From the UHGV virus genome UHGV-0247579: a stretch of 41,156 nt of DNA. One strand, 5' to 3'. The position numbers were made by a program, and so were the translations under genes. The notes beneath the pieces are model-generated. The model was given only the letters and a program-made list of their open reading frames with translations. It did not search any database and was not told where the DNA came from. This document shows positions 1-41,156 of the stretch, one piece after another. Every line of letters starts with the position of its first letter. Position 1 is the first letter of the stretch. The DNA is from a virus.

Positions 1-600
1 AAAATCGATGACCTGGCGTACACCAAGATTGCAATCAACAGTCTGACTGCCACGAACAGCAGCAACGAAATCGGTGCGACAGTTACTGCATCTGATATTG
101 CATGGGCGTTAAATAAAGAGCCAAAAACACAGAAAATCAAATTTGGAGCAGAACAGGAGGAAATACTGGATAAAGCACTTCGAAAGAAATCTTATACAGG
201 AAAGTCTTTGAAAACAAATACCAACATTGTGCTGACAGTGACAGATGAGAGGGATGCAGTTGTATCCAGAACGGTTGGCATCACGTTCCAGCCAAAAGTA
301 TACTGGGGAAAAACTAACAAGGAACAGCTGGAAAATGCCGATATCCTGGCACTGGAAGGATCTTCATTAGCAGGTGGACGAGGACGCACATTTACGGTCA
401 ATGCAGGAGAAGGTGAAAAGATTGTTTACGCATTTCCGACATCCTTTGGAACGCCAATATTCAACGTGGGTGGATTTGACGGCGGATTTACAAAAGCGCA
501 GACATTGGAGTTTACCAACGCATCCGGATATAAGCAGAGCTATGACGTTTGGATGTCTGTAAACGCAGGTCTTGGAAACACAACAGTAACGGTAAAATAA
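1..600 (+). CDS. Tail fibre protein, C-terminal portion (5' end lies outside the window or wraps to 40992..41156)
   Basis: Frame 1 is open from nt 1 to the stop at 598-600, with no start codon before the TTG at 208, so the CDS enters the window already in progress. Its position immediately upstream of other fibre genes supports a tail-fibre role. The window-end ORF finishes ...SNDFSDEYKK on a complete codon and this ORF begins KIDDLAYTKIAI in phase. Confidence 0.6.
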   Translation, partial: KIDDLAYTKIAINSLTATNSSNEIGATVTASDIAWALNKEPKTQKIKFGAEQEEILDKALRKKSYTGKSLKTNTNIVLTVTDERDAVVSRTVGITFQPKVYWGKTNKEQLENADILALEGSSLAGGRGRTFTVNAGEGEKIVYAFPTSFGTPIFNVGGFDGGFTKAQTLEFTNASGYKQSYDVWMSVNAGLGNTTVTVK

Positions 601-613
601 GGAGGTTTGAAAG

Positions 614-811
614 ATGGCACAGAGTATTGACGGCGGTGTTACAATCGTCAACACCTTAACAGTAAAAAATAACGGGGATTACCCACTGGTCATGGCAGAA
701 AGCGTACAGCTTACGGAAGGAAAATCCGTAGAACAGAAGATTGGAGAACTGGAAGCAGGGGCAGGAAACGAAGTTATCACAGAAGACGAGATCAACGGAT
801 TATTTCAGTAA
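614..811 (+). CDS. Small tail-associated protein (65 aa) ending in ...EINGLFQ
   Basis: RBS AAGGAGG lies 8 nt upstream of the ATG. The C-terminal motif is shared with neighbouring tail genes. Confidence 0.5.
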
Positions 812-829
812 TAAAGGAGAAGAAAGAAC

Positions 830-1549
830 ATGGCAAAATTTTTAGATTTCACAGGGCTTGGAACATTTAAAACGAAAATGCAGGAATGGGCAAATGGTGC
901 ATTTCGAAAGAAAACAGATAAGGTAGTCTCTACTGATGTTTTGTATAAATCAAAGCCGTTGGATGAGGCAATCAAAGCTGGAGAATTCAAAGGAGATAAA
1001 GGAGAGACTGGAGCAGTCGGACCCCAGGGGCCAGTAGGACCATCGGGACCGGCTGGAGCTAAAGGAGAACAGGGAATCCAGGGACCGCAAGGACCGGCAG
1101 GCGAAGCATTTAAAATCGCCAAAACATTTACATCTATAGCGGAAATGAATAAAGGATTTGCAACTGATGGAGTAAAAACCGGGCAATTCGTCATGATTGA
1201 CACAGGAAATGTACAGGATGCCGACAATGCAAAATTATACGTAAAAGGAGCCGAATCTTACACATACATTACAGACTTATCAGGAGCCACAGGTATGACA
1301 GGACCACAGGGACCACAGGGATTACAGGGTGCAACAGGTCCAGCAGGACCAGCGGGCGCAAAAGGAGAACAGGGAATCCAGGGACCAGCAGGAGCCAAAG
1401 GTGACAGAGGAGAAACAGGACCACAGGGACCTCAGGGATTAAAAGGCGAAAAAGGAGACGTTGGACCAATGGGACCACAGGGACCGGCTGGATCTGACGC
1501 AAATGTTCAGTCTATTACAAATTCCGAAATTGATGGTTTATTCTCATAA
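830..1549 (+). CDS. Collagen-like (Gly-X-Y) tail fibre protein
   Basis: Two long G-X-Y blocks ([39 protein letters not shown], and [70 protein letters not shown]). RBS AAGGAGAAG. The segment [23 protein letters not shown] is paralogous to the same motif in 39350..40447. Confidence 0.8.
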
Positions 1550-1564
1550 GGCAGGTGACACGCA

Positions 1565-1783
1565 ATGCCGGAATTTTTAAAAAAGATATTTCGGGTGGGG
1601 GAGCAGAAAGCTTCCCCCAAAAAAGTACTGGACTATGCTGGGATGGGGTACACGGTGAAAAAGATGGATAACCGGTATGTATCGAAAAAAGATGTGCCGT
1701 ACAAATTTAAGTCCATGACGCAGTCGGAATATGACAGTTTGTGGTCTAAGGATAGCAATACGGTATATCTGATTATTGGATAG
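1565..1783 (+). CDS. Hypothetical phage protein (72 aa)
   Basis: ORF with ATG start inside the tail-fibre cluster. No recognisable domain. Confidence 0.4.
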   Translation: MPEFLKKIFRVGEQKASPKKVLDYAGMGYTVKKMDNRYVSKKDVPYKFKSMTQSEYDSLWSKDSNTVYLIIG

Positions 1784-1794
1784 GGGGCGAATGG

Positions 1795-3474
1795 ATGGGC
1801 GACGAGAACAAGGAGGAAATTATACCAAGATCGGCAGACTTTTCCGGATGGACTGGATATCAAATAATGGACGGGAATTCAAACTGCCGTGCTTGGGCAG
1901 ACTGGCAGACTTCACGTGTGTTTAGGAATGGGCAAGCTGGTTGGGATGTAAGAATTATCTTAAAAGCAAATAAAACAACCTCTTCACCGACATATGGAAC
2001 TGGTAATACGCAAGTTGGTGCTCATCAAACAAATTCTTCTGTAGATACAAAGTATATGACTATTGTGCAGAGTGAAACAACATTTCGAGATGAGACTTTA
2101 TTTGTTCCGGCAGAAGCTGGAGCAGATATATCACTCGGTGCATTTGCCAATATTCACATCCCAAATGTAGTGAGTAAAGGCATTAACTTTACAGTCACAG
2201 CAAAGAGAAATCTTTGGGGTGTTTATTTTGATGCAAACGGCGGAACTGGTGCACCTAGCATGATGAAAAGACATTGGGGAGAAATTGTATATATTCCATA
2301 TACCAAACCAACAAGACCTGGATATACATTCAAAGGATGGACTAAAAGCAAAGGATCGTCTACATTGCATTATAGCCCGGGGGATCCTATAGGAGATGAT
2401 TTTGATGTAACTTTATATGCCATATGGGGTCAAAATGTTACTAGAACATGGAGCATTACATATAATGCAAATGGTGGATATAACGCTCCGGCAAAACAAA
2501 CAGCTAACGTAGGTCAATCCATTACAATTACTTATTCAAAACCCACTCGTAGCGGATATACTTTTTTAGGCTGGTCTACATGGTCTGGAGCAACAGAACC
2601 AGAGTCCGCATATACACCTGGTTATTCATATATGTCTGAATATGACACAACATTATATGCAGTATGGAAACAAAATCAGGTCACGCAATACTCTTTGTCT
2701 TTTAATCTTCAAGGGGGAACAGGCGCATTTAATACTTTGTATGGAGGATATGGTGAACGGGTACAAATTCCATATACAACTCCAACAAAAAGCGGATACA
2801 CATTTAAAGGGTGGTCAACTTCATCAACAGGAAGTCCACAGTATCAACCAGGAGACTATTATACAATTTATAGAAACACGATTTTATACGCGATTTGGAG
2901 TGAATCTACACAGTATTGCACAATTACTTTCAATGCAAATGGCGGATCCGGTGCGCCGTCAAGCCAGCAGAAAATTATAGGAGAGCAAACTTACATTCCA
3001 TATACTAAACCAACAAGATCAGGTTATACTTTTTTAGGATGGTCTACATCATCGTGGGCGACATCCGCAGATTATCAACCAGGATCCGTTTACACCCCAT
3101 ATGGAAACATGACTTTTTACGCAGTATGGAAACAGAATGTAGTTCGGACTTGGAGCATTATATATGACGCGAATGGAGGAATAAATGCGCCAGAAAGGCA
3201 GACAGCGAATGTAGGTCAGTCGATTGTAATAACACATGATAAACCTACTCGTTCTGGCTATATATTTTTAGGATGGAACAGTTGGTCAGGGGCTACAGAA
3301 CCAGATACAATGTATAATCCTGGATATTCATACACTTCCGATAGTGATACAACATTGTATGCCATATGGGAAGAAGATAAAAAAATGTATCTTGGATATG
3401 ACCGTATTAGAAAAATTTATATTGGAAACAAACAGGTAACAGCGGCATACCTGGGAACGACAAAAATATGGTAA
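1795..3474 (+). CDS. Receptor-binding / tail fibre protein with about six Listeria-Bacteroides repeat (Flg_new, PF09479-type) domains
   Basis: Recurrent units of the form F(D/N)ANGG(T/S)GAP...(I/Y)PYTKPTR(S/P)GYTF(K/L)GW(S/T)...PG...TLYA(I/V)W. RBS GGGGGCG-AATGGATG. Confidence 0.8.
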   Translation: MGDENKEEIIPRSADFSGWTGYQIMDGNSNCRAWADWQTSRVFRNGQAGWDVRIILKANKTTSSPTYGTGNTQVGAHQTNSSVDTKYMTIVQSETTFRDETLFVPAEAGADISLGAFANIHIPNVVSKGINFTVTAKRNLWGVYFDANGGTGAPSMMKRHWGEIVYIPYTKPTRPGYTFKGWTKSKGSSTLHYSPGDPIGDDFDVTLYAIWGQNVTRTWSITYNANGGYNAPAKQTANVGQSITITYSKPTRSGYTFLGWSTWSGATEPESAYTPGYSYMSEYDTTLYAVWKQNQVTQYSLSFNLQGGTGAFNTLYGGYGERVQIPYTTPTKSGYTFKGWSTSSTGSPQYQPGDYYTIYRNTILYAIWSESTQYCTITFNANGGSGAPSSQQKIIGEQTYIPYTKPTRSGYTFLGWSTSSWATSADYQPGSVYTPYGNMTFYAVWKQNVVRTWSIIYDANGGINAPERQTANVGQSIVITHDKPTRSGYIFLGWNSWSGATEPDTMYNPGYSYTSDSDTTLYAIWEEDKKMYLGYDRIRKIYIGNKQVTAAYLGTTKIW

Positions 3475-3484
3475 GGAGACGAGA

Positions 3485-3766
3485 ATGACGGAAAATGAAG
3501 TAGAAGTGAAACTTGCAGAGCACGGAAAAGAAATCGGCTCTCTAAAACACCGAATGAAAGAAGCAGAGGACGTTGTTAATGTGGTGCACCAGCTGGCGCA
3601 AGAAATGGTTGGGCTGACCAAAGAGGTCGGATTTATGAACCAAACTCTTGTGCAGCTGACCGCAAAAGTGACACATCTTGAGCAGACTCCGGCCAGACGA
3701 TGGGATGGAGTTGTAACCGCACTGATCGGAGCAGTTATCGGAGCGGTAGTAACAATGTATTTTTAA
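3485..3766 (+). CDS. XhlA-family lysis-associated membrane protein (haemolysin XhlA-like)
   Basis: 93 aa with an N-terminal coiled coil and a single C-terminal TM (GVVTALIGAVIGAVVTMYF). It sits immediately upstream of the holin, as in PBSX-type lysis cassettes. RBS AAGGAGACGAGAATG. Confidence 0.55.
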   Translation: MTENEVEVKLAEHGKEIGSLKHRMKEAEDVVNVVHQLAQEMVGLTKEVGFMNQTLVQLTAKVTHLEQTPARRWDGVVTALIGAVIGAVVTMYF

Positions 3767-3777
3767 GGAGAAAGAAT

Positions 3778-4071
3778 ATGGATCAGATTATGAATTATGT
3801 AAAACCAGAATTGATTGTTGTAGCAGTAGTACTGTATTTTATTGGAATGGGATTAAAACAGTCTCAGACAGTAAAGGATAAGTACATCCCGCTTATTTTA
3901 GGAGGTATTGGCATTGTGTTATGTGCAGTGTGGGTGATTGCATCTTGCCCCATCAGTACTGGGCAGGAGATCGCAATGGCGGTATTTACGGCGATTATGC
4001 AGGGGATTTTAACAGCCGGATTGAGTACATACGTGAATCAGACCATTAAGCAGATTGGGAAGAAAGAATAA
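3778..4071 (+). CDS. Phage holin
   Basis: 98 aa with three predicted TM helices. RBS AAGGAGAAAGAATATG. Internal ATG chosen (M27 of the track ORF 3700..4071). Located between the XhlA-like gene and the endolysin. Confidence 0.7.
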   Translation: MDQIMNYVKPELIVVAVVLYFIGMGLKQSQTVKDKYIPLILGGIGIVLCAVWVIASCPISTGQEIAMAVFTAIMQGILTAGLSTYVNQTIKQIGKKE

Positions 4072-4098
4072 AACACGTATAAATATGTGCAAAAACTG

Positions 4099-4128
4099 TT
4101 GACACACGTGCTGACACGTGCTATAATA
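4099..4128 (+). promoter_or_regulatory. Near-consensus sigma-70-type promoter of hicAB, with tandem CACGTG-containing repeats in the spacer (putative operator)
   Basis: TTGACA -35, an 18-bp spacer cacgtgctgacacgtgct (direct repeat GACACGTGCT x2) and TATAAT -10. RBS GGAGG and the ATG at 4150 follow. Coordinates approximate. Confidence 0.6.
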
Positions 4129-4149
4129 ATACCATGAAAGGAGGAAATA

Positions 4150-4335
4150 ATGAAAACATCAGAACTTGTTAAAATACTCAAGAAGAATGGCTGTTTTTTC
4201 GTGGAACATGGTAAAGAGCATGATAAGTGGCACAGCGATTTAACCGGAAAGGATGTGCGAATCCCAAGACATAAAAGTAAGGAAATCCCGACCGGAACAG
4301 CGGACAGAATACTAAAGGATGTTGGGCTGAAATAA
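4150..4335 (+). CDS. hicA: Type II toxin HicA (mRNA interferase)
   Basis: 61 aa with the YcfA/HicA-like signature ...FVEHGKEHDKWHSDLTGKDVRIPRHKSKEIP.GTADRILKDVGL. Confidence 0.85.
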   Translation: MKTSELVKILKKNGCFFVEHGKEHDKWHSDLTGKDVRIPRHKSKEIPTGTADRILKDVGLK

Positions 4336-4375
4336 GCCCAATCCTTTGATGAGATAATATAAGGAGGTCAACAGA

Positions 4376-4777
4376 ATGGCAAAATACGTATATCCAGCAG
4401 TGTTTACACCAGAGGAAGATGGGAAATATTCGGTGTTTTTTCCAGATTTAGATGGGTGCTATACTTGCGGAGATGATCTGCAGGATGCAATTGTAATGGC
4501 GGAGGATGTGCTTGCATTTTATCTTTATGATGAAGAAGTAGCACAGAACGAAATACCAAAATCATCTACTACTGCAGAAATTGAATTAAAAGATGGAGAA
4601 TTTGTGAATTATATCGCATGCGATACCATTGAATACGCAAAAATGCATAATAATCGGGCGGTAAAGAAAACACTGACAATACCCGAATGGTTGAACGAAG
4701 CTGCGACGAGAGCAGGAGTGAATTATTCGCAGGTGCTTCAGGAAGCGCTAATGAGTAAATTGAATATAAGTAGATAA
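4376..4777 (+). CDS. hicB: Type II antitoxin HicB with C-terminal DNA-binding (RHH-like) tail
   Basis: 133 aa. N-terminus is HicB-like (YPAVF.PEEDGKYSVFFPDLDGCYTCGDDLQDAIVMAEDVLA). C-terminus reads TLTIPEWLNEAATRAGVNYSQVLQEAL. Sits directly downstream of hicA. Confidence 0.85.
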   Translation: MAKYVYPAVFTPEEDGKYSVFFPDLDGCYTCGDDLQDAIVMAEDVLAFYLYDEEVAQNEIPKSSTTAEIELKDGEFVNYIACDTIEYAKMHNNRAVKKTLTIPEWLNEAATRAGVNYSQVLQEALMSKLNISR

Positions 4778-4780
4778 TTT

Positions 4781-4810
4781 AAGAGAGCTTGGAAACAGGC
4801 TCTCTTTTAT
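4781..4810 (+). terminator. Rho-independent terminator after hicB
   Basis: Hairpin AAGAGAGC-ttggaaacag-GCTCTCTT followed by TTTTATT. Approximate coordinates. Confidence 0.55.
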
Positions 4811-4828
4811 TGTGCGACATCGCACGGA
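4810..4828. repeat. 19-bp repeat TTGTGCGACATCGCACGGA containing the 14-bp perfect palindrome GTGCGACATCGCAC (copy 1 of 2 identical copies; copy 2 at 5110..5128)
   Basis: The 19-mers are identical and exactly 300 bp apart. Each is followed by a Shine-Dalgarno sequence and an ATG (4843 and 5141). Confidence 0.7.
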
Positions 4829-4842
4829 AAGGAGTTAAAATC

Positions 4843-5109
4843 ATGGGAAGCAAGGAATTTTTAAACATTTGCAAGGCAAAGGTAGCAGATTATTTTAACC
4901 AGAATAAAGACAAGACTGATACATCTGACAACATGACGGTAGATGATGTATTTGTGGTTTGGTATTGTAAGACACTGCAAAATCACAAGGCGCTGCTTAG
5001 TACGCCGGTAAGTGATGGAATGTATTATGAGATCACTTACAGTGGAGATAAGAATGAGATCTACTTTGATGCTTATAAAAAGTGGGAAAACATTAAATTT
5101 GATATGTAA
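4843..5109 (+). CDS. Hypothetical protein (88 aa) flanked by the 19-bp palindromic repeats
   Basis: RBS AAAGGAG 9 nt upstream of the ATG at 4843. Lies within the track ORF 4789..5109. Confidence 0.5.
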   Translation: MGSKEFLNICKAKVADYFNQNKDKTDTSDNMTVDDVFVVWYCKTLQNHKALLSTPVSDGMYYEITYSGDKNEIYFDAYKKWENIKFDM

Positions 5110-5128
5110 TTGTGCGACATCGCACGGA
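5110..5128. repeat. Second copy of the 19-bp TTGTGCGACATCGCACGGA repeat
   Basis: Identical to 4810..4828. Followed by GGAGGAGG and the ATG at 5141. Confidence 0.7.
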
Positions 5129-5140
5129 GGAGGTGAGATC

Positions 5141-5230
5141 ATGAGCGAACAGAACGAATTTGGAAGAACAACAGCAGAAGAACTGGAAAAAGCGTTTGAA
5201 GTAGAAGAACAGGAGAAAGAGAAAGAATGA
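5141..5230 (+). CDS. Tiny acidic ORF (29 aa, MSEQNEFGRTTAEELEKAFEVEEQEKEKE) translationally coupled to the endolysin
   Basis: Strong RBS GGAGGAGG. Its stop overlaps the endolysin ATG (ATGA). Below typical gene-calling length, so speculative. Confidence 0.3.
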   Translation: MSEQNEFGRTTAEELEKAFEVEEQEKEKE

Positions 5231-5964
5231 GTATCTGTAGAGGAATTGCCGGCAGGAGAGGGATGAATCCAGTCGGTATTTTTATCCACAACGGGGCAGA
5301 CAGCCAGAACGCAACATCGGAATACTATAAAAACTACTTGCAGAGAGCGAACTTGGAGAATGGATTTGCGCATTATTATGTTTGTAGTGATGGAATTCTG
5401 CAAGCAGAGGATGATTCAAACTGCGCTTGGCATTGCGGCGACTTAAACGGAAATCTTAATTTCTTGGGAATAGAAGTCTGCCAGAGTATGGGCGATCTGA
5501 ATGTATTTAAAGCGAATGAGGAAAAAGCATTACAGTTGGCAGCACAGAAGTGCAAGCAGTATGGAATTACACCAAGTGCAAGCACGATCATGCTGCATCA
5601 GGAGGTGTTTGCAACCGCTTGTCCGCACAGATCAGTGGAGATTCACGGCGGCGCAGCGCAGACAAAAGCCTATTTTATTAACCGTATCAAGGAGCTTATG
5701 AACGGAAACCAAAGCACAACAACAGATCAGGAAGGAGAAGAGACTATGCAGTGTATGTTTACGGTGAAAGGAAAAGGATGTGTTTATTGGATGCATGATG
5801 GAGTGGTTACAGCTTTAGCACACCCTGACGAGTTAAAAATCATTCAGCAAATTTATAAGGATAACTATGGACATGATATGCCATGTTACAGTTGGAGCAA
5901 GCCAGCGCCATGGCATACTAGGCTGATGGAACCATTATATCGTGAACCCGTAAAATCTATTTAA
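5227..5964 (+). CDS. Endolysin: N-acetylmuramoyl-L-alanine amidase (Amidase_2/PGRP fold) with an unassigned about 80-aa C-terminal domain
   Basis: PGRP-type motifs are present (...GIFIHNGADSQNATSEYY...HYYVCSDG...WHCGD..N...LGIEVCQ...). It is the last gene of the lysis cassette. Confidence 0.85.
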   Translation: MSICRGIAGRRGMNPVGIFIHNGADSQNATSEYYKNYLQRANLENGFAHYYVCSDGILQAEDDSNCAWHCGDLNGNLNFLGIEVCQSMGDLNVFKANEEKALQLAAQKCKQYGITPSASTIMLHQEVFATACPHRSVEIHGGAAQTKAYFINRIKELMNGNQSTTTDQEGEETMQCMFTVKGKGCVYWMHDGVVTALAHPDELKIIQQIYKDNYGHDMPCYSWSKPAPWHTRLMEPLYREPVKSI

Positions 5965-5967
5965 TAA

Positions 5968-6000
5968 AAATCCCCTCGGAGATTAGATCTCTGAGGGGTG
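5968..6000 (+). terminator. Stem-loop terminator after the endolysin
   Basis: CCCCTCGGAGAT-tag-ATCTCTGAGGGG, a 12-bp stem with one G.T pair, preceded by an A-rich tract. Probably bidirectional. Confidence 0.5.
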
Positions 6001-6216
6001 AATATTGTATCATTTTCGTGTATATTTATAATATGTAGAAATATTATAGGTTGTTGTTATTTGGTGGACCGGACGGGGAGCTCGCTGCATCAATGCGGTA
6101 TTTATCTCAGCGGTATACCATGCCATATAAAGAGGTGACCGCAACACTTACGGATATCGGCACGGAGGAATACGCTCGTAGAAGATGCAACTAATGAATA
6201 GAATCCGAAAGCACCA

Positions 6217-7749
6217 TTATTTCGGTACTTTCGGGTACACATCAATCATAAATTCAGAGTTTTTCTGGTTCTTTTTATTCCGTTTTGTTTTGGTCAGTAC
6301 AATCCGGTCGATCAGTTTCCTTAAAGCGCTGTTCTTTTCCGGGATAGTCAGGGAGTTCCATTCGCTTAACAAGTTCTTGCACTTCGGGACAAAATTCTTT
6401 CGATTTGCCTGCCTCGCAATCGTAGTATGTAAATCTTCCTGGGCAGCAGTGATATTGTTCATGCAGTCTCTGATCCGCTGTTCCAGTGCATTGGATCGTT
6501 CAATGAAAATCTCTTTCGTGTAAATTCCCTGCTCTAAAAAATCAAATAAGGATTCTCTCTGCTTCAAAAGCGTCTGATGTTCAGTCTCAAAATTTGTGAC
6601 GATCAATTCTTTTGCGGCAATGGCAGCAGTATCTTCCTCATGAGTGTCAGAAAATTCATACTTGGCTATGTAGTCTTTCAGCCATCCCAGAAGAGCTTCT
6701 TCCAGTTCATCAATCCGTATTCCGACCGTGGAACATTCGGTATACTGGCAGATCAGCACATCATAGGGCGTTTTCGTCTGCGCTTTCTTGCGGACCATAA
6801 GCCGGCCGCATTGCGAGCATCTGACCAGACCTGCAAATAAATTTTGGATCGGTCTGTCATTTCTGACCGGAGAGGAAAAACAGCCTTTTGGTTGATTTGC
6901 ACGTTTGAACAGGTCTGCGCTGATGCGTGGCTCCCATGCTGCATCTGCGAGAATATAATCCGTAGCATTCGGCCGGGACTTTACCACACGACCATCCTTT
7001 ACGGCTCTGACTGTCTTACGATATCCCCAACGGACTTTCCCAATGTTTGCCGGATTTGAGATGATACCCTTGAGGGTGGAGGGAGAGAACGGCTTTCCGC
7101 TCCTTGCAAGGATTCCCATATTGGACATATAGGTACAGGCTTTTTGGTATCCGTACTGCTTATTTCCACACAGATCATACATCAGATCGAGAACCGGAGC
7201 TTCTGTCTGGCTGGGAGTAAGAGAGTAGTGTTTTCCATCTGGTGCAATGATACGCTCCCATCCATAAGGAGCAACATTGCCAACGTAATAACCATCAGAA
7301 CTGGAACGTTCCCTGCCGCGCTGCATCCGGCGTTTAATTGTTGCGTATTCCCGGCGGCTCATGAATAAGCTGAACTCAAAATATTCATTGTCATATTCAT
7401 TAGCTGGGTCGTAGGTTTTATTCGGTGTTACAATCCGGGTGCCGGAATAGAAAAATGCACGCTGCACACGCCCCTGATCGATCGTATCACCTCTGGCCAG
7501 ACGATCTACGTCCATTACGAGGGCGCCATCCCACATACAGGCTTCTACCTCAGAGAGGACTTGCGTCATGACTGGTCGGGCATCGATACTGTCTCCGGAC
7601 ACAACTTCCCGGTAAATCGCACCGATCGGAAGAGAAAGCGTTTTGGCCAACTCCAATAGAGTGGTAATGTGGCGTTCCAGGACATCGATACCGAGTGCTT
7701 CCAGTTCAGCGTCTTTTCTGGATTTTCTGGCATAGATAAAATAAGACAT
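6217..7749 (-). CDS. Large serine recombinase (phage integrase)
   Basis: 510 aa. N-terminal resolvase catalytic domain (YARKSRKD...RLARG), a recombinase domain, a zinc ribbon (CSQCGRLM...CQYTEC) and a C-terminal coiled coil. Confidence 0.9.
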   Translation of the reverse strand: MSYFIYARKSRKDAELEALGIDVLERHITTLLELAKTLSLPIGAIYREVVSGDSIDARPVMTQVLSEVEACMWDGALVMDVDRLARGDTIDQGRVQRAFFYSGTRIVTPNKTYDPANEYDNEYFEFSLFMSRREYATIKRRMQRGRERSSSDGYYVGNVAPYGWERIIAPDGKHYSLTPSQTEAPVLDLMYDLCGNKQYGYQKACTYMSNMGILARSGKPFSPSTLKGIISNPANIGKVRWGYRKTVRAVKDGRVVKSRPNATDYILADAAWEPRISADLFKRANQPKGCFSSPVRNDRPIQNLFAGLVRCSQCGRLMVRKKAQTKTPYDVLICQYTECSTVGIRIDELEEALLGWLKDYIAKYEFSDTHEEDTAAIAAKELIVTNFETEHQTLLKQRESLFDFLEQGIYTKEIFIERSNALEQRIRDCMNNITAAQEDLHTTIARQANRKNFVPKCKNLLSEWNSLTIPEKNSALRKLIDRIVLTKTKRNKKNQKNSEFMIDVYPKVPK

Positions 7750-7936
7750 TGTATCACACTCCTATATAATTGTATTAAAAAAAAGGTACAAAAATAACAG
7801 CCAACACAAGAACGAATGTTCTGGATTGTATAGCTGTTCCGAAGATGATACAATATTCTTGGTCAAAATATGTGCATATCTTCGGATGTGTAGACCGTCT
7901 CAGTGTTGGTAGCACTGGGGCGGTATTTTTTTACGC

Positions 7937-8164
7937 CTATGCTGCTTTGTTATAATCGACTACTGCAAACTCGGTCAGCATAGTTTTGAGTTTTTCCAGA
8001 ATAGTTTCAATTTTCTTCAGGGTAACACCATTCAGATATTCTTCGCCACATTGAGTACATTTTTTACAAGGAACATTCTTGATGATAATGTAACAATTGT
8101 TATATTCTGTCATATAAGTCGTTGTAGATTCTTCTACATTACCTTTACATGTAAAACACATCAT
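7937..8164 (-). CDS. YgiT-type (MqsA-like) zinc-finger protein, putative antitoxin
   Basis: 75 aa with C..C....C..C (CFTCKG...CKKCTQCGEEY), matching the YgiT-type zinc-finger family. 4-nt overlap with the upstream DUF4258 gene. Confidence 0.6.
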   Translation of the reverse strand: MMCFTCKGNVEESTTTYMTEYNNCYIIIKNVPCKKCTQCGEEYLNGVTLKKIETILEKLKTMLTEFAVVDYNKAA

Positions 8165-8484
8165 GATTTTTTCTCCTTTCTTGTCTCAAGATCCGATTCC
8201 CATTTTTCGGAATCAGGATAATATGCTGTTACGATCCAAAGTGTTTCCAAATTACTTCCAACTACTACGTGAAGGTATTGATTCTTGATCGAAAGACCAA
8301 GGATCAGACAACTTGGGAACGGATAGTCATCTGGGTATTGCTCAATTATTTTTCCACTTTGAATACAACTTATGACATCGTCTAGTAAAATTCCACGTTG
8401 CTCCAAACGTTTTGCCGCATGGAGTGTTATCTCAATATTTTCTAAAGAACATATTTCTTTTATAGAATCTATGGTAAGTTCCAA
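8161..8484 (-). CDS. DUF4258-family protein, putative toxin partner of the zinc-finger protein
   Basis: 107 aa with DUF4258-like motifs (HAAKRLEQRGI...LILG...LHVVVG...TAYYP). Confidence 0.55.
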   Translation of the reverse strand: MELTIDSIKEICSLENIEITLHAAKRLEQRGILLDDVISCIQSGKIIEQYPDDYPFPSCLILGLSIKNQYLHVVVGSNLETLWIVTAYYPDSEKWESDLETRKEKKS

Positions 8485-8502
8485 TAATGCACCTTCTTTC
8501 TT

Positions 8503-9048
8503 TTATTTCAATAAATCATCAATGCAGATCTCGAAATCCTCAAATATTTTTAATTTGAGAATATCGTGAAAAGGTACAATCACCGGCGCGACATCTTCCT
8601 CATATCGGTATACCGTTGTGCGTTCTCTGGCAGGATCCACAATCCAATACTCCCGAACACCTGCGTCAGTATAGAGCGTATTTTTGGTAGAATAATCCAT
8701 TTTACGGCTGCTCGGTGAAACGATTTCGATGATAAAGTCAGGTGCTCCTTCACAGCCACGGTGTGAAATTTTGTTAGAATTACAGACAATGCTAATATCA
8801 GGTTCTACATAGTTTGAATCATCGTCTTTAATGAAAACAGCAAATGGAGCAGGATAAACTTTACAATTACCGTGCTTTTTACTGATATAGTTTTGCAACT
8901 CAGTTGTAAATAAAGCAACTAATTCCTGATGCAATGGGGATGGCGGCGCCATGTTATAAATTTGTCCGTCAATCAGCTCCGCTCGTTGCCCATCTGGAAG
9001 AGCATAGATGTCATCGATTGTATGTGTAGTTGTTTTTAATAATGGCAT
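8503..9048 (-). CDS. Uma2-family (DUF820, PD-(D/E)xK-like) endonuclease
   Basis: 181 aa with the characteristic YALPDGQRAELIDGQIY...APP...H and PDFIIEIVSPSS...D...EYWIVDP motifs. Confidence 0.8.
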   Translation of the reverse strand: MPLLKTTTHTIDDIYALPDGQRAELIDGQIYNMAPPSPLHQELVALFTTELQNYISKKHGNCKVYPAPFAVFIKDDDSNYVEPDISIVCNSNKISHRGCEGAPDFIIEIVSPSSRKMDYSTKNTLYTDAGVREYWIVDPARERTTVYRYEEDVAPVIVPFHDILKLKIFEDFEICIDDLLK

Positions 9049-9231
9049 GATATCACATCCTTTCTTGATTTAATTTGAATTCTCCCAGTATTTTGTATTA
9101 TGTATAATCGACGAAACAGTTACACCTATCATGTAATTGCCTGCTGTGGAGCAGGGGGAGAAAAATTTACAATTTGTCTATTGATGTATACAATATATTT
9201 GAATATAATTAAGAAAAAAGGAGGGCTTGAT

Positions 9232-9486
9232 ATGAAAAAACATATTATTTATGTAGTAAATAGTTTAATTTTTATTTTATGTTTTCTTTTTATATTGAGC
9301 AGCTTTTTCAAAATTATATCACATACATGTATAGAAGCATATCTATCTGATTCTAATAGTCTAGTTATTGTTTGGATAGTTGGGATTGTTGTAGCAGTTA
9401 TTTTTACTCATCCTCTGTATCAGGAGATTCTTGCATGGAGGCTTCCTCTGAAAGAGTGGCTGCAGCTTCATCATCTAAAGCAATAG
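9232..9486 (+). CDS. Small membrane protein (85 aa)
   Basis: TTTACA-17-TACAAT promoter-like sequence and an AAAGGAGGG RBS upstream of the ATG. One strong TM helix. The 3' end overlaps the convergent 9404..10567 gene by about 80 bp, so the extent is uncertain. Confidence 0.35.
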   Translation: MKKHIIYVVNSLIFILCFLFILSSFFKIISHTCIEAYLSDSNSLVIVWIVGIVVAVIFTHPLYQEILAWRLPLKEWLQLHHLKQ

Positions 9487-10567
9487 GCTCGACTTCAAGA
9501 GCAACACATCCTGATGCTAAAGCATCAACTGGTCCACGTAAGGCTTCTGGATTGATTCCAGAGGCTTTAATTTTATTGTACAATTCGAGTTTCTTTTCAA
9601 GTACTTGCAATTCTTTTTCGTCTGCTTCGGCATGTTTTAATCTGTAATCATCTTTAGCTGATAAAATAGATTTTATAATTTCTATAATCCCTGGCAGTTT
9701 AAATGAAAAAGCGCTACCGCCACCTAGTAATATTAAAATTCCGAGTATGACAGTCCAGTTATTTGTCAAGAATTCTTTGACTTGATCTAATAAAAATATA
9801 ATGTCTCCCGGAGAGTTTAGTGTTACTTGAGTCGATATATTCTTTTCAGGAACTATTGATGATAAAAATTCCGTTGCTCCATAGAGAAGGCTATTAATAG
9901 AACGAGGACCAATAGGCGTTTGTTTTCGGACACTAAATACTACTGAAATATCATTTTCAAGCATGTAATAGTTGTACAAAGTATTTAATATTTGTTTGGC
10001 GTAGCTGTCTAAGCTTGAAATTCCGTGATAGTTTGAAATAGCTCTACATAAAGAATAGTTTAATTCTTCATTTTTTACAGTTCGAAGTAAAGTAATATGT
10101 CTTCTCTTTTTGTAAGGACATGACACATCGTTTATATCGACATCGTGGTTTTCGATTCGAAATATGATATTTTTTTCCAATTCTACAGTTTTGGTTTCGT
10201 CTTCAAAATAATCACCTGCAAGAGCAAAAGTAATATAGCTACTGCGTGCACTTGGAATAACTAGGATATCATCAGTATGTATTTCATTAATAAAAGAAAT
10301 ACATTTATTAATCACTGTAGAGGGACGTTGTATTTCATTGAACTCCATTAAGATATCATCTTTTAAAGAATCTCTGGAAGATTCGGAAAAGTCAGTGTTT
10401 TGAGTAATATTATTCCAAGCTAATGCAACAAAGCGCTTCGAAATAAACTCATTATAAAAATACCCTTTTTTTGTTCTTATCATCCAAAATCTTTTAGTGC
10501 GTGGAATAACAGGAACCGAAAAAGTATCAATCCAATTTAGCACTTCATTTTCTTCATGTAATTCCAT
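9404..10567 (-). CDS. Unknown 387-aa protein: about 270-aa N-terminal cytoplasmic domain, one TM segment, then a coiled-coil / acidic tail. Candidate superinfection-exclusion or abortive-infection factor
   Basis: Long ORF with RBS GGAGAAAAGAGGAGAAAATATT before the ATG. TM helix WTVILGILILLGGGSAFSF. AT-rich relative to the flanks. No family recognised from sequence. Confidence 0.6.
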   Translation of the reverse strand: MELHEENEVLNWIDTFSVPVIPRTKRFWMIRTKKGYFYNEFISKRFVALAWNNITQNTDFSESSRDSLKDDILMEFNEIQRPSTVINKCISFINEIHTDDILVIPSARSSYITFALAGDYFEDETKTVELEKNIIFRIENHDVDINDVSCPYKKRRHITLLRTVKNEELNYSLCRAISNYHGISSLDSYAKQILNTLYNYYMLENDISVVFSVRKQTPIGPRSINSLLYGATEFLSSIVPEKNISTQVTLNSPGDIIFLLDQVKEFLTNNWTVILGILILLGGGSAFSFKLPGIIEIIKSILSAKDDYRLKHAEADEKELQVLEKKLELYNKIKASGINPEALRGPVDALASGCVALEVEPIALDDEAAATLSEEASMQESPDTEDE

Positions 10568-10631
10568 AATATTTTCTCCTCTTTTCTCCTGTACCTTAAC
10601 ACCACTTTACTCTATATAAACGCCGAAGTGG

Positions 10632-11117
10632 TTATATCATTTCCATAACTGCTAAATTAGGAATAAAATAAATAACATAATTATCTAAAGTAGTATATTC
10701 ACCATATTTTCCTTTGTAACAGTCAATGGCTTCTTGCAGATACGTTTCTGTGACATGAAGATGTTCTGCAATCTCGTATCTATTCTGGCATCCAGCATTA
10801 AAAGCGGATATAATACCACGCAATCCGATCATCCGGTTATATCCATATAATCGTGCTTGTTGTTCCTGCTTTCTATTCCACGTATCTTTCATATCAAGGA
10901 TATTGCCTATAGATGTAAAATTGTGCCCAAGCTCTTCAGCGAGAACGCAGGCTTTTTCTGCAGATGTTTCCAAGTTATTTGATATTGCAATTCTGTTTCT
11001 ATATATTAGTCCATCGCTGCTGGATAGAGCCTTTTCGCGGACGATAAGTCCGCTGTTATTCGCCTCTTCTAAAAGCTCTTCATAAATTGTCATTGTATCA
11101 CTCCCATTCAGAGTCAT
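10632..11117 (-). CDS. ImmA/IrrE-family metallopeptidase (anti-repressor protease)
   Basis: 161 aa with an HEXXH-like motif AEELGHNF. Directly downstream of, and overlapping, the XRE repressor gene, as in ImmR/ImmA modules. Start uncertain. Confidence 0.75.
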   Translation of the reverse strand: MTLNGSDTMTIYEELLEEANNSGLIVREKALSSSDGLIYRNRIAISNNLETSAEKACVLAEELGHNFTSIGNILDMKDTWNRKQEQQARLYGYNRMIGLRGIISAFNAGCQNRYEIAEHLHVTETYLQEAIDCYKGKYGEYTTLDNYVIYFIPNLAVMEMI

Positions 11118-11595
11118 TCATCATAATGTCTTGATCATGTTTTCTCATTTCATCTGTTACTTTAATGTCGGTTCGTTCATGAGCTGCTAATACTTCTAAA
11201 TGTTTGTTGGATTGCTCAGGACATATGTTATATACTTTTGCCTCTTTTATTTCAGAAGTAGATATTGAATTTTCATATTCCTTATCTAAAACAAAATCAA
11301 CAACTTCTTTTCCGTGTGGGTTTAATTTGCGGTAGCGTTCTATGATGGTCCATTCCTTATTTGTGAATAATACATCTTCAACAGTATTTGAAAAAGTTTC
11401 CATTATATTATTACATTTGTAAATTTGGCAAAGCGCTAAGAACATGTCTGCATTTGCGGAGTTACGTCCACTTTCGTAGCCATAGAGTGTTTTATCAGAA
11501 ATATCAATATTAAAATTCTTCAGTCTATCAGCAACCTCTTTTCGAGTCATATTATTATTTTCTCTAAGAAGTTTTAACTTTTCTCCGATATTCAT
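11098..11595 (-). CDS. XRE-family HTH repressor (cI/ImmR-like)
   Basis: 165 aa with an N-terminal HTH (IGEKLKLLRENNNMTRKEVADRL...LYGYESG). Divergent from a Cro-like gene. Confidence 0.8.
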   Translation of the reverse strand: MNIGEKLKLLRENNNMTRKEVADRLKNFNIDISDKTLYGYESGRNSANADMFLALCQIYKCNNIMETFSNTVEDVLFTNKEWTIIERYRKLNPHGKEVVDFVLDKEYENSISTSEIKEAKVYNICPEQSNKHLEVLAAHERTDIKVTDEMRKHDQDIMMNDSEWE

Positions 11596-11690
11596 ATTAT
11601 CTCCACCTCACTTTTTCTTCAATATAACAAAAAATCTTGTGATAGTCAATTATATATCTTTGAAATAGAGAAAAATGTTTGTAAAATGTG

Positions 11691-11725
11691 TTGACAATCT
11701 CTAAAACAAAGAATATAATAATGCC
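11691..11725 (+). promoter_or_regulatory. Consensus promoter for the cro-like gene, with flanking short inverted repeats (candidate operators)
   Basis: TTGACA-17 bp-TATAAT. The inverted repeat ACAAAGAA...TTCTTTGT brackets the -10. Approximate coordinates. Confidence 0.55.
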
Positions 11726-11759
11726 AAGTTCTTTGTAACAGAGAAAAGAGGTGGTGAAA

Positions 11760-11981
11760 ATGGGAGCTACGAAGAATGTAGCAAGATATGTACAAGAGAA
11801 AGCAATAAATCTATCTGCAATGTCAAGGGCAACGGGGATTCCATATAGTGCTTTGTACGACAGTCTTGCGAATAAAAAAAGGGAACGGCCATTATCTATG
11901 GATGAAGCAATTATTATATGTAAATTTCTTGGAGTGAACCCGATGGATTTTGCAGAGGAGAAACAGAATGAAAGAAAATGA
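11760..11981 (+). CDS. Cro-like XRE-family HTH regulator
   Basis: 73 aa from the ATG at 11760 (RBS AAGAGGTGGTG). HTH segment NLSAMSRATGIPYSALYDSL. Confidence 0.7.
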   Translation: MGATKNVARYVQEKAINLSAMSRATGIPYSALYDSLANKKRERPLSMDEAIIICKFLGVNPMDFAEEKQNERK

Positions 11982-12129
11982 AAAAATGGAAGTACAGGTA
12001 TTAGTTCATACAGAAGATGCTTGTGAAAAAGTAAAAGAGCTGATAGAAGAATTGAAAAAAGCCAATTCATTAGCAGATGAATTGGCCGAAAAAATAAAAG
12101 ATAACCTAAAAATTGATATCAAGATCTAA
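11968..12129 (+). CDS. Small coiled-coil protein (53 aa)
   Basis: ATG overlaps the end of the cro-like gene. Charged helical sequence. Short ORF, not in the track. Confidence 0.3.
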   Translation: MKENEKMEVQVLVHTEDACEKVKELIEELKKANSLADELAEKIKDNLKIDIKI

Positions 12130-12303
12130 TACAACTTCGTTTTCACAATGCGGACAAATATTATTGCCAGGATAGGCATCAAACAATTTTTCGCAATGTG
12201 GACATTCAACCTCATAAGAATCTGATAATAAAGATTCTTTAGTCTGATCTATGATGTCAGACATAATTTCATCAGGATTGAAATCTGTTTTGAATGTAAT
12301 CAT
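12106..12303 (-). CDS. Small zinc-ribbon protein (CPHC...CPHC)
   Basis: Two CxxC pairs. Internal start MITFK chosen (track ORF 12106..12321). Confidence 0.45.
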   Translation of the reverse strand: MITFKTDFNPDEIMSDIIDQTKESLLSDSYEVECPHCEKLFDAYPGNNICPHCENEVVLDLDINF

Positions 12304-12511
12304 TAAATCACCGCCTTTCATACAAAATTAAAACAAATGTTCTTCGAGTAGAATAATACTAAAAATTTTGCGTGTCAAGAAAAATACTAAATACTGTGTA
12401 AAAAAATACTGTTGACGCAAGATATAGTGAAAAAGGTGAGTGGTGAGAATGCAAGAAATTGATGGAGGAAGAATATCAAATTATCTGTAGGAAATTTCTG
12501 ATACAGGAATT

Positions 12512-12622
12512 ATGAAGTCTACGTTTACAGACTGGAAAAGAGGCAGGAGTAAACCTAAAGCAGAAAAACTAAAAATCCTAGCAGATTACTTCGGGGTATC
12601 AGTGGATTATTTTCTTGAGTAG
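12512..12622 (+). pseudogene. Remnant of an XRE-HTH gene (C-terminal half only: ...STFTDWKRGRSKPKAEKLKILADYFGVSVDYFLE)
   Basis: Only helix 3 plus the tail of an HTH_3 domain is encoded. The upstream frame is interrupted by a stop (MQEIDGGRISNYL*). Confidence 0.45.
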
Positions 12623-12636
12623 GAAGCGAGGAAGAA

Positions 12637-12828
12637 ATGGGAATACGAAAAGAGATCATAGTATATGTAGACAAAGAGTTGACGAAAAAGGAGAGAAAAA
12701 ATTATAAAAAAGAAAATCCAGGTAAACGTCTGTGCTTTCGGTTGCGTTACCCGAATTTTCTTAAGTACCTTATGTTGATATCATATGCAGTACTTTTTCT
12801 TAGTGCAATGATAAGAATCCTACAATGA
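12637..12828 (+). CDS. Hypothetical small protein (63 aa) with a C-terminal hydrophobic segment
   Basis: Preceded by the junction repeat and RBS GAGGAAG. ATG start. Confidence 0.4.
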   Translation: MGIRKEIIVYVDKELTKKERKNYKKENPGKRLCFRLRYPNFLKYLMLISYAVLFLSAMIRILQ

Positions 12829-13147
12829 CGGAAATTAAGGCGATCAATGTACCAATCATCCATCTGCGGGATCCGCGTAACTCTGTTTCAATCAGAACAT
12901 CTCCAGATGGGAGAGTGATGAGATAACCATCCAGGCCATTGTATTCTAATCCTTTGTCTGGAGAATCATCCATTTTGCAAGCCACAGAACGGCAAGAAAT
13001 AAATTTTTGATCAATGAGTTGAGGGATAATCTCATCTGCGTAGTTTCTATCTATACCTCTATGTTTAAAACATAGCAAATCCAAACAAGAAACATAAGGG
13101 TGTTTATAAATATATTTCAAAATACGAATGGATTTCTTATTTAGCAT
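12800..13147 (-). CDS. Hypothetical protein (115 aa) with a C-terminal TM helix
   Basis: RBS AAAGGAGA 8 nt before the internal ATG (MLNKKSIRILKYIY...). Track ORF 12800..13177. Confidence 0.4.
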   Translation of the reverse strand: MLNKKSIRILKYIYKHPYVSCLDLLCFKHRGIDRNYADEIIPQLIDQKFISCRSVACKMDDSPDKGLEYNGLDGYLITLPSGDVLIETELRGSRRWMIGTLIALISVIVGFLSLH

Positions 13148-13312
13148 CGGAGCATCTCCTTTCATAATACTCGGCATTGGCAGATGCCTGTATCTACAGT
13201 ATAGGAGACAAAAGGGTAAAAGACAACAGATATGAAGTTTATTGAAAGAAGTATGTTAGGGAAAACAGGTGTAAGTGTTGAGTATTTTGGGAGTAGGAAG
13301 CGAGGAGAGGAA

Positions 13313-13490
13313 GATGGTGAGAAAAAGAAAAAGACATATAGGAGTTGATTTGGTAATAACAACTATATGCCTTATGGCTATTACAACATTATTAGGAAAG
13401 GAGATAAATCTTACAAAGTTAGATATTACATACTTATATATGATTGTTTTTCTATGCGTTCAATCAATTAGTCAAAAAGGAGGAGATTAA
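13313..13490 (+). CDS. Hypothetical small membrane protein (58 aa)
   Basis: ATG preceded by the junction repeat and AGGAGAGGAAG. Two hydrophobic helices. Confidence 0.35.
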
Positions 13491-13991
13491 TGCTTTGATT
13501 TCTTCACTATAAAGATTTAAGAAGTAAGCAATCAACCATCCAATTAAATTTACAAATTTGGTAGAACCTTCTTTGAAATCAAATCCTATCCAGTTAAGAA
13601 ACGTGGAAGGGATACGAAGAAACTTTTTTATGGAAACAATAGGGTTCAATGCCTTTAAGAAATTTGAAACAGCATAATTACGTTCCATACGAATATCGTT
13701 ATAAATTCGGATTGCATTTGCGTAAGTAGTTTCTTGAGAAGCGCCGTATTCGAGAGTTGGGGTATAAAATCCGCAATATTTAACAATTTTGGGATAATAA
13801 AATAACAAACTATTAAGAGAATCGGCGTAATCATCAAGCAAAACAAGCGCTCTGTGAGAGCTAGGTTTTGCAGATGCTAGGTATTTTTCTATGACATTAA
13901 TTATGGAATCAATATCTTTGATTTTAAAGAAAGAGTGAAAAATGGTGCATATGTAAATTAAAGTTGGGATAGTAAGTAAATATTTAAGCAT
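13464..13991 (-). CDS. Hypothetical protein (175 aa), N-terminal signal/TM, AT-rich
   Basis: RBS AAAGGAAATAACT before the ATG (MLKYLLTIPTLIY...). Track ORF 13464..14207, trimmed to the internal start. Confidence 0.4.
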   Translation of the reverse strand: MLKYLLTIPTLIYICTIFHSFFKIKDIDSIINVIEKYLASAKPSSHRALVLLDDYADSLNSLLFYYPKIVKYCGFYTPTLEYGASQETTYANAIRIYNDIRMERNYAVSNFLKALNPIVSIKKFLRIPSTFLNWIGFDFKEGSTKFVNLIGWLIAYFLNLYSEEIKALISSFLTN

Positions 13992-14152
13992 AGTTATTTC
14001 CTTTCGATATTTTGTATGAACAGTATAACATGTGGAAAACAAGAATGTAACTACTGAGTATTTTTTGGAGTAGGAACAGGAAAGCAACTCGGAAATAAAG
14101 GCTGATGGACAACATACATAGGACAACCAACCTGCATACATAATAGCGAGGT

Positions 14153-14311
14153 GATGATTTTGATCGTAGAAACAGTAAAAGTAAAAAATGCAACAATCCG
14201 GGTACATGATGACTGTTATGCAGAACGAACAGAAGAAGAGGTGAAAAGCCTGATAGACGGATGCTGCAGGATCATCCAGGAGGCATTATTACGAAAAGAG
14301 AAAACCGCCTG
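14153..14311 (+). CDS. Hypothetical small protein (52 aa)
   Basis: RBS GAGGTG before the ATG. Follows the third junction repeat. Confidence 0.3.
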
Positions 14312-14336
14312 AAGGCGGGGGAAGGTGGACAAACAT

Positions 14337-14561
14337 ATGAAAAACAAAAGATTAACCATACAGCGAATCGATAAGTTTATAAAGGAACTAAGCTTGACCG
14401 AAAGAGTAAATGGCTACTCGGAACAGCAGAAACAGCATGCGATTGCCTGTTTAAACAATTACTGCAGGGAGTTGGAGTATCAAGGAAGAAAATCAGTAAA
14501 AATCAAAGGAGCGACCAATGGACCAGAGAATCTTGAACATGACGGCAGGACAAGTCATTGA
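14337..14561 (+). CDS. Hypothetical early protein (74 aa)
   Basis: RBS GGGGGAAGGTGG before the ATG at 14337. Confidence 0.45.
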   Translation: MKNKRLTIQRIDKFIKELSLTERVNGYSEQQKQHAIACLNNYCRELEYQGRKSVKIKGATNGPENLEHDGRTSH

Positions 14562-14675
14562 GTACAGCAGGCTTGTCAGCAGAAGAGAGGAACTGCGGCA
14601 GTTTCCGGAAGAGGAAGGAGCTGTTGCAGAGTTGAAGCTAATCGAAGAAAGGATCAAAGAACTTGGATTTGAATG
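14517..14675 (+). CDS. Hypothetical small protein (52 aa)
   Basis: Strong RBS AAAGGAG 6 nt before the ATG. Overlaps the 3' end of the previous ORF. Confidence 0.35.
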
Positions 14676-14697
14676 AAGAGAAGGAGAGGAAACAGAT

Positions 14698-14982
14698 ATG
14701 GATCATTCGCTGGAAATCCGGAAAGATCCGGAGCGAGTATGGGACGTACCAGGAAGCGAAGCAGGTAGCAGAAGAGATCGGGGGAGAGTACATCATCGTA
14801 TGAGTTTCCGAAAGAGAAGACAGCTTCGGTATGTAGAAGAATTACTGAGGATCCTGGAAGCCACATTGGGAATCTGTGCGGTCATGCTGATGGGAACCGG
14901 ATCCTTATGGATAGGGATGATCATCATGACAGCAGGATTAGAACTCAGCTGCAGGTACATAGAAAAAAGCATAAAAAATTAG
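14698..14982 (+). CDS. Hypothetical membrane protein (94 aa)
   Basis: RBS GAGAGGAAACAGATATG. C-terminal TM helices. Confidence 0.45.
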   Translation: MDHSLEIRKDPERVWDVPGSEAGSRRDRGRVHHRMSFRKRRQLRYVEELLRILEATLGICAVMLMGTGSLWIGMIIMTAGLELSCRYIEKSIKN

Positions 14983-15006
14983 TGCATCTGCCGCAAACAG
15001 ATGCAC
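14982..15006 (+). terminator. Perfect 9-bp stem hairpin terminator
   Basis: GTGCATCTG-ccgcaaa-CAGATGCAC, followed by a T-containing tract. Confidence 0.5.
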
Positions 15007-15012
15007 CGGATA

Positions 15013-15115
15013 TTTTGCCAATACAAACAAAATAAAAACTCATTTATATTGTACACCTGTATTGGCAAAATGTCAAAGAAAATGAGAGCAAAAAGCTCCC
15101 GTTTTTCACTTGATA
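15013..15115 (+). promoter_or_regulatory. Putative rolling-circle double-strand origin: 13-bp perfect inverted repeat plus a CTTGATA nick-type motif upstream of rep
   Basis: TTTTGCCAATACA (15013-15025) pairs with TGTATTGGCAAAA (15058-15070). CTTGATA at about 15109-15115 matches the pC194/pUB110-family nick sequence, and the Rep gene starts at 15144. Confidence 0.45.
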
Positions 15116-15143
15116 AGTATATTAAACTTAGGAGCAAAACAGG

Positions 15144-15866
15144 ATGTATAAACAAAAGAGTTATGACCTGGGAGACATCAGAGAAGTGATGGAGTATCAC
15201 AATGGGAGATATGGTGCTCCGGGAATGCCGAGAATGAAAAAGAAGAAAGCCACACCGGAGCAGATCCGAAAGGTGAATCAGTGGAATAAAGAACGGCAGT
15301 GCTGGAGAAAGATGAAGCTGAATTTCCAGGAGAATGACTACTGGGTGACATTGACTTATAAATTGGAGAACCGGCCACAGGATATGAAAGAAGCGGTCAA
15401 AGACATACGAAAGTGGATTCAGAAAGTACGTGCACAATACAAAAAACAGGAAGTGGAGTTGAAATGGATGCTGCATACCGAGATTGGAAGCCGGGGTGGG
15501 GTTCATCACCATCTGGTCATCAACCGGATTCCGGATGCAGATCTGATCATGCGCAAAGCATGGGAAAAGGGAGGCGTCCACATCGATCTGTTGTATGACG
15601 AGGGCGGATTGCGGAAACTGGCTGAGTATTTAAGTAAAACGCCGGACGGAGAAAACAAGCTGAAAGAGAGTCGGTACTCCTGCAGCAGGAATTTAAAGAT
15701 TCCAGTGGCAGAAGTGAAGGTTTACAAAAGGAAAACATGGAAAGACGAACCGAAGCCGCAAAAAGGATACTATCTTGACAAAGAAACGTATCATGAGGGA
15801 ATCAATCCGGTAACAGGATATAAATACCGAAGATACATCCTGATCCGTTTGAACAGGAGAATTTGA
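15144..15866 (+). CDS. HUH-superfamily rolling-circle replication initiator (Rep_1, pC194/pUB110-like)
   Basis: Motif 1 WVTLTY (FLTLT-like), motif 2 GGVHHHLVIN (HUH), motif 3 region KLAEYLSKT (E..Y..K). Confidence 0.65.
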   Translation: MYKQKSYDLGDIREVMEYHNGRYGAPGMPRMKKKKATPEQIRKVNQWNKERQCWRKMKLNFQENDYWVTLTYKLENRPQDMKEAVKDIRKWIQKVRAQYKKQEVELKWMLHTEIGSRGGVHHHLVINRIPDADLIMRKAWEKGGVHIDLLYDEGGLRKLAEYLSKTPDGENKLKESRYSCSRNLKIPVAEVKVYKRKTWKDEPKPQKGYYLDKETYHEGINPVTGYKYRRYILIRLNRRI

Positions 15867-15867
15867 T

Positions 15868-16305
15868 ATGAAAGAGGTAAATATTTACATAAGGACAAGT
15901 CTGACAGGTCCATGTATCAAAGATGGAAGATGGGCGGCCGCAATGGAATGTCAGACAAGCAAAGGACCGGCGGTCAAAGGAATTTGCGGGGAAGAACAGG
16001 AGACGACCTATTATCGCCTGGTGCTGCTTGGAATCGTGAAATCCTTGAAAATACTAAATGCGCCGTGCAATGTGACCCTGTATACGGACTGTATTTTTAT
16101 CAAGAACATGATCGAAAACGGGAAGCCGGAGCAGTGGAAGCGGGCGGAATGGAGAAAACCGTCCGGGAAAGAGGTGAAAAACCAGGAATTGTGGCAGCAG
16201 TATCAGGCGTTGGCAGAGCGGCATGAAATAGCCGTCAGATTTAGTAAACATCACGATTACGTGGAAAAATTAGAGGGATTACTGGAGGAAAAACAGCATG
16301 TTTGA
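15868..16305 (+). CDS. RNase H-like fold protein, apparently catalytically degenerate
   Basis: Alignable to RNase HI (LYTDCIFIKNMIENGKPEQWKRAEWRKPSGKEVKNQELWQQ vs STDSQYV...W...W....VKNVDLWQ). The positions of D10 and E48 are R and L. Confidence 0.5.
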   Translation: MKEVNIYIRTSLTGPCIKDGRWAAAMECQTSKGPAVKGICGEEQETTYYRLVLLGIVKSLKILNAPCNVTLYTDCIFIKNMIENGKPEQWKRAEWRKPSGKEVKNQELWQQYQALAERHEIAVRFSKHHDYVEKLEGLLEEKQHV

Positions 16306-16753
16306 TGTATTTGGGAATTTTGATTCCGTAGAAGAATTGAATGCATGTGCAAAAGGACTTTTGGAGGAGCAGGATCTGGAGCATTTAAAAGTGCTGGCAG
16401 AGGAAAACGGGATTCCAGATGGAATCCGGGAAGTATATGAGCAGCATCTGTCGGAAGAACTGGTAGATTCAGTAAATGCGGCTATCGGAAAGCTGCAGGT
16501 TGAGTTAAAGGAGGAAACAGACGGGATGCCGGCAGGAGAGATCGTGTCGTATCTGTCTATGAGATGTTTTGAAAAAGAAATTCTGGCCAGAGCAGTAAGA
16601 AGAAAGAACCGGACACTCAAAGAATGTCTGCAGAATATCCGAAAAGAAGCGGAAAAAAGAGTCAAAGAAAGAAGAGGGGCACAAATGGTGGCAATGCCGG
16701 ATCTGGAAGTATTTGCCATGGCAGAAGAATACTATCTGGAGGCGGAGAAATGA
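16298..16753 (+). CDS. Hypothetical phage protein (151 aa)
   Basis: ORF coupled to the upstream and downstream genes (overlaps). Acidic/helical. Confidence 0.45.
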   Translation: MFDVFGNFDSVEELNACAKGLLEEQDLEHLKVLAEENGIPDGIREVYEQHLSEELVDSVNAAIGKLQVELKEETDGMPAGEIVSYLSMRCFEKEILARAVRRKNRTLKECLQNIRKEAEKRVKERRGAQMVAMPDLEVFAMAEEYYLEAEK

Positions 16754-18714
16754 GACGAGGAGAGTTATTAAAGCTTCCAGAGTTAAAAGTAACGGAAACG
16801 ATGCGAAAGACAGTCAGGGAAGATCAAGGGGATCAGGTACTAAGATGTGGAAGAGCGCCTGTGTGGAGCGCAACATATTATTGGTTCTATCGTGCGAAGA
16901 AGACAGGCGCGGTTTTAGAGATCGATGTATTTACAAGGGATATGATCTTGGCTGGCACAGCACATCCGGAATACCGGCTATTCCTTTTGGAAGAAAACAA
17001 GTACTACACCTATGACAATTTGTGTGAGAAGTGGAGAACTGCAAAAATAGATAACTTAAGCTACATGGAAGGATGTGAAGAGATACAACAAGGGTACTGG
17101 TACAGTAGCAGAAAAGTGTGGATACGAGAAGAGGACCGAAAACGGATCTCAGAATTTTGTCACAACGGAAAGGAAGAACCACGTGCAGCAATCGCAAGAT
17201 GGCAAAATTACAGTAAGGGCAGAAAAGAAATTGACGAAATTGATTCTGAGATGGCACTGGTGCCGGAACTGCCAAAAGATTTTGATGAGTTTGTAGATCG
17301 GGAAGCCCTTCCACAGTATTTGTTTTACGATGCTGGAAGAAAAGCAACAAAAGGGTATTGCACACATTGTGGAAGAGAAGTAAAAATCAGGAATCCACAC
17401 TATGGAGACGAGGGCGAATGTCCATCCTGCAGACATCTCATTACCTACCGAAGCCGAAAGAAAGGCGGAAATGTTCACGCAAGAGGATATGCAGGACTCC
17501 TGCAGAAAACAAAAGAGGGGTATGTATACCGATATTTTGAGTGTTATCGGAAATTCAGGAATGGACAAAAGGAAGACGGCGGGTACTGGGAGCTGATACG
17601 GACCACGTATGACCAGAATTTAAAAAAGATTCATGAATTTGAGTATGAACAGTATAAGCAGACAGACTGGGTTCGGTGGTGTTACAGAGACAGATGGAGA
17701 TATTATAAAGTGCCAGAGCATGAAGCAATCCTCTATAAACGGAATCTCAAACAGATTCTAAAGGGAACGCCGTTTCAGTATTCTGCAATGGAATGTTTTG
17801 TGAAACATGGGAAATATCGGGAAAAAATGTATTTGGATCAATATCTGGAGGGATACCGGTATATGCCTGGAATCGAACAACTGGTAAAATGTGGATTTTA
17901 CAAAATTGTCAAAGAAAAAATGCAGGGGTACAACACAGGATACTTAAAGAAAGAAGAGCGGTCTTGTAAAAAGATACTGGGGCTAAACGGGGAATACTAC
18001 CAGCTGTTGGCTGGAAAGAATCCAAGCACAAGGGAATATAACACCACTTATGAAATGCAGGAGAAGGGATTACATCCAACATGGCAGCAGGTTCAGTTTT
18101 TTGCAAGGTTTCCGAGGAATTTCACTAGGTATATCCGGTATACCACCATTCACAAGATGGAACGGTACATCAAAGAAGTGTTAGGAGAAGATGAGAGACA
18201 AGCCGTGGATTATCACGATTATCTGAAGATGGCGGAGAAACTGGGATACAACATGAGAGAGTCGTGGATCTTATTTCCGAAGAATTTAGAACAGCGTCAT
18301 GAAGAGTTGATTGAAGAGAGCAGAGAACGGGAAATAAAAGCCAAAGAGGATTTGGACAATAAAAAAGACAAAAAGTACGAGAAATACAGAAAACGGGACA
18401 GCTATCTGGAAATGGAAACGGAACAATTTGTGTTGAGACTTCCGAAACGGATCCATGAAATCAGGCAAGAGGGAAATGCTATGCATCATTGTGTTGCCAC
18501 GTACATTGACCGGGTGGCCAAAGGTGAGACAACGATCCTGTTTCTGCGAAAGAAGCAGGATCCGGAGACACCGTTTTACACCATGGAGGTAAACAATGGG
18601 GTTATGATCCAGTGTCGGGCAAAATATAACAGACCTATGACAGAGGAAGTCAAAGAATTTGTTAAGTTATTCAAAAGAAAGAAGTTGAAACGTACAGAAA
18701 GGAAAGCTGGATAG
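16750..18714 (+). CDS. PcfJ-like protein (654 aa) with a Cys-rich zinc ribbon
   Basis: C-terminal HCVATYIDRVAKGETTILFLR... resembles PcfJ-like proteins of phages and conjugative elements. CTHCGRE...CPSCRH zinc ribbon. Start taken at the internal ATG with RBS GGAGGCGGAGAA (track 16624..18714). Confidence 0.5.
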   Translation: MRRGELLKLPELKVTETMRKTVREDQGDQVLRCGRAPVWSATYYWFYRAKKTGAVLEIDVFTRDMILAGTAHPEYRLFLLEENKYYTYDNLCEKWRTAKIDNLSYMEGCEEIQQGYWYSSRKVWIREEDRKRISEFCHNGKEEPRAAIARWQNYSKGRKEIDEIDSEMALVPELPKDFDEFVDREALPQYLFYDAGRKATKGYCTHCGREVKIRNPHYGDEGECPSCRHLITYRSRKKGGNVHARGYAGLLQKTKEGYVYRYFECYRKFRNGQKEDGGYWELIRTTYDQNLKKIHEFEYEQYKQTDWVRWCYRDRWRYYKVPEHEAILYKRNLKQILKGTPFQYSAMECFVKHGKYREKMYLDQYLEGYRYMPGIEQLVKCGFYKIVKEKMQGYNTGYLKKEERSCKKILGLNGEYYQLLAGKNPSTREYNTTYEMQEKGLHPTWQQVQFFARFPRNFTRYIRYTTIHKMERYIKEVLGEDERQAVDYHDYLKMAEKLGYNMRESWILFPKNLEQRHEELIEESREREIKAKEDLDNKKDKKYEKYRKRDSYLEMETEQFVLRLPKRIHEIRQEGNAMHHCVATYIDRVAKGETTILFLRKKQDPETPFYTMEVNNGVMIQCRAKYNRPMTEEVKEFVKLFKRKKLKRTERKAG

Positions 18715-19860
18715 ATGGAAGAATTACAGACAATCAGTACACTGCAGGGGGTAGAAATTGCATTACGGAAAGAACTGGAACATATCGCAGAGGGATACAT
18801 TAAAGTCGGGTATCTCTTAAAAAAGACTAGAGATGCAGAGTTTTATAAAGAAAAGGGGTATGCGGATGTTTTTGAGTTTGCAAAAGAAACCTTCAATATC
18901 AGCAGGACGTGGGCGATCCGGTTTATGCAGATCAATGATACATACAGTATCAACGGGAACAGTCCGGAAATTCAGGAAAGGTACCGGGGATATGGAAGCA
19001 GTAAGCTGTCTGAAATGCTGGCGCTGCCGGAAGAAGTTCGGGAAGTGGTACCAAGGGATGCAACGGTGCGGGAAATCCGGGAGGTAAAAGAAGTCATTCG
19101 GGAAACAGAAGATCGTTATTCGCCGCAGATGAGCCTGTGCGACATCGCACCAGAAGAACACCATGGAAGCTGGACGGAAACGTTAGTGTATGAATTTTTC
19201 AAAGGAGAGGGAAAAGGCTGCTTTGAAAAAATGGCTAAATGGATATGGGAAGACGAGCCAAAAGAAGCAAGTACGATCAACCGGGAGATCATGGGAATTG
19301 TAGCTCCAACAAAATTCCGAATGTTTCGGATGCAATTTGCAAATGCGCTCTTCAGTGAATTTCAGATTCGGATCATGCCATACAATGGCAGGGGAGAACC
19401 GGAAGAGATCAGCTATCTGGAGTTGGCCAAAACATTTGAACAGACTTTTTATCCGGAAGGCAGGAAGATGTCTGATTCAAAAGCCTATGAAGAAGTTTAT
19501 CAGATGCCGCTGAGGGAAAAGAAAGAGAGGGAAGTCTTAAAGACGGAACCGTTAAAGAAAAAGAAAGAACCTGCCAAACCAAAGGAAACATTGGAAGAGC
19601 CAAAAGAACCAGAAGAACAGATTCCGGGACAGATGGAAGTGGAAGATTATCCGGAACTGATGCCGGATCCGGTTATGAATCTTCCGGAAGAAGAAAAGCA
19701 GGTACATGAGATCACAGAAGAAGTGGTCCAGGAAGGGGAAGTCATAGAAGACATCTTAAAATCCGGGGATCCAGAAAAAATCATACAGCTTCTGAAGAAA
19801 GAATTTGCCTGGCCAAAAGGCGGATGGGACAACTGGAAAAAGAAAGTGATTACTTTATGA
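18715..19860 (+). CDS. Hypothetical protein (381 aa) with a Lys/Glu-rich C-terminal region
   Basis: Contains one copy of the GTGCGACATCGCAC palindrome inside the CDS (19137..19150). Confidence 0.45.
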   Translation: MEELQTISTLQGVEIALRKELEHIAEGYIKVGYLLKKTRDAEFYKEKGYADVFEFAKETFNISRTWAIRFMQINDTYSINGNSPEIQERYRGYGSSKLSEMLALPEEVREVVPRDATVREIREVKEVIRETEDRYSPQMSLCDIAPEEHHGSWTETLVYEFFKGEGKGCFEKMAKWIWEDEPKEASTINREIMGIVAPTKFRMFRMQFANALFSEFQIRIMPYNGRGEPEEISYLELAKTFEQTFYPEGRKMSDSKAYEEVYQMPLREKKEREVLKTEPLKKKKEPAKPKETLEEPKEPEEQIPGQMEVEDYPELMPDPVMNLPEEEKQVHEITEEVVQEGEVIEDILKSGDPEKIIQLLKKEFAWPKGGWDNWKKKVITL

Positions 19861-20294
19861 GTATTGATTATAGTGATATGGCGTTTCCTAAGCCGAAAAA
19901 GAAGAAAAAGAGAATCAGCCATCCGAAAAGCATTTTGAACACAGAAAAGGGCGTGTGCTATCTCTGTGCCAATCTGTATGGAGACTATCGGCAGCAGTAT
20001 ACCGAGGAACACCATGTATTGTTTGGATCCGGGATGAGAATTCTATCGGAAGCCGAGGGATTGAAAGTGTATTTGTGTGAACCGCACCATAAAAGCGGAA
20101 AAGAAGCTGTACATAATTGCAGAAAGACAAGAGAACTGCTTTGCGAGATCGCACAGAGGGAATATGAGAAGTCACACACAAGGAAAGACTGGATGAAGAT
20201 CAGCAAGAAGAATTATCTGGATCAGCAGGAGTTGATGAAAGAACCGCAAAATGAAAAGCAGAAAGAAGGACATCCAGGATTCCAATTTTTATAG
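19857..20294 (+). CDS. HNH endonuclease
   Basis: CYLC....EEHHVLFGSGMRILSEAEGLKVYLCEPHH, an HNH zinc-finger nuclease motif. ATGA overlap with the upstream gene. Confidence 0.6.
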   Translation: MSIDYSDMAFPKPKKKKKRISHPKSILNTEKGVCYLCANLYGDYRQQYTEEHHVLFGSGMRILSEAEGLKVYLCEPHHKSGKEAVHNCRKTRELLCEIAQREYEKSHTRKDWMKISKKNYLDQQELMKEPQNEKQKEGHPGFQFL

Positions 20295-20400
20295 CATCTC
20301 CGGCCAAGTGCCGTGAAGATACAACAGCAGGTACGTCACAAAACCTGTCGTAAGCCATCACATTATCTCCCAGATAACTCTGGGAGAGGAAAGGAGCATC

Positions 20401-20964
20401 ATGTTTATTAAGACGAGCATATTTAAGAGAATATTGAAGGATGCATGGAAAGGTGCAGGGCTCACTGTAGGAAAGAAAGAGGAAATGTACTTCATACAGG
20501 GAGCCTATTGGATATTATTTGTATATGAGAAGGACTTTACAAGCAAGAATAAGGCAGCAGTCATTGAACTTGTAGGGGATCTTCCGGAAGAAGGCGAAGT
20601 ATACAGAGCTTATGAAAAGGGAGAAAAGCAGTATGAACTAAAAGTAAGGGATGAGTGGGAATACAAGAAATGGTTATCAGCCAGAGACCGGTATGAGGAT
20701 ACAGAAATCAAATACAGGGGAATGGCAGTGTTACAGAATGTAGAGACAAAAGAGATGAGTTACATACCAGATCAAATTCTGAAAATGGTAAGCCTATCCG
20801 AAACAGGTGAGTATGAAGACTTTCCGACAGGACCCATGGGAATGGGATATTTCGTCCTGTGGGTAAATGAGACTGGAATGTTATTGACTGTAAAAACACC
20901 GGCAAATGAAGATAACATGGATGGAAGAATCTTGAAAGCGCTGAGCGGGCTGGAAATGGAGTAA
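20401..20964 (+). CDS. Hypothetical protein (187 aa)
   Basis: RBS GGAGAGGAAAGGAG before the ATG. Confidence 0.45.
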   Translation: MFIKTSIFKRILKDAWKGAGLTVGKKEEMYFIQGAYWILFVYEKDFTSKNKAAVIELVGDLPEEGEVYRAYEKGEKQYELKVRDEWEYKKWLSARDRYEDTEIKYRGMAVLQNVETKEMSYIPDQILKMVSLSETGEYEDFPTGPMGMGYFVLWVNETGMLLTVKTPANEDNMDGRILKALSGLEME

Positions 20965-21008
20965 TACCATGACGGGTATCAGCGGAATATGCAATATAGG
21001 AGAAAAAG

Positions 21009-21596
21009 ATGGAAAACAACACAGTAAAGATCACAGGAAAAATTATGGAAACACCAGAGTATTTATTGACTTCACAAGACAGAAGAAAGATCTATAAATC
21101 AACTATAGAAGTCATGCGGACAAGTGGAAACATGGATGTTATACCGATTCAGGTGCCGGAACAGATAGTGCAGGAGATTCGGGATAATGTAGGAGGGAGA
21201 ATTACAATCTTTGGAGAATACAGATCTTACAATGAAAAGGATGGAGAAAGAAATCATTTGAAATTGTATGTATTTGTAAAAGGAATCAGCGAAGCTGGTG
21301 AAGCGGATCAAAACAGAATTGATCTGATTGGATATATCTGTAAACAGCCGCTCTATCGAGAGACACCACTCGGAAAAGAAATCACGGATATTTTAATTGC
21401 AGTAAACAGGAAACACAGAAAAAGTGATTATCTCCCGGCAATTTGCTGGTATTCGAACGCAAGGCTGGCAGCAGGGCTTCCAGTCGGAATAAAAGTGAGA
21501 GCCATGGGAATGATACAGAGCAGGATTTATGTAAAAGGCGACAGCGAGAGAACAGCTTATGAAGTCTCAATAAGAGAAATGGAAGTGATCGAGTAG
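21009..21596 (+). CDS. Single-stranded DNA-binding protein-like (tandem OB-fold)
   Basis: Two SSB-like OB segments (NTVKITGKI...PEY; NRIDLIGYICKQPLYRETPLGKEITDILIAVNRK...AAGLPVGIKVRAMGMIQSRIY). Confidence 0.5.
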   Translation: MENNTVKITGKIMETPEYLLTSQDRRKIYKSTIEVMRTSGNMDVIPIQVPEQIVQEIRDNVGGRITIFGEYRSYNEKDGERNHLKLYVFVKGISEAGEADQNRIDLIGYICKQPLYRETPLGKEITDILIAVNRKHRKSDYLPAICWYSNARLAAGLPVGIKVRAMGMIQSRIYVKGDSERTAYEVSIREMEVIE

Positions 21597-21958
21597 TGGA
21601 AGGTTACGAGAAATACGCATCCAGGATACAGGAACTTTTATTTGACGGGATGGATGTGCATGAGGTGTGGGTGTACATGAAAGTTATGTTCCAGATTGAG
21701 AAAAATGAGATTTGTTTTCGGGCGTATCTGGAGAGATCGGGACTGATCTGGTTTGCGGAAGCGGGCAGCAGAAGACAGGTCAAGGTACCGGATCTGCTGG
21801 AGACCAAGAGAAAACTGGAAATGAATCGAACGAAAATTTCAAAGCCGCTCTGTAAATATCCGGATTGTTTCCGCTGTGTATATCCGGATTGCACATGTAA
21901 TGAAGGCCTTACGAAAAAAGGGAATGATGAACTGGTTCGGGAGCTGGCGAAGCGATAG
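21596..21958 (+). CDS. Hypothetical Cys-rich protein (120 aa)
   Basis: Overlaps the upstream stop. C-terminal CKYPDCFRCVYPDCTC. Confidence 0.4.
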   Translation: MEGYEKYASRIQELLFDGMDVHEVWVYMKVMFQIEKNEICFRAYLERSGLIWFAEAGSRRQVKVPDLLETKRKLEMNRTKISKPLCKYPDCFRCVYPDCTCNEGLTKKGNDELVRELAKR

Positions 21959-21998
21959 GGAAAAAGATTAATGGATGAGGGAAACACGGAGGAATAGC

Positions 21999-22190
21999 AT
22001 GGACATGTTAATTACAATCGCATTTTTGACCCTGTATTACATCCTGGGGCTTGGAGCTGTGATTACTTTAAAGACAGGATTGGAAGAGGATGTAGAACTA
22101 GAAGGTGCGGATTACCTTCTGGCTGGAGGGTTTCCGATACTGTTGTTTGTAATTTTTTTAGATTGGATTGTGCGAAAGATAGTGAGGTAG
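21999..22190 (+). CDS. Small membrane protein (63 aa)
   Basis: RBS GGAGG 6 nt before the ATG. Two TM helices. Confidence 0.45.
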   Translation: MDMLITIAFLTLYYILGLGAVITLKTGLEEDVELEGADYLLAGGFPILLFVIFLDWIVRKIVR

Positions 22191-22191
22191 G

Positions 22192-22791
22192 ATGATGAAA
22201 AAATTTAACTGGGATGAATTTAAAGATAAAGACAATAAGATTGCAGTACACTGCAAGACAGAAGAGGAAGCGAAAGACTTTTGCGAAAGAATGCATGAGC
22301 AAGGAATGAAGTGGTGTTCAGGCGAAAGCTACCTGAAAGAGACAAATTACAAATTCTGCGAAGAAGAAATATGTTATATCAAAGGAGAGTTTTCGCCGTA
22401 TCAGTACTATAAAAGCAATGGGTATGAAATCCTAGAATGGAGTGATTACATGAACAAAGAATTTACCAAGGCAGATCTGGAAGACGGGATGGTGGTTGAA
22501 CAGAGAGATGGGGACATGTATCTTGTATTGGCTGGGATGGCAGTGAGAAAAAGAGGATACAATCGTATAGGCGATTATGATGATGACTTGAAATGCGCAG
22601 GTTATACAGGAGGAGACATCGTTAAAGTCTATAGAATTACTCCGGGATCACTCGGATGCATAAAAGATGTGTTTATTAAAGGCAACCTCGAACTCATATG
22701 GGAGCGCAAAGAGCCAAAGAAAATGACAATCGAAGAAATGCGACAGAAGCTGGAAGAGCTGACAGGAGAGGAAATTGAGGTGACGGCATGA
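22192..22791 (+). CDS. Hypothetical protein (199 aa)
   Basis: RBS GTGAGGTAGGATG. Function unknown. Confidence 0.45.
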   Translation: MMKKFNWDEFKDKDNKIAVHCKTEEEAKDFCERMHEQGMKWCSGESYLKETNYKFCEEEICYIKGEFSPYQYYKSNGYEILEWSDYMNKEFTKADLEDGMVVEQRDGDMYLVLAGMAVRKRGYNRIGDYDDDLKCAGYTGGDIVKVYRITPGSLGCIKDVFIKGNLELIWERKEPKKMTIEEMRQKLEELTGEEIEVTA

Positions 22792-22994
22792 GAGGAACCT
22801 TAAAGCACAGACGCAGCGCAAAAGAAATGAAACGGGATCGAGAAGATCATTTTGCTGATCTGGCTGAACATGAACCAACAGAGAATGCCAAGAAGTGGAT
22901 GCAAAGAGGTGCGTACTCTGTGGAAGACTGCTTAAGAAAATGGGGAGTAGATACGAAAGGGAGTGTTGCCAGTGGACAAGAAGATACTGATTGA
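22788..22994 (+). CDS. Hypothetical protein (68 aa)
   Basis: ATGA overlap with the upstream gene. Confidence 0.35.
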   Translation: MRGTLKHRRSAKEMKRDREDHFADLAEHEPTENAKKWMQRGAYSVEDCLRKWGVDTKGSVASGQEDTD

Positions 22995-23466
22995 GTATGC
23001 AGACATGAAAGAAGAGATAAAAGATCTGAGACGTAGGATTGCAGAGGATAAAAAGAAAATAGAGCAACTGAACAAGATTACTGTGCAAGATTCTGTTGCA
23101 TGTGGAAAGAAAGGCAACAAACCATTGCGAACAGTGAAAATAACAGGCTTCCCACAAAGAGAATATGAAAAACGTGAGTTTTTACTTGAAAAGCGCATTG
23201 CAAAGCTGCAGATGTTGGAGACGGATCTTCTGGAGAAACAGATACAGGTAGAGGAATATATAGGACAAATTAAAAAAAGCGAAATCCGGATGATTCTCAG
23301 ATTTTATTATATTGATGATCTAAGTTGGGTACAGGTCTCACATAGGATGAATGAAGTATTCCCAAAGAAAAGGAAAGCATATACAGAGGACAGTTGCCGA
23401 TGCAAACATAACAGATATTTAGAAAAATTTGAGAAAACGACGGAAACGACGGTTTTAAAATGCTAA
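22963..23466 (+). CDS. ArpU-family / sigma-70 region-4-like late transcriptional regulator
   Basis: C-terminal RMILRFYYIDDLSWVQVSHRMN resembles ArpU/DUF1492 late-gene activators. Positioned before the packaging module. Start uncertain (TTG at 22963, or GTG at 22969). Confidence 0.5.
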   Translation: MLPVDKKILIEYADMKEEIKDLRRRIAEDKKKIEQLNKITVQDSVACGKKGNKPLRTVKITGFPQREYEKREFLLEKRIAKLQMLETDLLEKQIQVEEYIGQIKKSEIRMILRFYYIDDLSWVQVSHRMNEVFPKKRKAYTEDSCRCKHNRYLEKFEKTTETTVLKC

Positions 23467-23562
23467 TATGGTATAAAGCCGAAAGGAACAAGCTGGACGG
23501 CTAAGGTGTTTTTAGTTTTCCTCCTAAAGACAACCAGTAAAACCACACACAAATTACAAAAG

Positions 23563-23597
23563 GGCGTCTTGCATGAAAATGCAGGGCGTTTTTTGTA
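23563..23597 (+). terminator. Rho-independent terminator
   Basis: GCGTCTTGCAT-gaaa-ATGCAGGGCG followed by TTTTTTG. Confidence 0.6.
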
Positions 23598-23607
23598 TAA
23601 ATGTTGA

Positions 23608-23681
23608 TCGGACATAGCTCAGTCGGTTAGAGCAGAAGCCTTATAAGCTGTGTGTCACGGGTTCGATTCCCGTTGTCCGGA
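23608..23681 (+). tRNA. tRNA-like gene, anticodon TAT (Ile, AUA-decoding) inferred. No encoded CCA
   Basis: Cloverleaf by hand: acceptor TCGGACA/TGTCCGG (U1.G72), D arm GCTC-AGTCGGTTA-GAGC, anticodon arm GAAGC-CTTATAA-GCTGT (one A.G mismatch), T arm ACGGG-TTCGATT-CCCGT. Coordinates +/-2. Confidence 0.5.
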
Positions 23682-23703
23682 TTAAAAACCTCTGAGAAAA
23701 GTG

Positions 23704-23732
23704 TTGACATACGTATACGTATGTGGTATTAT
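23704..23732 (+). promoter_or_regulatory. Near-consensus promoter with a perfect 18-bp palindrome in the spacer
   Basis: TTGACA-17 bp-TATTAT. The spacer contains ACATACGTATACGTATGT (perfect palindrome). RBS AAGGAGGTG and an ATG follow. Confidence 0.55.
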
Positions 23733-23757
23733 ATAGTTGTAAGGAGGTGAGATACAA

Positions 23758-23877
23758 ATGAGCAAAAAGAAACAAAAGAAAAAGTCCAAAATCGATATAA
23801 AGACATTGGCGGTCAGTGCGATTCTGGACTTATTCGTTGGAATCCTTTTAATGATTCTCGACAAGCTATTTAATTAG
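23758..23877 (+). CDS. 39-aa lysine-rich membrane peptide (MSKKKQKKKSKIDIKTLAVSAILDLFVGILLMILDKLFN)
   Basis: Strong promoter and RBS immediately upstream. Followed by a GAAA-tetraloop hairpin. Short ORF. Confidence 0.35.
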   Translation: MSKKKQKKKSKIDIKTLAVSAILDLFVGILLMILDKLFN

Positions 23878-24018
23878 CTAAGAGGGGCGAAAGCCCTTCT
23901 TCAAAATAAATATAACATGAAAGCTCATTTGTGTAAAGGATGTTGTGGAAGTTAGGAATATTCTTCATTGCTATAGGAATAGCAAAGCTGGTTTATTGCC
24001 TCATAAAGAAAGTGAGGG

Positions 24019-24225
24019 ATGAGCATGCTCGGTAATGAAGAAAGGAAACAGAGACCACAAGATAAGTGGGATGAGAAAGCAGGGTTAGTTCCAAAAACAT
24101 ATAAGATTAACAAGAAAGTAGCAGAAGAGTTCAAGGAAGCCTGCAAAGAATCTGGTGTTGCGATGGGAACACAGCTTACAAAGCTGATGAAGCAATTTGT
24201 AGAAGAAGTGAATAATGGAAAATAG
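24019..24225 (+). CDS. Putative ribbon-helix-helix DNA-binding protein (68 aa)
   Basis: Beta-alpha-alpha pattern (TYKINKKVAEEFKEACKESGVAMGTQLTKLMKQFVEE). Preferred over the antisense track ORF 23952..24272 because of neighbouring gene orientation. Confidence 0.4.
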   Translation: MSMLGNEERKQRPQDKWDEKAGLVPKTYKINKKVAEEFKEACKESGVAMGTQLTKLMKQFVEEVNNGK

Positions 24226-24325
24226 CAGAGAGCATCTGGCGAAAGCCGGATGCTTTTCTGCGTCCTGAGCAAAGACGATAAAAGGCTCTGGGCAAAAGCC
24301 TACACTGTGCGACATCGCACAAATA

Positions 24326-24397
24326 TAGCAGGATAGAGCAGTGGAAGCTCGTCAGTCTCCTTAGCTGAAGGTCGAAGGTTCGATTCCTTCTCCTGCA
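24326..24397 (+). tRNA. tRNA-like gene, anticodon CCT (Arg, AGG-decoding) inferred. No encoded CCA
   Basis: Acceptor AGCAGGA/TCCTGCA (A1.A72 mismatch), D arm GAGC-AGTGGAA-GCTC, anticodon arm TCAGT-CTCCTTA-GCTGA (U at position 37), variable AGGTC, T arm GAAGG-TTCGATT-CCTTC. Immediately preceded by the GTGCGACATCGCAC palindrome. Coordinates +/-2. Confidence 0.5.
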
Positions 24398-24411
24398 ATT
24401 GAGGTGAGAAT

Positions 24412-24750
24412 ATGACAGAACATGAGATTGCATTTGTAAAGAAATGTATAAGAGAAAATATCCACAGATTCTATACATGGGGCAAGTGGAAAGCATTGAG
24501 AGAACAGGTGTTAAAGCTTGATAAATATGAATGTCAGTTATGTAAGAAACGTGGAAAGTATACAAAGGCAACGACGGTTCATCATGTGAATTATGTAAAG
24601 AAGCATCCAGATAAAGCATTGGAAATCTGGTACAGCTTCAGAGGTGAGAAACGGAGAAACCTGATCAGTCTGTGTCATGATTGTCATGAAGAGGTTCATG
24701 GATATCGAAAGCAAAAGAAAAAAGAACCGCTGACAGAGGAAAAATGGTAA
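24412..24750 (+). CDS. HNH endonuclease (terminase-associated)
   Basis: CQLC...TTVHHVNYVKKHPDKALEIWYSFRGEKRRNLISLCHDCHEEVH, the classic phage HNH found next to terS/terL in cos-type phages. Confidence 0.85.
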   Translation: MTEHEIAFVKKCIRENIHRFYTWGKWKALREQVLKLDKYECQLCKKRGKYTKATTVHHVNYVKKHPDKALEIWYSFRGEKRRNLISLCHDCHEEVHGYRKQKKKEPLTEEKW

Positions 24751-24819
24751 AGAAGAATCAAATTGTCAGGATACCCCCGGTCGAAAAAAATCGGGTTTTA
24801 ATTTGCCACGTAGAGACCG

Positions 24820-25209
24820 GTGGGTGCTCCCGACAAAAGAAATTTCTCGTGCGCGCGTGACGGAGGGGGTGGTATAAGGGCGAGAAAAACAAGAAAAGAA
24901 TTATTGCGAGTGGAAATTAAAGAGGACCTTCTTGATCAGCTGGCCCGGAATGGAACCACAGGGAAATATTACATCGACTTGGTCGATAAATATATGGACT
25001 TCTGGGACCTGGAGAACGAACTGATCGCAGACATTAAAAAGAGAGGCGCTATCGTTGAATATAATAATGGAGGAGGTCAAAAAGGGCAAAAGAAAAATGA
25101 CTCGATAGATCAAAGAATTAAGGTCAATGCTCAAATGCTTAAAATACTGGACAGCCTAGGAATTAAGCCGGTTGGCGATGATTCGGGAGATGATGAAGAT
25201 GAGCTGTAA
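24820..25209 (+). CDS. Terminase small subunit (P27 family)
   Basis: About 130 aa ending ...LKILDSLGIKPVGDDSGDDEDEL, typical of the P27 family. Directly precedes terL. The GTG start at 24820 is uncertain. Confidence 0.65.
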   Translation: MGAPDKRNFSCARDGGGGIRARKTRKELLRVEIKEDLLDQLARNGTTGKYYIDLVDKYMDFWDLENELIADIKKRGAIVEYNNGGGQKGQKKNDSIDQRIKVNAQMLKILDSLGIKPVGDDSGDDEDEL

Positions 25210-26884
25210 CATACATCCATATATTCAGGAATGGATTGATATAGTTGAGAAAAAAATCTATGCAGTATGCGAAGAGCAGGAGCTGCTTGTCGCGCATGTA
25301 AAATGGTGTTTTGAGCATGAAGATATTTATATAGATTGTGATCAGCTGGAGAAATATATCGGGATGTCAAAATACTTCCCGTTTGAAGAAATATTTCCCT
25401 GGCAGAAGTTTGTGATCGGACTGCACGATTGCACATATTGGAGAGAATCCGGGCTTCCAAGATGGCCGGATTTATTCTGTATGTTGGGGAGAGGAGCGGG
25501 AAAAGATGGTACAATTGCGCTCGAATCAGTGTGTTTAATGTCCCCACATAATGGAATCAGAGAGTACGATGTAGATATCTGCGCCAATAATGAGGACCAG
25601 GCAATGCGGCCGGTTCATGATGTGATCAATGCATTTGAACGACCGTCTGTGATAAAGAAATTAAAGAAATTCTTCCGATGGACGAAAGAACAGGTTTTAT
25701 GCTTGAAAACAAAGTCTATTATGAAGGGAAGAACAAACAGTCCGAAAGGAAAAGACGGTCTTCGTTCTGGAATCTGTATTTTTAATGAGATCCATCAATA
25801 TGAAGACTATAAGAATATAAACGTCTTTACGACAGGACTTGGTAAGAAGAAACATCCAAGACGTTCTTACTACACGACAAATGGTGATGTGCGGGAAGGA
25901 CCGCTGGATGATCTGCTGGAAACTTCCGAACAGATCTTACGGGGCGGCGAACCGGATAATGGGTTATTACCATTTATCTGTAAACTGAATAAAAAGGAAG
26001 ATGTGGATAAGGAAGAAAACTGGCCAATGGCAAATCCATCGTTGCCATATCTGCCAAGTCTTATGGAAGAGATCAGGAAAGAATACAGGGAATGGAAGAA
26101 AAATCCGAGAAGACTTCCGGCATTTATGACAAAACGAATGAATATTCCGGAAAATGCGGAAGAAATGAGTGTAACGGAGTGGGACAATATCAAAGCGACC
26201 AACATCTTACTGCCGGATCTGGAAAGATGGAGCTGTGTATGTGGAATTGACTATACAAAATTAACAGATTGGGCTTCCGTAGATCTTCATTTCCGAGATG
26301 GAGATGAACGGTTTGACATCAGCCATTCATGGATGTGCCTAAATTCGAAAGACATTCCGAGGATCAAGGCTCCATGGAAAGAATGGGCGGATTCCGGAAG
26401 ATTGACGCTTGTAGATGACGTGGAAATACATCCGTCATTGCTTACAAATTATATACAGGAAGCAAAACGCATCTACAATATCAAAGCGTTGGCCTTGGAT
26501 GATTTCCGTTTTGCATTGATCGGAAAATATCTGCAGGAAATAGGCTTTGATATGAAAGTGAATAAGAATCTGAAGCTGATCCGGCCATCAGACATTATGA
26601 AAGTGGTACCTCTGATCGATAGCTGCTTTGTAAATCAATGGTTACGGTGGGGAGATGCTCCAGAACTAAGGTGGGCTACCAATAATGCAAAACTGATCAG
26701 GCATGGAAGAAAACCAGGAAAAGAGGATGATGCCGATATGGGAAATTATGTATATGGAAAAATAGAAGGAAAAAGCAGAAAAACAGACCCATTTATGGCA
26801 TTTGTAGCGGCGATGACTGTGGAAACCGTGCTGCCGCAGAAACGGGCAAAACCAACACCGAAAATACAGGTTTACAGTTATTAA
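25172..26884 (+). CDS. Terminase large subunit (Terminase_1 family)
   Basis: Walker A-like LGRGAGKDGT. 570 aa. Start probably one of the ATGs at 25190-25199, overlapping the terS end. Confidence 0.9.
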   Translation: MAMIREMMKMSCNIHPYIQEWIDIVEKKIYAVCEEQELLVAHVKWCFEHEDIYIDCDQLEKYIGMSKYFPFEEIFPWQKFVIGLHDCTYWRESGLPRWPDLFCMLGRGAGKDGTIALESVCLMSPHNGIREYDVDICANNEDQAMRPVHDVINAFERPSVIKKLKKFFRWTKEQVLCLKTKSIMKGRTNSPKGKDGLRSGICIFNEIHQYEDYKNINVFTTGLGKKKHPRRSYYTTNGDVREGPLDDLLETSEQILRGGEPDNGLLPFICKLNKKEDVDKEENWPMANPSLPYLPSLMEEIRKEYREWKKNPRRLPAFMTKRMNIPENAEEMSVTEWDNIKATNILLPDLERWSCVCGIDYTKLTDWASVDLHFRDGDERFDISHSWMCLNSKDIPRIKAPWKEWADSGRLTLVDDVEIHPSLLTNYIQEAKRIYNIKALALDDFRFALIGKYLQEIGFDMKVNKNLKLIRPSDIMKVVPLIDSCFVNQWLRWGDAPELRWATNNAKLIRHGRKPGKEDDADMGNYVYGKIEGKSRKTDPFMAFVAAMTVETVLPQKRAKPTPKIQVYSY

Positions 26885-26920
26885 GGGGGTGAACGTAGGA
26901 AATTAAGTATTAAAGACTGG

Positions 26921-28084
26921 TTGATCAAAAAACTTGGAGGCAGCAGTATCACAAGGATCACAGTGGATGACATTATGAAAGATAAAGATGTACAGAGTGC
27001 TATGTACGAAGTATATCTGAGAGAGCTGGCTTTCTGGACTTGTGTCAATAAAATTGCAAATGCCATCAGCAAATGCGAATTTAAAACGTATATCAAGAAA
27101 AAAGAAGTAAAAGGACAGGAGTATTATCTTTGGAATTACGAACCAAATCAGAACCAGAATGCAACATCATTCATGAATAAGCTGATTGGCAAGCTGTACC
27201 GGAACAATGAATGCCTTGTGGTAGAAGTAAACAATCACATTTATGTGGCAGACAGTTACAGCAAAGAGGTGCTGGCATTGAAGGAGTACAGATTCAGCGG
27301 GATCACATTTGACGGTTACGAATTGTCTGAAACGCGGGAAATGTCGGAAGTCATGTTTTTCGAATTAAATTCAGAGAATATGAGGAATCTCACAAATGGG
27401 ATGTATGAAACGTATTCAAAATTACTGATATATGCGCAGGATGCCTATAAAAAATCAAGAGGAAAAAAAGGAATCCTGAATATTGGAGCAATTGCACAGG
27501 AAAGTGAGAATTTCGATGAAACATTCCAGGAGTTGATGAGCACGCATTTTAAGAACTTCTTTGAAAGCGACAGTGCGGTGTTGCCATTGTTTGACGGATA
27601 CGAATATCAGGATATTTCAGAAAGCGGAAAGACTTATTCTACAGAATCAACACGAGATATCAAGTCTCTGGCTGATGACATCTTTGAATTTACAGCAAGA
27701 GCATTTTCTTTCCCACCGAGTCTGGCCAAAGGAGATGTACAGGATACAGGGAAAGCGATTGATGAACTTCTGACCTTTGTGATAGATCCGCTCATTAAGA
27801 TGCTGCAGCAGGAGATCAACCGAAAGAGAAATGGATACACAGGATTTAAAGCTGGAAATTATGTGAAGATAGAGACTCTGGCAGTCAAGCATATTGATAT
27901 TTTTGATATTGCAACTCCAGTAGACAAGCTGATCTCAAGCGGAGCATTTACGATCAATGATATTTTGGAAGTGCTCGGAAAACCGAGAATTGAAGAAGAC
28001 TGGGCAAACCAACACTTTATGACGAAAAATTATAGTAAGATTCAAGACCTGCTTGCAGGATTGGATATAGAAACCACAGAGTGA
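26921..28084 (+). CDS. Portal protein
   Basis: 387 aa, in the position between terL and the head protease. TTG start per the track. Confidence 0.7.
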   Translation: MIKKLGGSSITRITVDDIMKDKDVQSAMYEVYLRELAFWTCVNKIANAISKCEFKTYIKKKEVKGQEYYLWNYEPNQNQNATSFMNKLIGKLYRNNECLVVEVNNHIYVADSYSKEVLALKEYRFSGITFDGYELSETREMSEVMFFELNSENMRNLTNGMYETYSKLLIYAQDAYKKSRGKKGILNIGAIAQESENFDETFQELMSTHFKNFFESDSAVLPLFDGYEYQDISESGKTYSTESTRDIKSLADDIFEFTARAFSFPPSLAKGDVQDTGKAIDELLTFVIDPLIKMLQQEINRKRNGYTGFKAGNYVKIETLAVKHIDIFDIATPVDKLISSGAFTINDILEVLGKPRIEEDWANQHFMTKNYSKIQDLLAGLDIETTE

Positions 28085-28121
28085 AAGGGGTGAGACAAGG
28101 AAAAACATAACAAACTGGAGA

Positions 28122-28847
28122 ATGCAGCCTGTTCAGGCAGAGAACAAAACACTTCTGTACATTTATGATGATGTGACAGAATATGGAGAATTTGATTGGA
28201 ACGAATGGGAATATAAGGACTCGGAGACTTCTGCAAAATATTTTGCAGAGAAACTGAGTGAAATTCCAGAAGGACAGACAATTGAGCTGCATATCAACTC
28301 AAATGGCGGATCCGTAAAAGAGGGCGTTGCTATTTACAATTTACTGAAGCAAAAACAAAACCAGAAAGTCGGGATTGTGGATGGCGTAGCACACAGTGTT
28401 GCGTTTTTGATTCTACAGGCGTGTGACACAAGAAAAATGTGTTTAGGTACAACGGCACTGATACACAATATGTGGATGTATTGCTCAGGCAATGCAACAC
28501 AACTGAGAAAATATGCCGATGATCTGGATGACATGATGGAAGCAAACCGGCAGGTTTTTCTGGAAAGGGCGAAGATTGAGGAAAGTGAGTTGATTGAGTT
28601 AATGGAAAATGAGACTTACCTCACTCCGGAAAAGGCGCTGGAATATGGACTCATTGATGAGATCATGGGAAAGACAGCAGAGCCGGTCAATACAGAAGAG
28701 ATTCTGGAGAAGCTGTCCGATATGCAAAGACAGTTAAACAGTCAGGAGAGCTTCCGGCAGCAGATTGCAGCAATGCAGAAACCACAGGAAGACAAGAAAC
28801 CAAGAAAAAACAATGTATTAAATCTTTTTAGAGGAGGCATGATTTAA
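28122..28847 (+). CDS. Head maturation protease (ClpP-like, S14)
   Basis: INSNGGSVKEGVAIYNLL...HSVAFLILQACD...HNMW matches ClpP-family catalytic regions. Confidence 0.8.
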   Translation: MQPVQAENKTLLYIYDDVTEYGEFDWNEWEYKDSETSAKYFAEKLSEIPEGQTIELHINSNGGSVKEGVAIYNLLKQKQNQKVGIVDGVAHSVAFLILQACDTRKMCLGTTALIHNMWMYCSGNATQLRKYADDLDDMMEANRQVFLERAKIEESELIELMENETYLTPEKALEYGLIDEIMGKTAEPVNTEEILEKLSDMQRQLNSQESFRQQIAAMQKPQEDKKPRKNNVLNLFRGGMI

Positions 28848-28870
28848 GGAAAAATTTAGATGTATTAGAA

Positions 28871-30316
28871 ATGGAAAAAACAGCAATCGTACAGAAGATG
28901 AATGAGGCAATCACAGCCGGAGATGCAGAGCAGTTCCAGGCAGCGTTTGTGGAGCTGTGCGATAAGATTCAGGAAAGTGTCATAGAACAGGCACGGGGAA
29001 TCGTAGAAGAAGCAGATCAGAGAATTCTGTCTGAGCGCGGCGTAAGACAGCTGACATCCAAAGAAAAAGAATATTATCAGAAGCTTGCAGAAGCAATGAA
29101 ATCTACAAATCCAAAACAGGCAGTAGAGAATCTGGATGTGGTAATGCCATATACTGTAATTGACAAAGTATTCGAAGATTTGAAAACAGATCATCCGCTG
29201 TTGTCCAAAATCCAGTTTACATCCGTAACAGGGTTGACACGAATGATGATGAATACGAATGGATATCAGAAAGCAGCATGGGGAAAACTTTGCGCAGATA
29301 TCATCAAGGAGCTGACATCCGGATTTAAAGAGGTAGATGTGACACTGAGCAAACTGTCAGCATTTCTTCCGGTGTGCAAAGCAATGTTAGATTTGGGGCC
29401 GGAATGGTTGGACAATTATGTGAGACAGGTCCTGTATGAAGCACTTGCAAATGGATTGGAAGACGGAATTATCAATGGAACAGGAAAAGATATGCCGATC
29501 GGTATGACAAAACAGGTGGGAGATTCTGTTACAATCAAAGGCGGTGTATATCCGGATAAAAAAGCAGTAAAGGTTACAAAGCTTAATGATGTACAGCTTG
29601 GAAAATTAGCATCTGTTCTGGCAATCAATGAAAAAGGACAGGCAAGAACCGTAGACACACTGATTCTGGTGGTAAATCCGTCAGATTATTTCAGTAAAGT
29701 CCTTCCGGCAACACAGAGACCAGCGCCGGGCGGTGGATATGTAAGTACACTGCCATTCCCGATCGATGTGATCCAGTCTCCGGCGGTAGGAGTCGGAAAG
29801 GCTGTATTTGGTATGGCAAAGCTTTACTTCATGGGATCTGGAATCGAAAATAACGGAAGAATCTTGTATTCAGATGATTACAGATTCCTGGAAGATGAGA
29901 GGGTTTACCTGATCAAAATGTATGGTCATGGATTTGCAGTAGATGATAATGCCTTCATGCTTTTGGATATCAGTGATCTGCAGCCAGCGTATTATGAAGT
30001 GGAAGTTGTTCCAAGTGTAGAAAATGTGGAAAATGCAAATCTTGCAGATTTCAAGGTAGGGGGACATACACTGACACCGGAGTTCGCAGAAGGAACATTA
30101 ACATACACTTTGACAACAACGGACGCATCAAACACGGTGCAGGCGGTAATTGCAGACAGTACTGCAGAACTGGAATTGACATACAATGATAAACCGATTG
30201 CAAACGGCAGCAGAGTTACATGGGCTTCCGGCGCAGGAAATGTAGTAAAAGCAAAAGTGACAGATGGAAAGACAACCAAGACATATCAGGTGACTGTAAC
30301 AAAGAATGAGGCATAA
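28871..30316 (+). CDS. Major capsid protein (HK97 fold) with an N-terminal scaffold-like delta region and a C-terminal Ig-like (cadherin-like) domain
   Basis: 481 aa following the protease. N-terminal coiled-coil-like 100 aa. The C-terminal 90 aa are beta-rich (…TYQVTVTKNEA). Confidence 0.75.
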   Translation: MEKTAIVQKMNEAITAGDAEQFQAAFVELCDKIQESVIEQARGIVEEADQRILSERGVRQLTSKEKEYYQKLAEAMKSTNPKQAVENLDVVMPYTVIDKVFEDLKTDHPLLSKIQFTSVTGLTRMMMNTNGYQKAAWGKLCADIIKELTSGFKEVDVTLSKLSAFLPVCKAMLDLGPEWLDNYVRQVLYEALANGLEDGIINGTGKDMPIGMTKQVGDSVTIKGGVYPDKKAVKVTKLNDVQLGKLASVLAINEKGQARTVDTLILVVNPSDYFSKVLPATQRPAPGGGYVSTLPFPIDVIQSPAVGVGKAVFGMAKLYFMGSGIENNGRILYSDDYRFLEDERVYLIKMYGHGFAVDDNAFMLLDISDLQPAYYEVEVVPSVENVENANLADFKVGGHTLTPEFAEGTLTYTLTTTDASNTVQAVIADSTAELELTYNDKPIANGSRVTWASGAGNVVKAKVTDGKTTKTYQVTVTKNEA

Positions 30317-30318
30317 TC

Positions 30319-30615
30319 ATGAGCGATCTGTTAGAAGATGTGAAGAATTTTCTGGATATTACATGGGATATGGATATCAGGGAGCGTAAAAAGCTCTCTG
30401 GTATCGTAGAGAGAGGAAAAGCGTACCTTGAGGGCAAAATAGGATTTTGTGATTTTGAAAGCGAAACACAAGAAAAAGAGCTGCTCTTAAATTACTGTAT
30501 GTATGCAAGAGCCGGTCAGGTGGACGAGTTTATAAAAAACTATAAATCGGAAATCATATCCCTGCAGATGCGCAACTTTCAAAGGAAAGCAGGTGGTTGC
30601 GATGCCAAGACGTAA
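30319..30615 (+). CDS. Head-tail connector (gp6-like DNA-packaging protein)
   Basis: 98 aa. Position and the MSDLLEDVKNFLDITWDMD... pattern fit the family. Confidence 0.55.
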   Translation: MSDLLEDVKNFLDITWDMDIRERKKLSGIVERGKAYLEGKIGFCDFESETQEKELLLNYCMYARAGQVDEFIKNYKSEIISLQMRNFQRKAGGCDAKT

Positions 30616-30958
30616 AGATACAAAATTTGTCACATTTAATGACGGAATGTTGGATATCTGCAGCGTGAAAGGACGAAAAATTGTAGAAACAAAGCATTGT
30701 GGAATCCGGTTTGGGTTTCGGACAGTAGGAATCAAACGGTTTTATGAGGCAAAGGTATTATCCAATCAGATTGACGAAGTAGTTGCAATTCTGCCGGTAG
30801 AAGACATTTCTACGATGGACATCTGCATAATCAGAGAAAAGCAGTATAAGATCATACAGATCCAGAATAAATACGATGAAACGCCACCTTGTTTATTGCT
30901 TTCTCTGGAAAGGGTAGTAACGACTTATGAGGATGTGAGAAACCATGCCGAAAATTAA
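30602..30958 (+). CDS. Head closure / head-tail adaptor protein
   Basis: Internal ATG MPRRKD (track 30593..30958), in gene-order position. Confidence 0.5.
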   Translation: MPRRKDTKFVTFNDGMLDICSVKGRKIVETKHCGIRFGFRTVGIKRFYEAKVLSNQIDEVVAILPVEDISTMDICIIREKQYKIIQIQNKYDETPPCLLLSLERVVTTYEDVRNHAEN

Positions 30959-31328
30959 TATTGATCAGTTAGCAATCGAAGTCATGCAGGAGTTAGATGC
31001 GTATCGTGAGGATGTACAGGAAGTTGTGGAAAAGGCAGTGAAAGAGACGGCGAAGCAGACAGCTGCGGAATTACGTTCCATATCACCGGAAGGAGATACC
31101 GGTGAATATGCAAAGCACTGGAGCTATAAACGAGACGAAAATTTGAGTGGAAGGCACCGCTATGATATGGTGGTGTATTCCAAAAAGCCGGAATACCGGC
31201 TTACACATTTGCTGGAAAAAGGACACGCAAAGAGGAATGGTGGAAGAGTGGACGGGATCACGCATGTCAAAATTGCAGAAAAGCACGCAAAGGAAATTCT
31301 ACAGGAAAGGATAGAACGATATTTATGA
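30945..31328 (+). CDS. HK97 gp10-family tail-component protein
   Basis: 127 aa. GEYAKHWSYK... fits the gp10 family. Position. Confidence 0.55.
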   Translation: MPKINIDQLAIEVMQELDAYREDVQEVVEKAVKETAKQTAAELRSISPEGDTGEYAKHWSYKRDENLSGRHRYDMVVYSKKPEYRLTHLLEKGHAKRNGGRVDGITHVKIAEKHAKEILQERIERYL

Positions 31329-31642
31329 CAAAGGAGAGGATAGAAGCAATTCTGGATGTACTGGAAATTGAATATCGGTATCATCATTTCGAAGAACGTG
31401 AGGCGGTGAATCCTCCTTTTATTTGCTGGTTGATTCCGGAAACGAGAAATTTCTCCGCAGATGGGAAGGTATATTTTAAATCAAACAAAGTTGATATTGA
31501 ACTGTATACAGATGAAAAGGACTTTGAACTGGAAGAACGTGTAGAAGAGGCACTTGATGCAGCAGATCTCTTCTGGCAGAAAAGTGAACAGTATATTAAA
31601 TCAGAAAATATGTATGAAGTATTATATGAAGTGGAGGGCTAA
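31325..31642 (+). CDS. Tail completion / tail-terminator-like protein (105 aa)
   Basis: Gene-order position before the major tail protein. Confidence 0.4.
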   Translation: MTKERIEAILDVLEIEYRYHHFEEREAVNPPFICWLIPETRNFSADGKVYFKSNKVDIELYTDEKDFELEERVEEALDAADLFWQKSEQYIKSENMYEVLYEVEG

Positions 31643-31714
31643 GTAAGGAAAGAAAGACAGGCAACAAAAAAGGATAAAGTCAAATTCAATATCCATAATG
31701 CGCATGTTGCGCTT

Positions 31715-32248
31715 TTGCAGGAAAGTGACACGGGAGAAATTACATTTGATACACCGTTTGCGGTACCTGGCTCCGTATCGCTTTCACTGGAAGCACAGGG
31801 AGAACTGACACCGTTTTATGCGGATGGAATCAAGTATTATGTTTCTTCTTCCAATAGCGGATATGAGGGAGACTGGGAAATGGCGCTGATCACGGATGAG
31901 TTCCGGGAAAAGATTTTAAGTGAATACATTGACAGGAACAAAGTCATGCTGGAGGAAGCGACTGCAAAAGTAAAACGGTTTGCGCTGGGATTTGAAATTG
32001 ACGGCGATGTGAGGGGAACACGGTTCTGGTTCTATTGCTGTACCTCTACACGTCCTACAACAGAATCCAGCACAACAGAGGACGCGATTGAACCTACAAC
32101 TGACACTGTCACAGTTTCTGCATCCGCTGTACAGCTTGGAACAGCTAAGAAAATGGCGGTTCGGGCAAAGACAACAGCAGATACAGCAGATGATTTATAC
32201 GAAAAATGGTTTGATAAGGTATACATTCCAGATCAGGAAATATCATAA
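31715..32248 (+). CDS. Major tail protein (phi13-like). True start probably upstream (in-frame conserved N-terminus from about 31643)
   Basis: GELTPFYADGIKYY...GDWEMALITDEFREKIL resembles phi13-family major tail proteins. The upstream in-frame KVKFNIHNAHVALLQESDTGEI matches the family N-terminus but has no ATG/GTG/TTG. Confidence 0.7.
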   Translation: MQESDTGEITFDTPFAVPGSVSLSLEAQGELTPFYADGIKYYVSSSNSGYEGDWEMALITDEFREKILSEYIDRNKVMLEEATAKVKRFALGFEIDGDVRGTRFWFYCCTSTRPTTESSTTEDAIEPTTDTVTVSASAVQLGTAKKMAVRAKTTADTADDLYEKWFDKVYIPDQEIS

Positions 32249-32260
32249 GGAGAGGTTAGG

Positions 32261-32680
32261 ATGAGAAAAACGATCACAATCAATGGAACAGAATATAAAT
32301 TCAAAAGTTCTGCCGCAATCCCCCGGATTTATCGACTGAAATTTGGGAGAGATATTTTTGTAGATATGCAGAAAATTGAAAAGCAGATCAAGATCCAGGA
32401 AAAACTCAAAGACGAGATGCAGAAAAAATGCGCAAAAGAAGGTACAGAATTTGATGAAAGTAAGTTTGAAAGCGGAATCCCGATCGAATCACTGGAAATG
32501 TTTGAAAACATTGCGTTTCTGATGCATAAACATGGCGATCCTGACCAGCCGGACGATATCAACGAGTGGTTGGATCAGTTCGAGACATTTGATATCTATG
32601 AGATTCTGCCGGAAATCATGGAAATGTGGAAATCAGAAAATAAACAGATGTCAGTTCCAAAAAAAAAGAGAGGGAAATAG
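32261..32680 (+). CDS. Tail assembly chaperone (G form)
   Basis: 139 aa between the major tail protein and the tape measure. Ends just after the A9G slippery run. Confidence 0.7.
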   Translation: MRKTITINGTEYKFKSSAAIPRIYRLKFGRDIFVDMQKIEKQIKIQEKLKDEMQKKCAKEGTEFDESKFESGIPIESLEMFENIAFLMHKHGDPDQPDDINEWLDQFETFDIYEILPEIMEMWKSENKQMSVPKKKRGK

Positions 32681-32853
32681 ACCGTGAGGTCAATACCGCA
32701 TTGTTTATGCTTCGATGTGCACAATGCGGTATTTCTATTTCTGATTTAGACCTGTTAAGCATTGGAATGATCAACGATATGTTTATCGAAATGAAGAATG
32801 ATGAGTATGATTATCCGAAAATTGCAACACAGGCGGATATTGATGCACTGTAA
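32261..32853 (+). CDS. Tail assembly chaperone, -1 frameshift extended form (G-T)
   Basis: Slippery CC-AAAAAAAAA-G at 32657-32668. The -1 frame is open for a further 62 codons (EIDREVNTALFMLRCAQCGISISDLDLLSIGMINDMFIEMKNDEYDYPKIATQADIDAL*) to the TAA at 32851-32853. Confidence 0.55.
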
Positions 32854-32922
32854 AGGAGGGATGTAAGGGCAGGGAGCAGAATAAAAGGAATTACCATAGA
32901 GATTGGCGGCGATACTTCCAAG

Positions 32923-35793
32923 TTGGAAAAGGCACTGTCCGGTGTTGACAAAAAACTATACGGTGTAGAACAGTCATTAAAAGATGTCAATAAATTGCTG
33001 AAGCTGGATCCCACGAATACGGAATTGCTGAATCAGAAGCAGAAGTTGCTGCAGCAGTCGATCAGTGAAACGAAAAATAGGCTGGAAACTTTAAAACAGG
33101 CAAGTGAACAGGCAGCAAAAACCGCCGGAAATTATGATGCTTGGAAAGAGGCGTATACTCCGATTCAAGAGGAGATTGTAAAGACCAACGAAAAAATGGA
33201 CAAGCTCAAAAAGAGCATGAAGTCTATGGAAGAAAGTGGTCAGATTGATACGGAAGAGTACAAAAAACTGCAGACAGAGGTAGACCAATCGTCTGATAAA
33301 CTGAAAGAACTGAAAGCACAGAAAAAGCAAGTAGATGATGAATTTGGACAGCCGATCAGTCCAGAAGGATTCGATTCTCTTCAAAGAGAGATTGTTGAGA
33401 CAGAACAGAAACTGAAATCACTAAAAGAGACTACAGGAAGTGCAAGTGCGAATCTTGCAAAAGTATCTGCGGTATCCGGAGAGTTTGGAAATAAGGTCAA
33501 AGGAGTCGGACAATCCTTGCTGCCAGTAACGGGGGCACTGACCGGTGTAGGGGCTGCATCCACTGTTATGGCAAATAATTTCAACGATGCAATGAGTCAG
33601 GCGGCGGGAGCACTTGATAAGACCATGTCTGAAATGGAAGATCTAAGACAGCTTGCAATCCAGACCGGACAGGATACCGTCTTTTCCGCAACAGATGCAG
33701 GGAATGCGATCACAGAACTGGCAAAAGGTGGTTTGACAGAAGCCGACATTAAAGCAGGGGCATTAAAAACTACAATGGACCTTGCGGCATCTTCCGGGAT
33801 GGATCTTGGAGAGGCAGCAAATGTTGTCGTACAGGCAATGGGAGCGTTTGGTCTGTCTGCAAATGAGTCTGCAGAAGCGGCAAACGCTTTGGCCGGGGCA
33901 GCAGCTGCATCTTCTACGGATGTAGAACCTCTCACACAGGCACTGGCACAGTGTTCTGCTGGAGCAAAAAACGCTGGATGGTCTATACAGGAAACAACAG
34001 CGGTTTTGGCTCGTTTTGCAGATGCGGGAATTGAGGGAAGCGATGCGGGAACATCTTTAAAAACCATGCTCCAGAGGCTGGCGGCACCAACAGATAGCGC
34101 TGCAACAATGATTGAACAGCTTGGAATACAGACAAGAGATTCCAATGGGGATCTCCTTGGAGCTTCAGAGATTGCTGAGGAGTTGCAGAATAAACTTGGA
34201 GGTTTGGATTCGGCATCCAGAGATGCGGCGTTATCGACAATCTTCGGATCCGATGCAATGCGAGCCGCTACTGTGATGATGAATAGCGGAACTGAGGGGC
34301 TTCAAAAATATATCGACGCGGCAAATGATCAGGAAGCAGCACAAAGGCTGGCGAATTCTCAGATGAGTGATGGATCAAGAGCAATCGAGGAATTAAAAGG
34401 ATCTCTGGAAACCGCAGCGATTCAGATCGGAGATACACTGGCACCAATTGTCCAGAAGGTAGCAGAACTTATTACCGCACTTGTCAATAAATTTTCAGCA
34501 CTACCGGAAGGCGTGCAACAGGTGATTGTAGTAGTCGGAATTCTGGTTGCAGCATTAGGACCACTACTGATGGTAATCGGCCAGATATCACTCGGGATAT
34601 CTGCGGTGGCAGGAGCACTGTCGAAGTTGTCTGGAAACGGAGGAGTTGCGACAAAGTTGGTCGGCGGAATTAAAACAGCGGTGACCGGACTACTTGGAAT
34701 GATAACGGCACATCCTGTAATTGCGGTTATTACAGCAATTATAGCGGCGCTGGTTACTTTGTATAATAAATGCGAATGGTTTCGAGAAGGCGTGAACAGA
34801 ATTTTAAAGGCAATCAGGGATGGATTTTTTGCAGCATGGGATGGAATTGTAGAATTTTTTACAGAAACGATTCCCAATGCATGGAATGAGATGTTATCGT
34901 CATTGCTTGCCAATCCAACGATAAGAACAATCGTAACAACCATTACAGATTCTTTTACGAAATTAAAAGAGAATTTAAATGGGATCTGGAACGGAATTAA
35001 GCAACTTGCACAAAATGCATGGGAATTCATCAAAAACGCTACACTTGCACCAGTACTATTGATGATTGATCTGGTGACTGGAGATTTTGAAAAATTAAAA
35101 TCGGATCTGGAGAATATTTTAAATAATATCAAAAATGCAGTTGCGAATATTTGGGATTCCATCAAGGAGATTACATCAAATATTTGGAATGAAATTAAAA
35201 ATGTGGTATCCACATTGGTATCTCTGGTAAAAGAAACTGCGATCAGTGGGTTTGAAGCATTACGAGATGGAATTAAAAATGCAATCCGGGAACTTCCGAA
35301 AATTGTAAGTGATATTTTCGAAAAAATTGGATCCACAATTTCCGGGTGGATCGATAATGCCTGGGAATGGGGAGCGGATTTTATCAATGGATTGAAAGAA
35401 GGAATATTATCTGGAGTTCGTGGGATTGTGGATGCAGTAAAAGGGATCGGAGATAAGATTCGATCTTTCTTACATTTTTCAAGACCGGATGAAGGTCCTT
35501 TGAGAGATTATGAAACATGGATGCCGGATTTTATCGATGGAATGGTAAAAGGAATCAATGAGAATGTGTACAAGGTTTCCAATGCGGTAAAAAGAGTTGC
35601 CAAGACGATGAGTGAGAGTATGTACGGAGGAACTCCAGCTCTGGCAAGTGCTACACAGACTAACATTGTTTTGAACAATAATGTCGGTGTGCAAATTGGA
35701 AATCAAAAGCTTGATTCTTATATTGTAGAAACAGCCAAAAAAGGATTTACATCTCAAGTACATCACGCAAAAAGAGGAAAGGGGAGACGGTAA
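32923..35793 (+). CDS. Tail tape measure protein (TP901 family). Start probably upstream of the TTG at 32923
   Basis: Core TMP motifs (…AASSGMDLGEAANVVVQAMGAFGL…ALSTIFGSDAMRAATVMM…) and W-rich C-terminal repeats. The upstream in-frame IKGITIEIGGDTSKLEKAL is the typical TMP N-terminus. Confidence 0.9.
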   Translation: MEKALSGVDKKLYGVEQSLKDVNKLLKLDPTNTELLNQKQKLLQQSISETKNRLETLKQASEQAAKTAGNYDAWKEAYTPIQEEIVKTNEKMDKLKKSMKSMEESGQIDTEEYKKLQTEVDQSSDKLKELKAQKKQVDDEFGQPISPEGFDSLQREIVETEQKLKSLKETTGSASANLAKVSAVSGEFGNKVKGVGQSLLPVTGALTGVGAASTVMANNFNDAMSQAAGALDKTMSEMEDLRQLAIQTGQDTVFSATDAGNAITELAKGGLTEADIKAGALKTTMDLAASSGMDLGEAANVVVQAMGAFGLSANESAEAANALAGAAAASSTDVEPLTQALAQCSAGAKNAGWSIQETTAVLARFADAGIEGSDAGTSLKTMLQRLAAPTDSAATMIEQLGIQTRDSNGDLLGASEIAEELQNKLGGLDSASRDAALSTIFGSDAMRAATVMMNSGTEGLQKYIDAANDQEAAQRLANSQMSDGSRAIEELKGSLETAAIQIGDTLAPIVQKVAELITALVNKFSALPEGVQQVIVVVGILVAALGPLLMVIGQISLGISAVAGALSKLSGNGGVATKLVGGIKTAVTGLLGMITAHPVIAVITAIIAALVTLYNKCEWFREGVNRILKAIRDGFFAAWDGIVEFFTETIPNAWNEMLSSLLANPTIRTIVTTITDSFTKLKENLNGIWNGIKQLAQNAWEFIKNATLAPVLLMIDLVTGDFEKLKSDLENILNNIKNAVANIWDSIKEITSNIWNEIKNVVSTLVSLVKETAISGFEALRDGIKNAIRELPKIVSDIFEKIGSTISGWIDNAWEWGADFINGLKEGILSGVRGIVDAVKGIGDKIRSFLHFSRPDEGPLRDYETWMPDFIDGMVKGINENVYKVSNAVKRVAKTMSESMYGGTPALASATQTNIVLNNNVGVQIGNQKLDSYIVETAKKGFTSQVHHAKRGKGRR

Positions 35794-36492
35794 ATGTATG
35801 AAATTATCAGAAACGGCCATACAAATACAGAAATAGGAATACTTGTACGAGAAAGACCGTCTATCCCTTCGGCAGAGTATAACTATACGGAATTGAACAT
35901 ACCGGGAAGAGATGGGAGCATATTCAAAGAAGATGGAACTGTGAGCGACATTACAATCACAGTTCCATTTACATTTGCAGAAAATCCTCAAAGGTGGCAG
36001 GAGCGATTTCGGACTGCGAGAAGATGGCTCATGAGAAAAGATGATACAGAACTGATTTTAAGCGATGAACTGGAGTACTTCTATCATGTAAAACATACTA
36101 AGATCAATGCGGCAGAACGGCAAGTAAAAGAGGTCGGAGAGTTTGATGTAGAATTTACGTGTGAGGGATACCGATATCGAACAGATGGAAAAGCAGAATA
36201 TACACCGGAAGAGGTGTTTTACAATCCATATGACAGATCAAGACCAGTCTATTTGATCACAGGTGAAGGTGAGTGCATCCTGCAGGTAAACGGAAGTCAA
36301 ATGAAAGCGAATGTTGGCCAGAATCTGGTGATTGATACAGACAGGCTGATGGCATACAGAAAAGATGGAAAATTGATGAACACATCTGTGTATGGAGATT
36401 ATGCAGAACTACATCTTTTACCGGGAGAGAATACCGTGTATATCTCAAGAGGATTTGATCTGAAAGTGATTCCGAACTGGAGGTGCTTATAA
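35794..36492 (+). CDS. Distal tail protein (Dit)
   Basis: 232 aa immediately after the TMP, with a siphovirus Dit-like sequence. Confidence 0.7.
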   Translation: MYEIIRNGHTNTEIGILVRERPSIPSAEYNYTELNIPGRDGSIFKEDGTVSDITITVPFTFAENPQRWQERFRTARRWLMRKDDTELILSDELEYFYHVKHTKINAAERQVKEVGEFDVEFTCEGYRYRTDGKAEYTPEEVFYNPYDRSRPVYLITGEGECILQVNGSQMKANVGQNLVIDTDRLMAYRKDGKLMNTSVYGDYAELHLLPGENTVYISRGFDLKVIPNWRCL

Positions 36493-38336
36493 GGATAGAA
36501 CTTTATAAACCAGGAAATACGGATTATGAACATAACGGTGATATGCCATTACTTCCGGAGAGCGCTTCTGTAAAAGCAATACTAAACGGAAGTTGGAAAG
36601 CGGAGATTCAGCACCCGATCGATGAAGAGGGACGTTGGAAGTGGATAGAAGAGGACGCAGTCGTAAAACTGGAGTCATTCAATGGAACACAGTTATTTCG
36701 GATCAAAAAGAAAGCAAAATCAGATGCTGGCGTGAGTGCAGAACTGGAACCGGTTTTTATGGATGCGATTGATGATTGTTTTCTGTTGGATATACGTCCA
36801 ACGGAAAAAAACGGGCAGCAGGCACTGGACATCATGACCGCACCAAATAAAAAGTACAGTGGAAAATCTAATATCAAAATAATATCAACAGCATATTACC
36901 AGACAAAGAACCTGATCGAAGCAATCTGCGGAGAAGAGGAGAACTCCTTCCTGAACAGATGGGGCGGTGAGGTTCTTTTTGATAATTATACGATCACCGT
37001 CAATGACCGAGTTGGAATCGATCATGGGGTGCAGGTTTTATACGGGAAAAACATTGCGGAAAACGGGCTGCAGGAAGAGATTGATACCAGCGAGGTCATT
37101 ACAAGGATTGTACCAAAGGCATATAACGGATACATGATAGAGGGGAATGAACCATGGGTGGACTCACCACTGCTTGATAAATATCCAACAATAAAATACG
37201 GAGTGATCACATTTGAAGATGTGAAGATGAAGGCCGATGCTGCGGAAGATGACGAAGAGAACGGAATCGTGATCTGCAATACACAGGAAGAACTGAACAA
37301 TGCGTTAAAAGAAAAATGCGAGGAACAGTTTGAAGCTGGAATTGACAAGCCGAAGGTTACGATATCCGCTGATATGGTTATGCTGCATGATACGGAATTG
37401 TACGCGGATATCCGGGAACTGGAAGAAGTTTCTATCGGAGACACGGTACATTGTCGTCACAGCAAACTGGATATTGTAACAGATGCACGTGTCATAGAAC
37501 TGGAATGGGATTGCATCAATGAAGAGGTTGCATCTGTTGTGTTGGGAGACTTTCAATATAATTTCATTGCGGATGTATCAAGTATGTCAAATCGGATAGA
37601 AAGTGCAATCCGACCGGATGGCACTGTGATAGGAGCACAGGTCAACGGCATCATAAACGGAGTGAAAGCACAGTTTCGGGCGCAGTCCGACATCGCACAA
37701 AAACAGAAAGTACGCGCTGTTTTATTTGAAGATTTGAATCCGGAGTCGGAAACGTTTGGAGCAATGTGCCTTGGTACAATGGGGTTCGAGATTGCCAGTA
37801 AAAGAACTGCAGATGGAAGAGACTGGGACTGGTCCACCTTTGGAACAGGACAGGGATTCTTTGCTGATTTTATCACAGCAGGAACAATGCTGGCTGATCG
37901 GATCAGAGGTGGAACATTGGAAATCGGAGGATTTGACAATAATAGTGGCATTGCAAGGGTGCTGGATGCAAGCGGGAAAGAAATAGTCAGACTGGATAAA
38001 GATGGAATTTACGCAGAAGGGAAATATATCTGCGATTCTTTGAGCGATAATCGGCGTGTGACAATAAAGGACGGAACAATATCATTTTCAAACAAAAAGG
38101 ATGAGGGCGTTCTTTGTATGACGTATGTTGGAAATGCACTGTTATTCACCGATGGAAACAAAGAAGACAGCAAAAACTTACTAAGGATCACGAAGGATGC
38201 GGTTCTGTTAGATGCGGAAAACGTTGGACCCGGAGTTTATGGAAAGACTGGAACTGCAGTTTTTTCGAATGGGACAAATCTAAGGTTTGAAAAAGGATTT
38301 CTTGTGGGTGGAATCACGAAAGAAGGTGATTTCTGA
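36483..38336 (+). CDS. Tail-associated protein (Tal; Prophage_tail-family N-terminus)
   Basis: 617 aa with the N-terminal MLIRIELYKP...LNGSW...FRI pattern of the phage minor structural protein N-terminal region. Position after Dit. Confidence 0.7.
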   Translation: MLIRIELYKPGNTDYEHNGDMPLLPESASVKAILNGSWKAEIQHPIDEEGRWKWIEEDAVVKLESFNGTQLFRIKKKAKSDAGVSAELEPVFMDAIDDCFLLDIRPTEKNGQQALDIMTAPNKKYSGKSNIKIISTAYYQTKNLIEAICGEEENSFLNRWGGEVLFDNYTITVNDRVGIDHGVQVLYGKNIAENGLQEEIDTSEVITRIVPKAYNGYMIEGNEPWVDSPLLDKYPTIKYGVITFEDVKMKADAAEDDEENGIVICNTQEELNNALKEKCEEQFEAGIDKPKVTISADMVMLHDTELYADIRELEEVSIGDTVHCRHSKLDIVTDARVIELEWDCINEEVASVVLGDFQYNFIADVSSMSNRIESAIRPDGTVIGAQVNGIINGVKAQFRAQSDIAQKQKVRAVLFEDLNPESETFGAMCLGTMGFEIASKRTADGRDWDWSTFGTGQGFFADFITAGTMLADRIRGGTLEIGGFDNNSGIARVLDASGKEIVRLDKDGIYAEGKYICDSLSDNRRVTIKDGTISFSNKKDEGVLCMTYVGNALLFTDGNKEDSKNLLRITKDAVLLDAENVGPGVYGKTGTAVFSNGTNLRFEKGFLVGGITKEGDF

Positions 38337-39334
38337 TGTCATGGACGATAGGAAACTTTTATCTGACCACAGAGCAGATGCAGGGGAATGCAAGAGAAGT
38401 ACTAAGTTTTTTTGAACAAAAAGGATGGTCGCTGAATGCTATTGCTGGGATATGCGGCAACATGCAAAGTGAATCGAACATCAATCCCGGAATCTGGCAA
38501 AGCCTGCAGGAGGGAAACTATAGTGGAGGTTTTGGACTGGTACAGTGGACACCGGCAACAAATTATACAAATTGGGCAGGTGCGAACGGATATGGAATTA
38601 CGGATCCAAACGGTCAGCTTACATGGATAGATTCTGTTACAGTTTCTTTTGGTCAGTGGATTGCAACCGATGCATATCCGCTGTCGTTCGATCAGTTTAA
38701 GGTCAGCGGAGAATCACCGGAATATCTGGCATCTGCATTTTTGAAAAACTTTGAACGTGCAGGCGTAGAAGTGGAAGCCGAGAGGCGGCAGCAGGCAAGA
38801 TATTGGTACAACTACCTGAGTCAATATGCAGGAGGATCTGAAAAAATAGAAGCTGCGGTAAACTGGGCGATTCAAATCGCAAATGATAACAGTCACGGAT
38901 ATGATCAGACAAACCGCTGGGGACCGGATTACGATTGCTCCTCGTTATTGATTCAGGCGTGGGAAAATGCCGGGGTTCCGGTAAAAAGCAATGGGGCAAC
39001 CTACACCGGCAATATGCGGGAAATATTTTTGAATTGCGGTTTTACGGATGTGACAGGGCAGATAAATCTGGCAACAGGATCCGGTGTACAAAGAGGGGAT
39101 ATCCTTCTGAACATCGTAAACCATACTGCAATGGGAATTGGAAATGGACAGGTTGTGCAGGCCAGCCAAAATGAATTTGGCGGAACAACCGGCGGCCAGA
39201 CTGGTGATCAGACAGGAGAGGAAATTTGGACAACCGGATACTATAACTATCCGTGGGACTGTGTGCTGCGATACAAAAGCGGTGGAGGTGTGTTGCCGGG
39301 AGACGTTTACCTCGTTAGGTGGATACCAGGATAA
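38336..39334 (+). CDS. Tail-borne peptidoglycan hydrolase: phage tail lysozyme domain + NlpC/P60 (Cys-His) peptidase domain
   Basis: N-terminus AGICGNMQSESNINPGIWQ...GGFGLVQWTP. C-terminus GPDYDCSSLLIQAWENAG...GDILL...HTAMGIGNGQVVQAS. Confidence 0.8.
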   Translation: MSWTIGNFYLTTEQMQGNAREVLSFFEQKGWSLNAIAGICGNMQSESNINPGIWQSLQEGNYSGGFGLVQWTPATNYTNWAGANGYGITDPNGQLTWIDSVTVSFGQWIATDAYPLSFDQFKVSGESPEYLASAFLKNFERAGVEVEAERRQQARYWYNYLSQYAGGSEKIEAAVNWAIQIANDNSHGYDQTNRWGPDYDCSSLLIQAWENAGVPVKSNGATYTGNMREIFLNCGFTDVTGQINLATGSGVQRGDILLNIVNHTAMGIGNGQVVQASQNEFGGTTGGQTGDQTGEEIWTTGYYNYPWDCVLRYKSGGGVLPGDVYLVRWIPG

Positions 39335-39349
39335 GAAAGAAGGTGTGAT

Positions 39350-40447
39350 ATGGAAACAACGACAACTTTATACATTGACGTGAGAAACCCGGGAATTATG
39401 CAAACAATCTATGCAGTACAGTACGATTCGGGCAGACTTCTGCGCTGTATGATTTCCGGAATGGCAAAGACAATCAGTAAGGCCAGGATTTATTGTAAGA
39501 AACCAAGCGGATCAGAAACTTACACAGAAGGAACCGTGATAAGCAATTATTGCGTCCTGTTCAGTTTGACGCCGCAAATGGTTGCAGAAGTGGGAAATAC
39601 GGAATGCCAGCTACATTTGATTGATGGTAGCAATGCTGTCACATCATTCAAAGTGAAGATGGAGGTCCGAGAAAACTTAGTGGCTGCATCCGAAATACAG
39701 TCAACCAGTGAATATCAGGCACTAGTAGACATACTAAATCGTTTGGAGAAGTATGATCCGATTGAAATTACAACGATTGAAATAGATTCTCTGCAGTCAG
39801 GAACCATAGAAAGTGGAAGCATTGCTTTAAACGTGCAAAAGATTTATGCCTCTGTAGGACAGATGAATGCAGGATTTGAAACCGATGGTCTTCCGGAAAA
39901 TGCGATTGTGATGATAAGTACCGGTAACCCGGATGATGCAGATAATGCCAAGGTTTATAGAAAGGGCGCAACTGGATATGAGTACATGGTAGATTTATCC
40001 GGTGCAACAGGGGCTAAAGGAGAGAAAGGGGATCCTGGTCCAAGAGGAGAAAAAGGGATTCAGGGGGATCCAGGGAAAGATGGAACGGGTGTTACTATAC
40101 TGGGTTCCTATAAAACAGAAGAGGAATTGAACAGAGAACATCCAACAGGAAATGCGGGCGAATCCTATCTGGTAGATGGAAATCTATATGTATGGGACAA
40201 CGTATCTGGCCAGTGGAAAAATGTAGGACGTATTCAGGGTCCGGAAGGACCGGCAGGAAAAGCAGCAACAATACGGATCGGAACTACTACGACCGGGGAG
40301 GCCGGAACAGAGGCGTCTGTTGAAAATTCGGGTACAGAAACAGAGGCGGTATTTGATTTCGAAATTCCCCGGGGTGATTCCGGGGAAGTAACAGGGATAG
40401 AGGGGATTCCGAATTCGGATATCGATTCGCTTGGAGGAGGCGCATAA
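39350..40447 (+). CDS. BppU-type N-terminal domain + collagen-like tail fibre / upper baseplate protein
   Basis: N-terminus METTTTLYIDVRN... (BppU_N-like). G-X-Y tracts (GATGAKGEKGDPGPRGEKGIQGDPGKDGTG; GPEGPAGKAA). Paralogous block NAKVYRKGATGYEYMVDLSGATG. Confidence 0.7.
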   Translation: METTTTLYIDVRNPGIMQTIYAVQYDSGRLLRCMISGMAKTISKARIYCKKPSGSETYTEGTVISNYCVLFSLTPQMVAEVGNTECQLHLIDGSNAVTSFKVKMEVRENLVAASEIQSTSEYQALVDILNRLEKYDPIEITTIEIDSLQSGTIESGSIALNVQKIYASVGQMNAGFETDGLPENAIVMISTGNPDDADNAKVYRKGATGYEYMVDLSGATGAKGEKGDPGPRGEKGIQGDPGKDGTGVTILGSYKTEEELNREHPTGNAGESYLVDGNLYVWDNVSGQWKNVGRIQGPEGPAGKAATIRIGTTTTGEAGTEASVENSGTETEAVFDFEIPRGDSGEVTGIEGIPNSDIDSLGGGA

Positions 40448-40449
40448 GA

Positions 40450-41025
40450 ATGATAATTGCAGTATTTGATGGATGCTCCAAGCGAGTAGATATCGATGGA
40501 AAACTTACACAATGGGACTACGGACAGGTTTTACAGATTTGTGGAATGGAAGTAGAAGAGGAACAAATACAAGTGCATTTCACTGACAAATGTACGAATG
40601 GTGCATTGGTGGTACTTGGGAAAGTGGAAGACGGTGACATCACAGTTGACATACCAAATGAATTACTGAAAAGAAGTGGAACAATCCAGGCATATGTATA
40701 TAAGACTATTCCGGGAGAAGGAAAGACCATATTTGAGATTCGGTTAAGTGTAAAAGCACGAAAAAAGCCAGAAGATTATGAAGCTCCAGCGGATAAACAT
40801 GCACTGGAACAGATCGTGGAGCAGTTAAAGCAAAAAGGAGACGGGCTGCAGTTAGAGGGGAATCAACTGCAGCTTTTGTCGGGTAATGATCCAATTAGTT
40901 CCGTAAATCTGCCAAACAGCGGCGGGACTGTGGAGATAGAGTCGATCACCAATCCGGAGATTGACGAGATTATGAAAGGAGCAGAGCGAAAATGCCAAGA
41001 AAAAAAGCAACAGAAGCAGCAGTGA
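40450..41025 (+). CDS. Hypothetical tail protein (191 aa) ending ...ITNPEIDEIM...
   Basis: ORF with an ATG 3 nt after the previous stop. Shares the C-terminal motif with the neighbouring fibre genes. Confidence 0.5.
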   Translation: MIIAVFDGCSKRVDIDGKLTQWDYGQVLQICGMEVEEEQIQVHFTDKCTNGALVVLGKVEDGDITVDIPNELLKRSGTIQAYVYKTIPGEGKTIFEIRLSVKARKKPEDYEAPADKHALEQIVEQLKQKGDGLQLEGNQLQLLSGNDPISSVNLPNSGGTVEIESITNPEIDEIMKGAERKCQEKKQQKQQ

Positions 41026-41156
41026 TCGCTGCAGAAAAGAAGTACCTGGATCAGGATGGACTTGCACACCTGGTACAGAAGAATGATGAGAGATACGTAA
41101 AGAAGGAGGTAGGAAAAGGTTTATCCAGCAATGATTTTTCGGATGAGTACAAGAAA
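40992..41156 (+). CDS. Tail fibre protein, N-terminal part (3' end beyond the window; probably continues into 1..600 if the molecule is circular)
   Basis: RBS AAGGAG 10 nt before the ATG. Encodes ...VKKEVGKGLSSNDFSDEYKK. The ORF is open to the last base and ends on a complete codon. Confidence 0.55.
   Translation, partial: MPRKKATEAAVIAAEKKYLDQDGLAHLVQKNDERYVKKEVGKGLSSNDFSDEYKK

What the first reader, a model, noticed from the sequence alone, without database searches (positions are those of the whole stretch)
9404..10567. Unknown 387-aa membrane-anchored protein in the lysogeny-expressed accessory island, a candidate new phage-exclusion / abortive-infection factor
Seen in sequence: the gene is on the same strand as the integrase, ImmA and repressor, so it would be expressed in the lysogen. 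It is AT-rich compared with the flanks. It encodes an about 270-aa cytoplasmic N-terminal domain with no recognisable family motif, one TM helix (WTVILGILILLGGGSAFSF) and a coiled-coil plus acidic tail. It lies between the ImmA/repressor pair and an Uma2 nuclease plus a TA-like pair, the classic prophage position for defence cargo. A short hairpin separates it from ImmA. Inference: a soluble sensor domain tethered to the membrane with a C-terminal oligomerisation helix is reminiscent of single-gene Abi/Sie effectors, but I cannot match it to any named system.
Basis: partly seen in the sequence, partly recalled or inferred. Interest (0 to 1): 0.72.

Follow-up and report, generated by a model that had tools for sequence, protein, structure and literature searches.

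The report
Membrane-tethered base-reader with small partner
The gene is real and belongs to a widespread, uncharacterised two-gene cassette of temperate phages, which pairs a restriction-enzyme-type nucleic-acid "reader" domain anchored to the membrane with a tiny two-helix membrane protein, and which most likely excludes competing phages, though this is untested.

Summary
The 387-aa ORF (9404-10567, minus strand) is real. It sits downstream of the repressor and ImmA, as described. It is not motif-less and not a single-gene unit.

Its first ~180 residues model as a PUA-like (YTH/EVE-type) fold. By sequence they are Pfam DUF8426 (PF28530). That domain also heads Mrr-type "restriction endonucleases" (PADLOC candidate PDC-S02) and is inserted in a McrB-like ATPase next to McrC. 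Here the nuclease is replaced by a ferredoxin-like domain, a conserved hydrophobic segment ending in GG, and C-terminal helices.

A small protein with two hydrophobic helices (window 9232-9486, plus strand) overlaps the 3' end by 83 nt. An equivalent partner, convergent or co-directional, flanks the large gene in every dereplicated locus that has downstream sequence. These span Clostridia, Streptococcus, Staphylococcaceae, Bacillus, Fusobacterium and Bacteroidota. The small gene has its own promoter-like sites. Its covariation-supported terminator is embedded in the large gene's coding sequence.

The cassette occupies accessory slots of prophages, satellites and plasmids.

Best reading, at about 0.45: a Rex-like sensor-plus-membrane phage-exclusion module. 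No experiment supports this yet.

The parts
9404..10567 (-). Large gene: 387-aa DUF8426-family protein (phrog_10226)
   Evidence: ORF. 289 homologues by word-indexed search. 1030 50%-identity cluster representatives at E<=1e-3 by profile search. AF2 model pLDDT 85, pTM 0.85.
10028..10516 (-). N-terminal PUA-like domain (aa ~18-180; Pfam DUF8426/PF28530). Motifs FWMIRT, GYFY, VALAWN, DILVIP, YFED, CPYKKRRHI
9782..10021 (-). Middle ferredoxin-like alpha/beta domain (aa ~183-262), ending in the invariant SPG motif
9701..9757 (-). Hydrophobic membrane segment (aa 271-289) with invariant GGG
   Evidence: Family-wide it is an uncharged stretch of median 18 aa (11-20). GG is present in 36 of 39 representatives, and K/E-x-P-G follows.
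9407..9688 (-). C-terminal helical region (aa 294-356) and acidic tail (aa ~361-387)
   Evidence: Helices H294-302, 304-311, 317-335 and 340-356. Tail ...SMQESPDTEDE.
9232..9486 (+). Small partner gene: 84-aa protein with two hydrophobic helices and a basic tail (…LAWRLPLKEWLQLHHLKQ). Convergent with the large gene
   Evidence: ATG with AAGGAGGG RBS. AF2 gives a two-helix hairpin, H2-37 and H41-82, pLDDT 76. An equivalent ORF is present in all loci with downstream sequence. Codon position 2 is the most conserved in the non-overlapping part.
9404..9486 (.). 83-nt overlap of the two genes' 3' ends, coding on both strands
   Evidence: Overlaps of 23-83 nt occur in the convergent clades. All three codon positions are constrained in the overlap.
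9166..9209 (+). Two overlapping sigma-70-like promoter matches upstream of the small gene
   Evidence: TTTACA-17-TACAAT and TTGATG-17-TATAAT, 10/12 each. These are consensus matches only.
9539..9569 (+). Strand-specific terminator-like hairpin for the small gene, embedded in the large gene's codons for K-A-S-G-I-N-P-E-A-L
   Evidence: Plus strand: -19.1 kcal/mol, z=-3.8, 0 of 200 shuffles. Minus strand: -10.3, z=-1.3. It recurs in homologues. Covariation: 85% paired, 7 of 13 pairs changed on both sides, score 0.351 vs 0.183 in shuffles (0 of 500) and 0.10-0.13 when slid.
10632..11595 (-). Context: ImmA-like metalloprotease (10632-11117) and HTH repressor (11098-11595), probably co-transcribed with the large gene
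   Evidence: Pfam hits. Promoter-like site at 11649-11621 (-), and no terminator-like site between it and the large gene.

Best explanation
The locus is a two-gene accessory cassette of mobile elements that most likely excludes competing phages.

The large protein is a sensor. Its cytoplasmic N-terminal domain (DUF8426, PUA-like fold) is of the kind that, in Mrr-type nucleases and McrB, is expected to recognise nucleic acid, possibly modified bases. Here it is not wired to a nuclease. It is held at the membrane by a conserved hydrophobic segment, and it works with an obligate small protein of two membrane helices.

Proposed mechanism (inferred, not shown): binding of incoming or replicating foreign nucleic acid by the N-domain changes the membrane assembly formed by the large protein's anchor and C-terminal helices with the small partner. 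Either the membrane is depolarised or permeabilised (abortive infection, in the manner of lambda RexA/RexB), or DNA entry is blocked (superinfection exclusion).

In this phage the large gene is probably transcribed with the repressor and ImmA in the lysogen. The small gene is transcribed convergently from its own promoter to a terminator inside the large gene, so the two mRNAs overlap and may also regulate each other.

Shown: the fold, the homologies, the conserved pairing, the genomic positions and the RNA hairpin. Inferred: ligand, topology, physical interaction, effect on the membrane and anti-phage activity.

For: 2. Effector-swap pattern. The nuclease is replaced by a ferredoxin-like domain, a hydrophobic segment and helices in every family member, including those at 20-30% identity.

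3. Partner. A small protein with two hydrophobic helices is adjacent in every dereplicated locus that has downstream sequence, whether convergent or co-directional. One natural in-frame fusion exists.

4. Accessory-slot distribution.
- Between repressor/ImmA and integrase in Clostridia, Streptococcus, Mammaliicoccus and Fusobacterium phages, and in a streptococcal satellite.
- Next to the terminase or the lysis genes in other clades.
- On a 9-kb Bacillus plasmid.
- Beside DruA-NurA-DUF87 genes in a Bacteroidota-type contig.

5. Modularity. An identical protein occurs in phages with different replication modules.

6. Neighbours in the window are defence/TA-like: Uma2 = PDC-S03 at E=3e-45, plus DUF4258 with a zinc-ribbon protein.
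Against: - There are no experimental data for any member.
- PDC-S02 itself is only a candidate defence family.
- Ligand specificity is unknown.
- Topology is unresolved. The hydrophobic segment is only 11-15 aa in some clades, and flanking charges are inconsistent.
- Genes in the same prophage slot can modulate induction rather than defend. An example is SzaL in pneumococcal phage (PMC12637031).
- No match to any validated system in PADLOC 2.0.
Confidence: 0.45

Rival explanations
1. Lysogeny or lytic-switch modulator. On this reading a membrane-anchored sensor reads a cellular nucleic-acid or nucleotide signal, such as ssDNA, damage or competence. It then tunes prophage induction, excision or the timing of lysis for the phage's own benefit.
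For: Most copies lie directly downstream of the repressor or ImmA and upstream of the integrase, probably in the repressor operon. In pneumococcal prophages, other genes in this slot (szaL) alter activation and burst timing. [quoted passage not shown]
Against: The same cassette occurs on the lytic strand between a late regulator and the terminase, after lysis genes, on a small plasmid, and in a non-prophage Bacteroidota context next to DruA/NurA/HerA-like genes. It is linked more tightly to its small partner than to any regulator. In L005-L008 ImmA is absent, and in L008 other genes intervene.
Confidence: 0.2
2. Addiction or toxin-antitoxin-like module. The small hydrophobic protein would be a membrane toxin. 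Its expression would be held down by the convergent, overlapping transcript of the large gene (type I TA logic) and/or by the large protein itself, stabilising the prophage or plasmid.
For: Convergent genes with 3' overlaps of 23-83 nt. The small gene has its own promoter-like sites, and its conserved terminator lies inside the large gene, so the mRNAs overlap by ~135 nt or more. It is present on a small plasmid and on satellites. Established knowledge: type I TA loci of Gram-positive bacteria, many of them on prophages, are typically convergent with 3' overlap and encode small hydrophobic toxins (reviewed for Clostridia in PMC6563280; listed, not read).
Against: In several clades the two genes are co-directional and probably co-transcribed, with no antisense overlap. 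The partner is 57-196 aa with two helices, larger than typical type I toxins. A 330-390-aa conserved multidomain protein with a reader-type domain is far more than an antitoxin needs.
Confidence: 0.12
3. Membrane tether for DNA. On this reading the protein anchors phage, plasmid or host DNA to the membrane for replication, segregation or uptake control, in the manner of phi29 p16.7. It would have no exclusion role.
For: The architecture is a putative nucleic-acid-binding domain plus a membrane anchor and helical (possibly oligomerising) region. Established knowledge: phi29 p16.7 combines a TM helix, a coiled coil and a DNA-binding domain.
Against: The gene lies on the lysogeny strand, away from replication genes, in most phages. 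It occurs with unrelated replication modules. The domain's relatives are nuclease- and McrB-linked, not replication proteins.
Confidence: 0.06
4. A single-gene Abi/Sie effector, with the small ORF a chance reading frame.
For: The large protein alone has both a sensor-like and a membrane part.
Against: The small ORF is conserved in architecture across three phyla and in both orientations, with RBS, promoter-like sites and a covarying terminator. It also shows a coding signature.
Confidence: 0.05

Closest known systems
PADLOC candidate PDC-S02 (Mrr-type 'restriction endonuclease' with an N-terminal DUF8426 domain)
   Same: Homologous N-terminal domain. PDC-S02 HMMs match aa 26-177 of the window protein (E=7.5e-11) and reach 1e-29 in more distant family members. 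Shared motifs: W-x-[IV]-R, [AG]-[IL]-G-W, GD-[IV]-[IV]-x-[IV]-P, Y-[YF]-E, KRR-x-[IV].
   Different: PDC-S02 proper has a C-terminal Mrr_cat PD-(D/E)xK nuclease. The window family has instead a ferredoxin-like domain, a hydrophobic anchor and helices, plus a membrane partner. PDC-S02 is itself unvalidated.
PUA-like modified-base readers of type IV restriction (VcaM4I PUA-HNH, the YTH-like N-domain of T. gammatolerans McrB, EVE/THYN1) and eukaryotic YTH m6A readers
   Different: No sequence-profile similarity to Pfam YTH, EVE or ASCH. No nuclease or GTPase partner. Base specificity and even nucleic-acid binding are untested. Conserved aromatic residues (W28, W51, Y120) could form a cage, but this was not checked on coordinates.
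Lambda RexA/RexB and other prophage two-component membrane Abi systems (for example mycobacteriophage Sbash gp30/gp31)
   Same: The logic. A larger sensor-like protein and a small multi-helix membrane protein are encoded in the lysogeny region beside the repressor (established knowledge for Rex; Sbash in PMC6426596, listed, title and abstract only).
   Different: No homology was detected (no PADLOC hit). Here the sensor has its own membrane anchor and the partner has two helices rather than four. In most clades the genes are convergent and overlapping.
Single membrane-anchored prophage exclusion proteins: S. aureus PdpSau; lactococcal Sie2009, S. thermophilus Ltp and phage Sfi21 orf203
   Same: These are prophage accessory genes near the integrase or repressor that are membrane-associated. 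PdpSau causes membrane depolarisation and abortive infection (PMC10127798). The Sie proteins occupy the repressor-integrase slot (established knowledge).
   Different: Unrelated sequences and architectures. PdpSau has an N-terminal anchor and a basic C-terminus. The Sie and Ltp proteins act from outside or within the membrane on DNA injection. None has a PUA-like domain or an obligate small partner.
Shield ShdA (TM helix + coiled coil + RmuC-like nuclease)
   Same: A membrane-anchored defence protein with a helical region and a DNA-directed domain (as summarised in PMC11090510).
   Different: The domain order is reversed, there is no nuclease here, and there is no PADLOC ShdA hit.
[quoted passage not shown]
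   Same: Same kind of slot (lysogeny module of a streptococcal prophage), and described as transmembrane with a DNA-binding-type domain (PMC12637031). Pneumococcal prophages do carry members of the window family (IPP63, phiARI0460-1, SF39).
   Different: Identity could not be tested because no thaL sequence was available. The pneumococcal family members give no Pfam HIRAN hit even at E<=10. HIRAN is OB-fold-like (PMC11090510), whereas this domain's best fold matches are PUA-like. No function is reported for thaL.

Membership tests
phrog_10226 (PHROG, unknown function) | Significant near-full-length match to the family HMM | tested here: met
   E=1.2e-56, aa 15-336 against profile positions 10-334 of 369.
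Pfam PF28530 (DUF8426) | Match to the domain model | tested here: inconclusive
   The model is absent from the local Pfam copy, and the window protein gave no Pfam hit. Precomputed PF28530 hits are recorded on many homologues at 53-91% identity and on all streptococcal relatives.
PADLOC PDC-S02 | N-terminal DUF8426-type domain | tested here: met
   PDLC04806 E=7.5e-11, aa 26-177.
PADLOC PDC-S02 | C-terminal Mrr_cat PD-(D/E)xK nuclease and full-length profile coverage | tested here: not met
   Only profile positions 3-138 of 324 are matched. There is no Mrr_cat hit. A true member (the Proteus protein) covers 7-329 of 334 and has Mrr_cat at E=5e-23.
PUA-like superfamily (YTH/EVE/ASCH) | PUA-like beta-barrel fold | tested here: met
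PUA-like superfamily (YTH/EVE/ASCH) | Sequence-profile match to a member family | tested here: not met
   No Pfam YTH, EVE or ASCH hit. The N-domain profile against PDB sequences gave nothing significant. The only trace is a faint EVE hit (E=0.16) in a Lactococcus protein that has the N-domain alone.
PUA-like superfamily (YTH/EVE/ASCH) | Aromatic or hydrophobic pocket that binds a flipped (modified) base | not testable with these tools
   Conserved W28, W51, N52 and Y120 are candidates. Model coordinates and ligand docking were not available.
RexAB-type prophage Abi | Homology to RexA or RexB | tested here: not met
   No PADLOC hit other than PDC-S02 for the large protein and none for the small one. 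This assumes that PADLOC 2.0 holds Rex models.
RexAB-type prophage Abi | Sensor plus small membrane protein encoded with the repressor; membrane depolarisation on infection | not testable with these tools
   Gene arrangement is analogous. The physiology needs experiments.
Type I toxin-antitoxin | Small hydrophobic toxin gene overlapped by a convergent antisense transcript | tested here: inconclusive
   Convergent overlap and an embedded terminator are present in the window clade. They are absent in the co-directional clades. Toxicity was not tested.
HIRAN domain proteins (thaL annotation) | Pfam HIRAN match or HIRAN/OB-like fold | tested here: not met
Holin (for the small partner) | Small membrane protein encoded with the endolysin; match to a holin family | tested here: not met
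   No holin PHROG match for ten partners. By sequence, the window phage has its own XhlA-like protein and multi-TM holin-like ORF upstream of the amidase. The small gene lies about 3.3 kb downstream of the amidase gene's end (5964).

The most novel reading that the evidence does not exclude
This may be a widespread, previously unrecognised class of anti-phage system, in effect 'restriction without cutting'. A type-IV-restriction-style reader domain (DUF8426, PUA-like) is coupled to a membrane effector complex with an obligate two-helix partner rather than to a nuclease. Detection of foreign, possibly base-modified, nucleic acid at the membrane would then trigger exclusion or abortive infection. 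The cassette would be a standard component of lysogeny modules in temperate phages of Clostridia, streptococci, staphylococcal relatives and Fusobacterium. It would carry an unusual gene architecture: convergent overlapping genes, with the terminator of one embedded in the coding sequence of the other.
Probability: 0.35. Interest if true: 0.8.

Novelty: new variant of a known kind. Interest (0 to 1): 0.62.

Why it matters
If the cassette is a defence system, it would add a common new type. The family has about 1000 clusters at 50% identity and occurs in human-gut Clostridia and in pathogenic streptococci. It would show that the reader domains of modification-dependent restriction enzymes can be rewired to membrane effectors, much as other defence families swap nuclease and transmembrane effectors.

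It would also explain a recurrent unannotated gene pair in the lysogeny modules of medically relevant prophages and satellites (S. pneumoniae, S. pyogenes, S. agalactiae, F. necrophorum). That bears on phage therapy host range and on prophage-mediated competition in the gut.

Whatever the function, the locus is a clean natural example of convergent overlapping protein genes, with a covariation-supported, strand-specific terminator embedded in a coding sequence. The small partner is missed by some annotation pipelines. It is unannotated in Javan462, in phiARI0460-1 and in the Mammaliicoccus contigs.

Tried and rejected
- **Pfam-A and NCBIfam on the window protein:** no hits.
- **PDB by sequence:** nothing, either with the protein or with a 17-sequence N-domain profile.
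- **AFDB50 fold library:** unavailable. The BFVD viral library returned only one uncharacterised family member.
- **Megablast of the region against isolated phages:** only a 70-nt match, to Ruminococcus gnavus phages.
- **Small partner:** 8 sequence homologues, with no Pfam or PADLOC match and no annotated PHROG.
- **Holin hypothesis for the small protein:** rejected, because the phage has its own lysis cassette and there is no holin match.
- **Uma2 as the cognate nuclease effector:** rejected. Uma2 is among the two downstream neighbours in only 2 of the 58 proteins surveyed.
- **ImmA-gene hairpin:** not significant.
- **HIRAN identity (thaL):** not supported by Pfam or by the fold hits, but the thaL sequence could not be obtained.
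- **Literature:** searches for PDC-S02, PF28530, EVE/PUA/YTH with TM and prophage, and the lactococcal plasmidome found no description of this architecture.
- **Lactococcus plasmid hit next to AbiQ:** this is a 204-aa protein with the N-domain only, not a full family member.
- **Complex prediction of large plus small protein:** not possible with the structure tool's input limits.
Full report
**Observation.** The ORF 9404-10567 on the minus strand (387 aa, ATG) exists as described and is preceded by a GGAG-rich ribosome-binding site. It shares its strand with the following genes:
- a serine recombinase (6217-7749);
- a DUF4258 protein and a YokU/MqsA-like zinc-ribbon protein (7937-8484);
- a Uma2-family protein (8503-9048; Pfam E=6e-36, PADLOC PDC-S03 E=3e-45);
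- an ImmA-like Peptidase_M78 (10632-11117);
- an HTH repressor (11098-11595).

GC over the gene is 0.31-0.34, against ~0.40-0.48 in the structural genes. The whole 8-14 kb region is also AT-rich, so the contrast with the immediate flanks is modest. The hydrophobic stretch WTVILGILILLGGGSAFSF (aa 271-289) and an acidic tail are present. The 'short hairpin' between ImmA and the gene folds no better than shuffled sequence (z=-0.7).

**The protein and its family.** The gene belongs to a large family.
- The word-indexed search found 289 proteins, mostly 385-390 aa.
- A profile search of 1.84 billion cluster representatives found 1030 at E<=1e-3 and 705 at E<=1e-10.
- It matches phrog_10226 (unknown function, E=1e-56, nearly full length).
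- An alignment of 32 members shows invariant motifs FWMxRT, GYFY, VAxAWN, DILxIP, DVSCPYKKRR, SNYHG and SPG, and GGG inside the hydrophobic segment.

AlphaFold2 with this alignment gives a confident model (pLDDT 85, pTM 0.85). It has four parts: an alpha/beta N-domain (aa ~18-180), a ferredoxin-like domain (~183-262), a short hydrophobic helix (271-282) followed by the GGGS turn, and four C-terminal helices (294-356).

Foldseek's top PDB hits are also all YTH domains, but weak (E~0.02). No sequence-level link to YTH, EVE or ASCH was found, so the fold assignment rests on the model.

**What the N-domain is attached to elsewhere.** PADLOC's PDC-S02 models match only the first ~140-160 positions of their ~324-position profiles. 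This is true for the window protein (E=7.5e-11) and for distant family members (to 1e-29).

A tblastn of the N-domain against plasmids found it in genes annotated 'restriction endonuclease' and 'AAA family ATPase'.
- The Proteus example is a full-length PDC-S02 protein (E=2e-87) whose C-terminal half is Mrr_cat (E=5e-23). It sits next to a DEAD-box helicase and a GIY-YIG nuclease.
- The Klebsiella example is an AAA_5 ATPase with the domain inserted at aa ~337-445, followed by a McrC gene.

Precomputed annotation calls the domain PF28530 = DUF8426, and on P0334 it co-occurs with Mrr_cat. So the window family shares a restriction-associated reader-type domain but is not PDC-S02. The nuclease is replaced by the ferredoxin-like domain, the hydrophobic segment and the helices. 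This replacement holds in every member examined down to ~20-30% identity.

**The missed partner gene.** A convergent ORF on the plus strand (9232-9486, 84 aa, AAGGAGGG RBS) overlaps the large gene's 3' end by 83 nt. It encodes two hydrophobic helices and a basic tail. AF2 models it as a two-helix hairpin.

The equivalent gene was called in all 12 contigs fetched for three homologues at 87, 62 and 55% identity. I then screened 76 IMG/VR loci, 12 genome loci and annotated phage and plasmid records. A small hydrophobic ORF abuts or overlaps the large gene's stop in every dereplicated locus (<=80% identity) that has downstream sequence. The only exceptions are truncated or frameshifted copies.
- In most clades the partner is convergent, overlapping by 23-83 nt.
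- In others it is co-directional, starting a few nucleotides after or over the stop (L053-L060, L076-L086).
- In Bacteroidota-type loci the partner is ~195 aa, with two hydrophobic segments flanking a long helical stretch.
- In L059 a single TAG→TCG change fuses the two in frame.

In the non-overlapping part of the small gene, codon position 2 is the most conserved (0.32 against 0.52 and 0.54). In the overlap all three positions are constrained (~0.3), consistent with dual coding. Linkage that is independent of orientation argues for a partnership at the protein level.

**Expression signals.**
- A perfect sigma-70-type promoter at 11691-11719 (+) faces a divergent promoter-like site at 11649-11621 (-). 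That site lies upstream of the repressor, ImmA and the large gene, with no terminator-like site between them.
- The small gene has two promoter-like sites at 9166-9209 (+).
- A 13-bp hairpin at 9539-9569, followed by a U-rich tract, lies 52 nt past the small gene's stop. This places it inside the large gene's codons for KASGINPEAL.
- The hairpin is strong only in the small-gene sense (-19.1 kcal/mol, z=-3.8, against -10.3 and z=-1.3).
- It recurs in homologues down to ~46% protein identity.
- It is supported by covariation: 85% of cells paired, 7 of 13 pairs changed on both sides, and a score of 0.351 against 0.183 in shuffles (0 of 500) and 0.10-0.13 when slid.

The two mRNAs therefore probably overlap by ~135 nt or more.

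**Where the cassette lives.** The layout repressor (± ImmA) → large gene → small gene → integrase recurs in the following elements:
- Lachnospiraceae prophages with tyrosine or serine integrases and with unrelated replication modules;
- S. agalactiae phage phiGBSVK-D, S. pneumoniae IPP63 and phiARI0460-1, and S. pyogenes satellite Javan462;
- Fusobacterium phage phiPaco;
- a Mammaliicoccus prophage beside comK.

I counted Pfam families among the two nearest genes on each side of 39 dereplicated loci.
- Upstream (78 proteins): HTH_3-type regulators (17), Peptidase_M78 (6), Peptidase_S24 (5), Sigma70_r4 (4) and a few lysis genes.
- Downstream (58 proteins): Phage_integrase (12), Resolvase (10) and terminase subunits.

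In some clades the pair lies on the lytic strand, between a late-regulator-like gene and the small terminase. A member sits on a 9-kb mobilisable Bacillus plasmid. One Bacteroidota-type pair follows HTH-DruA-NurA-DUF87 genes. These are all accessory ('moron' or cargo) positions.

**Mechanism.** The shown facts are a restriction-associated PUA-like domain, a conserved membrane segment, an obligate two-helix partner, carriage in accessory slots of mobile elements, and probable lysogenic expression. I infer from these a sensor-plus-membrane exclusion module. The N-domain would bind foreign nucleic acid, possibly modified. The membrane assembly would then either depolarise the cell (Rex-like abortive infection) or block DNA entry.

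Confidence is about 0.45, because nothing has been tested and several points remain open.
- Topology is unresolved. The uncharged segment has a median of 18 aa but only 11-15 aa in some clades, and flanking charges differ between clades. The L059 fusion suggests that the large C-terminus and the small N-terminus lie on the same side.
- The ligand is unknown.
- Genes in this slot can instead tune induction (SzaL; PMC12637031).

The rivals are a lysogeny or induction modulator (0.2), a type-I-TA-like addiction module (0.12), a DNA-membrane tether (0.06), and a single-gene effector with a spurious small ORF (0.05).

**Comparison with known systems.**
- By homology the nearest named entities are phrog_10226, DUF8426 and the N-domain of PDC-S02. 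The defining nuclease of PDC-S02 is absent, so this is not a member.
- By fold the N-domain resembles YTH/EVE readers and the PUA modules of type IV enzymes.
- By logic the closest analogues are lambda RexAB and other prophage membrane Abi systems such as PdpSau (PMC10127798), together with the Sie proteins that occupy the same slot in lactic-acid-bacteria phages (established knowledge).
- Shield's ShdA is another membrane-anchored protein that acts on DNA (PMC11090510).
[quoted passage not shown] This could not be tested. The family members I examined show no HIRAN signal, and no function is reported for thaL.

**Verdict.** The unit of function is a conserved two-gene cassette that spans several phyla and has not been characterised. 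I rate it a new variant of a known kind: sensor-effector anti-phage or accessory modules in which a membrane effector replaces a nuclease. Interest is 0.62.

Noticed in passing
window 9539-9569 (+), inside the large gene CDS: A strand-specific, covariation-supported terminator-like hairpin for the antisense small gene is embedded in the codons for the conserved peptide KxSGINPE. That peptide's conservation may partly reflect the RNA structure.
   Followed up: yes
L059 7045-7047 vs L055 2321-2323: A single TAG→TCG substitution removes the large gene's stop and fuses it in frame to the co-directional small gene, giving a 403-aa ORF. This is seen in one contig only, so it could be a sequencing error.
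   Followed up: partly
window 4150-4335 and 4376-4777 (+): By sequence, a HicA-like (61 aa) and HicB-like (133 aa) pair appears to sit inside the lysis cassette. It lies between the holin-like ORFs (3485-4071) and the amidase (5227-5964). This was not tested against family models.
   Followed up: no
window 8503-9048 (-) and 7937-8484 (-): The Uma2-family protein matches PADLOC candidate PDC-S03 (E=3e-45). The adjacent DUF4258 protein (E=1e-25) and a 75-aa YokU/MqsA-like zinc-ribbon protein overlap by 4 nt and look like a toxin-antitoxin pair. So several cargo genes are stacked between the cassette and the integrase.
   Followed up: partly
window 12106-12321, 12800-13177 and 13464-14207 (all -): Three further minus-strand ORFs are interspersed among plus-strand early genes: a zinc-ribbon protein (phrog_9188), a 125-aa protein with a C-terminal hydrophobic tail, and a 247-aa protein (phrog_18631). 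All are of unknown function and may be additional lysogen-expressed cargo.
   Followed up: no
L105 (Lactococcus lactis pCV56A) 3986-4600 and 4689-5612: A 204-aa protein consisting of the DUF8426-type N-domain alone (faint Pfam EVE hit, E=0.16) lies next to an unknown 307-aa protein, immediately downstream of an AbiQ/ToxN toxin gene on a conjugative plasmid. It may be a different two-gene arrangement of the same sensor.
   Followed up: partly
L107 (satellite Javan462) ~4486-4700 (-); L109 (phiARI0460-1) 4046-4258 (-); L110 (Mammaliicoccus) 7084-7353 (-): The small hydrophobic partner ORF is not annotated or called in these records, so the pairing is invisible in current annotations.
   Followed up: yes
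L113 1157-5635: An HTH-DruA-NurA-DUF87 (HerA-like ATPase) gene cluster lies directly upstream of a Bacteroidota-type DUF8426 pair, which looks like a defence-island context.
   Followed up: no
window 15144-16305 (+): By comparison with homologous loci that carry PF23343 REP_ORF2-G2P followed by RNase_H, the 240-aa and 145-aa ORFs here look like a rolling-circle-type replication initiator and an RNase H. This was not tested in the window.
   Followed up: no

What the first reader, a model, noticed from the sequence alone, without database searches (positions are those of the whole stretch)
12106..14320. AT-rich mosaic of small bidirectional ORFs delimited by three copies of a junction repeat derived from the 3' end of an HTH gene
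Seen in sequence: three degenerate copies of about 30 bp of the form GTATTTT(T)(G/C)(G/T)GAGTAGGAAG/CAGGA lie at about 12602..12635, 13270..13303 and 14045..14075. Each encodes the tail of an HTH_3 domain (...GVSVDYFLE*, ...GVSVEYFGS..., ...EYFLE*), followed by an SD-like GGAAGCGAGGA and a new small ORF. Only fragments of the HTH genes remain (for example 12512..12622). Genes between the repeats are on both strands, mostly small membrane or Zn-ribbon proteins, with lower GC. This looks like repeated illegitimate or site-specific insertion of cargo at one conserved junction, a moron-accretion hotspot downstream of cro.
Basis: seen in the sequence. Interest (0 to 1): 0.6.

Follow-up and report, generated by a model that had tools for sequence, protein, structure and literature searches.

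The report
Recombination junctions flanking prophage accessory genes
The three repeats are real leftovers of small regulator (HTH) genes, and together with a second, much more widespread repeat (a portable promoter with an RNA hairpin) they mark where related gut-bacterial phages swap small accessory genes by recombination.

Summary
TATTTTN{2,3}GAGTAGGAA occurs three times on the + strand (12608, 13283, 14059), against none in 100 shuffles. Each copy is the last codons of an XRE-type HTH gene plus a strong ribosome-binding leader that ends at the next ATG ("element A").

In 25 relatives whose replication module is 85-97% identical, the cro-to-replication interval has 19 gene architectures and about 52 ORF families. 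Only short junction sequences stay conserved. Every near-identical segment the window shares with a relative ends in A or a sister element, and one crossover maps to a 22-nt identity tract inside A1.

It reads TTG-17 nt-TATACT, then a covarying 4-6 bp hairpin with loop CYGCCA, then GAAAGGAG and ATG. I found 293 copies in 207 loci of mainly Lachnospiraceae phages and prophages. They form same-strand arrays of up to five, always between the lysogeny and replication modules, and head at least 44 unrelated small proteins. One relative carries a B1/B2 hybrid with a 1157-bp cassette block missing.

Best reading: a hyperplastic accessory-gene ("moron") region shuffled by homologous recombination at conserved regulatory cassettes, analogous to T4-type PeSLs. 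I found no support for site-specific insertion.

The parts
12496..12636 (+). Element A, copy 1: the 3' two-thirds of a cro-type XRE HTH gene (stop TAG 12620-12622) plus the 14-nt SD leader GAAGCGAGGAAGAA, ending at ATG 12637. The 5' part of the gene has been replaced; 12449-12495 is unrelated sequence with an in-frame TAG at 12488.
   Evidence: Pfam HTH_3 positions 23-55 only. 93-96% identical to the intact cro-type genes of L001/L003/L029/L033 from 12496 onward. The window switches from L037-like to L043-like within about 12516-12539.
13268..13313 (+). Element A, copy 2: a vestige (..GVSVEYF, frameshifted) plus the SD leader GGAAGCGAGGAGAGGAAG, ending at ATG 13314. It is fused to element B through the pseudo-ORF 13232-13348.
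   Evidence: The same B-A fusion is present in L020 and L035/L036, where all differences in the mini-ORF are non-synonymous. The left breakpoint of the L038-like segment is at 13289-13295.
14046..14080 (+). Element A, copy 3: a vestige (TEYFLE*, stop 14071-14073) fused to the degenerate cassette B'.
   Evidence: Homology with L038 ends at 14076 and homology with the L004-type replication module starts at 14085.
13144..13236 (-). Element B, a portable promoter-leader cassette: -35 TTGTCT (13226-13221), 17-nt spacer, -10 TATACT (13203-13198), hairpin GGCAUCUGCCAAUGCC (13188-13173), SD GAAAGGAG (13162-13155), ATG 13147.
   Evidence: Covariance model 87.9 bits, E 3e-15. Found by the promoter scan. 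Hairpin covariation in two data sets. 293 copies in 207 loci.
12800..13147 (-). B-driven cargo gene: 115 aa with a C-terminal hydrophobic segment, function unknown.
   Evidence: ORF. No Pfam, PHROG or PADLOC match. Sits directly downstream of B.
13988..14052 (-). B', a degenerate B without the hairpin: GTTACA-18 nt-TATACT, SD GAAAGGA, ATG 13991.
   Evidence: Model score 13.3 bits, E about 1. Promoter scan. Aligns with B-A fusions.
13464..13991 (-). Cargo gene behind B' (175 aa, phrog_18631, function unknown); possibly under relaxed constraint.
   Evidence: Against L038: 21 nt differences spread 7/7/7 over the codon positions, dN/dS about 0.5.
12637..12828 (+). Small + strand ORF (63 aa) that starts right after A copy 1. 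Its 3' end overlaps the cargo gene convergently.
   Evidence: No family match.
13314..13490 (+). Small + strand membrane ORF (58 aa) that starts right after A copy 2.
   Evidence: Against L038: 5 nt differences, 0 aa differences (dN 0, dS 0.15), so it is coding.
12060..12378 (-). Independent minus-strand unit: promoter-like TTGACA-17 nt-TATTCT (12378-12350), Zn-ribbon gene 12106-12321 (phrog_9188), terminator-like hairpin 12087-12060.
14085..14160 (+). Element D: the conserved leader at the left edge of the conserved replication block, upstream of the 53-aa ORF 14151-14312.
   Evidence: 93-98% identical in many relatives; shared high-identity segments start at 14085.
10577..10642 (-). Element C: a junction in the lysogeny operon. 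The stop of the ImmA-like gene is followed by a hairpin AAC(C)GC-UNCG-GCGUU, an SD and the ATG of a variable minus-strand gene. It is the left boundary of the exchangeable immunity module.

Best explanation
The interval is the hyperplastic accessory-gene (moron) region of a temperate, Lachnospiraceae-type prophage. It lies between cro (11760-11981) and the replication block that starts at 14085. Gene modules here are gained, lost and exchanged between related phages by homologous recombination at short conserved regulatory sequences.

The window's three copies are scars:
- A1 is a cro-type HTH gene that lost its 5' part when the immunity module between elements C and A was replaced.
- A2 and A3 are HTH tails fused to the promoter cassettes B and B' after deletion of the rest of the gene.

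Element B is a compact sigma-A-type promoter with a 5'-proximal RNA hairpin and an SD. It drives minus-strand cargo genes, which run in the same direction as cI and int and against the lytic genes, so they are presumably expressed in the lysogen.

Shown here: the repeats, their origin from HTH genes, cargo turnover, crossovers inside A and B, hairpin covariation, the fixed genomic slot, and purifying selection on cargo.

Inferred, not shown: promoter activity and the transcription start, the role of the hairpin (mRNA stabilisation or a binding site), expression in the lysogen, and which recombination enzymes act.
For: 1. The repeat is not chance: 3 matches against 0 in 100 shuffles.
2. A copy 1 matches the C-terminal part of HTH_3. 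Relatives have intact HTH genes with the same tail, in two codon-distinct alleles (GTATCAGTGGATTAT and GTAAGTGTTGAGTAT) that encode the same VSV(D/E)Y.
3. Conservation of A stops at the ATG of at least 10 different downstream genes.
4. The window is a patchwork: 8400-10642 is 99.9% L043, 10609-12626 is 98.7% L037, 12496-13295 is 99.6% L043, 13289-14076 is 95.3% L038, and 14085-16400 is 97% L004. All internal breakpoints fall in C, A1, A2 or A3.
5. The crossover inside A1 maps between diagnostic SNPs, in a 22-nt identity tract.
6. The B of L009 is an exact hybrid of L004 B1 (left) and B2 (right). The crossover lies in a 35-nt identical core and a 1157-bp block is absent.
7. 19 architectures and about 52 ORF families occur in 25 relatives.
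8. B is present as 293 copies in 207 loci. All 86 adjacent pairs are on the same strand, with a median spacing of 718 bp.
9. Int, ImmA and cI are always on one side of the array, and Rep, RNaseH and PcfK/J always on the other.
10. At least 44 unrelated cargo families follow B, with dN/dS of 0.05-0.21.
11. The hairpin is 93.6% and 93.8% paired, against 20-49% in slid controls, with 5-6 pair types at three positions and 0 of 500 shuffles reaching the observed score, in two independent sets.
12. -35 TTG, -10 TATA.T, the SD and the ATG stay 83-100% conserved in the 30 copies that were not picked by the search pattern.
13. 31 of 98 cargo genes have a terminator-like hairpin just after the stop codon, against 6 of 98 in shuffled sequence.
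Against: - There are no expression data, so promoter, transcription start and lysogenic expression are all in silico.
- The G-U versus A-C test for which strand folds did not replicate: 8 vs 1 in the viral set but 9 vs 16 in the genome set. Strand assignment therefore rests on the promoter and SD context and on the asymmetric conserved loop.
- The single-sequence fold of the window's B is not exceptional (z = -1.2).
- B loci were collected with a sequence pattern, so invariance at the pattern positions is partly ascertainment.
- ORF calls in the relatives are crude (longest-ORF greedy).
- No single-strand-annealing recombinase was recognised in this phage; only an SSB was found. The enzyme behind the exchanges is unknown.
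- Conservation of A and B may be purely functional, with recombination as a passive by-product.
Confidence: 0.75

Rival explanations
1. Dedicated cassette mobility. Cargo would be inserted at the junction by a site-specific or single-strand mechanism. Examples are an integron-like recombinase acting on the folded hairpin, or the phage's HUH-type Rep (ORF2/G2P) nicking the B hairpin loop and transferring strands between same-strand copies.
For: - B copies form same-strand arrays with unit lengths of 400-1400 bp.
- The hairpin has a conserved asymmetric loop, as nick sites and attC sites do.
- A Rep ORF2/G2P gene lies next to the array in at least 67 loci.
- Conservation of A ends sharply at the ATG.
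Against: - The two mapped crossovers lie inside 22-35-nt identity tracts, as expected for homologous exchange.
- The left edges of A vary over 100 nt.
- The stem is only 4-6 bp, and it sits between a canonical -10 box and an SD, which a promoter-leader explains fully.
- No IntI-type gene is present; the only recombinase is a serine integrase 5 kb away.
- B also occurs in Ruminococcus gnavus phages, where the annotated neighbourhood shows no Rep of this type.
Confidence: 0.07
2. In-place duplication and decay. The three copies would be remnants of HTH paralogues duplicated within this lineage. The interval would evolve by local duplication and deletion, not by exchange between phages.
For: - Several relatives have 2-3 intact or partial HTH genes with the same tail.
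- B-A fusions look like internal deletions.
- The L004/L009 difference can be read as a simple deletion between direct repeats.
Against: - The window's segments have their nearest relatives (95-99.9%) in different phages whose other segments are unrelated.
- The immunity module between C and A differs completely between the window and L043, although both flanks are 99.6-99.9% identical.
- Two codon-distinct A alleles coexist.
Confidence: 0.06
3. The palindrome in B is a DNA operator for a dimeric regulator, for example one of the small HTH proteins encoded in the region, rather than an RNA hairpin.
For: - It lies just downstream of the -10 box, a classic repressor position.
- Some variants are perfect palindromes (GGTGTTGCAACACC).
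- The wobble-based strand test is inconclusive.
- HTH genes sit next to B in the window's lineage.
Against: - The inner stem positions vary freely, with 5-6 pair types, while the central 6 nt are conserved and not palindromic (CYGCCA). This is the opposite of an operator, where half-sites are conserved and the spacer is free.
- Only 5 of 111 unique B copies have an HTH tail nearby.
- Different stems coexist within one phage.
Confidence: 0.1
4. The three copies are chance, low-complexity similarity.
For: The region is AT- and purine-rich, and SD-like strings are common.
Against: 0 matches in 100 shuffles against 3 observed. The same 60-70-nt sequence is conserved at 85-98% in dozens of relatives, often in 2-3 copies per genome.
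Confidence: 0.01

Closest known systems
PeSL (promoter-early stem-loop) regulatory cassettes of T4-type phages (Arbiol et al. 2010, PMC2839356; Comeau et al. 2014, PMC4122927)
   Same: Both are short conserved cassettes made of a sigma-70-like promoter plus a stem-loop. Both are scattered in many copies through hyperplastic regions full of small genes of unknown function. In both, recombination between copies causes insertions, deletions and replacements between close relatives (one search is the equivalent observation here).
   Different: - In PeSLs the stem-loop is an effective terminator and the promoter is an early lytic one. In B the hairpin lies downstream of the -10 box in the 5' leader, has no U-tract, shows covariation with a conserved loop, and is followed by a conserved SD.
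- B drives genes antiparallel to the lytic genes of temperate phages of Gram-positive gut anaerobes.
- The mini-circles described for PeSLs were not tested here.
Morons of lambdoid phages (Hendrix/Juhala concept; from my own knowledge)
   Same: Extra genes with their own promoter, often a terminator, and deviating base composition. They are present or absent between otherwise similar phages and sit among early genes.
   Different: Classic morons each have their own unrelated promoter. Here at least 44 unrelated genes share one homologous promoter-leader, arranged in arrays at a fixed genomic slot.
Modular mosaicism at conserved linker or boundary sequences (Botstein's modular theory; lambdoid and dairy-phage comparisons; from my own knowledge)
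   Same: Exchange boundaries coincide with short sequences conserved between otherwise unrelated modules. For A these are the end of one gene plus the translation start region of the next.
   Different: Here the linkers are identifiable regulatory parts and pseudogene tails, and they are multi-copy within one genome.
Integron gene cassettes and attC sites
   Same: Arrays of small, diverse, mostly unknown genes in one orientation, separated by a repeated element that contains a hairpin.
   Different: There is no IntI. The hairpin is 4-6 bp rather than a long imperfect attC stem. Every cassette has its own promoter. Crossovers look homologous.
5'-terminal stabiliser stem-loops of Gram-positive mRNAs (for example ermC and aprE leaders, phage SP82; from my own knowledge)
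   Same: A short stable hairpin within a few nucleotides of the predicted 5' end, followed by a strong SD.
   Different: A pure stabiliser would not need the conserved loop sequence (CYGCCA) or the invariant flanks (UAC..GAGUA), so a sequence-specific partner is possible.

Membership tests
XRE / Cro-C1 HTH_3 gene (for the repeat A) | Complete HTH_3 domain (about 55 residues) in an open reading frame | tested here: not met
   Copy 1 matches only profile positions 23-55 and has an upstream in-frame TAG. Copies 2 and 3 keep only 3-7 codons. They are remnants; intact homologues exist in relatives.
Moron | Own promoter upstream of the extra gene | tested here: met
   In silico only. TTGTCT-17 nt-TATACT lies upstream of 12800-13147. 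-35 TTG and -10 TATA.T are 87-100% conserved in copies not selected by the search pattern.
Moron | Terminator downstream | tested here: inconclusive
   31 of 98 B cargo genes have a terminator-like hairpin near the stop, against 6 of 98 in shuffled sequence. In the window, the first minus-strand terminator-like site downstream of the B cargo is at 12087-12060, after the Zn-ribbon gene.
Moron | Present or absent between related phages whose flanking genes are otherwise adjacent | tested here: met
   L004 versus L009: a 1157-bp block is present or absent between two B copies. 19 architectures in 25 relatives.
Moron | Expressed from the repressed prophage | not testable with these tools
   Orientation the same as cI and int fits this, but there are no transcript data.
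PeSL cassette | Sigma-70-like promoter plus stem-loop in one short conserved multi-copy cassette within a hyperplastic region | tested here: met
PeSL cassette | The stem-loop acts as a transcription terminator | tested here: not met
   The hairpin lies between the -10 box and the SD and is followed by GAGUAUUAUGAAAGG, with no U-tract.
PeSL cassette | Recombination between copies generates indels and replacements | tested here: met
   Hybrid B in L009.
PeSL cassette | Circular excision products (mini-circles) | not testable with these tools
   Needs PCR or long reads on phage DNA.
Integron cassette array | Adjacent IntI tyrosine recombinase and attC sites | tested here: not met
   The only recombinase is a large serine recombinase at 6217-7749. 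The neighbours are ImmA, cI, Cro, Rep and RNaseH. The hairpin stem is 4-6 bp.
Any Rfam RNA family (for B) | Match to a curated covariance model | tested here: not met
   No credible hit in 9000-16000 at E up to 5. The three matches were eukaryotic miRNA/snoRNA models far below their gathering scores.

The most novel reading that the evidence does not exclude
Element B would be an undescribed cis-regulatory RNA class of gut Clostridia phages. The 5' hairpin, with its conserved CYGCCA loop and UAC..GAGUA flanks, would be the docking site of a shared trans-acting factor, either a phage or host RNA-binding protein or an RNase. All accessory genes behind B would then form one co-regulated "moron regulon" that switches between lysogeny and induction. 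The same cassette would also act as the recombination handle that lets any new gene join that regulon.
Probability: 0.25. Interest if true: 0.7.

Novelty: new variant of a known kind. Interest (0 to 1): 0.55.

Why it matters
Most genes of gut phages have no known function, and it is unclear how temperate phages of the dominant gut Firmicutes pick up and express accessory genes.

This region gives a concrete, searchable handle. A roughly 90-nt promoter-hairpin cassette, for which a covariance model was built here, flags small accessory genes. At least 44 families were seen in this small sample, one of them a PADLOC defence candidate. The cassette occupies a fixed slot in mainly Lachnospiraceae (pro)phages.

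The result also extends the idea of regulatory cassettes as shuffling points, known from lytic T4-type phages, to temperate phages of Gram-positive anaerobes.

The cassette occurs in cultured Ruminococcus gnavus phages, so promoter activity, hairpin function and cassette exchange can be tested directly.

Tried and rejected
- Near-identity search of 11000-15200 against GenBank phages found no match. The relatives came from IMG/VR through the Rep protein instead.
- The first exact pattern for A (..GCGAGGA) was too strict and found only L043. A degenerate pattern found 25 stretches, nearly all from the same lineage.
- Rfam gave nothing for the region.
- I first concluded from G-U versus A-C counts that the hairpin folds on the cargo-sense strand (viral set, 8 vs 1). 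The independent genome set did not confirm this (9 vs 16, mostly G-to-A decay in weak copies), so I withdrew the argument.
- The single-sequence fold of the window's B is unremarkable (z = -1.2). Only comparative data support the hairpin.
- Pfam, PHROG and PADLOC searches on the window's cargo genes gave no function.
- I looked for homology between window cargo and L215 cargo to show promoter swapping. The similarities were too weak to use.
- A search for a recombinase among the downstream genes found only SSB and HNH.
- Association of A with B outside this lineage was rejected: only 5 of 111 unique B copies have an A tail nearby.
- The R. gnavus phage paper does not mention promoters or this motif.
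Full report
**Context**

The window is a prophage.
- A large serine recombinase lies at 6217-7749 (-), followed by an ImmA-like peptidase (10632-11117, -), a cI-like HTH repressor (11098-11595, -) and a Cro-like HTH gene (11760-11981, +).
- Further right come a Rep ORF2/G2P-type protein (15144-15866, +), RNase H, PcfK and PcfJ, SSB, terminase and structural genes.
- The finding therefore lies between cro and the replication genes.
- GC is 0.32-0.36 from about 9000 to 14400, against 0.40-0.46 elsewhere.

**1. The observation**

The three copies are real.
- TATTTTN{2,3}GAGTAGGAA matches three times, all on the + strand, at 12608, 13283 and 14059. None of 100 dinucleotide-preserving shuffles gave a match.
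- Aligned, the copies share ..GTnnnnGTnGAnTATTTTnnnGAGTAGGAA. Copies 1 and 2 also share GCGAGGA.
- The reading frames give ..ADYFGVSVDYFLE*..GVSVEYFGS.. (one base lost, so the stop is missed) and TEYFLE*.
- The stretch 12449-12622 matches Pfam HTH_3 only over profile positions 23-55 (E 1.6e-5) and has an in-frame TAG at 12488, so it is a truncated gene.

**2. Relatives**

The Rep protein retrieved 42 IMG/VR loci.
- In these loci the block from 14085, 14342 or 14397 to 16400 is 85-97% identical to the window.
- The interval to its left shares only short pieces, several of them in 2-4 copies per genome:
  - A (12563-12631)
  - B (13154-13237)
  - C (10577-10642)
  - D (14085-14157)
- Among 25 loci with a complete interval there are 19 gene orders and about 52 ORF families, from crude ORF calls.
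- The interval is therefore neither syntenic nor invariant, and the junctions are conserved.

**3. Element A**

The consensus is AAAAATCCTAGCAGATTACTTCGGyGTATCAGTGGATTATTTTCTTGAGTAGGAAGCGAGGyGAGGAAGATG.
- This is the last roughly 20 codons of an XRE HTH gene, its stop codon, and a leader containing GAGGTGA, a near-perfect Shine-Dalgarno sequence. Conservation ends at the ATG of the next gene, and at least 10 different genes follow it.
- The upstream context varies. It can be an intact cro-type HTH gene, an intact 60-aa second HTH gene, or a direct fusion to element B with the rest of the HTH gene deleted.
- Two alleles encode the same residues with different codons (TCA versus AGT for Ser), which shows past selection at the protein level.
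- A is essentially restricted to this phage lineage: 25 stretches in IMG/VR.

**4. The junctions are exchange points**

The window's nearest relatives change segment by segment:

| Window segment | Nearest relative | Identity |
|---|---|---|
| 8400-10642 | L043 | 99.9% |
| 10609-12626 | L037 | 98.7% |
| 12496-13295 | L043 | 99.6% (ends at the contig end) |
| 13289-14076 | L038 | 95.3% |
| 14085-16400 | L004 group | 97% |

- All internal breakpoints lie in C, A1, A2 or A3.
- In a three-way alignment the window carries the L037 variant up to about 12516 and the L043 variants from about 12539 onward. The crossover therefore lies in a 22-nt identity tract inside the HTH tail.
- L043 has a different immunity module between C and A, with an intact HTH gene. 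In the window and in L037 the 5' part of that gene has been replaced.

**5.

Read on the minus strand, 13236-13144 is: TTGTCT, a 17-nt spacer, TATACT, the hairpin GGCAUCUGCCAAUGCC, GAGUAUUAUGAAAGGAG, then ATG at 13147 of a 115-aa ORF.

Distribution:
These are almost all Lachnospiraceae: Dorea, Blautia, Sellimonas, Faecalimonas, Mediterraneibacter, Acetatifactor and others.
- B also occurs in cultured R. gnavus phages and in one Acetoanaerobium phage.
- A profile search found 293 copies in 207 loci. 58 loci have 2-5 copies, all 86 adjacent pairs are on the same strand, and the median spacing is 718 bp.

Position and cargo:
- Wherever they can be recognised, Int, ImmA and cI lie on one side of the array on the cargo strand. 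Rep, RNaseH, PcfK and PcfJ lie on the other side on the opposite strand.
- 111 unique copies head at least 44 unrelated protein families.
- These families are under purifying selection, with dN/dS of 0.05-0.21.
- Most have no known function. The exceptions are DUF2513, DUF2321 and a trypsin-like protein that matches PADLOC candidate PDC-S45.
- About a third have a terminator-like hairpin right after the stop codon.

The hairpin:
- It covaries. In the viral set 93.6% of cells are paired, against 20-33% in slid controls, with 5-6 pair types at three positions and 0 of 500 shuffles reaching the score.
- The result replicates in the genome set, using copies aligned by the model: 93.8% paired, 0 of 500.
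- 66 distinct hairpins have stems of 4-6 bp and a conserved asymmetric loop, C-Y-G-C-C-A.
- -35 TTG, -10 TATA.T, the SD and the ATG remain 83-100% conserved in the 30 copies that do not match the search pattern.
- No Rfam family matches.

Caveat: my first argument that G-U pairs identify the folding strand failed to replicate. The RNA reading rests on the promoter and SD context and on the asymmetric loop.

**6. B is also a crossover point**

L004 has two B copies, and L009 has one. The left half and left flank of the L009 copy equal B1, and its right half and right flank equal B2. The 1157 bp between them, carrying five small ORFs, are absent.

**7. Reading the window**

- A2 sits 30 nt from B, joined by a pseudo-ORF whose differences in the relatives are all non-synonymous.
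- A3 sits next to B', a B that has lost its hairpin (13.3 bits).
- The gene behind B' (13464-13991) looks relaxed, with dN/dS about 0.5 and substitutions spread evenly over the codon positions. The + ORF 13314-13490 is clearly coding, with 5 synonymous and 0 non-synonymous differences.
- The Zn-ribbon gene 12106-12321 has its own promoter-like and terminator-like sites.

**8. Comparison with known systems**

- The closest described system is the PeSL cassette of T4-type phages. These are sigma-70-like promoters plus stem-loops, multi-copy in hyperplastic regions, that mediate shuffling (PMC2839356, PMC4122927).
- B differs in several ways. Its hairpin is a covarying 5'-leader element, not a terminator. 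It carries a conserved SD. It drives genes against the lytic direction. It belongs to temperate phages of Gram-positive anaerobes.
- The units fit the moron concept, except that unrelated genes share one homologous promoter-leader.
- Integron membership fails: there is no IntI, there are no attC-like sites, and each cassette has its own promoter.

**Verdict**

It is wrong, or at least unsupported, about site-specific or illegitimate insertion. It is incomplete, because the dominant junction element is B.

Noticed in passing
window 10577-10642 (minus strand); also L002, L029, L034, L040 and L205, with two copies each: Element C. Directly after the ImmA-like stop codon come a conserved hairpin AAC(C)GC-UNCG-GCGUU, an SD and the ATG of a variable minus-strand gene. 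At least 10 different gene families follow it in the relatives. It occurs 1-2 times per locus and is also present in unrelated B-carrying phages. It looks like a second cassette system, inside the lysogeny operon.
   Followed up: partly
window 8503-9048 (-) and 9404-10567 (-): The two genes downstream of element C match the PADLOC candidate defence families PDC-S03 (E 3e-45) and PDC-S02 (E 8e-11). The C-bounded slot therefore seems to carry defence candidates.
   Followed up: partly
window 12488-12490: An in-frame TAG lies inside the HTH remnant (MQEIDGGRISNYL*EISDTG..). I read it as a pseudogene scar. Stop-codon recoding was not examined.
   Followed up: no
window 12376-12412: Three direct AATACT(G) repeats (AAAATACTAAATACTGTGTAAAAAAATACTGTTGAC) lie upstream of the HTH remnant and overlap the Zn-ribbon gene promoter region. 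They look operator-like.
   Followed up: no
window 14982-15006 and 15009-15074: A strong bidirectional terminator-like palindrome (GTGCATCTGCCGCAAACAGATGCAC) and a 17-nt inverted repeat (94% complementary, 32-nt spacer) lie just upstream of the Rep ORF2/G2P gene. They could be a terminator plus an origin or Rep-binding region.
   Followed up: no
window 14105-14145 (element D): Direct repeats GGACAAC..CATACATA occur twice in the conserved leader of the replication block. Function unknown.
   Followed up: no
window 23608-23681 and 24326-24399: The phage encodes tRNA-Ile(TAT) and tRNA-Arg(CCT), next to an HNH endonuclease and the terminase genes.
   Followed up: no
L198 (MAG labelled Bacteroides fragilis) and H1 (Acetoanaerobium phage ANDSL2_ph1, PP197248.1, 25414-25470): B-like copies occur outside Lachnospiraceae. 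The Bacteroides MAG hit may be a binning error. The Acetoanaerobium phage hit (90% over 57 nt) suggests the cassette extends to other Clostridia.
   Followed up: no
L215 1090-3764 (mouse-gut Lachnospiraceae genome): The clearest array: five B cassettes alternate with small + strand ORFs between a cro-like gene and a homologue of the window's 53-aa ORF 14151-14312.
   Followed up: partly
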